Shown: positions 1 to 64,000 of the stretch, in pieces
Position numbering within the stretch: position 1 is the first letter of the stretch
Layout of the letters: each line of letters begins with the position of its first letter
Assembly: GCA_947085095.1 (NCBI GenBank)
Contig: CAMTVD010000035.1
Span: 1 to 64,000, forward strand
Direction: 5' to 3'
Length of the DNA stretch: 64,000 bases
Origin: an uncultured Thermus sp.
GTDB taxonomy: Bacteria > Deinococcota > Deinococci > Deinococcales > Thermaceae
Made by a program: the position numbers and the translations under genes
Notes under the pieces: generated by a model
The model's database searches: none
Seen by the model: the letters and a program-made list of their open reading frames with translations, nothing else
What the model was told of the DNA's origin: nothing

Positions 1-55
1 GCGCCGATGGTACTGGGACCGCAGGGTCCTGGGAGAGTAGGTCGGTGCGGGGGAT
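1..55 (+). rRNA. rrf: 5S rRNA, 3' part (truncated by window edge)
   Basis: GCGCCGATGGTACTGGG...CCTGGGAGAGTAGGTCGGTGCGGGGGA matches the 3' half of Thermus 5S rRNA; followed by tRNA-Gly as in Thermus 23S-5S-tRNA-Gly operons. Confidence 0.95.
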
Positions 56-64
56 TTTTCCTTC

Positions 65-140
<76 letters not shown>

Positions 141-143
141 CTT

Positions 144-176
144 AACCCCCCAGGGCAACCTGGGGGGTTCGCTTTT
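144..176 (+). terminator. Intrinsic terminator of the rRNA/tRNA operon
   Basis: AACCCCCCAGG-GCAA-CCTGGGGGGTT hairpin followed by CGCTTTT. Confidence 0.8.
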
Positions 177-236
177 GTGAACCCCATAGCCTCCCCACGA
201 CCGGACTGGTGTATTCTGGCCCGTAAGGGGGGAGGC

Positions 237-1214
237 ATGCGTCTACTGGATACCTACGGCAGGGTTATCAAGGATGTCCGCATCTCGGTCACACCCCGTT
301 GCAACCTGCACTGCCTTTATTGCCATCCCTTGGGCCTCGAGGTGGCCGAACCCCCCGGCACCCTCACCGTGGAGGAGGTGGACCACTTCCTCGAGGCCGC
401 CTCCCTCCTGGGCCTCTCCGCCGTGCGCTTCACGGGAGGCGAGCCCCTGGTGCGCAAGGAACTCCCCCAGATGATCGCCCGGGCCCGGGAAAAGGAGGGC
501 ATTGAGGACGTGGCCATCACCACCAACGGCCTCCTCTTCGCCAAAAGGGCCAAGGAGCTGGTGGAGGCCGGCCTCAACCGGGTGAACATCTCCCTGGATG
601 CCATCACCCCCGAGGTCTTCACCCGCATCACCCGGGGCGGGAAGGTGGAGCGGGTGGTGGAGGCCATGGAAACCGCCCTGGAGCTGGACCTCCACCCGGT
701 AAAGCTAAACGCCGTGGTCATCCGGGGGATGAACGAGGAGGAGGTGGTCCCCCTGGCGGCCCTCTCTCTGGAACGCCCCCTGCACATGCGTTTCATTGAG
801 TACATGCACCTGGACAACTCCGACCCTGAGGAGTACCGCCGCCGCTTCGTTCCGGGTAAGGAAACCCGGGCCCGGATTGAGGCGGTTTATGGCCCCCTGG
901 AGCCCGTCCCCCACGACCCTTCCTCCCCGGCCCGGGTCTTCCGCATCCCCGGAAGCCAGGGAACGGTGGGCTTCATCAACCCGGTCACCGAGCCCTTCTG
1001 CTCCCACTGCTCCCGGCTTCGCCTCACCTCGGACCGGAAGCTGAGGCCCTGCCTCCTCACCGATTTGGAAATGGACATCGCCTGGGCCTTCGCCGCAGAG
1101 GAGCCGGTGGAGGCCCTGGTGGACGCCATACTGATCGCCACCCAACGCAAACCCGCCTTCGGCAACACCCTTCCCACCCTGCGCAAGCGGGTCATGCTGG
1201 GGATCGGCGGATAG
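237..1214 (+). CDS. moaA: GTP 3',8-cyclase (molybdenum cofactor biosynthesis radical SAM protein)
   Basis: CNLHCLYC motif, TGGEPL, C-terminal CSHC..C cluster, terminal GG; GGAGG RBS before ATG 237 (the ORF-track start at 96 lies inside the tRNA). Confidence 0.93.
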   Translation: MRLLDTYGRVIKDVRISVTPRCNLHCLYCHPLGLEVAEPPGTLTVEEVDHFLEAASLLGLSAVRFTGGEPLVRKELPQMIARAREKEGIEDVAITTNGLLFAKRAKELVEAGLNRVNISLDAITPEVFTRITRGGKVERVVEAMETALELDLHPVKLNAVVIRGMNEEEVVPLAALSLERPLHMRFIEYMHLDNSDPEEYRRRFVPGKETRARIEAVYGPLEPVPHDPSSPARVFRIPGSQGTVGFINPVTEPFCSHCSRLRLTSDRKLRPCLLTDLEMDIAWAFAAEEPVEALVDAILIATQRKPAFGNTLPTLRKRVMLGIGG

Positions 1215-2022
1215 CCTGGAGGGTGGCCAGGATCACCAAAGAGGCCCCAAGGAAGCCCCAGGCGCCTAGCCTCTCCCCCAGGACCAAGAAGGCGAAGAGG
1301 GTGGCCCAGACGGGCTCCAGGGTGTAGAGGATGGCCGCCTGGGGAGCAGGCACATACTTCTGCCCCCAGGTCTGGAGCCAGGTGGTGAGGGCGGTGGCCG
1401 CCACGCCCAGATAGAGGACCGCTCCCCAGGGCACCCCCTCCAGGCGGAAGCCCTCCGCCAGAGCCCAGGGCAGGGCGAAGAGGCCTGTGCCCAGGACCTG
1501 GACGGCGGTGAGGGGCAAAGAGGGTACGGCCTTGGCGTGGACCTCGAGGCGGATGATATAGATGGCGTAGGTGAGGGCGGTGAGGAGGGTCCAGAGATCC
1601 CCCACGTTCAAGGGGGGCTGCCTGGGGTCGTAGGAGAGGAACCCCACCCCCAGAAAGGCCAAGAGGGCGGCGAGCCAGACCCCACCCACCCGCCTCCCCG
1701 CCAGGGAGAGGAAAAGGGGCACCAGGACCACGTTTAAGGCGGTGATGAAGGCGCTCCGGCTGGCCGAGGTGTAGAGGAGCCCCACCGCCTGGGAGGCGTA
1801 GCCCAGAAGGAGCCAGAAGGCCAGCTCCAATCCCGGCCCCCACGCCCCCCGGGGCAGGCGCAGGAGGAGGGGCAGGAAGAAAACCCCCGCCACCAAGAAG
1901 CGGAGGAGAACCAAGAGGCTTGGGGGGATCTCCGCCACCGCCCCCTTGACCACCACGAAGGTGGTGCCCCAGATCAGGGTGAGGAGGTTAAGGGCGAGAA
2001 GGCCCAGGGCGTAGCCACGCAT
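1192..2022 (-). CDS. EamA/DMT family transporter
   Basis: About 10 hydrophobic helices in two repeats; IWGTTF, YTLEPV and LGE motifs. Confidence 0.88.
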   Translation of the reverse strand: MRGYALGLLALNLLTLIWGTTFVVVKGAVAEIPPSLLVLLRFLVAGVFFLPLLLRLPRGAWGPGLELAFWLLLGYASQAVGLLYTSASRSAFITALNVVLVPLFLSLAGRRVGGVWLAALLAFLGVGFLSYDPRQPPLNVGDLWTLLTALTYAIYIIRLEVHAKAVPSLPLTAVQVLGTGLFALPWALAEGFRLEGVPWGAVLYLGVAATALTTWLQTWGQKYVPAPQAAILYTLEPVWATLFAFLVLGERLGAWGFLGASLVILATLQAIRRSPA

Positions 2023-2039
2023 GGCCTAAAGTGTATAGC

Positions 2040-3032
2040 ATGGTGCCCGCGCCCCAGGAAGTGCGCAAGACCCTGAGGGAAAGGCTCTTGGCTCGCCTCC
2101 GCCACGAGGACCCCCTTTATCAGGCCCTTCTCCAGGACTACCCCCGCCGCGGGGGGAAAATGCTGAGAGGCCTCCTCACCTACTACAGCGCCCTGGCCCA
2201 CGGGGCCCTCGAGGAGGGCGCCCTGCTTTTGGCGGAGGGACTGGAGCTTTTCCAAAACTGGGTCCTCGTCCACGACGACATAGAGGATGGGTCCGAGGAG
2301 CGCCGGGGGCTTCCCGCCCTCCACCGCCTCCACCCCATGCCCCTGGCCCTGAACGCGGGGGACGCCCTGCACGGGGAGATGTGGGGCCTCCTGGCCCAGG
2401 GGGTGGCCCGGGGCGTCCTGGGCCCGGGGGTCCTCCTGGAGTTTTACCAGGTGGTGCGGCGCACCGCCTACGGCCAGCACCTGGACCTCCTCTGGACCCT
2501 CACGGGCAGGTTGGACCTCACCCCTGAGGACTACTTCCTCATGGTGGGGCACAAGGCCGCCTACTACACCGCCGTGGCTCCCCTGCGCCTGGGAGCCCTC
2601 CTGGCGGGAAGGGAGCCCCCTCCCCTCTACGAGGAGGCGGGGCTCAAGCTGGGGATGGCCTTTCAGATCGTGGACGACGTGCTGAACCTCGAGGGCGACG
2701 AGACCTACGGCAAGGAGCGGGCCGGGGACCTTTACGAGGGAAAGCGCACCCTGATCCTCATCCGCTTCCTGGAGGAGGCCCGGGAGGAGGACAGGGCCCG
2801 TGCCCTGGCCCTCCTCCGCCTGCCCCGGGAGGCCAAGCCCGAGGCGGAGGTGCGCTGGCTTTGGCAAAGGCTCCTTGCCTCCGAGGCCCTGGTCTGGACC
2901 AAGGGGGTGGCCCAGCGCCTGAAGGCGGAAGGGTTGCAGGGGCTCCTTCCCCTCTTGGAGGGCCTCCCCAACGGGGAGGCCGCCAGGGTTCTTGCGGACC
3001 TCCTCGCAGCCCTGGTGGAGCGGAGGGCATAA
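2040..3032 (+). CDS. Polyprenyl (geranylgeranyl) diphosphate synthase
   Basis: GGKMLR, LVHDDIED..RRG (first Asp-rich motif), FQIVDD (second Asp-rich motif), DLYEGKRT. Confidence 0.9.
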   Translation: MVPAPQEVRKTLRERLLARLRHEDPLYQALLQDYPRRGGKMLRGLLTYYSALAHGALEEGALLLAEGLELFQNWVLVHDDIEDGSEERRGLPALHRLHPMPLALNAGDALHGEMWGLLAQGVARGVLGPGVLLEFYQVVRRTAYGQHLDLLWTLTGRLDLTPEDYFLMVGHKAAYYTAVAPLRLGALLAGREPPPLYEEAGLKLGMAFQIVDDVLNLEGDETYGKERAGDLYEGKRTLILIRFLEEAREEDRARALALLRLPREAKPEAEVRWLWQRLLASEALVWTKGVAQRLKAEGLQGLLPLLEGLPNGEAARVLADLLAALVERRA

Positions 3033-3048
3033 TAAGGCCATGCAAGGG

Positions 3049-3231
3049 ATGCGCTTCAAGGTGATCACCGCAACTGACCAGGATATATTCCAGGAAAGGC
3101 TGAACCGCTTTGTGGAGGACCTGCCGGAAAACGTTGTCCTGGTGGAGGTGAAGTTCGCCGTGGCCGAGGGGGCCTCTCCCCTCTTTGCCGCCTTGGTGCA
3201 GTACAAGGAAGTGGAGGCTTGGAAGGAGTAG
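3049..3231 (+). CDS. Small hypothetical protein (Cse60/DUF2758-like pattern)
   Basis: 60-aa ORF MRFKVITATDQDIFQERLNRFV...FAALVQY with Thermus-like codon use; fills the gap between flanking genes; alternative start 3040. Confidence 0.65.
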   Translation: MRFKVITATDQDIFQERLNRFVEDLPENVVLVEVKFAVAEGASPLFAALVQYKEVEAWKE

Positions 3232-3809
3232 AGGCCTTTCGCTTTTTGCTGGCCCTCAAGGGGGAGGCCCTCAGGGAGGAGGTCAGGAGCCGTTTTCCCC
3301 GCCTGGTGCCCCTCCTCAAGGCCCTGGGGGAGGAGGTGGAGGCCCGGGGGGAGGCCTTCCACCTGACCCGCCCCTTGCGCCTTTCCTGGTTTGCCCCCCT
3401 CTTCGCCGCCCGCTTTCCCCTCCTTCCTCCTGAGGAGCGCCTCCTGGCCCTGGAGAGGCTCCTCGAGGCCGCCCATACCTCCGCCGAGGCCGGTGAGCCC
3501 CTGGTGGAGGGGGATGGCCTCCTGGCGGCCGCCCGGGCCTTCCAGAGGGGAAGCGAGGCCCTTCTGAAGGGGCGCCACCGGGAAGCCCTCCACCTTTATG
3601 GCCAAGGGCTGGGCCTTCTGGAAGGGGCGGGCCTCCCCTTCCCCGCCACCGCCCTGGCCCTTCTGGCCCTGGCCCAGGAGGGGTTCCGCCCGGGGGGCAA
3701 GGGACAGAAGACGGCCAGGAAGGCCTTGGAAAGGGCTGAAACCGCCTTCGCCAAGGCGCTTGCGGCGAAGGTCCTTGGGGCCACAGAAGAAAGCCCCAAG
3801 AGGCCCTAG
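3219..3809 (+). CDS. Hypothetical helical (TPR-like) protein
   Basis: 196-aa Ala/Leu/Glu-rich ORF with a TPR-like segment ([13 protein letters not shown]); overlaps the previous gene's end. Confidence 0.65.
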
Positions 3810-3819
3810 AATGGGGGGC

Positions 3820-4839
3820 ATGTCGGGGCTTAGGCGGGTGTACCTGGCCCGGCCTCGAGGCTTCTGCGCCGGGGTGGTCATGGCCATTGAGGCGGTGGAG
3901 CGCTGGGCCGAGGCCCTCAAGGACCAGGGGGAGCTTCTCGTCTACCACGAGATCGTCCACAACCGGGCGGTGGTGGAGCGGCTTAGGGCCAAGGGGGTCC
4001 AGTTCGTGGAGGACCTGAAGGAAATAGAGGACCTGCGCCAAAGGAGGCGGCTTGCGGGCACCCTGGTCTTCTCCGCCCACGGCCACCCGCCTGCGGTGCG
4101 TCGCGAGGCGGCCCAGATGGGCCTCACCATCCTGGACGCCACCTGTCCCCTGGTCACCAAGGTCCACACCGAGGCCAGGCGCTACGCCAGGGAGGGGTAC
4201 TGGATCCTCCTCATCGGAGACTCCGCCGACCACCAGGAGATCAAGGGCACCTACGGGGAGGCCCCGGAGAGGACCATCCTGGTGGCCGTCCACACCCACG
4301 TGGGCAAAGACCCCCGCCTGGCCGACCCCCACACCGTGGCCGTGCCCGATCCCGAGCGGGTGGTGGTCCTGACCCAGACCACCCTCAGCGTGGACGACAC
4401 CCTGGCCACCATAGACATCCTCAAAAAGCGCTTCCCCAAGCTGGTGGTGCCCCCTAGGAAGGACCTCTGCTACGCCACCCAGAACCGCCAGGAGGCGGTG
4501 AAGCGCCTCGCCCCCAAGGTGGAGGCCTTTCTGGTCCTGACCAGCCCCCACTCCTCCAACGGGATGCGCCTCTTGGAGCTGGCCCAAGGCCTCACCGGGC
4601 GGGCCTACCGCCTCGAGGGGCCCGAAGACCTCAGGCCCGAGTGGCTCCAGGGCGTGGAAAGCGTGGGCATCACCTCCGCCGCCAGCACGCCCGAGGACCT
4701 GGTCCAGGGCCTCCTGCAAAGGCTTAAGGCCCTGAGCCCAGGCCTAGAGGTCATAGAGGAGGGGGAGTGGGAGGAGATCGCCTTCCGGGAGCCCAGGCCC
4801 CTCTCCCCCGACGAGGTTCTATCCCAGACCGCCCCCTAG
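3820..4839 (+). CDS. ispH: 4-hydroxy-3-methylbut-2-enyl diphosphate reductase
   Basis: [46 protein letters not shown] 7 nt before ATG 3820. Confidence 0.95.
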
Positions 4840-4863
4840 CTTCTGGTAAACTGGTTCGGAGCT

Positions 4864-5783
4864 ATGGGGCTCCTCATCCAAGACCGCTTCGATCCAAAGG
4901 CGCATGCGGTAATCTACCCAGGTGACTGCCTGGCACTCCTGGCCCAGATACCCAGTGAGAGCGTGACTCTGGTGATCACCTCACCGCCTTACAACATTGG
5001 AAAGCCATATGAAGACCGGAAAGCTCTGGACGAATACCTGTCTTGGCAGGAGGAGGTCATAAGGGAATCCGTCCGAACGCTGAAGCCTGAAGGGAGCCTT
5101 GTCTGGCAAGTAGGCAACTATGTAGAGAATGGAGAAATCCTTCCCCTGGATATTCTCCTTTTCCCTATATTTCGCTCTTTAGGATTGAAGCTCCGCAACC
5201 GCATCGTTTGGGCTTTTGAACACGGGCTCCATGCCAAGCGGCGCTTTTCAGGACGCTATGAGGTGGCCCTTTGGTTCACCAAAGGGGACGAGTACATCTT
5301 CCACCTGGATAGGGTTCGGGTCCCACAAAAATACCCCAATAAGCGTCACTTCAAGGGACCCAAAAAGGGGGAGCTATCGGGAAATCCCTTGGGAAAAAAC
5401 CCTGGCGATGTCTGGATTTTTCCCAACGTAAAGGCTAATCATGTGGAGAAAACCACTCATCCTGCCCAGTACCCCGTAGAGCTGGTAGAGAGGTTTGTCC
5501 TGGCCCTCACAGAAGAAGGAGATTGGGTATTAGACCCCTTTGGGGGCTCCGGTACCACCGTGATCGCCGCACTTATGCACAGAAGGCGCGGAGCCATGGC
5601 GGAAATCGTTCCCGAATACGTGGATATAGCCCGCACCCGTCTGCAAGAGGCTTGGGAAGGGAAGCTACGGGTTCGTCCCATGGAACGGGAGGTCTACGAT
5701 CCTACAGGGAAAAGCCCTTATGTTCCGCCGAGATTGGTGAATCTGAAAGCGATTTGGGAAGCACCTCTGTTTGCGGAGCTTCA

Positions 5784-5787
<4 letters not shown>
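4864..5787 (+). CDS. Site-specific DNA methyltransferase, beta class (probably m4C), M.BstYI/M.BglII-like
   Basis: TSPPY catalytic motif N-terminal, HPAQYP and DPFGGSGTT SAM-binding motif C-terminal; lower GC than flanks. Confidence 0.9.
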
Positions 5788-7832
<2,045 letters not shown>

Positions 7833-7836
<4 letters not shown>

Positions 7837-9161
7837 CCCCTCCAGTCTAGGGCCTCCCGGTAGACCCCGTGGTAGGCCAAAGCCGGCCCCTCCCAGGAAA
7901 AGTCCTTCCCCATGCCCCTAAGGCCCATGGCCTCCGCCCCCAGGTGGAAGAGGCGCAAAACCCCATAGAGGAGGCCCTCGGGGTGGTAGGACTCAAAGAG
8001 GACCCCGGTCCTTCCGTCCTCTATGGTGTCCTTGAGCCCCCCCACCGCCCGGGCCACGGGAGGGGTGCCGTAGCGCTGGGCCATCATCTGCACCAGGCCG
8101 CAGGGCTCAAAGCGGCTGGGCACCAAAAGGGCCTCGGCCCCGGCGTAGGCCAGGCGGGCCAGGGGCTCGTGGTAGGCCTCCAGGAAGGCCACCCGGCCCG
8201 GGTGGGCCACCGCCTTTTCCCGGAAGGCCCGGGCCAGCTCCTCCTCCCCCACCCCCTGCACATAGAGGCTAAACCCCAGCTCCAGGAGGCGGGGCAAGGC
8301 CGCAAGGAGGAGGTCCAGCCCCTTCTGGAAGTCCAGTCGCCCCACGTAGGCTAAGACGGGGGGCTTGAGGCCCGTCCTCTCCCGGAAGGCCTCCCGGGCC
8401 AGGACCTTCCCCGAGGGGTCCTCCCGGGTGTAGGGGGCGGGGAGGTGGGGGTCTCTGGCCGGGTCGTACACCTCCGTGTCCAGGCCGTTCAGGATGCCCC
8501 TGAGCTTCCCGGCGTGGCGGCGCAGGACCCCGTCCAGGCCCATGCCGAACTCCGGGGTCTTTATCTCCTCGGCGTAGCTGGGGCTCACCGTGGTCACCCG
8601 GGAGGCGAAGACGATCCCCCCCTTCATCAGGTTCACCCGGCCATGGTACTCCAGGGCCTCCATGTGAAAAAGGCTCCAGGGAAGCCCCGTCCAGCGGAAG
8701 AAGGCCCCCGGGTCCAAAAGGCCCTGGTGGGCCAGGTTGTGGATGGTGTAGACCACGGGCACGGAGGCGGTAAGGGCCAGGAGGGCCGCTGTCCAGTCGT
8801 GGGCGTGGACCAGGTCGTACCCCTGGGCCAGGCGGCCCGCCGCCAGGGCGAAGCGCAGGTAGCGCTCGGGATCGTCGGGGTAGCCGTAGACCCGCTCCCG
8901 GCCGAAGCCCTCCACCTTGAGGAGGAGGAAGCGCACCCCCCCCTCCACCCGCTCCCCCAGGGGAGCCACCGCCTCCCGCCCGGCGAAGGGGAAGCGCACC
9001 TCCCCCACCCGCCTGGCCTCCAAACCCCCGTGCCAGGGGAGAAGGACCTCCGCCTCCACCCCCAGGGGCCTCAGGGCCTTGGGCAGGGCCCCCACCACGT
9101 CGGCCAAACCGCCCACCTTCACCAGGGGGTAGGCCTCGGGGGCCACGTGAAGGACCCGCAC
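7833..9161 (-). CDS. glgA: Glycogen synthase
   Basis: KVGGLADV, HAHDW, TIHNLAHQG, PSRFEPCGL. Confidence 0.95.
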
Positions 9162-9226
9162 GGGCTAAGCATACGGGCTTGCGTGGAGGCTTGGCAACAA
9201 AAGCTGGGCTGGCCCTTTCTAAACCC

Positions 9227-9589
9227 TCACCCCTCCCAGGCCCCAGGGGGCAGGGGCCCCGCCCCCTTTAGGTCCCCCAGGTAGAGGTAGGTCCAGGCCG
9301 TGAGGAGCCCCTCCGGGGTATCCACCTGGACCGCCACCCGCCGGTACTCCACCCCCTCCTCCTCCAGCTCGTCCAGAAGGGGTAGGGCCTCAGGGTCCAG
9401 GAAGAGGACCTCCCCCTCCACCCACCCCTTTCCGGGCACCATGGCCGGGTAAGGGTAATCCTCCCCTTCCAGGTGATAGAGGCAAAAGCCGTGGACCCTT
9501 CCCGGAAGGACCCGGTGGAGGAAAGGGGCCACCAGGACGTGGTTCCTCCCGCCCCGCTTGAGGGTGCCGTAGGCGAAGACCCTCTCCAC
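9227..9589 (-). CDS. Gamma-glutamylcyclotransferase (AIG2-like) family protein
   Basis: FAYGTLKRG..NH, YPAM, LDELE..Y.R. Confidence 0.85.
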   Translation of the reverse strand: MERVFAYGTLKRGGRNHVLVAPFLHRVLPGRVHGFCLYHLEGEDYPYPAMVPGKGWVEGEVLFLDPEALPLLDELEEEGVEYRRVAVQVDTPEGLLTAWTYLYLGDLKGAGPLPPGAWEG

Positions 9590-10263
9590 TACTCGCCCAG
9601 GAAGCGGTAGCCCAGGCCCACCACGGTCTCAATGAACCGGGGGGCCTGGGGGTCGTCCTTGAGCTTCTTGCGGAGGAGGCGGATGTAGGCGTCCACCACC
9701 CGCTCCGAGCCGGGAAAGTCGGGGCCCCAGACCCGGTCCAAGAGCTCCTCCCGGGTGTAGACCCGGCCCGGGGCCTGGACCAGGGTGAGGAGGAGGTTCA
9801 TCTCCGTGGGGGAAAGCTTCAGGACCTCCCCCTCCAGGAAGGCCTGGCGGGCCTCGAGGTCCAGCTCCAAGGGGCCGAAGCGCCGCCTTCCCTCCTTGCC
9901 CGCCCGGCGGAGGAGGGCCTTGATGCGGGCGAGGAGCTCCTTGAGGGAGAAGGGCTTCCCCAGGTAGTCGTCCGCCCCCCCCAGAAGCCCCTCCACCCGG
10001 CTATCCTCGTCGGCCCGGCCCGTGAGGAGGAGGACGGGGAGGAGGGGGTCAAAAGCGCGTAGCTCCTTCAGGACCTCCAGTCCCTCCATGTCCGGCAGGC
10101 CCCGGTCCAGGACCACCAGGTCGGGCTTTTGGCCTTCCCAAACCTGCGCCAGGGCCTCCCCCCCGGAGCGGGCCCAAGAGGTTTCTAACCCCTCCTTCTC
10201 CAAAAAACGCCTCACCAACTCCCCCACCTGCGGATCGTCTTCCACCAGAAGAATGCGTGCCAT
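9589..10263 (-). CDS. OmpR-family response regulator
   Basis: LLVEDD, LDRGLP, GADDY..KPF receiver domain plus C-terminal winged helix (ETVVGLGYRF). Confidence 0.92.
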   Translation of the reverse strand: MARILLVEDDPQVGELVRRFLEKEGLETSWARSGGEALAQVWEGQKPDLVVLDRGLPDMEGLEVLKELRAFDPLLPVLLLTGRADEDSRVEGLLGGADDYLGKPFSLKELLARIKALLRRAGKEGRRRFGPLELDLEARQAFLEGEVLKLSPTEMNLLLTLVQAPGRVYTREELLDRVWGPDFPGSERVVDAYIRLLRKKLKDDPQAPRFIETVVGLGYRFLGE

Positions 10264-10281
10264 AATCCTTATCCCGAATAC

Positions 10282-10968
10282 CTACCTTCCCAGAACCAGC
10301 ACCACCCCGGGATACTCCCCCTCGGGCAGACCCAATAACCGGGCCACGGCCTCATCGTAAAAGGTCTCCGCGGGATAGGCGGCAAGACCATGGCCCACCG
10401 CAGCGAGTAGGGCAAGCCCTGCAGCATAGCCCGCCTCCAAAAGAGCATACCGGTACCCGCGGAGGCCAAACAAGGCCTCGCTCCGCTCCGGGACCAGGGT
10501 GAGGACCAAAAGGGCCGCCGCCCGGTCCAGGGAAAGGCCGAGAAGGGCCTCGGACCAGGCCCAGACCCCCGCCTCGCGGGAAAGCTGGAAGAGCTGGTGC
10601 TCCTTGGGGAAGTAGTGGTAGACCCCAGGGAAGACCCCCTCCACCCGGAAGACCACCAGGTAGGCCTCCAGGGAGTAGGCCTCCCCCGCCGAGGGGAAGC
10701 CCCGCCCCCCCTCCCGCTCCGCCAGGGGGTAGAGGACCTGGGAAAGGTCCTTGAGGGTGAGGGCCGAGCCCACCTCGGGGAGGAGGGGCCTGAGGTGGGC
10801 CATGGCCCGGAAAAGGGGAGGCCCCCCATCCTGGCGGAAGGGGGGAAGGGCTTGGGTCTCCAGGGGGTTGGCGTAGACCTTGGCCCGGGGTTTGCGCTTC
10901 AAAGGAAGCTCGTCTCCCGGTCCCAGGCGGGAGAGACGGTAAAAGAGCTTGCCCGGGTGCTTCTCCAT
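10282..10968 (-). CDS. SagB/ThcOx-like nitroreductase-fold protein
   Basis: PSAG..Y.LEAY, GVYHY.P..H.L, RGYRYALLEAG. Confidence 0.8.
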   Translation of the reverse strand: MEKHPGKLFYRLSRLGPGDELPLKRKPRAKVYANPLETQALPPFRQDGGPPLFRAMAHLRPLLPEVGSALTLKDLSQVLYPLAEREGGRGFPSAGEAYSLEAYLVVFRVEGVFPGVYHYFPKEHQLFQLSREAGVWAWSEALLGLSLDRAAALLVLTLVPERSEALFGLRGYRYALLEAGYAAGLALLAAVGHGLAAYPAETFYDEAVARLLGLPEGEYPGVVLVLGR

Positions 10969-10970
10969 GG

Positions 10971-12215
10971 CTAGAAGCGGTAGCTCTTGGGCACCACCAC
11001 CACTCCCTCGGGGGTCACGGTGAAGCCCCGGGCCCGGTCCAGCTCGAGGTCGTAGCCGATCTCGGTGTGGGGAGGGATCTTCACGTTCTTGTCCACGATG
11101 GCGTTCCTTATGCGGCAGTAGCGGCCCACCTCCACGTCGTCAAAGAGCACGGAGCGCTCCACCAGGCTGTAGGAGTTCACCCGCACCCGGCGGAAGAGGA
11201 CGGACTCCCTTACCGTCCCCCCGCTCACGATCACCCCGCCCGCCATGAGGCTATTTAAGGCCCGCCCCACCCGCTCCCCCGTCTCGTGGACGAACTTGGC
11301 CGGGGGACTGAAGAGGTTGGCGGTCCTCAGGGGCCACTCGGGGTTGAAGAGGTCAAACTCGGGGATGACCTTGACCAAGTCCATGCTGGCCTCAAAGTAG
11401 GCGTCCAGGGTGCCCACGTCCCGCCAGTAGAGGTTGGGCCCCTCCTGGCCGGGGATGGGGTTGCGGTGGAAATCGTAGGCATAGACCCTATACCCCTCCT
11501 TGAGGGCCTTAGGGATCACGTCCTTGCCGAAGTCGTGGCTGCTGGTCTCGTCCCTGGCGTCGGCCTCCAGGAGCTCAAAGAGGACCTCGGTGCGGAAGAT
11601 GTAGTTGCCCATGGAGGCCAAGGCCAGGTGGGGCTTGCTGGGAAGGGGCTTGGGGGCCTTGGGCTTTTCCTGGAACTCGGTGAGGCGCCACTCCTCGTCC
11701 ACCTGCAAGACCCCAAAGCGGCCCGCCTCCTCCACCGGCACGGGGTAGGCGGCGATGGTGATGTCCGCCCGCTTCTCGTAGTGGTACTCCACCATGTGGC
11801 GGACGTTCATCTTGAAGATGTGGTCCCCGCCGAAGACGGCCACCGCCTTGGGGGCGTGGTTTTGCACCAGGTGGAGGTTCTGGTAGATGGCGTCCGCCGT
11901 ACCCCGGTACCAGACGGGCCCGAGTTCCTCGTAGCGGTACATCTGGGCGGGCACCAGGAGGATGAAGTGGTCCGAGAGAAAGGCCCCGAAGCGCCAGTAG
12001 CGCTGGATGTGCTCCGTGAGGGACTGGGCCTTGTACTGGGTGAGGACGTAGATGGCGTAAATGCCCGAGTTCACGAAGTTGTTGAGAACGAAGTCAATGA
12101 TGCGGTACTTGGCTCCGAAGGGCACCGCGGGCTTGGCCCGCTTGGCGGTGAGGGGATAGAGGCGGCTCCCCTGCCCCCCCGCCAGGATCATGCCCAGAAC
12201 CTCCACCTTGACCAT
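10971..12215 (-). CDS. glgC: Glucose-1-phosphate adenylyltransferase
   Basis: [45 protein letters not shown]. Confidence 0.96.
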
Positions 12216-12283
12216 AGAATCCCTCCTTTGCCGGTAGTTTACCCCAAGGCCCTCGGGGCGAAGGTCCGGGTATAGTGGGCGCG

Positions 12284-14374
12284 ATGCGGGTCCATAGCCT
12301 TCTCTGGTTCACCCCCCCCACCTCCCCCAGGCCCGCCCCGCCCTTCTTCGGCCAGGAGCGGGCCCTAAAGGCCCTCGAGGCCGCCTTCCGCCAGGGGGGG
12401 CACGGGTACCTGGTGGGGCCCAGTGGCCTGGGCAAACGCAAGCGGCTTCTCGCCTACCTAAAGGACCGGGTCTTCTCCAAAGAGGAGCTGGTCTACCTGC
12501 CCCTGGGGGAGGAGGCTTTTCCCCTGCTCTTCCCCGAGGGGGAAGGGAGGGCCCTAGTGGAAGGGGTGGAGAGCCTTCTCTCCGAGTTCACCCCCGCCCT
12601 CTTTCGGGAAAAGGGCTTCCTCTACGCCAAGAGCCTGGTGGAGTCCCACTACGAGAGGGAGGCCGAGGCCCTCCTCAAGGCCCTCTCGGAGGAGGCTGAG
12701 GGCCACGGCTTCGCCCTTCTGGCGGAGGAGGAAGGGCTCAGGCTTTCGGGAAAGGGCCCCCTGCCCCCGGAGCTTTCCGCCAAGCTGGAGGAGACCATCC
12801 TCGCCTACGTGGACATGCGGCAACGGGCCCAGATGGAGGTGGCCGCCCTGAGGCGGGGCTTCGCCGAGCGCTTCCTCCTGCCCAAGGCCGAGGCCCTGAA
12901 GGCCCGCTTTCCCCAGGCGGGGCATTACCTGGACTTTGTCCTGGAAACCCTGCTTCGGGCCGCTGCCCTGGAGGAGGAGCCGGACCTGGAAGATCTCCTC
13001 CCCAGGCTTTTGGTGGCGGGCGGGGAGCGGGTGGTCTACGAGCCCAACCCCATCCCAGAAAGGCTCCTGGGCCACCTGGAGTACGAGGCCAGGGAAGGGG
13101 CCCTCTCCACCCACCTGGGCCTCCTCCGCCCCGGGGCCCTCCTGCGGGCCACCGGGGGGGTGCTGGTCCTCGAGGCCCACCGGGTCCTGGAGCTCGGGAG
13201 CTACCCCCTCCTCAAAAGGGCCCTGGCCACCGGGGAGGTGGCCCCCCTGGCCCCCCGGCCCGAGGTGAAGGCCCCCAGGCTCAAGCCCGCCCCCCTCAAA
13301 GCCCAGGTCTTCCTGGTGGGGCCACCGGAGGTCATCGCCCTCCTGGAGGAGGACGAGGAGTTCTTGGAGCTCTTCCCCTTCCGGGTAGAGTTCAGCCCCG
13401 AGATCCCCTACACCGAGGAGAACGTGGCCTATCTGGGAGGCTTCCTGGAAGGGGAGGGGGTGGCCCTCACCCCAGAGGGCCTGGCAGCCCTGGCGGACGA
13501 GGCCCGGCGCCTGACGGGACACCGGGAGCGGCTGGACGCCCGCCTCTACCGCCTTTTAGATTTGGCCCAAGAGGCTTCCTCCTGGAAAACCCCCCTGGAC
13601 CGAGAAGCGGTCCTCAGGGCGGTCCGGGCCCGCGAGGAGCGCTTTGCCCTCGAGGAGGAGATTTACTTGAAAGAACTCCAGGAAGGGGTGGTGGCCCTTC
13701 AGGTGCACGGGGAGCGGGTGGGGGAGGTGAACGGCCTGGTGGTGGTGGAAGGCCCCCTCCCCACGGGCCGCCCCGTGCGCATCACCGCCCAGGCGGGCCC
13801 CGGGCGGGAGGGGATCCTCTCCATTGACCGGGAGGTGGGCCTGGGGGGGCAGGTCTTCCACAAGGCGGTCCTCACCCTGGCCGGGTACCTACGGGGCACC
13901 TACGCAAAGCTGGGGGCCCTCTCGGCCACGGTGAGCCTGGTCTTTGAGCAAAGCTACGGGGGGATTGAGGGGGACTCCGCCGGGCTCGCCGAACTCCTCG
14001 CCGTCCTCTCGGCCATCTCGGGCCTTCCCCTAAGGCAGGACCTGGCGGTCACCGGGGCCATAGACCAGACGGGCCGGGTCCTGGCCGTGGGCCGGGTGGC
14101 GGAAAAGGTGGAAGGCTTCTATAGGGTCTGCCGGACCCTGGGCCTCACCGGCACCCAGGGCGTGGTCCTGCCCAAGGCCAACCTGCACCACCTCACCCTG
14201 CGGGAAGAGGTGGTGCGGGCCTTGGAAGAGGGCGCCTTCCACCTCTACGCGGTGGAAGGGGTGGACGAGGCGGTGGAGCTCCTCTTCGGACGCAAGGCCT
14301 ACTGGGTGCACGAGAAGGTGCGGGAGGCGCTGGAGCACTTTCAGAAGTTAGAGAACGGCGAGGAGAAACCCTAG
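12284..14374 (+). CDS. Lon-like protease (LonC type: AAA-like module plus S16 domain)
   Basis: GQERA, GPSGLGK, C-terminal [13 protein letters not shown]...VTG...EKVEGF Ser-Lys dyad; TATAGT 7 nt before ATG. Confidence 0.85.
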
Positions 14375-16677
14375 CGTCCAGGTTCTAAAAGCAGCGCCCT
14401 CCCCTCCCCCTTAAAACGCATGGGGAGGTATCCGCCCCTGGCCCAGAGGGGGAGGAGGTCAGCGTAGTGGCGGGAGAGGAAGTGCCCCGACTGGCCCATG
14501 GGGTGGACGAAGAGGGAGTTTTCCATGTCGGCCAGGTCCACGATCTGACGGTAGCTGGGGCCGTGGGACATGCGCAGGGTGCTGGGGTCAAAGGGGCCCA
14601 CGTTCACCGTGTACCGGTCCCCGCCGAAGGCCACCTCCCGGTCGCTGAGGCGCTTCAAGGGGGTGTGGCTGAGGACGGCGTGGGGGAAGTCCGCCCGGTG
14701 GACCTCCCCCCAGGTGCGGGCCTTCAGGGCCTCCTTGCGGTCCAGGGCCTTCTCCAGGGCCATGGCGGCGTAGTCCAGGCAGGTCTCCGGGTACTCGGTA
14801 TCGGGCTGGTCGCAGTTTTTATCCCCCTCCTTCAGGGCCCTCAGGAGGTAGCGGGGCTCGTCCCAAAAGGCCTCCCCCACCTCCCTTTGGGGCAGGCGGG
14901 TGAGCTCCGTGTACCAGAGGGCGAAGACCAGGGCCTCCTCCGAACCCTTGGCCATGGTCCCATCCCAGGCAAGGAGGCGTTCCCGCCAAAGGGCGCTCCT
15001 TTCGGAGAGGGGGTTTAAAAGCTCCAGCACGGGGCGGAAATCCCGGTAGAGGAGGCTCTTCTGGTCCTGCTGGATGGCCTTCATGTCCTCCAGGGAGAGC
15101 TTTTCCTTGGCTAGGAGGAGCTCCTCTATACGCTCCGCCCGGTAGGGCTCGGCCCAGTCATAGGTGAGGGCGTAGGGGAAGCCCTCGGGGGTCACCTTGT
15201 GGTTGGCGGTGACGATGTAGCCCGCCTTGGGGTTCAGGACCTTGGGCCAGTCCTCGGGGCTACGGTAGCCCAGCCAGTCCCAGTTCCCGTCCCCCGGCAC
15301 CGGCACCATGCCCGTGTGCCCCTCCTTGCGGATGGGAAACTTCCCGGGGGCGATGTAGGCGATGTTGCCGTCCACGTCAGCGTAGACGAAGTTCTGGCTG
15401 GGAGCGGAGTAGTGCCTTAAGGCGGCCACGAAGGCCTCCCAGTCCTTCGCCTGGTTCACCCCCAGGTAGGCCATGAGGATGTGGTCCTCCGGGTCCAGGC
15501 TCACCCAGCGGAGGGCCATGGGGGTCTCGGGGGGGTCCTTGAGGGCATCGGTGATCACCGGGCCATAGACCGTCTCCCGCACCCTCAGGACCTCTTCCCT
15601 ACCCCCCTTGACCCGGATCCTTTCCTCCCGCACCCGGTAGGGGACCACCCGGCCCTTATGGCGGTACCCCCGGCCCGCCACCTCCTCCAGGAGGTAGAGG
15701 TCCTGCACGTCCGCCCCCACGTTGGTCACCCCCCAGGCGATGCGCTCGTTGCGGCCGATGACGATACCCGGCACCCCGGGAAGGCTGGCCCCGATGACCC
15801 GGTACCCGGGGGCCTCGAGGGCCATCAAGAACCAGAGGCTGGGGGCGGAAAGGCCCAGGTGGGGGTCGTTGGCCAGAAAGGGCTTTCCCGTCACCGTGCG
15901 GCTTCCCGAGACCACCCAGTTGTTGCTGGCCTCGAGGAAGCGAGGAGGGGCCATCTGGAGAAGGGCTGTGGGGGCTTCCTCCCGCTTGAGGGGAAGGGAG
16001 AGGTCCCCGGCCCGCAGGATGGTGGGGGCGTCTTCCGGGTAGGGGGGCATGAGTTCCAAAAGCCGCTCTGGGGAGACGCCCCGGGAAAGGAGGCGGTGGC
16101 GCTTGAGCTCCTCCTCCCAGTTCCCCGAAAGGTCAAAGCTCATCATCTTGGCCCAGACCAAAACGTCGGGCCCCGTCCAGGGCTCGGGGCGGAAGCCCAG
16201 GAGGAGGAACTCGGGGGGCAAGGGGGCTCCGCTTTGCAAGAAGGCGTTGACCCCGGCCACGTAGGCCTCCACGGCCTCCTTCTCCTCCGGGTAGAGCCTC
16301 CCATAGGCCTCCTCCGCCGCCCGGTAGAAGCCCCAGGTGCGGAGGAAGCGGTCTTGAGGCAGGGTGGCCTCCCCCAGGACCTCGCTCAAGCGCCCCTGGC
16401 CCACCCGCCGCTGAAACTCCATCTGCCAAAGCCTTTCCTGGGCGTGGACGAAGCCCTGGGCGAAGATGAGGTCCTTGGTGGAGGCTGCCCGGATGCGCAC
16501 CATCCCCTTCTCGTCCCGGACCACCTCCACGGGAGCGGAAAGCCCCCGCAGGCTCACCCTCCCCTCCGCCTGGGGCAAGGAGCCCCGCAGGTAGACCACC
16601 CCTCCCAGCCCCAAAAGCAGAACCAGGAGGACCAAGACGCCCAAAAGCCAGGCCAGGCTCCGAAGAAGCCGCTTCAT
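14371..16677 (-). CDS. Penicillin acylase family (Ntn hydrolase S45) protein
   Basis: N-terminal membrane anchor, AQGFVHAQERLWQM, catalytic SNNW, ANDPHL, GQSGH. Confidence 0.92.
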   Translation of the reverse strand: MKRLLRSLAWLLGVLVLLVLLLGLGGVVYLRGSLPQAEGRVSLRGLSAPVEVVRDEKGMVRIRAASTKDLIFAQGFVHAQERLWQMEFQRRVGQGRLSEVLGEATLPQDRFLRTWGFYRAAEEAYGRLYPEEKEAVEAYVAGVNAFLQSGAPLPPEFLLLGFRPEPWTGPDVLVWAKMMSFDLSGNWEEELKRHRLLSRGVSPERLLELMPPYPEDAPTILRAGDLSLPLKREEAPTALLQMAPPRFLEASNNWVVSGSRTVTGKPFLANDPHLGLSAPSLWFLMALEAPGYRVIGASLPGVPGIVIGRNERIAWGVTNVGADVQDLYLLEEVAGRGYRHKGRVVPYRVREERIRVKGGREEVLRVRETVYGPVITDALKDPPETPMALRWVSLDPEDHILMAYLGVNQAKDWEAFVAALRHYSAPSQNFVYADVDGNIAYIAPGKFPIRKEGHTGMVPVPGDGNWDWLGYRSPEDWPKVLNPKAGYIVTANHKVTPEGFPYALTYDWAEPYRAERIEELLLAKEKLSLEDMKAIQQDQKSLLYRDFRPVLELLNPLSERSALWRERLLAWDGTMAKGSEEALVFALWYTELTRLPQREVGEAFWDEPRYLLRALKEGDKNCDQPDTEYPETCLDYAAMALEKALDRKEALKARTWGEVHRADFPHAVLSHTPLKRLSDREVAFGGDRYTVNVGPFDPSTLRMSHGPSYRQIVDLADMENSLFVHPMGQSGHFLSRHYADLLPLWARGGYLPMRFKGEGRALLLEPGR

Positions 16678-16797
16678 AGTTGCACCAAGTATACCGTCTA
16701 TCCCCCTTCCCCCTCGCCGGCCGGAGGACAAAGCGGGGGGATGGTCCAAAAGCTTCGGGGAGGCGGTTCCTTGCCCCCATCCAGACCCCCTGGTACC

Positions 16798-16970
16798 CTA
16801 ATCCGGGTGGAGGGCAAAGGGTTCCGCCTCCAGGTGGGGGCAAGGGAAGAGGGCCTCGGGTCTTCCTCTGCCGCTGCGGGGGTTCGGGCAACAAGCCCTT
16901 CTGCGACGGCACCCACAAGCGGCTGGGCTTTCAGGCTCCGGGGGGGGTCCTCGAGGTGGAGGAAGCCTGA
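16798..16970 (+). pseudogene. CDGSH iron-sulfur domain protein, frameshifted and N-terminally eroded
   Basis: LCRCGGSGNKPFCDGTH in one frame; the plausible upstream part (IRVEGKGFRLQVGAREE) is in another frame; frame switch near 16850. Confidence 0.6.
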
Positions 16971-17067
16971 AGGGGTCGGTGCCCCTTAGGGACTTTTGCC
17001 TCTACTCCAATAACTAGGTACCGGTATACCCTATTCTTGCCCAAAGCCTAGGGCAAGGAGGTGCGCC

Positions 17068-17445
17068 GTGAAAAAGGCCAAGGACATCATGTCCACCGAG
17101 GTGGTGCGGATAGAGGGTTCGGCCACGGTGAAGGAGGCCATCAACCTCATGAAGGAAACAGGCCTCAGGGCCCTCATCGTGGAGCGCCGCCACGAGGAGG
17201 ACGCCTACGGCATCGTCACCGAGACGGACATCGTCTACAAGGTGATCGCCTACGGCAAGGACCCGGCCACTGTCCAGGTGCACGAGATCATGACCAAACC
17301 GGTGATCACCGTCAACCCCGACCTGGGCGTGGAGTACGTGGCCCGCCTCTTCGCCAACACGGGCATCCGCCGGGCCCCGGTCATCCAGGGCGAGGTGATC
17401 GGCATCGTCTCCGTAACCGATATCCTGCGGAAGGCGGTCTTTTAG
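17068..17445 (+). CDS. CBS domain pair protein
   Basis: AKDIMS, YGIVTETDI, VHEIMTKP, GIVSVTDI; AAGGAGG RBS. Confidence 0.88.
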   Translation: MKKAKDIMSTEVVRIEGSATVKEAINLMKETGLRALIVERRHEEDAYGIVTETDIVYKVIAYGKDPATVQVHEIMTKPVITVNPDLGVEYVARLFANTGIRRAPVIQGEVIGIVSVTDILRKAVF

Positions 17446-17455
17446 ATAGGTGGCA

Positions 17456-17478
17456 GGGGGGTTTTCGCCCCCCTTTTT
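17456..17478 (+). terminator. Intrinsic terminator
   Basis: GGGGGG-TTTTCG-CCCCCC followed by TTTTT. Confidence 0.7.
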
Positions 17479-17546
17479 CGCTTCCCGGAACTGACCCACT
17501 GGTCAACCTCGGGAAGAGGGGATAGACTTGGGGGGCCATGAGGGGG

Positions 17547-18497
17547 ATGCGCTACCGCAAGCTGGGCAGGTGGGGCCTGAGGGTTTCGGAGATCTCCTTG
17601 GGGGCCTGGGTCACCTTCGGCGACGTGGTCAAGGACAAAGAGACGGTCCGGGAAATCGTGAAGATCGCCTACGAAGGGGGCGTGAACTTCTTTGACAACG
17701 CCGATGTCTACGCCCGGGGCCTGGCGGAGGAGGTCATGGGGGAGGTCCTGAAGGACTTCCCCCGGCACACCCTGGTCCTCTCCACCAAGGCCTTTTGGCC
17801 CATGTCCGAGGACGTGAACGACCGGGGCCTAAGCCGCAAACACCTTCTGGAGAGCATCACCAAAAGCCTGAAGCGGCTCAAGACCGACTACGTGGACCTC
17901 TTCTTCGCCCACCGCTACGACCCCGAGGTGCCCATGGAGGAGATCGTCTACGCCATGCACACCATCGTGGAAAAGGGCTACGCCCTCTACTGGGGCACCT
18001 CGGAGTGGCCCGCGGCAAGGATCGCCGAGGCGGTGGCCTTTGCCCGGGCAAACGGCCTCCATCCCCCCGTCGTGGAGCAGCCCCAGTACTCCATGCTCTA
18101 CCGCGAAAGGGTGGAGGGGGAGATCCTCCCCGAGGCGGAGCGTTTCGGGATGGGCCTCGTGGTCTGGAGCCCTCTGGCCATGGGCATGCTCACGGGGCGG
18201 TACGATGGGGGCATCCCCGAGGAGAGCCGCTTCGCCCGCTACCCCCAGTTCGCCGAGCGCTTCCTCACGGAGGAGAACCGGAGGAAGGTGCTCAAGCTCA
18301 AGGAAGTGGCGGAGGAGCTGGGCCTCACCCGCACCCAGCTGGCCCTGGCCTGGGTCCTGAGGCTTCCCGGGATCAGTAGCGCCATCACCGGGGCCACCCG
18401 CCCCGAGCAGATCCGGGAGAGCCTGGGGGCGGCGGGGGTGGACCTTCCCCAAGAGGCCCTGGCGAGGATTGAGGCCATCCTCAGGGGCGAGGCCTAA
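17547..18497 (+). CDS. Aldo/keto reductase (Kv-beta-like)
   Basis: MRYRKLG, FFDNADVY, LSTK, GLSRKHL, DYVDLF..H, WSPLA; alternative start 17538. Confidence 0.9.
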   Translation: MRYRKLGRWGLRVSEISLGAWVTFGDVVKDKETVREIVKIAYEGGVNFFDNADVYARGLAEEVMGEVLKDFPRHTLVLSTKAFWPMSEDVNDRGLSRKHLLESITKSLKRLKTDYVDLFFAHRYDPEVPMEEIVYAMHTIVEKGYALYWGTSEWPAARIAEAVAFARANGLHPPVVEQPQYSMLYRERVEGEILPEAERFGMGLVVWSPLAMGMLTGRYDGGIPEESRFARYPQFAERFLTEENRRKVLKLKEVAEELGLTRTQLALAWVLRLPGISSAITGATRPEQIRESLGAAGVDLPQEALARIEAILRGEA

Positions 18498-18505
18498 CCC
18501 CAAGC

Positions 18506-19123
18506 TTAGGGCGCGGGCGCCAAGCCCAGGTGGAGGAGGTACCGGGCCTGGCCCTCTTCCTGGCGAACTGGGGAGAGGGCGGCGTACCTCTGGTAGAGCC
18601 CAAGAAGCTCCCGCTGTAAGGCCTTGGCCTCCTCCCGGCGAAGGTAGAGCCCGGCGCTCCACAGGTTAACCAGCGGAGGAAAGGCCTCCGCCAGAATGTC
18701 GGGCTCCTCCACCCCGGCCCACTCCAAAAGCCCTTCCGGATTCAGGAAAACCCGGAGGGTGGCTCCGTGGCCGGGCCCCATGTGGGCGAGGGCCCTCCTC
18801 CACTCCGCTTCCCAGCTCCTGGCGGCCTCGAGGGCCTCCAGGAGGCGGGGAGGGACCAGGCGCGCGGGGATGCGGAAGTCCGTGTCCACCGCCCGGTAGA
18901 GCCGGATGGGTCTCCCCCGGCGGGAAAGACGTCCCACCTCCTCCAGAAGCCCCGCCTTCCGGAAGAGGGCCACCCGGTAGTGGGCCTGCTGCAGGGAAAG
19001 CCCCCGGGCCTCGGCCAGGTCCTTGACCCGGGCCGGGCCCTTCAGGAAAGGCTTGAGGCAAACCGCCATCTCGGGATCGGCCAGGAGGCGTGCGGCTAAC
19101 GGGTTGTCCACCTGGAAAGGCAC
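18506..19123 (-). CDS. ArsR-like winged-helix transcriptional regulator
   Basis: N-terminal HTH (VKDLAEARGLSLQQAHYRV...GLL...RRGRPIRLYRA); divergent from an MFS gene. Confidence 0.75.
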   Translation of the reverse strand: MPFQVDNPLAARLLADPEMAVCLKPFLKGPARVKDLAEARGLSLQQAHYRVALFRKAGLLEEVGRLSRRGRPIRLYRAVDTDFRIPARLVPPRLLEALEAARSWEAEWRRALAHMGPGHGATLRVFLNPEGLLEWAGVEEPDILAEAFPPLVNLWSAGLYLRREEAKALQRELLGLYQRYAALSPVRQEEGQARYLLHLGLAPAP

Positions 19124-19125
19124 GG

Positions 19126-19161
19126 CTCTACTCTAAAGCCCTCCTTGCGGCTGGAGTAGAG
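19126..19161. promoter_or_regulatory. Inverted repeat between regulator and MFS (candidate operator)
   Basis: CTCTACTC-N20-GAGTAGAG. Confidence 0.4.
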
Positions 19162-19180
19162 GGGCGGGAAAATTGAGGCC

Positions 19181-20440
19181 ATGCGGGGCTTCGCCGCCTT
19201 CCGGGTGCTCTGGCTGGGCCAGGCCCTGGCCCTTGTGGGCCGGGAGATGACCTGGTTCGCCCTCACCCTCTACGCCTACCAGAAGACGGGCCAGGCCACC
19301 ACCCTCTCCCTCATGGGCTTCTTCCACTTCCTCCCCCTCATCCTCCTCTCCCCCCTGGCGGGGGCTTTGGTGGACCGCTACCCAAGGAAGTGGGCCATGC
19401 TGGCCGCTGACCTGGGCGGGGGGCTGGCCACGGGCTTCCTCCTCTTCCTGTTCCTCCTGGGCCGTCTCGAGGTCTGGCCCCTCTACCTGGTCTCCGCCCT
19501 CACGGGGGCCCTCTCCAGTCTCCACTGGCCCGCCCTCTCCGCCGCCTTGTCCGCCATGCTGGAGAAGAGGGACTACGCCCGGGCGAGCGGCATGATGAGC
19601 CTGGCGGAGTCCCTGGCCGGGGTGGGGGCCCCCATCCTGGCGGCAGCCCTCCTCAAGCCCCTGGGGCTCGGGGGAATCTTCGCCCTGGACCTCCTGGGGG
19701 CAAGCGCCGCGGTCCTCAGCCTTCTCCTGGTGCCCATCCCCAACCCAAGACTAGAGGTCCCGGAAAAGGCCTCCTTGGTGCAGGAAGCCCTCTTCGGGTT
19801 CCGCTTCATCCTGGAAAGGCCTTCCCTCCTCGGGCTCCAGCTCATGTTCTTCGGGATCAACTTCCTCACCACCCTGGGGACCGCAGTCCTTCCGGCCATG
19901 ATCCTGGCCAAGACGGGGTTTTCCGAGGCGGCCCTCGCCCTGGTCCGATCCGCCTCGGGGATCGGCGGGGTGGCGGGGGGGCTTTTCCTCTCCCTGTGGG
20001 GCGGGCCCCGGAAGCGGGTCCACGGGGTCTTCCTGGGCATGGCTCTCTCCAGCCTGGCCCTGGCCCTTATGGGGGCGGTGGAGGGGCCCTCCGCCTGGGC
20101 GGTCCTGGCCTTCCTGGGGAGCTTCTTTATCCCTGTGCTCAACGGATCCAACCAGGCCATCTGGCAGGCCAAGGTGCCCCTTTCCGTCCAGGGCAAGGTT
20201 TTCGCCGCGAGGCGCATGATCGCCTGGTTCGCCAACCCCCTGGCCATGCTCCTCGCGGGACCTCTGGCCGACCGGGTCTTCGGCCCCCGGTACGGGCAGG
20301 GAGAAGGCATCGCCCTCATGCTCCTCCTCTTCGGGGGCATGGGGGTGTTTTGGGGGCTTTCCGGCTACCTCCTCCCCAAGGTGCGGGAAGCGGAAAGCCT
20401 CCTCCCCGACGCCAAGGAGGACCAGGCAGCCGCGCTATGA
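19181..20440 (+). CDS. MFS transporter (macrolide-efflux/DHA3-like)
   Basis: LWLGQ, GALVDRYPRK motif A, QAKVP..QGKVF, about 12 TM helices. Confidence 0.88.
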   Translation: MRGFAAFRVLWLGQALALVGREMTWFALTLYAYQKTGQATTLSLMGFFHFLPLILLSPLAGALVDRYPRKWAMLAADLGGGLATGFLLFLFLLGRLEVWPLYLVSALTGALSSLHWPALSAALSAMLEKRDYARASGMMSLAESLAGVGAPILAAALLKPLGLGGIFALDLLGASAAVLSLLLVPIPNPRLEVPEKASLVQEALFGFRFILERPSLLGLQLMFFGINFLTTLGTAVLPAMILAKTGFSEAALALVRSASGIGGVAGGLFLSLWGGPRKRVHGVFLGMALSSLALALMGAVEGPSAWAVLAFLGSFFIPVLNGSNQAIWQAKVPLSVQGKVFAARRMIAWFANPLAMLLAGPLADRVFGPRYGQGEGIALMLLLFGGMGVFWGLSGYLLPKVREAESLLPDAKEDQAAAL

Positions 20441-20526
20441 TCGGGCCCGGACGCAAGGCCAAGGGGCGTCCCTCCAATGTAGCTTCCTTCCCTCCCAAGG
20501 GAAGAGGGGACCTGTAGGCTTCCCCT

Positions 20527-22005
20527 ATGGGCAAGCCTCTCCTCGCCCCGGCCCTCCGCCTCCTGGAGGAGGGGAAGGATGGGGAGGCCCTGGCCCTGCT
20601 CCAAAGCGCCCAAGAAGCCCTCCCGGAGGCCGAGCGCCTGGCCCTCCTCGGCTTCCTGGAGGGGAGGCGGGGGAACCCCGAGGCCTACCGGACCCTGGCC
20701 CTGGAGGCCGCCCGAAAGTCCCAGACCCCCCGCACCCTCTACCACCTGGGCCTGGCCCTGCCCCCGAGGGCGGGCGCCCTGGCCCTGGAGGAGGCCTTCT
20801 TCCGCTTCCAGGGGGACCCCAAGGGGGAGGCCCGGCTCCACCTGGCCTTAGCCATCGCCCTGGAGCGCCTGGGCCGGCCCCAGGCCCTGGCCCACGCCGC
20901 CCTCGCCCGCCTCAAGGACCCCTCCCCCTGGACCACCCTCCACCATTTGCGCCTGGAACTCCTCTTCGGCGACCTCCCCCTTTCCCAGGTCCTGGAGGAG
21001 GCGGAGCCCTTTCTCCTCCACGAGGCCCGGGGCGTGAGAATCCTGGCGGCCCACACCCTGGCCCTGGCCCACCTCCTCCGGGGAAGCCCCAGGCGGGCAA
21101 GAAACCTCCTCCGGGGTCTCCTCCCCCTCTTGGGGCCCCAGAGTCTCGCCAGCTTCCTGGTCCTCGGGGCCCTGGCCCTGGACCCCCCTGAGGTCCGGCT
21201 CCTTCTGGAGGGGGCCCGGGCCTTCCTCCCCCGGGAGGGCTGGCCCTGGGGCTTTTACCTCCTCGCCCGGGGGCTTGGGGAGGGGGATGCGGCCTGCCTC
21301 CTCGCCGCCCACGGCCTCTTGCGGGAGGACGGGGCCCCCTACGCCCTCCTGGCCGAGGCCCGCCTGAAGGCCCTCGGGGTGGTGGTGGAAGCCCCCCTGG
21401 CCCCGGGGCTTGCCCCTGGCCTCCGCCCAGAGGCCCGGGCCTTCTTCCTGGGCCCAGCCGAGGTGCCCCTCCTTCGCCTCCTCGGGGGAGGCCCCTTTCC
21501 TTCCCTGGGCCCCAGGGGCACCGAGGCCCTGGCCCTCCTCCTCGCCCGCGAGGAGGGCCTACCGGGGGAGGCCCTGGCGGAGGCGCTTTACGGGGAGCCC
21601 AACCTGGGGGCCCTGAAGGCCCTCCTCCACCGCCTGCGGGAAAAGGGCTTCCGGATCCTCTGCGCTCCTTACCGCCTGGAAAACCCTCCCCCCTCCGACC
21701 TTTTGGCCTTCATCAGGGCCCTCTCTCGGGGAGGTATAGAGGAGGCCCTGGCCCTCTACCGGGGCCCCCTCCTCCCCTGGAGCCAGGCCCCGGGGGTGGA
21801 GGAACTCCGCCTGGAGCTGGAGGAAGCCTTGAGGCAAGCGGTGCTCGCCAGCGGGAGGCTAGACCTCCTCCTCACCCTGGCCGAACGCCTGGGAGAGGAC
21901 CTGGAGCTCTGGGAAACCCTTCTGGAGAGGCTCCCGCCCCAGGACCCCCACCGCCCCATCGCCCAGGCCCGGGTGGCGAGGCTCCGCCGGGAGTATGGCG
22001 TGTGA
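20527..22005 (+). CDS. Helical-repeat (TPR-like) + winged-helix/BTAD-like transcriptional activator
   Basis: Leu/Ala-rich helical N-terminus; C-terminal LRLLG..EALALLL..EGL..EALAEALY..LK..LHRLR..PYRL..D....ALALYRGPLLP.S..P (SARP-like); TAGGCT 6 nt before ATG. Confidence 0.75.
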   Translation: MGKPLLAPALRLLEEGKDGEALALLQSAQEALPEAERLALLGFLEGRRGNPEAYRTLALEAARKSQTPRTLYHLGLALPPRAGALALEEAFFRFQGDPKGEARLHLALAIALERLGRPQALAHAALARLKDPSPWTTLHHLRLELLFGDLPLSQVLEEAEPFLLHEARGVRILAAHTLALAHLLRGSPRRARNLLRGLLPLLGPQSLASFLVLGALALDPPEVRLLLEGARAFLPREGWPWGFYLLARGLGEGDAACLLAAHGLLREDGAPYALLAEARLKALGVVVEAPLAPGLAPGLRPEARAFFLGPAEVPLLRLLGGGPFPSLGPRGTEALALLLAREEGLPGEALAEALYGEPNLGALKALLHRLREKGFRILCAPYRLENPPPSDLLAFIRALSRGGIEEALALYRGPLLPWSQAPGVEELRLELEEALRQAVLASGRLDLLLTLAERLGEDLELWETLLERLPPQDPHRPIAQARVARLRREYGV

Positions 22006-22110
22006 GGCCGGGGGGAAGCAGCTCGGGTCCCAGCAGGCCAAAACGGGCCCGGAAGGCCGGGCAAGGAGGAGCCAGCCCAGGAGGAGAAGCCAAAGAGCCT
22101 TGCCCCTCAT
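21859..22110 (-). CDS. Small putative secreted peptide precursor (MRGKALWLLLLGWLLLARPSGPVLA-CWDPSC...)
   Basis: Basic n-region, hydrophobic h-region, V-L-A cleavage-like site; TG-n-CACCCT 6 nt before ATG; 3' part overlaps the regulator antisense. Confidence 0.5.
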   Translation of the reverse strand: MRGKALWLLLLGWLLLARPSGPVLACWDPSCFPPASHAILPAEPRHPGLGDGAVGVLGREPLQKGFPELQVLSQAFGQGEEEV

Positions 22111-22116
22111 GCCCCC

Positions 22117-22229
22117 AGGGTGCCACAAGGGTGGTTACGCAAAGGGCCAAGGGTTACGCGAGGTTACGCGGGAAGTTGGCCGTGGAACCCCTTCCACGTA
22201 ACCTCGCGTAACCTACCCCCTGCTACCCT
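22117..22229. promoter_or_regulatory. Divergent promoter pair with five GTAACC/GGTTAC boxes
   Basis: GGTTAC at 22133, 22152, 22162; GTAACC at 22198, 22208; GCGTAACC-N10-YACCCT on both strands. Confidence 0.7.
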
Positions 22230-22257
22230 GGGGCTAACCCGGAAGGGGGTGAAGGGG

Positions 22258-23214
22258 ATGATCAAGGAAGTACAGGAAGTCAAGGTCGGCGGCCGGACGC
22301 GGCGGGTGCACGTGCGGCCCTTCGCCTGGGGTTTGCAGAATCCTTCTCACATGGAGTGGACTCCTGAAGGGAGGCTTTTGGTTTCTGAGCACACCGCGGG
22401 TACCATTCGCGACATTACGGAGGGGGGCGATGCTTCGGAGTCCAAGCCTTTGGCTTTTAATCTTCGAGGTCCTGCTGCTATTCGCCCTACCGAGGAGGGA
22501 AAGATCCTTGTCGCAGAAACTTGGGGAGGGGCCATCACAGATATCGCGGATGGAGGTGACGCGACGAAGCTGCCTAAAATAGCTGTCAATCTAAAGGGTC
22601 CCTACACTATAGCCGTTCTGAAAACGAAAAAAGGAGAAACGCTCTTCTTTAGCGAGAATCACTCTAGATTCATGACACAGATCACCCGTCTGAATCTTGA
22701 CCGCTACATTGAGCCCGAAGCCTTCATCACAGACATACCCGCCCGACATGGAGAGCCTGGTTTGACCCCGCCGCAGTCCTGGCCTGAAGAATGGGAAAAG
22801 TACGCAGCGGCCGGATGCGTGAAAAATTGGGTTGACGATGGCTCTGGACAAATCTTCCACCTTGCTGTGGGAAGCTTAGGCCAGATCTTCCGCATAGATC
22901 CAGACGAGATGCCGGAGCAAATGACCTACTCTGAGTTGGTTGCCTATCCAGGTGCCTTGGTGGCCTGGGGGCTTCATCGCCTGGGGGGGATGCGTCTTCA
23001 TCCCCCCTCCGGACTACTCTTTGCCGTTCAACCTGAAATGGGGGAAGTCATAGCGGTAGATACTGCCAAAGAAGGCAATTATCACTTCCAGCCCCCCATC
23101 GTAAGGGGATTAAGAATGCCTACTTGCGTAAGGTTCTCCCTGGACTTTGACAAGATGTACGTTTGCTCATCTGCTGATGGTGTGGTCTGGCAAGTGGAGG
23201 GCTTTCTGGATTAG
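22258..23214 (+). CDS. Beta-propeller (NHL-like repeat) protein, cytoplasmic
   Basis: About 43-aa blade repeats (GLQNP..EGRLLVSE..G.I.DI..GGDA / NLRGP..EGKILVAE..G.I.DI..GGDA); lower GC; G-rich RBS before ATG 22258. Confidence 0.75.
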   Translation: MIKEVQEVKVGGRTRRVHVRPFAWGLQNPSHMEWTPEGRLLVSEHTAGTIRDITEGGDASESKPLAFNLRGPAAIRPTEEGKILVAETWGGAITDIADGGDATKLPKIAVNLKGPYTIAVLKTKKGETLFFSENHSRFMTQITRLNLDRYIEPEAFITDIPARHGEPGLTPPQSWPEEWEKYAAAGCVKNWVDDGSGQIFHLAVGSLGQIFRIDPDEMPEQMTYSELVAYPGALVAWGLHRLGGMRLHPPSGLLFAVQPEMGEVIAVDTAKEGNYHFQPPIVRGLRMPTCVRFSLDFDKMYVCSSADGVVWQVEGFLD

Positions 23215-23220
23215 CTTATT

Positions 23221-24357
23221 GTGTTCCTACTCACCGCTATCTTGTTTTTAGTCAGCTTTGCTGGGGGGGCGGTAGGTACCGCAGCCGCCCTTTATCTCGC
23301 CCGTCTGGATAACCCCCTGTACCTGGGCTTGCAGCATGCCATCGGCTGGGGAGTTTCCGTCTTGGCCCTTCTCACGGGGTACCTCCTAGACCGGATAGAT
23401 CGCAAAAAGGCTCTTGTCTTCGGGCTCCTCTCCGAGAGTTTGCTGCGCTTCCTCTTGGGGATAAGCCTCGGCTTTCTTGGCCCTTGGGCTTTCCTTGGCC
23501 TCTATCTGGCAGGCAGCGTCCTCGGGCTCTTCCTGGAGGTCCGGGTTCTCGTTCCTAGGGTCGTGCCAGAGGAGCGGGAGAAGGCCCACGGGCGCCTTTC
23601 CACAGCAAGCCTCCTGGCCGATCTTTTCGGCGCCCCCTTGGGCGCGTTCCTCTTCGTCCAGCACCCCTCCTGGCCCTTCTTCCTGGGGGGCGCGCTAGGC
23701 CTCCTTGCTCTTCCCTTTGCGGGGAGGCTCCCTCCCATACCGCCCCTTGGAAAGGCCTCGCCGGGAGTGCTGGCTGGCCTCAGGTGGCTGTATGAGGAAG
23801 CCTTTTTCCGCTGGCTGGCCGGACTGGTCATGGGAGCCAGCTTCCTCCGGGTCATGCCCTTTGCCCTCCTTCCCCTTTGGTCCATCCAGGCTGGGTACGG
23901 GCCTGTAGGGTATGGGCTCCTCAGCGCCGCCTTCTCCGTGGGCGGGGCGGTAGCAGGGCTTCTTACTGCGCAGCTTAAGGGAAGGAAGCCGCAAAGGGTG
24001 CTCACCTTCCTTTTTCTCTTGGACGCCGTGGCCATCCTGGGCCTGCTCTTCAAGCCCCCCCTACCCCTGGGCCTTCTCCTCGTGGCCATCCTGGGCATGA
24101 GCGCTATCCTCCTGGCGGTCCAGGAAGTGGTGCTGAGGCAGGCCATGGCACCGGATGCCCTGCTGGGCCGAGTAGGTGGTGGGATGAGATTCCTTACCGG
24201 TATGGCCGGACTTTGGGGAGCCCTTCTGGCAGGGGCAGCGGGGAGAGGGGTGGGCCTAGAGGGGGTCTATCTGGGAGCAGGACTTGGGTTTCTCCTCCTG
24301 GCACTGGCCGCCTGGACCCTCCTCGGCCGGAGGGCAGCATATGGATCCCTGAAGTGA
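23221..24357 (+). CDS. MFS transporter 1 of tandem array
   Basis: GYLLDRIDRK motif A, RQAMAPDALLGRV, hydrophobic helices. Confidence 0.82.
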   Translation: MFLLTAILFLVSFAGGAVGTAAALYLARLDNPLYLGLQHAIGWGVSVLALLTGYLLDRIDRKKALVFGLLSESLLRFLLGISLGFLGPWAFLGLYLAGSVLGLFLEVRVLVPRVVPEEREKAHGRLSTASLLADLFGAPLGAFLFVQHPSWPFFLGGALGLLALPFAGRLPPIPPLGKASPGVLAGLRWLYEEAFFRWLAGLVMGASFLRVMPFALLPLWSIQAGYGPVGYGLLSAAFSVGGAVAGLLTAQLKGRKPQRVLTFLFLLDAVAILGLLFKPPLPLGLLLVAILGMSAILLAVQEVVLRQAMAPDALLGRVGGGMRFLTGMAGLWGALLAGAAGRGVGLEGVYLGAGLGFLLLALAAWTLLGRRAAYGSLK

Positions 24358-25490
24358 GAGGGGGTGGGGAAGGTGGTCTGCACTTGAGACGGTTCCTCTT
24401 TGCCGAAGCTCTGAGAATCCTAGGGGAAGGCCTCTTCGCCCTTCCCCTCTTCGTCCTCTTCGCCCTCTCCGGAGGCCCCGCTTGGCAAGCCACCCTCCCC
24501 TTTGCCCTCCAGCGGATCGCCGGGCTCCTCGCCCTCCCCTTGGGGGTCTTGGCGGACAGGATCCCTAGGCGGGAGCTTTTGGCCGCTGCACTTACCCTTA
24601 AGGCGCTTATTGCCCTAGGTTTGCTCCTGAAAACCCCGATCTTGCTCGCCCTCTGCGGAGCCCTCTTCTTTACCCTTTCCACCCTGACGGGACTCACGGC
24701 CTCGGCCTACCTGGCGGACCTAGTGGGGCGGGAGGGTTTGGAAAGGGCCCGGGGCAGGGTAGGGGCAACCCACATCGCAGTGGACACACTGAAGGATCCC
24801 TTTGCGGGCCTCCTCCTTCTGGCCGAGGGCCTCCTCCTCCGCGGCCTCCCCGCCTACCCACCGCCCCAGGAGGCCAGGCGGGAGGGGATGGGCCTCAGGG
24901 CCCTTTTGGCCGGGGTGGGCTTTCTCTTGGCCGATGCCAGGCTCCTCCCCCTCACCCTTTACGCCCTGGCCCTGGGCTTCTTCTCCATCCTGGGCCTGGC
25001 CCTCCTCCCCCTGTTGGCCCTGGGAGGAGGCGTCCCGCCCGCGCTCTACGGGCTATACCCCTTGGGCCTCTCCTTCGGGGGCTTCCTGGGGAGCCTCCTT
25101 GCGGGGAGCGTGGGCCCTGGCCTTGGCATCTGGGGCGGACACGGCCTCAAGCTCCTGGGGCTTTGCGCCCTCTTCCTCCCCTTTCCCCTAGGCCTCCTGG
25201 GCCCCCTTTTGGTGGGGGCCGGGGGGGCCTTGGGCGGGGTCCACCTGCGGGCCTTTCGGCAGCGGCTTGCACCGGAGGCCCTCCTGGGCCGGGTGCAGGC
25301 GGGGGCCATCGCCCTGTTTTCGGCGGGGAACCTCTTAGGGGCCCTCCTCGCCGGGGTCCTGGGTGGGCTTGGGGCCCGGCTGCCCCTGGGCCTGGCCATC
25401 CTGGGCCTGGGGCTCCTCTTCCTTCTGGCCCTGGGACCCCTACACCCTTGGCGGCTGGAAGCCTTGCGGCGGGAAGGAGAGCGGCCATGA
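24354..25490 (+). CDS. MFS transporter 2 of tandem array (possible internal deletion)
   Basis: GVLADRIPRR, RQRLAPEALLGRV; GTGA overlap start (alternative TTG 24384). Confidence 0.75.
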   Translation: MRGGGEGGLHLRRFLFAEALRILGEGLFALPLFVLFALSGGPAWQATLPFALQRIAGLLALPLGVLADRIPRRELLAAALTLKALIALGLLLKTPILLALCGALFFTLSTLTGLTASAYLADLVGREGLERARGRVGATHIAVDTLKDPFAGLLLLAEGLLLRGLPAYPPPQEARREGMGLRALLAGVGFLLADARLLPLTLYALALGFFSILGLALLPLLALGGGVPPALYGLYPLGLSFGGFLGSLLAGSVGPGLGIWGGHGLKLLGLCALFLPFPLGLLGPLLVGAGGALGGVHLRAFRQRLAPEALLGRVQAGAIALFSAGNLLGALLAGVLGGLGARLPLGLAILGLGLLFLLALGPLHPWRLEALRREGERP

Positions 25491-26632
25491 GGTCCGGTCA
25501 GGCCTTTCTAGCGGAGGCCCTGAGCGACCTCGGGGCCTCTATAGGCTTCAGCGCCCTCGCCCTGGAGGTAGCCCGCGCGGGGGAGGCTTTCTGGGTGGGC
25601 TTCTTTGCCGCCTTGGGCTACCTCACCCTGGGACCCCTTCTCCTCCTCAGCCCTTGGGTAGAGCGGCGGGGGGTGGCCCGGGCCCTCCTGGAGTTGCGCC
25701 TGGCCCGGGGCCTCCTCTTCCTCCCCCTCCCCCTCCTGCCGCGGGAGCCCGGCCTTTTGGTCCTCTACGCCTATCCCCTCATGGTCCTCACCGACCTGGC
25801 CATCGTGGCCTGGGAGGGCCTCCTGGTGCGGAGGGACCGGGGCAGGCTGGCGGAGCGGAGCGGCAAGCTCTACGCCGCCTGGGAGGTGGGAGGCCTGGTG
25901 GGGGTGGCCCTTGGTCCCATCCTCTTCGGCCTTCACCCCGCCCTCCCTTACCTCATTTCCGCCGGCATCCTCCTCCTGGCCTGGGCTTTTCTCCGCCCCG
26001 CCCTCATGGGGGAAGCTGAGGAGAAAAAAGCAAAAGCGAAGCCTGAGGGCCTGGGCCGGGCTCTTCGCCGCCTCCTGGCCCACACCCCCCTCAGACCCTA
26101 CCTCCTCATCTCGCTCCTCTTCACCCTGGCCCATGCCCTCACCACCGCCCTGCTGGGTCTTTTGGTCCTCCGGGCGGGCACTCCGGAAGCCCTTTTCGGC
26201 CTGGCCTTCGCCTTACAGAGCCTGGGCTACACCCTGGGAAGCTACGTTGCCGGGCGGGTCCCACCGGCCCTGGCCTTCAGGCTGGGCCCATTAGGGGCAG
26301 CCCTCGGGGGGATGGGCTTTCTCCTGCCCTTTCCTCTTCTCCTCGCTGCCCCTCCCCTCTTAGGCCTGGCCGTGGCCCTCCTCGGCACCCATCTGCGGGC
26401 GGTGCGGGGCTGGCTCCTGCCCAGGGAGGGCCTAGCCCCAAGCCTCGCCGCCATCCGGGCCCTCCTCTACGGGGCCGGGGCCCTGGGGGGCCTGGGGGCA
26501 GGGGTACTTGGCAGGGAGAGTCCAGCCCTACCTCTCCTCCTAGGAGCCGCGGGATTCCTGGCCCTTCTCTCTTTTGCCTTAGGGCCTCTCCACCCTAAGC
26601 GGCTGGAAGCCTTGAGGCAAAAGGCGGAGTGA
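25487..26632 (+). CDS. MFS transporter 3 of tandem array
   Basis: ATGA overlap; PWVERRG degenerate motif A; C-terminus similar to MFS 2. Confidence 0.75.
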   Translation: MRSGQAFLAEALSDLGASIGFSALALEVARAGEAFWVGFFAALGYLTLGPLLLLSPWVERRGVARALLELRLARGLLFLPLPLLPREPGLLVLYAYPLMVLTDLAIVAWEGLLVRRDRGRLAERSGKLYAAWEVGGLVGVALGPILFGLHPALPYLISAGILLLAWAFLRPALMGEAEEKKAKAKPEGLGRALRRLLAHTPLRPYLLISLLFTLAHALTTALLGLLVLRAGTPEALFGLAFALQSLGYTLGSYVAGRVPPALAFRLGPLGAALGGMGFLLPFPLLLAAPPLLGLAVALLGTHLRAVRGWLLPREGLAPSLAAIRALLYGAGALGGLGAGVLGRESPALPLLLGAAGFLALLSFALGPLHPKRLEALRQKAE

Positions 26633-26635
26633 AGC

Positions 26636-27772
26636 GTGAGAAGCATGCAACTAAACTTTCTCCTCGCCCTCGAGGCCCTCCGCCTCTTCGGGGCGGGGTT
26701 TTTCTACTTCACCCACGGGGCGCTGGCGGCCCTGGGGGCGGTAGGTCCCTTGGGGGCCAGCCTGGCCCTGACCCTCCGGTTCCTGGCGGAACCCCTGCTC
26801 GCCCTCCTCGCCGGGGCCTGGGCGGATCGGTGGCCTAGGCAGAGGCTTCTCGTGCTGGCAGCCCTGGGCCAGGGGGCCCTCAGCCTGGCCCTCCTCGCCC
26901 TCGGCACGAGCCTCCTCCCCCTCTACGCCCTGGGCTTCCTCTTCGGGGGGCTGGAGGTGGTGCGGATGGTGGCCGCGGGGGCCCTCTTCGCCGACCTCCT
27001 CCCCAAGGAGGCCCTGGTGCGGGCCCGGGGCCAGCTCAATGCCCTCTACACCCTGGCCGATGCCCTCTCCGACCTCCTGGCGGGCCTCCTCTTCACCCGA
27101 AGCGGGAGGCTTACCGCGGCCCTGGGGAGCGGCCTCCTCTTCCTGGCCGCCGGGCTCTACCGGGCGCTTCCTCTCCCCCAAGGGCCCACGGGGCGGCCCG
27201 AGGGGGGAAGCCTCCTCGGGGTCCGCTTCCTCTGGGAAAGCCCTCCCCTGAGGCGGCTCCTCCTGGCCGAAGGGGCCCTGGGCCTGGCCTTTGCCCTCTT
27301 TGCCGGCCTCCTTCCCTTCCTGGTCCTGCGGGGCCTGGGGGAGGCCCCCTGGGTCCTGGGCCTCCTGGGAACGGCCCTGAGCCTGGGGAGCGCCCTGGGG
27401 GGGCTTCTGGTGGGCGCGGCCCTGGCCCGGCTGGGGGAGGAAAGGGCCCTGGGGTCTGCCCTGCTCCTTTCCGCCCTGGGCCTCCTGGGGGCAGCCCTCC
27501 TTCCCCCCTGGCCCCTGCTCCTGGTCTTCTGCCTCCTTCTGGGCGGGGGAAGCGCCGCCTTCGCCGCCATCGCGGGCGCGGTGCGCCTGAGCCAGGCCCC
27601 CCCGGAGCTCCGGGGCCGGGTGGCGGGGGGCTTCCTCTTCCTCACCGGCCTCCTCACTCCCTTGGGGCCGGCGCTTGGAGGGCTGTTGGCTGAGATGTGG
27701 CTTCCCCTCCCCTTCCTCCTTTCGGGCCTCCTTCTGGCCACGGTCCCCTTTTTGGGCAAGGGGAGAACGTAA
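26636..27772 (+). CDS. MFS transporter 4 of tandem array
   Basis: GAWADRWPRQ, SQAPPELRGRV; alternative ATG 26645. Confidence 0.82.
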   Translation: MRSMQLNFLLALEALRLFGAGFFYFTHGALAALGAVGPLGASLALTLRFLAEPLLALLAGAWADRWPRQRLLVLAALGQGALSLALLALGTSLLPLYALGFLFGGLEVVRMVAAGALFADLLPKEALVRARGQLNALYTLADALSDLLAGLLFTRSGRLTAALGSGLLFLAAGLYRALPLPQGPTGRPEGGSLLGVRFLWESPPLRRLLLAEGALGLAFALFAGLLPFLVLRGLGEAPWVLGLLGTALSLGSALGGLLVGAALARLGEERALGSALLLSALGLLGAALLPPWPLLLVFCLLLGGGSAAFAAIAGAVRLSQAPPELRGRVAGGFLFLTGLLTPLGPALGGLLAEMWLPLPFLLSGLLLATVPFLGKGRT

Positions 27773-27782
27773 ACTCAGGGAG

Positions 27783-29159
27783 ATGGAAAAACTGGAAGCC
27801 CTGAAGCGCTTCTTTCCCGGCAAGGTGGACCTCTCGGAGAGCGAGCGCCTGCGCCACGGGAAGGACGAGGGTTACCCCCTGGCGAGGCCCGTCCTGGCCG
27901 TGGTCTACCCGGAGGGCGTGGAGGACGTGAGGAAGGCCCTTCTCTGGGCCAGGGAGCACGGGGTGGCGGTCATCCCCTTTGGCGCGGGGACCAGCCTCGA
28001 GGGCCACCTCTACCCCCTCAAGGAGGCCATCAGCCTGGACTTAAGCCGCATGAACCGCCTCCTGGAGGTAAGGCCAGAGGACTTCCTCTGCGTGGTGGAG
28101 CCCGGCCTCACCCGCAAAGCCCTGAACGAGGCCCTGAAGGGAACGGGGCTTTTCTTCCCCGTGGACCCGGGGGCGGACGCCTCCTTGGGGGGCATGGCCG
28201 CCACCAACGCCAGCGGCACCACCACGGTGCGCTACGGGGGGATGCGGCAAAATGTCCTCGCCCTTCAGGTGGTCCTGGCCAGCGGGGAGGTCCTGGAGCT
28301 GGGGAGGCCGGTGCGCAAGACCTCCGCGGGCTACGACCTCAAGGACCTCTTCATCGGCTCGGAGGGCACCTTGGGCGTCATCACCCGCCTCACCCTCCGC
28401 CTCCACCCCCTTCCCGAGCACGTCCACGCCCTGAGGGTCTTCTTCCCCGGGGTGAGGGAGGCGGTGGAGGCGAGCGTTAGGGTCATGGCCTCGGGCCTCC
28501 CCGTGGCCCGGCTGGAGCTTCTGGACGAGCTCGCCATGCGGGCCCTAAACCGCCACCTGGGGGTGGGCTTCCCCGAACGCCCGGCCCTCTTCCTGGAGTT
28601 CCACGCCTCCACGAAGGAGGCCCTGGAGGCGGAAAGCGTCCTGGCTATGGAGATCGTGCGGGAGTGCGGGGCCCTCGAGGTGGAAGCCGCCAGGACGGAA
28701 GAAGAGAGGAAGCGGCAGTGGGAGGCCCGGCACCAGGCCTACTGGGCCCTGGTCCACCTCTACCCCGGCCACCAGTTCGTGATCACCGACGTGGCCGTCC
28801 CCCTCGCCCGCCTCCCGGAGATGGTGGCCCACGCCCAAGGCCTCATGGCGGAGATGGGCCTAGCGGGCAACATCCTGGGCCACGTGGGGGACGGGAACTT
28901 CCACACCCTGATCCCCGTCCTCTCCGAGGCTTACCCCCGGGCGGAGGCCTTCGCGGAAAGGCTGGTGGAGAAGGCCCTGGAGCTTGGGGGCACCTGCACC
29001 GCGGAGCACGGGGTGGGCCTGAGGAAGAAGAAGTTCCTCCCCCAGGAGCACGGGGCCGCTCTGGAATGGATGCGAAAGATCAAGGCCCTCCTGGACCCCG
29101 AGGGGCTCCTGAACCCGGGCAAGGTGCTTGACATATCCCCTTCCCCCGGCTATAGTTGA
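27783..29159 (+). CDS. FAD-linked oxidase (GlcD/D-lactate dehydrogenase family)
   Basis: PFGAGTSLEG, GYDL...GSEGTLG, GHVGDGNFH, AEHGVG, DP..LLNPGK; TAAACT 7 nt before ATG. Confidence 0.88.
   Translation: MEKLEALKRFFPGKVDLSESERLRHGKDEGYPLARPVLAVVYPEGVEDVRKALLWAREHGVAVIPFGAGTSLEGHLYPLKEAISLDLSRMNRLLEVRPEDFLCVVEPGLTRKALNEALKGTGLFFPVDPGADASLGGMAATNASGTTTVRYGGMRQNVLALQVVLASGEVLELGRPVRKTSAGYDLKDLFIGSEGTLGVITRLTLRLHPLPEHVHALRVFFPGVREAVEASVRVMASGLPVARLELLDELAMRALNRHLGVGFPERPALFLEFHASTKEALEAESVLAMEIVRECGALEVEAARTEEERKRQWEARHQAYWALVHLYPGHQFVITDVAVPLARLPEMVAHAQGLMAEMGLAGNILGHVGDGNFHTLIPVLSEAYPRAEAFAERLVEKALELGGTCTAEHGVGLRKKKFLPQEHGAALEWMRKIKALLDPEGLLNPGKVLDISPSPGYS
29128..29156 (+). promoter_or_regulatory. 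Sigma-A promoter of tRNA-fMet
   Basis: TTGACA-17 bp-TATAGT directly upstream of the tRNA. Confidence 0.85.
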
Positions 29160-29168
29160 GGATGGCGA

Positions 29169-29245
<77 letters not shown>

Positions 29246-29252
29246 GAATCCT

Positions 29253-29282
29253 GCCCCCGGGCACCCTAGGCCCGGGGGCTTT
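29253..29282 (+). terminator. Terminator-like hairpin after tRNA-fMet
   Basis: GCCCCCGGGC-ACCCTAG-GCCCGGGGGC-TTT. Confidence 0.65.
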
Positions 29283-29298
29283 GCCGTACCCTGGGGGT

Positions 29299-29541
29299 AT
29301 GGACTGGGAGACCCTGGAAAACCCCAAGCGCCTGGCCAAGAGCTTCCGCTTCAAGGACTTCCGCGAGGCCCTGGCCTTCGCCCACCGGGTGGGGGAGCTT
29401 GCGGAAAGGGAAAACCACCACCCCCGCCTCACCGTGGAGTGGGGGCGGGTCACCGTGGAGTGGTGGACCCACTCCGCGGGGGGGATCACGGAGAAGGACC
29501 GGGAGATGGCCCGCCGCACGGACGCCCTTTATGTAGGCTAA
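29299..29541 (+). CDS. phhB: Pterin-4-alpha-carbinolamine dehydratase
   Basis: F.FKDF..A..F, AE..NHHP, WTHSAGGIT..D; TACCCT 6 nt before ATG. Confidence 0.88.
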   Translation: MDWETLENPKRLAKSFRFKDFREALAFAHRVGELAERENHHPRLTVEWGRVTVEWWTHSAGGITEKDREMARRTDALYVG

Positions 29542-29547
29542 AGAGGT

Positions 29548-29925
29548 ATGGAGGCGCGCACGCTGGAACTCGTCTTTCCCGAGCACACCAACCCCCTGGG
29601 GGCCGCCTTCGGGGGCTTTGTTCTGGGCCTCATGGACAAGGTGGGCTCCTACGCCGCCGCCCGCCGGGCCAGAAGACCCGTGGTCACCGTGGCCGTGGGG
29701 AGCGTGGAGTTCAAGGTGCCCATCCGCACCGGGGACCTCCTGGAGGTGGTGGCCCGGGTGGTGCGGGTGGGACGGACCTCCCTCACCGTGGAGGTGGAGG
29801 TCTACAAGGAGCGCTTCGGGGAGGAAAATGGCCGCGTTCTCGCCACCAAGGGCCTCCTCACCTACGTGGCGGTGAACGAGAAGGGGGAACCCATTCCGGT
29901 GGAAGCCCATGCGGGTACTGATTGA
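29548..29925 (+). CDS. Acyl-CoA thioesterase (hotdog fold)
   Basis: VFPEHTNPLG..FGG..L..MD, VGRTS..V.VEV. Confidence 0.88.
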   Translation: MEARTLELVFPEHTNPLGAAFGGFVLGLMDKVGSYAAARRARRPVVTVAVGSVEFKVPIRTGDLLEVVARVVRVGRTSLTVEVEVYKERFGEENGRVLATKGLLTYVAVNEKGEPIPVEAHAGTD

Positions 29926-30220
29926 CGTCCGTTGCCCCTACTGCCGGGCCCTGGGCAGGGGCCTAAAGGCCCTGGACCTGGGGAAGGCCCTGAAGGTGGA
30001 GCCCTTGCAGGAAGCCTCGGACCTCCCCCAGGAGGCCCTCCTGAGGGAGCTCCACGTCCTGGAAGGGGAAAAGGTCCACCGGGGCTACGGGGCTTTCCTG
30101 GCCCTGAGCCGGAGGCTTCCCCTTCTCTTTCCCCTCTACCCCCTCCTCCTCCTGGGCCGGGTGGGCGGCCTAGGGGAAAGGCTTTACGGCGCTTTTGCCC
30201 GGAGGCGGCCCCGTGCCTGA
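29909..30220 (+). CDS. DCC/DUF393 thiol-disulfide oxidoreductase-like protein
   Basis: DxxCxxC (DVRCPYC) and C-terminal LY..FARRR. Confidence 0.7.
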   Translation: MRVLIDVRCPYCRALGRGLKALDLGKALKVEPLQEASDLPQEALLRELHVLEGEKVHRGYGAFLALSRRLPLLFPLYPLLLLGRVGGLGERLYGAFARRRPRA

Positions 30221-31007
30221 GCTTCCCGAGGTGGAGACCACCCGGAGGCAGCTCATCCCCCTCCTTCAGGGAAAGCGCCTCCTCGAGGTCCGCCACCAGG
30301 ACCCCCTCCGCTACCGCCACACGCAAAGGGCAGCGGGGCAGGTGGTGGAGGGGGTGGAAAGGCGGGGGAAGTTCCTCCTCTTTGGGCTTTCCGGGGGCCT
30401 AGAGATGGTGGTCCACCTGGGGATGACCGGGGGCTTCCGCCTGGAGAAGACCCCCCACACCCGGGCCGAGTTCCTCCTCCCCGACGGCGCCCTTTACTTC
30501 CACGACCCAAGGCGCTTTGGGCGCATCCTGGTGGTGGAGCGGGGGGATTACCGGGAAGTCCCCCTCCTAAGGCGCCTGGGCCCTGAGCCCCTTTCTGGGG
30601 CCTTCCGCTTCGAGCCCTTCTTCCTGGGCCTAAGGCGAAGCCCAAAACCCCTCAAGGCCCTCCTCCTGGACCAGACCCTGGCCGCGGGGGTGGGGAACAT
30701 CTACGCGGACGAGGCCCTCTTCCGAGCCCGCCTAAGCCCCTTCCGCCGGGGCCAAGGGGTTTCCGAGGAGGAGGCTTTGAGGCTCTTCCGGGCCCTCCAG
30801 GCGGTCCTCGCCGAGGCCGTCGCCCTTGGGGGAAGCACCCTCTCCGACCGCACCTACCAGCAGCCCGATGGCCTCCCCGGCGGCTACCAGGAGCGCCACG
30901 GGGTCTATGGGCGGGGGGGCCTCCCCTGCCTCCGGTGCGGCACCCCCATCGCCAAGGGGGTGGTGGCGGGCCGGGGGACCCACTACTGCCCCCGGTGCCA
31001 GCACTAG
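30213..31007 (+). CDS. mutM: Formamidopyrimidine-DNA glycosylase
   Basis: PELPEVET, RRGK, HLGMTG, GNIYADE, C-terminal zinc finger. Confidence 0.96.
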   Translation: MPELPEVETTRRQLIPLLQGKRLLEVRHQDPLRYRHTQRAAGQVVEGVERRGKFLLFGLSGGLEMVVHLGMTGGFRLEKTPHTRAEFLLPDGALYFHDPRRFGRILVVERGDYREVPLLRRLGPEPLSGAFRFEPFFLGLRRSPKPLKALLLDQTLAAGVGNIYADEALFRARLSPFRRGQGVSEEEALRLFRALQAVLAEAVALGGSTLSDRTYQQPDGLPGGYQERHGVYGRGGLPCLRCGTPIAKGVVAGRGTHYCPRCQH

Positions 31008-32491
31008 CCGACCCGCCCCCGGCCCCGGTCCAGGAGGTAGAAGAGGAGGGCGGAAAGGAGGGCCAGGAGGGCGGCCAGGGCTAGGGCCTCCTGGTAGGGC
31101 CCCTCCCCGGGCCTTCCTAAGCGCTCGTAGATGGCCAGGGTCAGGGTGGTCCACTCGGGCCGCCAGAGGACGAGGCTCGCCCCAAACTCCCCTAGGATGG
31201 CGGAAAGGGCCAGGGCGCTCCCCGAGGCCAGGGCCGGGAGAAGGAGGGGAAGCTCCACCCTCAGGAAGGCCCTAAGGGGAGTGGCCCCTAAGACCCGGGC
31301 CGCCTCGAGGAGGCTTGGGGGAAGGCTCCTCAGGGCGGGGAGGAGGACCCGGGCCACCAGGGGATAGGCCAGGAGGGCGTAGGCGGCAAGGAGTAGGGCC
31401 AAAGACCCCCTCAAGGAGGGGTAGGCCAGGAGGTAGCCCAGGCCCACGGCCACCGGGCTCACCATAAGGGGGAAGAGCCCCAGAAGGTCCAGGGCCCCCC
31501 TCTTCCGCGCCGCCACCCCGTAGGCCACCCCCAGGGGCAGGGCCAGGAGGAAGGCTAAGAAGGCGAAGCGGAGGCTGTTCCCCAGGGCCAGGGGCAGGGG
31601 GGTGAAGTCCTCGGAAGCCCAGGCCCGGGCCAGGGCCCTTAGGTCCATCTCCAGGAAGAGGGCGAGGAGAGGGGCGAAGAGGAGGAGGAAAAGGAGAAAA
31701 AGCCCCAAGGTGAGGGCCCAGGGCCGCCCGCTGGGGAGGAGGCCGCCCGGGGGGAGGGGGTAGGAGGGGATCCTGAGGTAGAGGAAAGCGGCCAGGCCCA
31801 GGGTAAGGAACTGCAGAAGCATCAGGGCACTGGCCTCGGGGAAGGCCAGGCGGTGGGCCAGGAGGGTGTAGACCTCCACCTCCAGGGTGGCGTACCGCCC
31901 ACCCCCCAAAAGGAGGGGGACGCCAAAGGCGGAAAAAGCGTAGATGAAGATGAGGAGCCCCGCCGAGCCCAAAGCGGGGAGAAGGAGGGGAAGCCCCACC
32001 CTCAGGAAGGCCCGAAAGGGGCTCGCCCCCAGGACCCTGGCCGCCCGCAGGGGGCCCTCGAGGCGGAGGGCCACGGGAAGGAGGATGCGGAGGGCAAGCC
32101 CCAGGTTGTAGAAAACCGCCGCCAGGAGGAGGAGGGCCAGGGTGCCGTAGAGGTCCACCCCCAGAACCCCCCTGGGCCCGAGGAGGGCCATAAAGCCCAG
32201 GGCCACCACCGGGGTGGGGAGGACGAAGGGCAGGGTGCTCCAGGCGAGGAGGGCCTCCCGGAAGGGGAAGCGCCGGCGGAAAAGGAAGGCCAGGGGCAGG
32301 GCCAAAAGCAGGGTGAGGAGGGCGGAAAGGAGGCCGTACTGGAGGCTGAAGAGGTAGCGGCCCAGGTAGTAGGGGTTCCCCAGGGCCTGGGCGAACCCCT
32401 CCCCCACCCCCAGGAGGAGGATGCGCCAAAGGGGGTAGAAGAGGGCGAAGCCCAGGAAGAGGAGAAGAAGCCCCCCAGCGAGGCGGACCAC
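31004..32491 (-). CDS. thiP: Thiamine ABC transporter permease
   Basis: Two EAA-type loops (AARVLGA), GEFGA; downstream of the thiamine-binding protein. Confidence 0.8.
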   Translation of the reverse strand: MVRLAGGLLLLFLGFALFYPLWRILLLGVGEGFAQALGNPYYLGRYLFSLQYGLLSALLTLLLALPLAFLFRRRFPFREALLAWSTLPFVLPTPVVALGFMALLGPRGVLGVDLYGTLALLLLAAVFYNLGLALRILLPVALRLEGPLRAARVLGASPFRAFLRVGLPLLLPALGSAGLLIFIYAFSAFGVPLLLGGGRYATLEVEVYTLLAHRLAFPEASALMLLQFLTLGLAAFLYLRIPSYPLPPGGLLPSGRPWALTLGLFLLFLLLFAPLLALFLEMDLRALARAWASEDFTPLPLALGNSLRFAFLAFLLALPLGVAYGVAARKRGALDLLGLFPLMVSPVAVGLGYLLAYPSLRGSLALLLAAYALLAYPLVARVLLPALRSLPPSLLEAARVLGATPLRAFLRVELPLLLPALASGSALALSAILGEFGASLVLWRPEWTTLTLAIYERLGRPGEGPYQEALALAALLALLSALLFYLLDRGRGRVG

Positions 32492-32500
32492 ACCCCTACC

Positions 32501-33535
32501 CTACCGCCTGGCCCGCCGCACCGCCTCGGGGCTTTGTCCCTGGAGGACCACCTTGGTCCACTCCTCTATCCAGCGCTCCCGGTTCTTGGCCATCACCCCG
32601 GGGTCCAGGCGCGCGCTCCCTATGGGCTCGGGGGCGAAGCGGAAGACCTCGGGAAGCTTGGCGTCCCGCCTGGCGGGGTACATCCACATCTCCGTGGGCA
32701 GGTTCTCCTGCACCGGGCGGGAGAGGAACCAGTCCACCACCTTTCTGGCCCCTTCCAGGTTCTTGGTCCCCTTCAGGATGCCCACGAACTCCACCTGGAA
32801 GAAGCTGAGCTCGGGGAAGAGGTTCCCCGTGGGAGGCTCCTGGTACTTACCCTCGGAGTAGTAGACCTCCGCCGCCGGGGAGGTGGTGTAGGAGACCACC
32901 AGGGGCCGGTCCCCCTTGTAGAGGGTGAAGTGGGTGTAGTAGGCCTCGCTCCAGCCCTTGGCCACCCGCACCCCCCCGTCCCTCAGGGCGGCCCAGAAGT
33001 CCAGGTAGCCGTCCTCGCCGAAGTGGGCCACGGTGGCCATGAGGAAGGCCAGGCCCGGGGAGCTGGTGGCGGGGTTCTGGACCACGAGAAGCCTGGCGTA
33101 CTCGGGGCGGGCCAGGTCCTTTGGGGTCTTGGGCAGGGGGCGGTCCTTGAAGTAGGCCTTGTCGTAGTTGAGGCTCACCCAGCCGTAGTCCACGGGGAGG
33201 GCGCGGAAGGTGGGGTCTAAAAGCAGGGTGGCCTTCAGGTTCCGGATCTCCGGGCTCCGGTAGGGGAGGAGGATGTCCGCCTCGAGGGCCCGGGAGAGGA
33301 AGGTGTTGTCAAAGCCGTAGATGACGTCGGCGATGGGGGCCCCTTTGGTGAGGATGGCCCGGTTCAGGGTCTCCCCTGCATCCCCCCCCTTGAGGAAGCG
33401 GAGCCTAAGGCCCGTCTCCCGCTCAAACTGGGCGATCAGGGCCTTGTCCAGGGAGAAGCTTGCGTGGGTGAGGACGGTAACCTCCTGAGCCAGTCCAAAA
33501 GCCAAGAGGACGAGAAGCGCCAAGGTTCTAACCAT
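32501..33535 (-). CDS. thiB: Thiamine ABC transporter substrate-binding protein
   Basis: Signal peptide, THASF, PATSSPG, WSEAY, SYTTSPA; under a TPP riboswitch. Confidence 0.88.
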   Translation of the reverse strand: MVRTLALLVLLAFGLAQEVTVLTHASFSLDKALIAQFERETGLRLRFLKGGDAGETLNRAILTKGAPIADVIYGFDNTFLSRALEADILLPYRSPEIRNLKATLLLDPTFRALPVDYGWVSLNYDKAYFKDRPLPKTPKDLARPEYARLLVVQNPATSSPGLAFLMATVAHFGEDGYLDFWAALRDGGVRVAKGWSEAYYTHFTLYKGDRPLVVSYTTSPAAEVYYSEGKYQEPPTGNLFPELSFFQVEFVGILKGTKNLEGARKVVDWFLSRPVQENLPTEMWMYPARRDAKLPEVFRFAPEPIGSARLDPGVMAKNRERWIEEWTKVVLQGQSPEAVRRARR

Positions 33536-33568
33536 AAAACCCCTCCTTTGTCACCGGGAGGGGCCTCG

Positions 33569-33646
33569 GTCACCTTCCCTACGCCGGCATTACCCGGATC
33601 AGGTTCCAAGGGTATCTCTCAGCCCCTTAGGGGCACCCCCGGTGAC
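33569..33646 (-). ncRNA. TPP riboswitch aptamer
   Basis: Minus strand GGGGTGC..GGCTGAGAGATACCCTTGGAACCTGATCCGGGTAATGCCGGCGTAGGGAA, closed by a GTCACC/GGTGAC P1 helix. Confidence 0.95.
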
Positions 33647-33655
33647 ACCCCCAGT

Positions 33656-34504
33656 TTACCCTTCCCGGGACACCAGGAGAACCCCCAGGGCTTCCCGCAA
33701 GGCCCCGGCGAAGGCCTCGGGCTCATCTATCCAGGGGAAATGCCCCGCCCCAGGGACCACCCGGATGGAAGCCTTGAGGCGTTCCGCCACCTCTTCGGCG
33801 TAGGGGTAGCTGGTGCCGTCCCTCTCCCCCACCACCACGGCCACGGGCCTCCGGCTGGGAAGGAGGTAGGGGGTGTAGTCCAGGCGCCAGAGGCCGTTTC
33901 TCAGGAAGACCCGGGCCGGGGCGTCCGGACCCAGGATCCCCGAGCCCTCCACCACCCACTCGTACTCCAGACGGCCCCTGGGGCTTGGGAACATGAGGCG
34001 GTCAAAGAGGAGCTTGGGCTCGGCCCTTTCCAGGGCGGCCCGGAGGTTTGCCTCAGGGTCCTCTAAGGGGGTTAGACCAGCGGCCTCCGCCAGCCTAGCG
34101 GCAAGCCAGGGGAAGCTCACCCAAGGGGAAAGGAGGATGGCCCCCTCCGCCCCGGAGTAGCGGCGGAGCACCTCCAGGGCCACCACCGCCCCGAAGCCGT
34201 GGGCCAGGAGGGCGAAGCGCTCCAACCCCAGGGCCTCGGCCAGGAGGAGGGTGTCCTCCGCCAGGGCGTCTAGGGTGAAGAGCCTCGGGTCCTCGGGGAG
34301 TTCCAGGCTCCGTCCCGAGCCCCGCTGGTCAAAGTAGACGACGCGGAAGTCCTCCAGGTACTCCCCAAGGCCCTCGCGGAGGGCGTAGGCGTTCCCCCCC
34401 GGGCCGCCGTGGAGGACGAAAAGGGCGGGGGCGTGGGGGTCCCCCACGTCCTCCACGTAAAGCTCCGCCTCCCCTACGGGGATGTAGCCGATTTCTTCCC
34501 GCAT
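33656..34504 (-). CDS. Alpha/beta hydrolase (proline iminopeptidase-related)
   Basis: LHGGPGG, DQRGSGRS, AHGFG (nucleophile Ser position is Gly), AGHFPW. Confidence 0.82.
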   Translation of the reverse strand: MREEIGYIPVGEAELYVEDVGDPHAPALFVLHGGPGGNAYALREGLGEYLEDFRVVYFDQRGSGRSLELPEDPRLFTLDALAEDTLLLAEALGLERFALLAHGFGAVVALEVLRRYSGAEGAILLSPWVSFPWLAARLAEAAGLTPLEDPEANLRAALERAEPKLLFDRLMFPSPRGRLEYEWVVEGSGILGPDAPARVFLRNGLWRLDYTPYLLPSRRPVAVVVGERDGTSYPYAEEVAERLKASIRVVPGAGHFPWIDEPEAFAGALREALGVLLVSREG

Positions 34505-34713
34505 CCCCTATAGACTACCCCATCCTGGAAGCGGAAAGCCCAAACCCTAGCCCCGGGAACCTCCTTGGCCCTATTCACCGCTTCCTCCGAGGCTCCGAAG
34601 ACCTGAAGGAGGAAGACCCCCTCCCCCTCCAAAAGCCAGAAGGGGTGGGGAAGCTCCTGGGCCAGGGCCTTTAGGGTCTCCAGGTCCTTGCCCTCCACGA
34701 AAAGCACCCTCAT
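34474..34713 (-). CDS. Small hypothetical protein
   Basis: MRVLFVEGKD... ATGA-coupled to the upstream aldolase gene. Confidence 0.6.
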   Translation of the reverse strand: MRVLFVEGKDLETLKALAQELPHPFWLLEGEGVFLLQVFGASEEAVNRAKEVPGARVWAFRFQDGVVYRGCGKKSATSP

Positions 34714-35288
34714 CCTAGCCTCCAGAGGCGTTCGTAAAGGAGGATCTCGGCGCTCTCCTCCAGGGTGGTCATGAGGCTGTAGGCCTCCAGAAGGGCCTCC
34801 TCGGGTTTTTCCTTTCCGCCCCAGGCGAAGGCCCCGTGCCCCTTGAGGAGGCAGACCCGGTGGGCCTTTAGGGCCTCGGCCACGGCCAGGGCCGCCTCCT
34901 CCGTGGCCGAGACCGTCTTGGGGGAGAGGACGGGCACCTCCTTCAGGTAGAACCGGCCCTCGAGGTCCAAGGGGACAAGGCGCTCCAGGTGAAGGGAGAG
35001 GGCCACCGCCACCCGGGGATGGGCGTGGACCAGGGCCCGGGCCGGGGTCTTTAGGTAAACCTCCCGGTGGATGACGCTCTCCACGCTGGCCCCTTCCGGG
35101 ATGGGGCCCTCTAGGGGCACCTCCACCAGGTCCTCCGGGGTGAGGTGGGCCTTCTGCACCCCGCTTCGGGTGATGAGAAACCCCTCCTTGGTGCGCACGG
35201 AGAAGTTGCCCGCCGTGGCGGAGATGAGGCCCTGGTGGAAAAGGTCCTCCCCCACCTGGCGGAAGGCGGAAAAGACTCTGGCCAGCAT
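34710..35288 (-). CDS. Class II aldolase/adducin family protein
   Basis: GNFSVR, ITRSG, SVE..IH, HAH, LKGHG. Confidence 0.88.
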   Translation of the reverse strand: MLARVFSAFRQVGEDLFHQGLISATAGNFSVRTKEGFLITRSGVQKAHLTPEDLVEVPLEGPIPEGASVESVIHREVYLKTPARALVHAHPRVAVALSLHLERLVPLDLEGRFYLKEVPVLSPKTVSATEEAALAVAEALKAHRVCLLKGHGAFAWGGKEKPEEALLEAYSLMTTLEESAEILLYERLWRLG

Positions 35289-35298
35289 TTTTCCCCTT

Positions 35299-35337
35299 AG
35301 AAGATCCCGCCGAGGCCAAAGCCTCGGCGGGATCTTC

Positions 35338-35338
<1 letters not shown>
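35299..35338 (-). terminator. 18-bp hairpin directly after the rpoC stop
   Basis: AGAAGATCCCGCCGAGGC-CAAA-GCCTCGGCGGGATCTTCT. Confidence 0.7.
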
Positions 35339-39912
<4,574 letters not shown>

Positions 39913-39939
39913 CTTTCCTCCAGCTTGCGAATCTCTGGC

Positions 39940-43299
<3,360 letters not shown>

Positions 43300-43476
43300 G
43301 CGTCACCTCTAAGGGAAAGCGGGCCGCCCGAGGTAAGCTAACAGGGTTCTTCCGCAAGGGGTCCCCCTTGCGGCGGCTGGCTCTTACCGTGCTCCCTTGG
43401 CCCGACCAAAGAGCACAAACCTTAGCCTATATGGCTCTGCCTCGTCCCGTCAAGCCCAACGCCGAAAACCCCTCTC

Positions 43477-44115
43477 CTAGCGCTCCACCTCCACCTTGAT
43501 TTTATAGTTGCCCCGCCGGGTCTCGCCAAGGACCTCTAAAAGCCTCAGGCTCCCGAGGCCCTCGGCCAAAAGGACATCCCCAGGGGCCATCTCCTCCTTG
43601 GGGGAGGCCACCTTGCCCTTGAGGCGCACCTTCCCCGCCTTCACGCCTTGGACGAAGTAGGTGCGGGAAACGCCGAAGCCCTTGGCCCCCACGGCGTCCA
43701 CCCTGAGGGAGGGGACCACCAGGGTACGCACCCTCTCCTTAGAGGGCCTCAGGGCCCCTTCGGGAGGGGGAAGGAGGGCAAGGCCTGCCCCCTCCAAAGC
43801 CTTCCTCCCCTGGGGCAGAAGGGCCACCAGGAAGCCCTCCTCATAAGGCTCCACATCCCCCAGGGCCTCCCCCAGGTCAGGGGGCTCCTTTTCCACGTAG
43901 AAGACCTCCACGGGGTCGTGGACCGAGGGGATTTCCGGCGGGTACAGCACGGCCACTTTCCGCTCCGCCAGGGCAAAGCCCCCGAAGAAGGCCACCTTGA
44001 GGCCCTCCTTCTGGGCCAGGCCTTCCAGCTCCGCCTGCTCCTCCGGGGAGAGGAAGCCCGTCTGCACCACCCGGCCGCCCCGGGCCCGCTTGAAGTAGGC
44101 CAGTAGGTCCGCCAT
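43477..44115 (-). CDS. YlmH-like S4-domain RNA-binding protein
   Basis: TGFLSP, FFGG..AERK, SLRVDAV..GF..SR S4 motif. Confidence 0.75.
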   Translation of the reverse strand: MADLLAYFKRARGGRVVQTGFLSPEEQAELEGLAQKEGLKVAFFGGFALAERKVAVLYPPEIPSVHDPVEVFYVEKEPPDLGEALGDVEPYEEGFLVALLPQGRKALEGAGLALLPPPEGALRPSKERVRTLVVPSLRVDAVGAKGFGVSRTYFVQGVKAGKVRLKGKVASPKEEMAPGDVLLAEGLGSLRLLEVLGETRRGNYKIKVEVER

Positions 44116-44540
44116 CACCCTTCCCTAAGGGCGAAGCTCAGCGTGGCCCTGGCCCTTTCCTCCCCTTCCACCAAGGCCCGCACGGCCACCTTGCCCAAGC
44201 CCCTCCGGAAGAAGAGGAGCTCCCCCTCCAGAATCAGGGTGTCCCCGGGAACCACGGGCTTCTTGAAGCGGGCCTCCTCCACCCCCACCAGGAAAACCAG
44301 ACCCCCCGGGGCCACCCCCGGCTGGCGGGCCAGGGTGCCCACCGCCGCCTGGGCCATGGCCTCCAGGATCAAGACCCCCGGCATGATGGGGTAGCCGGGG
44401 AAGTGCCCCTGGAAGTGGGGCTCGTTGAAGGTGACGTTCTTTAGGGCGCGGAAGCGCTTCTCGTCCGCCTCGAGGACCCGGTCAATGAGGAGGAAGGGGT
44501 AGCGGTGGGGAAGGAGGTTGAGGATCTCCCCGATCTCCAC
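44115..44540 (-). CDS. fabZ: 3-hydroxyacyl-ACP dehydratase
   Basis: LPHRYPFLLIDRV, GHFP..PIMPGVL..EAMAQ. Confidence 0.96.
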   Translation of the reverse strand: MEIGEILNLLPHRYPFLLIDRVLEADEKRFRALKNVTFNEPHFQGHFPGYPIMPGVLILEAMAQAAVGTLARQPGVAPGGLVFLVGVEEARFKKPVVPGDTLILEGELLFFRRGLGKVAVRALVEGEERARATLSFALREG

Positions 44541-44544
44541 GGCC

Positions 44545-45576
44545 TCACCTCTTCAGGACATCGTCCGAGGAGAGGATGGTGTCCTCCAGGACGTGGAGCA
44601 TCTCCAGGGCCTTGCCCGTGCCCAGGGCCACCGCCTCAACGGGGTTCTCCGCCACCACCACCGGCACCCCCGTGGCCTCCTGCAGGGCGATGTCCAGGTT
44701 CCGGAGGAGGGCCCCGCCCCCGGTGAGGAGGATGCCCCGCTCGTAGATGTCCGAGGCCAGCTCCGGGGGCGTAGTCTCCAGGACCGACTTCACCCCCTGG
44801 AAGATCTTGTCCAGGGGCTCCTTCAGGGCCTCGGCCACGTCCTCCGCGGGGATCTCGGCGGTGCGGGGAAGGCCGGTGAGGAGGTCCCGACCCCGCACCT
44901 CCGCCACCTCCCTCTCCTCCCCGGGCAGGATCTTGGCCCGGCCCAGCTGGATCTTGAGCTCCTCGGCGGTGCGCTCCCCGATGAGGAGGTTGTGCTTCTG
45001 GCGGATGTAGCGGATGATGGCCTGGTCCATCTCGTTGCCCGCGATCCTCAGGCTCTCCGAGCGCACAATCCCCCCCAAGGAGATGACGGCGATGTCGGTG
45101 GAGCCGCCCCCGATATCCACCACCATGCTCCCCGTGGGCTCGGCCACGTGGATCCCCGCCCCGATGGCCGCGGCCAGGGGCTCCTCTATGAGGTAGACCT
45201 TTTGCGCCCAAGCGGAAACCGCCTGCACCACCGCCCGCCTCTCCACGTCCGTGACCCCGGAAGGCACCCCCACCATAACCCGGGGCTTGAAGAAGCGGCT
45301 TAAGGGGGAGAGGACCTTCTGCAGGAAGAGGATGAGCATGCGCTCGGTGAGGGCGTAGTCGGCGATGACCCCGTCCTTAAGGGGCCGCACGGCCACGATG
45401 TTGCCGGGGGTGCGGCCCAGCATGCGGTAAGCCTCGGCCCCCACCGCCTTCACCTCCTTTTTGCCCTGCACCACGGCGATCACCGAGGGCTCCCGCAGAA
45501 CGATGCCCTTCCCCCGCACGTAAATGAGGACGCTGGCCGTCCCCAGGTCAATCCCGATGTCCTCGCCTTTAAGCAT
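44545..45576 (-). CDS. mreB: Rod shape-determining protein
   Basis: IGIDLGTA, EEPLAAAIGAG, VDIGGG, LTGGGA. Confidence 0.93.
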   Translation of the reverse strand: MLKGEDIGIDLGTASVLIYVRGKGIVLREPSVIAVVQGKKEVKAVGAEAYRMLGRTPGNIVAVRPLKDGVIADYALTERMLILFLQKVLSPLSRFFKPRVMVGVPSGVTDVERRAVVQAVSAWAQKVYLIEEPLAAAIGAGIHVAEPTGSMVVDIGGGSTDIAVISLGGIVRSESLRIAGNEMDQAIIRYIRQKHNLLIGERTAEELKIQLGRAKILPGEEREVAEVRGRDLLTGLPRTAEIPAEDVAEALKEPLDKIFQGVKSVLETTPPELASDIYERGILLTGGGALLRNLDIALQEATGVPVVVAENPVEAVALGTGKALEMLHVLEDTILSSDDVLKR

Positions 45577-45587
45577 ATCGCCTCACT

Positions 45588-47279
45588 TCACCTAGCGTAC
45601 TCCACCACCCGGGTTTCCCGCACCACGGTCACCTGCACCTGGCCGGGGTAGTTCATCTCCCGCTCAATGCGGCCCGCGATCTCCCGGGCCAGGAGGGTGG
45701 CCTTGGCGTCGGTGATCCTGTCGGGCTTGACGATGACCCGGACCTCCCGGCCCGCCTGGACGGCGAAGGCCGTCTCCACCCCGGGAAAGGAAAGAGCGAT
45801 GCGCTCCAGGGCCTCGAGGCGCTGCAAATACTCCTCCAGGCTCTCCCTTCTGGCCCCGGGCCGGGCGGCGGAGAGGGCATCGGCGGCGGCCACCAGGACG
45901 GCGTAGACGGTCTCGGCGTTCTCCGGGTCGTGGTGGTGGGCGATCCCGTCTATGACCTCATGGGGCTCGCCGAAGCGGCGGGCGAGGGCGATGCCGATCT
46001 CCACGTGGCTTCCCTCCACCTCCCGGTCCACGCTCTTGCCGATGTCGTGGAGAAGCCCCGCCCTGCGGGCGAGCCCGGCGTCCAGACCCAGCTCCGCGGC
46101 CATGATCCCGGTGAGGTGGGCCACCTGGACCGAGTGCTTGAGGACGTTCTGGCCGTAGCTGGAGCGGAAGTGGAGCCTGCCCAAGAGTTGCACCAAGCCC
46201 GGCTTCAGGCCCACCACCCCGGCCTCGAGGGCCGCCTCCTCCCCCCTTTCGTAGATGAAGGTCTTCATCTCCTGCTTGGCCTTCTCCACCACCTCCTCTA
46301 TGCGGCTTGGGTGGATGCGCCCGTCCTTGAGGAGCTCCTCCAGGGCCATGCGGGCGATCTCCCGCCGCACGGGGTTGAAGGAGGAGAGGAGGACCGCCTC
46401 CGGGGTGTCGTCAATGATCAGGTCCACTCCCGTCAGGGCCTCAAAGGTGCGGATGTTCCGCCCCTCCCGGCCGATGATCCGTCCCTTCATGGCGTCTGTG
46501 GGGATGGGGACCACGGAGACCGCCAGCTGGGCCGCCGTCTCCGAGGCCTGGCGCTGCATGGCCTGGGCCAGGATCTTCTGGGCCTCGCGCCTCGCCTCCA
46601 CCCGGGCCCTTTCCAAAGCGGCCCGCACCCGGGCCGCCTTTTCCTCCTCCAGCTCCCGGTCCAGCCTCTCCAGGATGAGCCTCCTGGCCTCCTCCCGGGA
46701 AAGACCCGCCACCTGGTAGAGCCGCTCTTCTATCCCCTTCTCCCGCTCAACCAGTTCGGCTTCCCTGGCCTTCAGGGCCTCCTCGAGGGCGTCCAGCCTG
46801 AGGGCCCGGGCGTCCAGGGCCTCGCCCCTTTTGGAAAGCCTCTCCGCCTCGCGGCGGAGCTCCTCCCGCTCCTCCTTGAGGCGCTCCCGCTCCCCCTTGA
46901 GCTCCTCCCCCAGGGCCTTGAGCCGCTCCCTTTCCGCCCTAACCTCCTCCCGCTCGGCCCTTAGGCGCTCCTCGGCCTCGGCCAGGCGCCTCCCTGCCTC
47001 CTTCTCCAGAGCCTCGGCCCGGGCCCGGGCCTCCCTTTCCACCTCCTGGCGGAGGGCCTCCGCCTCCCTCCGGATGGCCTTGGCCTCCTCCCGGGCGGCC
47101 TCCAGGATCTCCTTGGCCTCCTTGCGGGCGGCCTCCAGGGCCGCCTTGGCCTCTTCCCGCGCCGCCTCGAGGATCTCCCGGGCCTCCCCTCGCGCCTGGT
47201 CCTCTCCCTTACGCCGGAGGAGGAGAGCCCCAAGGAGGACCAGGACCAGCAGCACAAGCACCAGGTCCAGAAGGGTCAT
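45588..47279 (-). CDS. rny: Ribonuclease Y
   Basis: TM anchor, coiled coil, KH domain (KGRIIGREGRNIR), HD domain (LHDIGK). Confidence 0.95.
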   Translation of the reverse strand: MTLLDLVLVLLVLVLLGALLLRRKGEDQARGEAREILEAAREEAKAALEAARKEAKEILEAAREEAKAIRREAEALRQEVEREARARAEALEKEAGRRLAEAEERLRAEREEVRAERERLKALGEELKGERERLKEEREELRREAERLSKRGEALDARALRLDALEEALKAREAELVEREKGIEERLYQVAGLSREEARRLILERLDRELEEEKAARVRAALERARVEARREAQKILAQAMQRQASETAAQLAVSVVPIPTDAMKGRIIGREGRNIRTFEALTGVDLIIDDTPEAVLLSSFNPVRREIARMALEELLKDGRIHPSRIEEVVEKAKQEMKTFIYERGEEAALEAGVVGLKPGLVQLLGRLHFRSSYGQNVLKHSVQVAHLTGIMAAELGLDAGLARRAGLLHDIGKSVDREVEGSHVEIGIALARRFGEPHEVIDGIAHHHDPENAETVYAVLVAAADALSAARPGARRESLEEYLQRLEALERIALSFPGVETAFAVQAGREVRVIVKPDRITDAKATLLAREIAGRIEREMNYPGQVQVTVVRETRVVEYAR

Positions 47280-48302
47280 CTACTCCCCCTCTTCCTCGCT
47301 GGCGGAAAGCACCACCTCGCCCGCCCGTTCCAGCACCTTGGCGCGAATCTCCTCCCGGAGCTCGGGGCGCTCCCTCAGGTACTCGGCCGCCTTCTCCTTG
47401 CCCTGGCCCAGGCGGTGCTCCCCGTAGGAGAACCAGGAGCCGGCCTTCTCAATGACGTTTGCGGCCACCGCCACGTTGACCAGGTCCATGATGGGGTCCA
47501 GACCCTTGCCGAAGTAGATCTCCAGCTCGGCCTCGCGGAAAGGAGGGGCCAGCTTGTTCTTCACCACCTTGACCTTGACCTTGATCCCCACGGCCTCGTT
47601 GCCCACCTTGATGGGCTGGCCGCTTTTGCGCACATCCAGGCGCACGCTGGAGTAGAACTTGAGGGCCCTTCCCCCCGGGGTGGTCTCGGGGTTGCCGTAC
47701 ATGACCCCCACCTTCTCCCGCACCTGGTTGATGAAGATGGCGGCGGTGTTGCTCTTGGAGAGGACAGCGGTGAGCTTCCTCAGGGCCTGGCTCATGAGCC
47801 GGGCCTGGAGGCCCACGTGGGCATCCCCCATCTCCCCCTCAATCTCCGCCTTGGGCACCAGGGCGGCCACGGAGTCCACCACGATCACGTCCACCGCCCC
47901 CGAGCGGGCCAGGAGCTCCACGATCTCCAGGGCCTGCTCCCCGGTGTCCGGCTGGGAAACCAGGAGGTCCTCCACCTTGACCCCCAGCTTCCCCGCATAA
48001 AGGGGATCCAGGGCGTGCTCCGCGTCCACAAAGGCCGCCACCCCGCCCTGCTTCTGGGCCTGGGCGATGATGGTGAGGGCCAGGGTGGTCTTCCCCCCCG
48101 ATTCCGGCCCGTAGATCTCCGTGACCCGCCCCCGGGGAATGCCCCCGATGCCCAGGGCCAGGTCCAGGCCCAAGGAGCCCGTGGGGATCACGTCCACCTG
48201 GAGCTTGGGCATCTCCCCCAGGCGCATGACCGCGCCCTTGCCGAACTCCTTCTCAATGGTCTTCAGCGCGTTCTCTAAGGCCTTCTTCTTGTTCTCGTCC
48301 AT
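47280..48302 (-). CDS. recA: Recombinase A
   Basis: [33 protein letters not shown]. Confidence 0.99.
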
Positions 48303-48846
48303 GATCACCTCGCAAAGGAAATTTCTCCAGAATCGTGTAAACGGGTCCCCGGGGTTTGAGCTCTGAGCGCACCAGGGCGAACTCGGACACGGGCCAGCTG
48401 AGGCCGAAGACCAGCGGGGGGACCCTGGGGGCAGGGGCCTTGCGCCGGGCCAGGGTGATGTGGGGCTTGAAGGCCCTCTCCCCCTCCGCCTCCAAGGCCT
48501 CCTCCCCCAGAATCTCCTTCACCCCCTCCCGCAGGCCCTGGGCCAGGAGGGAAAACCCCTCCCCCTCGGCCTTGGCGAACCAGACCCTGGGCGCGCCCTC
48601 GTTGGGGAAGTAGCCGGTGCCCCGCAAGGAGGCGGTGAAGGGGGGCACCTTCCGTCCCAGGCGGTGGCCCAGGGCGATCAGGTCCTCGAGGTCCCCTTCA
48701 GGCCTTTCCCCCAGGAAGAGGAGGGTGAGGTGGAGCTGGTGGGGGGGGACCTCCTTCCAGCCCTTGTAGCGGGAAACCTTTTCCTGGGCGGCCACCAGGG
48801 CCCGCCTCACGTCCTCGGGTAGGAAAACCGCGTAGAAAAGCCTCAT
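48253..48846 (-). CDS. thpR: RNA 2',3'-cyclic phosphodiesterase
   Basis: MRLFYA; two HxT motifs (HLTL, HITL); lies between cinA and recA. Confidence 0.92.
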
Positions 48847-50027
48847 GTCACCAGGAGGGCTAAGGCGGCGTACACGCTCCGAAGCCTCACCGCCTCCCGG
48901 TCCCCGGGGAAGCGGTACCGCCTGGCCTCCACCCCCTTGGGTCCGGCCAGGGCCACGTAGACCGTGCCCACAGCCTCCCCTTCCAGGGGGTCCGGCCCCG
49001 CCACGCCCGTGGTGGAAAGGGCGTAGGTGGACCCGAAAAGCGCCCGGGCGGCCTCCGCCATGGCCTTGGCCGTCTCGGCGGAGACCGTCTTGGCGAGGAG
49101 TTCCTCCGGCACACCGAAGCGGGCCTTGGCCCCTAGGGAATAGGATACCACGCCCCCCAGGAAGAAACGGCTGGCCCCGGGCACGCGGGTGATCTCCGCC
49201 CCCAAAAGCCCCCCGGTGAGGCTTTCCATGGTGGAAAGGGTGGCCCCCTCCAACTCCAGGCGCCTCTGCACCGCCTCGGCCAGGGTGAGCTCCCCTTCTC
49301 CCCAGACCTCCTTGATGAGCCTCTTCTTGATTTTCTCCGAGAGCTCGGCCACCAGGTCCTCCTGGCCCCGCACCACCACCTCCACCCCGTGGAGCTTGGG
49401 GTAGGTGCCCACCTCCACCGCCTCCCCCCGGAGGAAGAGATCCCCAAGCCGCTCCACGATCTCCGACTCCCCCACGCCCCAGGTCTTCAGCACCCGCTTG
49501 GCGTAGGCCCTTTTGGGCAGGGCCAGCCTGGGGAGCACCTCCTGCCACATGGGCCGCCACTCCGGGGGTGGACCCGGGAGGAGGACCAGGTCCTTGCCCG
49601 CTTTGCGCACCCACCAGCCGGGGGCGGTGCCGTGGGGGTTTTCCAGCCAGCGGGCCGAGGGGATCTTCAGGGCCTGTTTGCGGTTGGCCTCGGGCATGGG
49701 GCGGCCCCGGGCGCGGAAGAGGGCCTCAATCCGGGAAAGCACAGCCTCGTCCAGCTCCAAAGGCTCCCCCAGGGCCAGGGCCACCGCCTCCCGGGTCACG
49801 TCGTCGGGGGTGGGGCCCAGGCCCCCGGAGAGGACCAGGAGGCGGGCCCGCTCCCAGGCCTCGGCCACCTCCCGGGCCAGGGGGGGGATCTCGTCCACCA
49901 CCCTCAGGGTCCTCTCCACCTTGAGGGCGTAGGCCTCGAGGCTTCTGGCGATCTCCGCGGTGTTGGTGTCCAGGGTCTCCCCGTGGATGAGCTCCGTGCC
50001 TACGCCGATGATCTCTGCCCGCTCCAT
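48843..50027 (-). CDS. cinA: CinA (ADP-ribose pyrophosphatase/NMN deamidase)
   Basis: [30 protein letters not shown]. Confidence 0.93.
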
Positions 50028-50773
50028 AACGCCTCCTCAAAGGGATAGGCGAGGAGGAGGTACGCCCCCCCGCCCCCCGTCACCACCGTTCCCAAGGGCA
50101 CCTCCTTGCGCACCAGCCCCAGGCCCAGATGGCCGAAGGGGGTTTCTTCCAGGCGCTTCACCGCCCCCACCCGCTTGCCCTCCAGGAAGAGCTCCCCCCT
50201 CTCCCCCGGCTCCAGGACCTCGAGGCCCACCAGGCGGTAGGGGACCTCCTTCCCCTCGGTGCGGGCCATGATCTCCTGGCCCACGTAGCACCCCTTGCCG
50301 TAGTCCACCAGGGGAAGAAGGCCCACGCTCTGGGGAAGCTCCCCGCGGATGTCCTCCAAAAGGGGAATCCCCTTGAGGAGGGCGTAGACGGGGAAGATCT
50401 CCGGAGGAAGCCCCCCTTCTCCCCTTTGGGCCACCTCCTCCCGGCCGTCGGTGTGAAGGAGGCGGAAGAGGGGAAGCTCCTCTAGCTCCACCTGGTCAAA
50501 GATGATGTAGCGCTCCAGGCGCGCCTTCAGGCCCATAAGGGTACCCCAAGGGGCCAGGAGAAAGCCCTCAGGGTGGGGAAAGAGGGTGGCGGCCTCCTCA
50601 ATCTGGCCCTTATGGTTCAGGAAGAGGACCCCGGCGGGGCCCTGAAACCGCCCCAGGTCGCGGGTGGCCTGGCCCTGCAGGAAGCTGAAGGCATCGGGGC
50701 CCTTGAGGAGGAGAAGCCCGGGGAAGGCGAAGAACCCTTCTCCGGCCAGGGCTTTTTTCAAGGCGTCCTCCAT
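50000..50773 (-). CDS. YgfZ/GcvT-like folate-binding protein
   Basis: GPDA..FLQGQ and KGCYVGQE signature. Confidence 0.85.
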
Positions 50774-50811
50774 GCTCCCCATTATTGACCAAAGGGTCAG
50801 CAAGGAGGAGA

Positions 50812-51852
50812 ATGGCGGACGTGCGCTTTTTCCTAGGGGCCTTCCTCTCCCTTTTCCTGGTGGGCGTGGTGGTGGCCTTACCCGGGGCCGCCCTTCCCCA
50901 CTGGCGGAAAGCCTTCGGGGTGGAGGAGGAGGTTTCCTGGTTCTTCGCCGCCCTCCTCCTGGGGCTTTTCCTGGGAATCCGCCTGGCCCAAGGGGAACGG
51001 CGCCACCCCCTCTTTCCCGGGGCCCTCCTCCTCCTGGCCCTGGCCTTGTTGGGGGTGGCCCTGGCCGAAAGCTTCCTTTGGGTGGTGGCCCTGGCCTTTT
51101 TCCTGGGTCTGGCGGAAGGGGTCATGAACGTGCACGGGAACAGCCTGGTGGGGGAGCTCTACCCCGAGCGCCGGGTGGAGCTGGTCAACCGGGTGAACGT
51201 GGGCTTCGGCCTGGGGGCGGTCTCCACCCCCTTGGCCCTCACCCTCCTGCCCTACGCCACCTTCCTCCTCCTGGCGGGCCTTTTGGCCCTCCTGGCCGCC
51301 CTTTTGGTCTGGGAGGCCCCGGCGGTGAAGAGCCTTCCCCGGGGAAGGGCCATGGGCCTCCTCCCCTTCCTCCTGGCCGTGGCCCTGTACACGGGCCTCG
51401 AGGGGGCCTTGGCCACCTGGAACCGGGTGTGGCTGGAGCGCCTGGGCCACGCCACGGCCACGGGCGGGGTCCTCCTCTCCCTTTACTGGCTCTTCCTGGC
51501 CCTGGGGAGGCTGTTTTTGGCCAGGCCGGTGGCGGAAAGACCCCTGGCCGCCCTGCGCGGCCTCCTCCTAGGGGTCCTTCTCCTCCTTCTCCTCAACCTC
51601 TTTCCCCCCACCGCCCTCCTCTTCCCCTTGGCGGGGTTTCTGCTGGGCCCCCTCTTCTCTACCCTCTTCGCCCTGGTCCAAACCCGCTTCGGCCACCGGG
51701 CCCTGGGGGGGCTCCTCTACGCCGGGGCGGCGGGGAGCACCCTGATCCCCGCCCTCTTCGCCCTCCTGCCCCTTCCAGGCATTCCCTTCGGGCTCCTCGG
51801 CCTCGCCCTGGGGCTCTTTCTCCTGGTAAGCGTTTTACAGAAGGATGCTTAG
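50812..51852 (+). CDS. MFS transporter
   Basis: Multiple TM helices, PGAALP, YTGLEG, GP.F; AAGGAGG RBS. Confidence 0.75.
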   Translation: MADVRFFLGAFLSLFLVGVVVALPGAALPHWRKAFGVEEEVSWFFAALLLGLFLGIRLAQGERRHPLFPGALLLLALALLGVALAESFLWVVALAFFLGLAEGVMNVHGNSLVGELYPERRVELVNRVNVGFGLGAVSTPLALTLLPYATFLLLAGLLALLAALLVWEAPAVKSLPRGRAMGLLPFLLAVALYTGLEGALATWNRVWLERLGHATATGGVLLSLYWLFLALGRLFLARPVAERPLAALRGLLLGVLLLLLLNLFPPTALLFPLAGFLLGPLFSTLFALVQTRFGHRALGGLLYAGAAGSTLIPALFALLPLPGIPFGLLGLALGLFLLVSVLQKDA

Positions 51853-52471
51853 GGCCCTCCTCTTTGACCTGGACGGCACCCTGGCGGACACCGATCCCCT
51901 GCACCTTTTGGCCTGGCGGGAGGTCCTGAGGCCCTTTGGCCTTCCGTTGGATCCCCCCTTCTACCGGGAGCGCATCTCGGGAAGGCTCAACCCCGAGATC
52001 GTGCGGGACCTCCTGGGGCTGGAGGGGGAAGAAGCCCAGGGGCTTATAGAGGCCAAAGAAGCTCGCTTCCGGGAGCTGGCCCAAGGCCTTAAGCCCACGC
52101 CGGGGCTTAGGGAGCTCCTGGGCCTGGCGCAAGGGAAGGGCCTCCTTTGGGGCGTGGTCACCAACGCCCCCAAGGAGAATGCCCGCCACGTGCTGAAGGC
52201 TCTGGGACTGGACCCGCCCCTCCTGGTCCTGGCCGAGGAAGTGGGCCGGGGCAAGCCCGACCCCCTCCCCTACCGGGTGGCCCTGGAGCGTCTGGGGGTG
52301 GGGCCGGAGGAGGCCCTGGCCTTTGAGGACTCTCCCTCCGGGGTAAGGAGCGCCGTGGGGGCGGGGATTAGGACCTATGCCCTCCTCACGGGGCACGAGG
52401 AGAAGGCGCTTCTCAAAGCAGGGGCCCAAGGGACCCTGAAGGATTTCCGGGAAGCCCTAGGCCTCCTTTAG
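51845..52471 (+). CDS. HAD-family phosphatase
   Basis: FDLDGTL, VTN, KPDP..Y, FEDS..G. Confidence 0.9.
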   Translation: MLRALLFDLDGTLADTDPLHLLAWREVLRPFGLPLDPPFYRERISGRLNPEIVRDLLGLEGEEAQGLIEAKEARFRELAQGLKPTPGLRELLGLAQGKGLLWGVVTNAPKENARHVLKALGLDPPLLVLAEEVGRGKPDPLPYRVALERLGVGPEEALAFEDSPSGVRSAVGAGIRTYALLTGHEEKALLKAGAQGTLKDFREALGLL

Positions 52472-53542
52472 GGCGTACTTGAGGAAAGCCGCCTCGTCAA
52501 AGCGGGCCTCTACCAGGTCCTCCCAGTAGAGCCACCCCTCGCGGAAGGCGGGGAAGTCCAGAAATCCTCCCTCTGCCTTGAGGTGGAAGGCCAGCTCGTT
52601 GGGCTCCGTGACCCCCTGCTGGAAGGCGAGGAGGGCGGACTGGTAGGCCCCGAAACTGCTCTGGGCCTGGCTTCCCACCATGGCCCGTTTGCCCTTCTCC
52701 CGGGCCAGGGAGAGCATCTCCAGGGTCCAGGTGGCCCCGGTGCGGGCGGGCTTGAGGTTCAGGATGTCAAAGGTGTCCAGGAGAAGCTCCCGCCTGAGGT
52801 CCTTCGGGGTCATGGCGCTGTCGTCGGCGATGAGGGGGAGGACCTTCTTCTCCCTTAGCCGCCTCCTGGCCTCCACCTCCTCTATGGGCAGGGGCTCTTC
52901 CACGTAGAGGAGGCCAAGCTCCTTCCAGGCCTGGAGGTAGGCCTCCGCCTCCTTGGGGTTCAGGGCCTCGTTGGCATCGGCGTAGAGGTCCACCTCGGGG
53001 AAGGCCTCCTTGAGGCGCTGGATCCGCTCCGTGTCCCCCTTTAGGTCCCGCCCCACCTTGACCTTGAAGACCCGAACCCCCGCCTCGTAGGCCATGCGGG
53101 CGTCTTCCAGCACCTCTTCCTCGGAGGAGAGGCCCAGGATGTAGGCCACCCGCACCCGGTGCTTGGCGGGCTTCAAGACCCGGTAAAGCTCCTCCCCCTC
53201 GCTCCTAGCCCAGGCCTCCCAGAGGGCCAGGTCCAGGGCTCCTTTTAGGGCGTGGTTGCAGGGGAAGCTCTCCAGCACAGCGCGGATGGCCTCCTGGTCA
53301 TCGGCCTCGAGGCCCAGAAGCTTAGGCCTCAGGTAGGCGAGCCCCCCAGCCACGCTTCCCCAGGTCTCCCCATAGATGGTGGGCCTGATGGCCACCTCAG
53401 CCCGGCCCAGGGAGCCCTCGGAAAGCTCCACCTCCAGAAGGGCGTGCTCCAGGGCCGCCATCTCCGAGGCCTTCCCCCAGCGCAAGGGGGTCTTCAAGGG
53501 AATGCGGAAAGGGATGAGGCGAAGCTCCTTTATGGTCGCCAT
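52457..53542 (-). CDS. Enolase-superfamily enzyme (muconate-lactonising/epimerase subgroup)
   Basis: KVK, DANE, EEP, DDS, NLK catalytic pattern; TAGAAT 7 nt before ATG 53542. Confidence 0.8.
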   Translation of the reverse strand: MATIKELRLIPFRIPLKTPLRWGKASEMAALEHALLEVELSEGSLGRAEVAIRPTIYGETWGSVAGGLAYLRPKLLGLEADDQEAIRAVLESFPCNHALKGALDLALWEAWARSEGEELYRVLKPAKHRVRVAYILGLSSEEEVLEDARMAYEAGVRVFKVKVGRDLKGDTERIQRLKEAFPEVDLYADANEALNPKEAEAYLQAWKELGLLYVEEPLPIEEVEARRRLREKKVLPLIADDSAMTPKDLRRELLLDTFDILNLKPARTGATWTLEMLSLAREKGKRAMVGSQAQSSFGAYQSALLAFQQGVTEPNELAFHLKAEGGFLDFPAFREGWLYWEDLVEARFDEAAFLKYALKEA

Positions 53543-53552
53543 AAGGCCCATT

Positions 53553-54266
53553 CTAGAAGCCCTGGCCCCGGAGAAACTCCCGAACCGCCCGAAGCTCCGC
53601 CTCCAGGTCCATAACCTCCGTGTCCAGGACCAGGGCCCGGGGGTGGCCCCTTAGGAGGCGCAGGGGGCCTTCCGGGTCATAGTTCTTCTTCTCCTCGGCC
53701 ACGATCTTGAGCTTGGCCAAGACCTCCTCCACCGGGGCCAGGGCCAGGGCCTCGGCGAGCTCCTCCGGGGAGAGGACCCCCTGGGCGAGCTCATGGAGCC
53801 TCCCGGCCTCCTCCGGGGAGAGGGCCACCCGGTCAAAGGCGTCCTGGCGGGTGAGGAGGCGCTTTAAGCGGGTGATCTCCCGGGCCTGCAGGACCACGAA
53901 AAAGGCCTTGGGCAGGTGCTCCAGGGCAAAGGCCACCTCCTTCTCCCCCCTGAGGCCGTCAAAGAGGAGAAGGGGCTTGGGAACCACGTACCCCCGGTAG
54001 AGGACCTCGGCCACACCCCCCGGGAACTCTTCCCGGAAGCGCCGGGTGAGGCGGAAGCGCTCCTCCCGGGGAATGGGGGGCTTGGCCCCATAGCGGGGGA
54101 GGACGTAGCGGTCCACGAGCTCCCTGCGGTCGGGAAGCCGGGGCAGGTCCAGGGCCCTCGCCAGGGTGCTCTTCCCCACCCCCGTGAGGCCCACCAGGAT
54201 GAGGAGGGGAGCCTCCCGGGCAGGAAGGAGGCCGGGAAGGGGGTCCAGGGCAAAAAGGGCGCTCAC
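53553..54266 (-). CDS. P-loop NTPase/kinase-like hypothetical protein
   Basis: LVGLTGVGKST, FDGLRG. Confidence 0.7.
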   Translation of the reverse strand: MSALFALDPLPGLLPAREAPLLILVGLTGVGKSTLARALDLPRLPDRRELVDRYVLPRYGAKPPIPREERFRLTRRFREEFPGGVAEVLYRGYVVPKPLLLFDGLRGEKEVAFALEHLPKAFFVVLQAREITRLKRLLTRQDAFDRVALSPEEAGRLHELAQGVLSPEELAEALALAPVEEVLAKLKIVAEEKKNYDPEGPLRLLRGHPRALVLDTEVMDLEAELRAVREFLRGQGF

Positions 54267-54298
54267 GGCCCCATGGTACCTGGTATGATAGCGGGGAT

Positions 54299-54790
54299 AT
54301 GAAGCGCCTTCTTGCCACCCTCGGCCTTCTCCTCGGCCTGGCCCTGGCCCAGGCCCCGGCCTACCCGGAGAACACCGCAGGCTTCGGCTATAGCCCCGAC
54401 AAGGGCTTCTACCTGCAGGGGAGCCTGGTCCTGCCCGTGAGCCCCTTGGGGATAGATACCGGCCTGGACGCCCAGGTCCTCCTCTCCCAAAGCCCCGAAG
54501 TCCACACCCTCCTCAAGGCCAACCTCTTCCCGGGGCTGATCCTTGGGGACTTCTACACCTCCTTCGGCCTGGGCCTGGACCTCCGCTACCCCTTCGGGGT
54601 CCACCTGGGGCCCTTGGTGAGCCTCGAGGTCCCCGGCGGGGCCCTCTCCGGCTTCCTGGGCCTGGGGTACCAGGCGGGCTTCCACCTCGCCTGGGGGGCG
54701 GGCTTCCGCCTCTATCTGGAACCCTTGGCCCTGGAGATCTCCGCCTCGGACCGCTACCCCTTCCTCCTCGCCCTCCTCTACCTCTGGTAG
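54299..54790 (+). CDS. Exported hypothetical protein, possibly an outer-membrane beta-barrel
   Basis: Signal peptide ending ALA, amphipathic strands, terminal YLW. Confidence 0.65.
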   Translation: MKRLLATLGLLLGLALAQAPAYPENTAGFGYSPDKGFYLQGSLVLPVSPLGIDTGLDAQVLLSQSPEVHTLLKANLFPGLILGDFYTSFGLGLDLRYPFGVHLGPLVSLEVPGGALSGFLGLGYQAGFHLAWGAGFRLYLEPLALEISASDRYPFLLALLYLW

Positions 54791-54794
54791 CCCC

Positions 54795-55634
54795 GTGCGG
54801 CGGAAGCTTCCCCTCGCCCTCTTCTCCCTCCCGGCCCTCCTCACCCTAGGAGTCTTCGTCCTCTACCCCTTCTTGGACGTTATCCGCTTCTCCGCCTGGG
54901 ACTGGTCCGGCCTCTCCGAGCCCAAACCGGTGGGCCTCAAGAACTACCAGGACCTCCTCCAGGACCCCGCCTTCTGGGGTAGCCTCTGGGTCACCCTGAA
55001 GTTCATGCTCCTGGCCCTGCCCCTCTTCGTGGGGCTCTCCTTGGCCCTGGCCGTGGCCCTGGAAGGGGCCCCTTACGAGCGCTTCGCCAAAAGCCTCCTT
55101 TTCCTCCCCGGCCTGGTGACCCTGGGTGGGGCCACCCTGAGCTGGTACACCCTCTTCACCCCCGAGTACGGGGCCCTGGCCCAGTTCCTCCCCATCCCCC
55201 CCTGGGACCGGGAGGGGTTCTGGGCCCTGGTCATGGTGGTCCTCTTCACCCTGTGGCGGCACCTGGGCTACGGGGTCCTGGTGGCCTCCGCCCGGCTCAA
55301 GGCCATCCCCAAGACCCTCCTCGAGGCCGCCTACGTGGACGGGGCGGGGCCATGGGAGGCCTTCCGCCACGTGGTCCTGCCCCTCATGCGCCCCGCGGTG
55401 CTCTTCCTGGTGGTGGTGGGGACCATCCTCTCCCTGCAGTCCTACGCCGCCGTCTTCCTCCTCACCCGGGGCGGGCCCTACGGGGCCACCCGGGTCCTGG
55501 GCTACTACCTCTACGAAACGGGGTTTGAGAACTTCCGCCTGGGCTACGCCGCGGCGGTCACCGTGGTCATCCTCCTCCTCACCCTCCTCTTCGCCTACGC
55601 CCAGCTCAGGCTCCTCCGTCACGGGGAGGAGTAG
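54795..55634 (+). CDS. Carbohydrate ABC transporter permease
   Basis: VGLKNY, EAAYVDGA..F..V.LP, GGPY.AT, GYAAA. Confidence 0.88.
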   Translation: MRRKLPLALFSLPALLTLGVFVLYPFLDVIRFSAWDWSGLSEPKPVGLKNYQDLLQDPAFWGSLWVTLKFMLLALPLFVGLSLALAVALEGAPYERFAKSLLFLPGLVTLGGATLSWYTLFTPEYGALAQFLPIPPWDREGFWALVMVVLFTLWRHLGYGVLVASARLKAIPKTLLEAAYVDGAGPWEAFRHVVLPLMRPAVLFLVVVGTILSLQSYAAVFLLTRGGPYGATRVLGYYLYETGFENFRLGYAAAVTVVILLLTLLFAYAQLRLLRHGEE

Positions 55635-56632
55635 CGGTGGCGGGCCAGATCCCGCAGGTGCCCCTCAAAGTCGGTGTTCAGGAAGATCCTGCCCCTAGCG
55701 TGGAAGAAGTAGAGGTAAGGGCGGCCCTTTTCGTCGGTGCGTACGGGGTTGAGGACCGCCAGGAGGGCCGCCCGCCCGGGGTTGGCGATGGGCCCTGGGG
55801 GGAGGCCCCGGTAGCGGTAGGTGTTGTAGGGGGAGTCCACGGCGAAGTCCCCGGCGGGGCGGGAGAGCTCAGGGAGGCTTTTGCCCAAGGCGTAAGCCAC
55901 GGTGGGGTCCGCCTGCAGGGGCATCTCCCTCTCTAGCCGGTTCAGGAAGACCCCGGCGATCTTGGGCATCTCCTCCTCCCTTCCCGCCTCCACCTGGACG
56001 ATGGAGGCCAGGGTCACCCAGGCGTGGACGGAAAGCCCCCGCTCCTGCAAAAGCCTCCGCACCGGGGGGGTGAGCTCCGCCTCAAAGCGGCGGAGCATGG
56101 CCCGCACCACCTCCTCCGGGGTGGCCAGGAGGTCAAAGGTGTAGGTGGCGGGGAAGAGGTAGCCCTCTAAGGTCCTCCCCTCCACATAAGGGGGCTTCAA
56201 AGCCCCGGGGCCTTCCACCAGGCGCAGGAAGCCCTCCCCGTCCAGCCCCGCCCCGGAAAGCCTTCTGACGTAGTCCACCGCCCTTTCCCCCTCGGGGAAG
56301 GTGAGGGTCACGGCGAGGGGCCTCTTTTCCCCGGTGAGGGCCCGGGCCAGGCGGAAGGCCCCCTCCCCCTCGAGGCGGTAGACCCCGGGCACAAGGCGCC
56401 TTTCCCGGCCGGAGAAGCGGAGGTAGGCGGAAAAGAGGTAGGCGGAGCGGAGAAGCCCCGCCTCCTCCAGGATCCGGGCCGCATCCACCCCCTTCGCCCC
56501 CCTGGGGATGCGCACCACCGCCTCCTTCCCCGTGGGGCCCAAGAGCCAAAGGGCGTAGAGGAGGAGAAGGGCGAAGGTGAGGAAGAAAACCCAAACCCCC
56601 CGCCAAAGCCACGCCCTAGAGCCTTCGGGCAA
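55619..56632 (-). CDS. mltG: Endolytic transglycosylase
   Basis: [40 protein letters not shown]. Confidence 0.93.
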
Positions 56633-57023
56633 GGTACCCCTCCAGAAGGACCACAGCGCTCATCTCGTCCAGCTTGCCCTTATCCCGCCGCACCCGCTTG
56701 GGAGCGTGCTGAAGGCGGGCCAGGGCCGCCTGGGTGGTGTAGCGCTCGTCCAAGAGTTCCACCTCCACCCCCCTCGCCCTCAAGGCCTCCACCAGGGGGA
56801 GGACCCGCCCCGCCTGGGCGCTTTCCCTCATATCCGTGCGCAGGGGAAGGCCCACGATGAGCTTGGATAGCCCCTCCCGGCGCACGAAGTCCAGAAGGGC
56901 CTCCACGTCCTCTTCCAGGCCCCGGCGCACCAGGTACCCCCGGCCGAAGGCAAAGGGAAGGCCTTCCTCCCCCACGGCCAGGCCGATCCGGGCCTCCCCC
57001 ACGTCAAGCGCGCCCACCCGCAT
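56616..57023 (-). CDS. ruvX: YqgF/RuvX nuclease
   Basis: ALDVG..RIGLA, VGLP, DERYTT, D..SA. Confidence 0.92.
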
Positions 57024-57690
57024 AGCGCACGCTTCGGTCCGCCAGGGCCACCCCCAGGTAGAGGAGGGTGATTCCCAGGGCCCGCCCCACCTCCTCCAGG
57101 CCCACCACCCCGAAGCGGTTCAGGGTACTGGTGGAGGCCAGGATGAGGGCGGCGAGGAAGATGAGGGCCGTGCCCTGAGCCCTCATGGGGTTCCTGCGCC
57201 AGAAGAGGAGGGTGGTGTAGAGGGCCACCCCCGCCAGGAGGAGCGTACCCAGGAGGTTGAAGGGGATGGTCCAGAGCCGGGGGGAGGTGAGGCTTGGGGG
57301 CGGGAAGGCGGCCCCGGAGGGGGTGTAGGGCTCGGGGAGCCGGGCGAAGTCCAGGGGGGCCGAGGCCACCAGATAAAAGCCGTAGAGGATCAAGGGGGAA
57401 AGGAGGAAAAGAAGCCCCCGGGCGGCCTTGGGGTTCAGGAGGGCCAGGCTCCCCAGGCCCAAAAAGGTCACCCCGTGCATGGCCCCGGTGAAGTACCAGA
57501 GGCGGTAGAGGAAGGGGTCCCAGGCCCCTAGGAGCCGGGAGACCAGCTCCGCGGACACCGCCAGGGCGAAGAAGAGAAGCCCCAGGCTGTAGAGGGCGTT
57601 GTGCAGCGAGGGCCGTTTCCGGTAGCGGCCAAAGGTGAGGGCGAAGAGGCCCCAGGAGAGGGCCACCGCCAAAGCGCTGAGGAGGATCAT
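57004..57690 (-). CDS. Multi-pass membrane hypothetical protein
   Basis: About 7 hydrophobic helices; TAAAAT 6 nt before ATG. Confidence 0.7.
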
Positions 57691-57699
57691 GCCCCTATT

Positions 57700-60348
<2,649 letters not shown>

Positions 60349-60500
60349 GGCTTTGATTATAGGGTCTGGACCCACGAAGCGGGCGATCCGGACCCTGGCC
60401 TCGAGGGAGCAAGCCCGAACAGCCTCCCGGGCCTCCCCCCGGACCCGGAAGCCGCAGAGGGCGGCCTCCCGCACGCCGCTTGATGCCTTAAACTTAGCCC

Positions 60501-60776
60501 ATGAAGGTTCAGATGCGCCGCTACACCCTGAAGGAAGGGGCCAGGGAGGCTTTCCAGAAGGTCTTTTTGGAGACCATCGTCCCCCTGCGCCGGGCCCTGG
60601 GCTTCCAGGTCCTCGGGGCCTACTGGCTCTCGGAGCGGGAGTTCTTGTGGTTCGTGGGCCACGAGAACTTTGAGGAGGCGGAAAAGGCCTACTACGAGCA
60701 TCCCGAACGGCAAAAGGTGAGGCCCCAGGAGTTCCTGGAGGCGATAGACACCCGCTTCGTGGAACGCCTCTTGTAG
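60501..60776 (+). CDS. NIPSNAP-like small protein
   Basis: MRRYTLKEG..F, PLR..GF.V.G pattern; TAAACT 6 nt before ATG. Confidence 0.7.
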   Translation: MKVQMRRYTLKEGAREAFQKVFLETIVPLRRALGFQVLGAYWLSEREFLWFVGHENFEEAEKAYYEHPERQKVRPQEFLEAIDTRFVERLL

Positions 60777-60820
60777 CCCCGGCCACGCCAGAGCCCTCCC
60801 CCCGGGGTAAGCTTGGGGGG

Positions 60821-64000: not shown

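Follow-up and report, generated by a model that had tools for sequence, protein, structure and literature searches.

The locus is best explained as a self-contained regulatory module in which an activator, a convergent peptide gene and a bidirectional promoter drive a cargo operon, although for this joint reading we put the chances slightly short of even. The module is best read as a peptide-responsive activator that might be RRNPP-like in its working while standing outside the RRNPP family. It lies in the window, the whole 64,000-nt stretch of Thermus sp. DNA analysed here (Table 1). The regulator, small ORF, promoter, propeller and MFS genes claimed by the initial annotation were all found in place, and its interpretation as a whole is partly supported. 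No published description of such a module was found in the literature.

Table 1. Features of the locus, with positions in the window
Feature	Position	Strand	Details
Regulator gene	20527..22005	+	492-aa ORF; fusion of TPR sensor and SARP-type activator; precomputed Pfam PF27103 'YTH3_C'
TPR-like superhelical sensor domain, N-terminal (aa 1-305)	20527..21441	+	VIA-align
SARP-like domain, C-terminal (aa 308-492), OmpR-type winged helix and BTAD-like helical bundle	21448..22002	+	VIA-align
Small convergent gene, 83 aa and stop	21859..22110	-	ATG at 22110, stop at 21859-21861; signal-peptide-like N-terminus (aa 1-25), core, variable Pro/Gly-rich tail
CWDPSCFPP core codons (aa 26-34)	22009..22035	-	alignment of 17 sequences, four genera
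Leftward core promoter	22111..22125	-	extended -10-like TGGCACCCT, 6 nt, then ATG; sequence and conserved layout
Three GCGTAACC boxes toward peptide gene	22133..22169	-	plus-strand GGTTACGC at 22133, 22152 and 22162
Two CGTAACCT boxes toward cargo operon, 10 nt apart	22197..22214	+	at 22197 and 22207
Rightward extended -10-like element TGCTACCCT	22221..22229	+	7 nt past proximal box
Shine-Dalgarno-like GGGGGTGA	22245-22252	+	3' of rightward -10-like element
Six-bladed beta-propeller, 318 aa, first cargo gene	22258..23214	+	AF2 pLDDT 91.1
MFS transporter 1, 378 aa	23221..24357	+	Pfam MFS_1 E 1e-16, above cut-off
MFS-like transporter 2	24384..25490	+	MFS_1 23.4 bits (below cut-off of 33.4); TIGR00900 E 3.9e-10
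MFS-like transporter 3, 381 aa	25487..26632	+	MFS_1 22.3 bits (below cut-off of 33.4)
MFS transporter 4, 378 aa	26636..27772	+	MFS_1 E 8.7e-25, MFS_3; TIGR00900 E 2.7e-32

The AF2 model of the regulator (mean pLDDT 89.1) is all-helical to about residue 308 and continues with a helix-turn-helix, a beta-hairpin and a helical bundle. In VIA-align comparisons of the model, the sensor domain matches MalT domain III (Z 21.6, rmsd 3.8, 297 aligned), phage phi105 Rap with its peptide (Z 20.5), AimR (Z 18.7), NprR-NprX (Z 17.4) and PlcR-PapR (Z 12.2). MalT domain III senses a small molecule rather than a peptide, hence the TPR fold is uninformative on whether the ligand is a peptide. Residues 308-492 match the SARP domain of AfsR (8hvr_J; Z 11.9, rmsd 4.8, 185 aligned, 24% identity), and the modelled succession of an OmpR-type winged helix and a BTAD domain corresponds to the SARP fold. 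The helical-repeat N-terminus and winged-helix/BTAD-like C-terminus first recognized in the 492-aa protein are thus borne out by VIA-align as a TPR sensor similar to those of RRNPP type and a SARP-type domain. Pfam searches with hmmscan to E=10 returned neither Trans_reg_C (PF00486) nor BTAD (PF03704) in residues 315-492, and Atlas feature neighbours that carry these families score just 0.88-0.89. The precomputed PF27103 annotation, with its name YTH3_C from Atlas rows, covers the regulator and most homologs. Orthologs of the regulator share 77-87% identity and paralogs about 50%.

The promoter region is mirror-symmetric, with 28-nt arms (22113-22140 and 22206-22233) that each hold one box and one TGnnACCCTGGGG element. 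On both sides, GCGTAACC direct repeats stand just upstream of a -10-like element. These repeats take the place expected of a -35 element, about 7 nt before the extended -10. The two promoters share the order of box, 7 nt and TGnTAnnnT, followed in the peptide promoter by 6 nt and the ATG, and this order recurs in 12 loci of four genera. A common design on both sides had been proposed from the window and proves to be conserved across genera. The boxes are invariant among orthologs and the spacers are variable. Box sequence follows regulator lineage (GTAACC, GTGACG or GGTTACC), and both matches to the tandem GTAACC-N4-GTAACC (2/2) in the 2.08-Mb genome fall at this locus alone. Direct repeats overlapping -35 a few nt upstream of -10, the arrangement of SARP-type targets, are thus present and conserved in both directions. 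The ATG only 6 nt past the -10-like element suggests a leaderless peptide mRNA, and the regulator's own boxes in the peptide promoter suggest feedback. According to PMC12340547, -10 elements adjoining ORFs are common in Deinococcus-Thermus.

The cargo operon consists of a six-bladed propeller and four MFS-like genes. The propeller gene encodes no signal peptide and has low G+C (GC3 0.58). Its fold matches are tied among SGL lactonases, PQQ dehydrogenases, NHL domains and Vgb lyase (Foldseek and VIA): the RPA3624 lactonase reaches Z 26.3 with PQQ, NHL and other propellers level at Z 24-26, in a comparison of overall folds. The Pfam Vgb_lyase match scores 18.7 bits, under the cut-off of 50. Four MFS genes had been counted initially; the first and fourth exceed the MFS_1 cut-off, whereas the second and third fall below it yet are related to the other two. 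Transporter 2, with a TTG start (24384) picked from ortholog comparison, has 9 TM-like segments and 38% identity to transporter 4. Transporter 3 has seven TM-like segments, and its start overlaps the transporter 2 stop. The initial view of the propeller and four MFS genes as a fixed regulon did not hold, as cargo differs behind the same promoter in relatives. Elsewhere, radical-SAM, LanM-like or QueC-like enzymes are found with MFS or ABC exporters, and the cargo families of relatives include Radical_SAM with SPASM, DUF4135, C39-like peptidases and ABC exporters. DUF4135 corresponds to the dehydratase portion of lanthipeptide synthetases of class II. The propeller and MFS genes are one of several interchangeable cassettes behind one promoter type.

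The convergent signal-peptide ORF predicted beside the regulator is present. The product was, however, expected to be a 9-residue peptide ending at CFPP, and the ORF runs on past this point to a total of 83 aa. Its core layout is C26-x4-C31-F-P33-P34, which across relatives becomes C-x4-C-(hydrophobic)-P-P, with C26, C31 and P33 invariant in 17/17 aligned small proteins from four genera. The small ORF is present in 16 of 17 orthologous Thermus loci, and an ORF with a signal and C-x4-C-x-P-P lies downstream of homologous regulators at 21 of 28 Deinococcota loci (Thermus, Meiothermus, Calidithermus and Truepera). The proposed pairing would have been contradicted by the absence of a peptide ORF beside homologous regulators, and it survived this comparison. 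Regulators with their own convergent peptide ORF share just 37-58% identity. The pattern of signal and core occurs once in six frames of the 2.08-Mb genome yet is repeated next to homologous regulators from four genera, so the arrangement exceeds chance expectation. Some members of the regulator family, including the genome's own paralog (C18:47014-48438), have no peptide gene, and the peptide is therefore not obligatory for the family.

The small ORF might not be a gene at all and instead be an antisense frame that stays open because G+C is high and because the regulator's 3' end and the promoter region are conserved. At 70% G+C, this DNA has many long antisense ORFs, 147 nt of the small ORF lie over the regulator, and the adjoining promoter is itself highly conserved. 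We consider this explanation extremely improbable. The non-overlapping part of the ORF occurs in five lengths (99, 105, 108, 117 and 126 nt), each divisible by three, such that every indel is in frame. Among the six frames, the synonymous share of differing codons is highest in that of the small ORF (333/824 vs 98-266 of ~760-824 in the other five), and its third codon positions are the most variable (23 vs 16 and 14). The motif turns up in other genera on nucleotide sequence that is unrelated, where the ORF hardly overlaps the regulator. Additional copies without an overlapping regulator retain the entire ORF, and the pattern is unique in the genome. Gene callers predicted the ORF in Meiothermus, Calidithermus, Truepera and T. 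thermophilus records, where the small proteins are all annotated as "hypothetical". On these comparative grounds, the small ORF is a real gene.

What the peptide does is a matter of weighing two further explanations against a signalling role. The peptide could be a co-regulated exported or envelope product rather than the ligand of the regulator, such as a very small lipoprotein, a peptide anchored in the membrane, a Cys peptide with metal or redox activity or an antimicrobial, with the TPR domain sensing a small molecule or another protein. This account is unlikely but deserves serious weight, given the invariant first Cys directly after the signal sequence, the sensor domain of MalT as the best structural match of the TPR domain and the family members without a peptide gene. 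The lipobox consensus at the end of signal sequences is [LVI][ASTVI][GAS]C. The residues preceding the invariant Cys +1 include A-L-A, A-Y-A, T-Y-A, V-P-G and V-P-Q; A-L-A, A-Y-A, V-P-G and V-P-Q depart from the consensus, and A-L-A, A-Y-A and T-Y-A seem to suit a signal peptidase I site better. Several paralogs retain only 9-11 residues beyond the signal sequence, too short for most structural roles, and the close co-inheritance with the regulator across genera together with a regulator-type box in the peptide promoter is what a signal-receptor pair predicts. Alternatively, the peptide could be RiPP-like: enzymes of the cargo (radical SAM/SPASM, LanM-like, QueC-like, propeller) would take it as substrate or yield it as product, and the adjoining MFS or ABC transporters would export it, with the regulator sensing something else or the finished product. 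The cargo of relatives does contain typical parts for peptide maturation and export, a pair of Cys marks the core and Asp or Glu is found in most loops, and no separate precursor ORF was found in two radical-SAM cassettes, which leaves room for the small ORF as an enzyme substrate. We nevertheless hold this to be distinctly unlikely. Enzymes of at least five unrelated classes accompany the same core, which makes a single precursor for all cargo unlikely, and the N-terminus has the strong hydrophobicity of a Sec-type signal, unlike a RiPP leader. The peptide gene takes its position from the regulator, toward which it converges and whose 3' end it often overlaps, rather than from the enzymes, and the cargo of the window contains no recognised peptide-modifying enzyme.

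The proposed peptide-responsive activator was compared with known systems. Streptococcal shp/rgg operons, such as that of streptide, combine a TPR peptide-sensing regulator with a short peptide gene beside genes for an exporter and for an enzyme of the radical SAM/SPASM type. Such cargo occurs in relatives of this locus, but the regulator family and peptide type are unlike, the cargo class varies by genome, and the window carries the propeller and MFS genes. With the RRNPP pairs of Bacillota and phages (Rap-Phr, NprR-NprX, PlcR-PapR, AimR-AimP and Rgg-SHP), the locus shares a TPR-superhelix fold in a putative cytoplasmic receptor (resembling Rap, AimR, NprR and PlcR at Z 12-20, as it equally does MalT domain III), an adjoining small gene for a pro-peptide whose secretion is here predicted, and boxes of the regulator in the peptide promoter. 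RRNPP receptors, however, have an N-terminal HTH or effector domain and a C-terminal TPR domain, whereas here the sensor comes first and the DNA-binding domain, SARP-type (winged helix and BTAD) rather than an N-terminal HTH, comes last. The invariant two-Cys core and the phylum Deinococcota set the locus apart as well. No sequence similarity was detectable, and a term search of the text of a large RRNPP survey found neither Thermus nor Deinococcus named (PMC10075063).

Likeness to AfsR of Streptomyces coelicolor extends from the alignment of the C-terminal 185 residues to the presence of a TPR domain and to the promoter, as PMC11301090 describes AfsR binding to direct repeats that overlap and replace the -35 and lie 8 nt upstream of the -10. 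AfsR begins with its SARP domain and has a STAND ATPase between SARP and TPR, whereas the regulator is TPR-first and has no ATPase. The regulator further differs from the SARP family in being missed by Pfam SARP HMMs and in carrying its DNA-binding domain at residues 308-492 instead of the N-terminus. We know of no SARP with a partnered secreted-peptide gene, and no paper naming both RRNPP and SARP was found. The layout had been put forward as matching no known characterised system, with no claim that its novelty was verified. No printed description of it was found, but Thermus does offer a precedent for a sensor placed ahead of a BTAD-type activator in DnrS of Thermus thermophilus, a transcription activator with an N-terminal sensor and C-terminal BTAD in the passage describing it (PMC5748679). 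The DnrS sensor is instead a GAF domain tied to oxygen and nitrate respiration, and that passage mentions no TPR domain or partner peptide.

We suggest that a cytoplasmic activator would use its TPR superhelix as ligand sensor and its SARP-type domain as DNA binder, binding the repeats and recruiting RNA polymerase in SARP fashion. The activator would switch on the peptide gene, by positive feedback and through a leaderless mRNA, and in the opposite direction the propeller enzyme and four MFS-like transporters. The pre-peptide, a Sec-type signal followed by the C-x4-C-(hydrophobic)-P-P core, would be exported, cut directly before the first Cys and probably closed by a Cys-Cys disulfide. The peptide might then build up outside the cell and re-enter as ligand of the TPR domain. 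The genes, the folds, the motifs and their joint conservation are observed here, whereas we infer that the regulator binds DNA and activates, that the peptide is secreted and processed and, most of all, that it serves as ligand of the regulator. Further points against this explanation are that no import route for the peptide was identified and that an invariant Cys at the first mature position is also a lipoprotein hallmark. Should the mechanism be true, the module would act as an RRNPP quorum-sensing pair does. The locus looks like an undescribed peptide-linked switch over swappable enzyme and transporter genes.

The locus lies on contig C35 of a metagenome-derived assembly (2.08 Mb, 41 contigs), and its nearest named relatives are Thermus species. 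All members of the gene set proposed in the initial annotation were recovered at the locus, namely a regulator, a convergent small ORF, a propeller gene and four transporter genes. Two of the four genes described there as MFS transporters exceed the Pfam MFS_1 threshold; the other two fall below it, though they encode multi-TM proteins related to the first two. The small ORF had been read as ending after CFPP, but there is no stop at this point and the frame continues to 83 aa. Upstream of the regulator, a 205-aa protein has weak HTH_20/MarR-like matches. A fifth MFS gene adjoins the regulator in several orthologous loci and is broken in others (L002 and L011); no GTAACC boxes were found ahead of it. 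Within the intergenic region, Rfam gave no credible match to an RNA family, and the sole match above the gathering score was a tRNA gene (65.5 bits) directly after the GlcD-like oxidase gene, which forms the border of the variable island.

Coordinates of the features discussed, in the window (C35), on contig C18 of the same genome and in the loci of relatives (L-handles)
Feature	Source	Position	Strand	Remarks
Region upstream of regulator (strand given for its 205-aa protein gene)	C35	18506-20440	-	
Fifth MFS gene	C35	19181-20440	+	Mef/EntS type
Regulator ORF	C35	20527-22005	+	492 aa
Convergent small ORF	C35	ATG at 22110, stop side 21859	-	83 aa; 147-nt overlap with regulator 3' end
Core codons of small ORF	C35	22009-22035	-	
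GGTTACGC boxes	C35	22133, 22152, 22162		left-facing
CGTAACCT boxes	C35	22197, 22207		right-facing
Propeller ORF	C35	22258-23214	+	318 aa
Four membrane-protein genes	C35	last ends at 27772	+	closely packed
Start of second transporter	C35	24384	+	TTG, by ortholog comparison
tRNA gene	C35	29169-29242		
Paralogous regulator	C18	47014-48438	-	outside the window
182-222-aa protein	L033	2152-2700	-	
182-222-aa protein	L099	3233-3886		
Antitoxin/toxin-like pair	L034	6964-7604		
Antitoxin/toxin-like pair	L037	7223-7866		
Antitoxin/toxin-like pair	L031	8788-9380		
Antitoxin/toxin-like pair	L099	621-1300		

Antisense ORFs are frequent in DNA of 70% G+C, and the small ORF was therefore tested in several ways. 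It is kept in 16/17 orthologous loci of same-genus genomes, and the part outside the regulator occurs in five lengths (99, 105, 108, 117 and 126 nt), every one divisible by three. Across 12 copies, the synonymous share of codon differences was highest in the small-ORF frame (333/824, vs 98-266 in the five other frames), and third codon positions were the most variable in this frame. The whole ORF is retained in copies without an overlapping regulator (G018, G007:C15 and G014:C55 among the genomes compared). At G020:C106 the ORF is frameshifted and the cargo downstream of the promoter truncated, so this locus is in decay. Distant regulators (37-58% identity) come with a convergent small ORF of their own that shares the design but not the sequence. 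Loci were counted where the match reaches the regulator 3' end (31 of 36, with the truncated L090, L108, L109, L112 and L113 excluded). With a search pattern set after the first cases had been seen, the small ORF was present in 21 of the 28 Deinococcota loci, two of the seven misses having less than 210 nt of downstream sequence, and in none of the three actinobacterial loci, whose match is confined to the C-terminal domain. As a control, the pattern occurs once in the six frames of this genome, namely at this locus. The expectation that regulator homologs adjoin a short signal-peptide ORF was thus borne out, and a spurious ORF appears highly improbable. Gene callers predicted 16 such proteins in a collection of 5.8 billion proteins, all annotated as 'hypothetical' and none with a Pfam family; one of these small proteins, Mlute_01947, adjoins the regulator homolog Mlute_01948. 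RNA-library contigs 80-99% alike (four libraries, three studies) span parts of 21500-22376, the small-ORF stretch among them; these are relatives' sequences carrying no strand or ends, are not proof of transcription and were not counted, and the lack of coverage over the propeller body is uninformative.

The encoded proteins begin with basic residues, continue with 10-17 hydrophobic ones and mostly have A-x-A right before the first Cys. Judged by eye, this N-terminus appears to follow a Sec/signal peptidase I pattern; a lipoprotein reading was considered and ranked low. In an alignment of 17 sequences, both Cys and the first Pro of the core (CWDPSCFPP in the window) are invariant. With a slash before the first Cys, peptides of Thermus paralogs read ...LA/CLDLGCWPPRG, ...PQ/CLAPHCPPL and ...PG/CFRSECMPPGH, the second being a C-x4-C-P-P-L variant. 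The counterparts are ...AYA/CTRPDCLPPGAVR... in Meiothermus, ...AYA/CARPDCFPPG... in Calidithermus and ...TYA/CKSPDCLPPS... in Truepera. Several paralogous ORFs stop 2-4 residues past PP, and the long tail of the 83-aa ORF is thus probably dispensable. In its disulfide loop and tail, the C-x4-C-x-P-P core superficially resembles animal nonapeptides of the oxytocin/vasopressin type, which would be convergence at most.

The regulator was modelled with AF2 at a pLDDT of 89.1 (33 homologs). Residues 1-305 form a TPR-like superhelix, for which the best structural representatives are MalT domain III (Z 21.6), peptide-bound Rap of phage phi105 (Z 20.5), AimR (Z 18.7) and NprR-NprX (Z 17.4), with PlcR-PapR (Z 12.2) and further Rap proteins ranking lower in the list. 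Residues 308-492 match the SARP domain of AfsR (Z 11.9, rmsd 4.8, 185 residues, 24% identity). The helical-repeat N-terminus and winged-helix/BTAD-like C-terminus proposed from the sequence hence agree with the model. The C-terminal domain escapes the Pfam models Trans_reg_C and BTAD, and the precomputed family of the regulator is PF27103, 'YTH3_C'. A Foldseek search of the whole model against the PDB returned generic TPR proteins only, and PDB sequence and profile searches returned designed TPRs and noise. The family occurs across Deinococcota in 2-4 copies per genome, includes longer forms of ~820 aa and is most conserved in its C-terminal third. A paralogous regulator on contig C18 (51% identity) has no peptide gene, as the locus lacks the ~200 nt that carry this gene in relatives such as L091. 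The promoter there, GTTACC-N7-TGCTACCCT, drives a 62-aa remnant of a radical SAM gene in which start and SPASM end are joined, followed by ABC-2 transporter genes. This paralog may be an 'orphan' receptor.

Five boxes lie between the divergent genes, and two mirror arms of 28 nt each contain a proximal box, 7 nt and TG-n-(T/C)ACCCT. On the left, this element is followed by 6 nt and then the small-ORF ATG, a distance that implies a leaderless mRNA. Leaderless mRNAs are reported as common in Deinococcota in the available part of PMC12340547. On the right, a Shine-Dalgarno-like GGGGGTGA precedes the propeller ATG. Orthologs share identical boxes, with spacers that vary. The common promoter architecture and the GTAACC-like boxes anticipated in homologs were found, with the layout recurring at 12 loci in four genera and a lineage-specific box sequence (GTAACC, GTGACG or GGT(A/T)ACC). 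The peptide-gene side of relatives' loci often has three repeats at ~21 nt spacing, and the tandem box has no second site in this genome. A sigma-70 consensus scan of 21800-22400 found no promoters, the expected outcome where a -35 is lacking. According to the available part of PMC11301090, the direct repeats bound by AfsR overlap the -35 and lie 8 nt upstream of the -10, and the promoter layout here agrees with such direct repeats near the -10. The regulator likely acts at the boxes.

The cargo behind the promoter is interchangeable among relatives. Other Thermus genomes contain the regulator, peptide gene and promoter within the same flanks (aldo-keto reductase and GlcD-like oxidase). The propeller-MFS operon was initially taken as the content of the regulon, a view that does not hold as the same switch precedes differing cargo in other Thermus genomes. 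Alternatives are other propeller and MFS pairs (39-43% identical to those of the window where full-length), a radical SAM/SPASM enzyme of 494 aa with an MFS transporter, a radical SAM enzyme of 479 aa with an ABC-2 transporter, a QueC-like PP-loop enzyme with an ABC transporter, and a 182-aa unknown protein with a 592-aa ABC exporter. One Thermus locus encodes a C39-like peptidase and a PQQ-type propeller, and Calidithermus a protein with a DUF4135 domain. Several genomes have two or three cassettes, each with its own copy of the rightward promoter. The rightward promoter occurs two to four times per locus in L034 (G015), L037 (G018), L044 (G026) and L049 (G017:C19), each time before a propeller and MFS cassette. 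Some duplications also include the last 78 nt of the regulator and the complete small ORF, so that the duplication unit seems to be small ORF, promoter and cargo. Across the window (22258-24357) and the first cargo genes of L032-L050 and L099-L110, the first cargo gene has a low GC3 of 0.47-0.66 in each of four genera and across unrelated enzyme classes, compared to 0.8-0.95 in other genes of the same genomes. Possible reasons are that genes were often exchanged from a pool of lower GC or that expression is under selection. The window propeller is confidently modelled with six blades (pLDDT 91.1), and its fold matches are tied at Z 24-26 among lactonases, PQQ dehydrogenases, NHL domains, Vgb lyase and others; by sequence it has no match in the PDB. 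The 182-222-aa protein is an uncharacterised family with several conserved Cys and no Pfam family. In some Thermus and Meiothermus loci it heads the cargo, and an ABC exporter of ~590 aa is always next. By eye, translations also include a pair resembling an AbrB/SpoVT-type antitoxin and a PIN-domain toxin in or beside the variable island of several relatives; the pair is absent from the window.

The genes, their folds and their co-conservation are directly observed, and we are highly confident that the module is real. As the most parsimonious reading, the module would be a peptide-responsive activator, a statement to which we give slightly less than an even chance and of which we infer every biochemical step. 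The SARP domain would bind the repeats and activate both promoters. The peptide would be exported and cut ahead of Cys26, would probably close into a disulfide loop of six residues on oxidation, and might then act back on the TPR sensor of the regulator. A complex prediction for regulator residues 1-310 with peptide residues 26-60 gave a score of 0.02 (mark 0.32) and was counted neither for nor against binding. The peptide might instead be a co-regulated envelope or secreted product, with the TPR domain sensing something else, which we regard as rather unlikely. That the peptide is a substrate or product of the cargo enzymes also appears unlikely. Such a role would fit the RiPP-like cargo. It would also fit the finding that scanning turned up no other precursor ORF, though this search is weak, covering four short stretches of two radical-SAM cassettes. 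However, the peptide signal is Sec-type and one peptide core is paired with many enzyme classes.

A peptide-responsive module would work by analogy like an RRNPP pair, but it fails the RRNPP architecture test. Likewise, despite its SARP output domain, the regulator departs from SARPs in domain order and is missed by the SARP HMMs. To our knowledge, encoded peptide signals with cytoplasmic TPR receptors are regarded as a speciality of Bacillota and their phages, and SARP activators as an actinomycete device for antibiotic clusters. In a literature search covering main texts outside subscription journals, a TPR-SARP regulator paired with a peptide was described nowhere and no paper combined 'RRNPP' and 'SARP'. 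A term search of the text of the RRNPP survey PMC10075063 found no mention of Thermus or Deinococcus. DnrS of Thermus, in the available part of PMC5748679, combines GAF with a C-terminal BTAD, indicating that a sensor-first BTAD activator exists in this genus.

The module unites a receptor-like TPR domain, a SARP output domain and a secreted two-Cys peptide partner in a deep-branching thermophilic phylum. Tentatively, we suggest RRNPP-like cell-to-cell signalling by peptides, which would be the first outside Bacillota. The TPR-SARP activator would sense a pheromone of the C-x4-C-x-P-P type that is exported by Sec and closed by a disulfide, and this system would be conserved in Thermus, Meiothermus, Calidithermus and Truepera. 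The switch might control swappable gene cassettes that serve peptide modification, export or detoxification, as 'social' cargo exchanged among hot-spring Deinococcota behind one switch. Cultivable carriers of the module include T. scotoductus DSM 8553, T. parvatiensis RL and the strain of a T. thermophilus record with a 53-aa version. Should the peptide be the ligand, peptide quorum sensing would be wider in range and architecture than known so far. The two boxes and -10 would provide a compact, thermostable, peptide-inducible promoter for Thermus genetics and biotechnology. The switch would also offer a way into the uncharacterised cargo swapped at this site, including propeller and MFS, radical SAM and MFS, and 182-aa protein and ABC cassettes.
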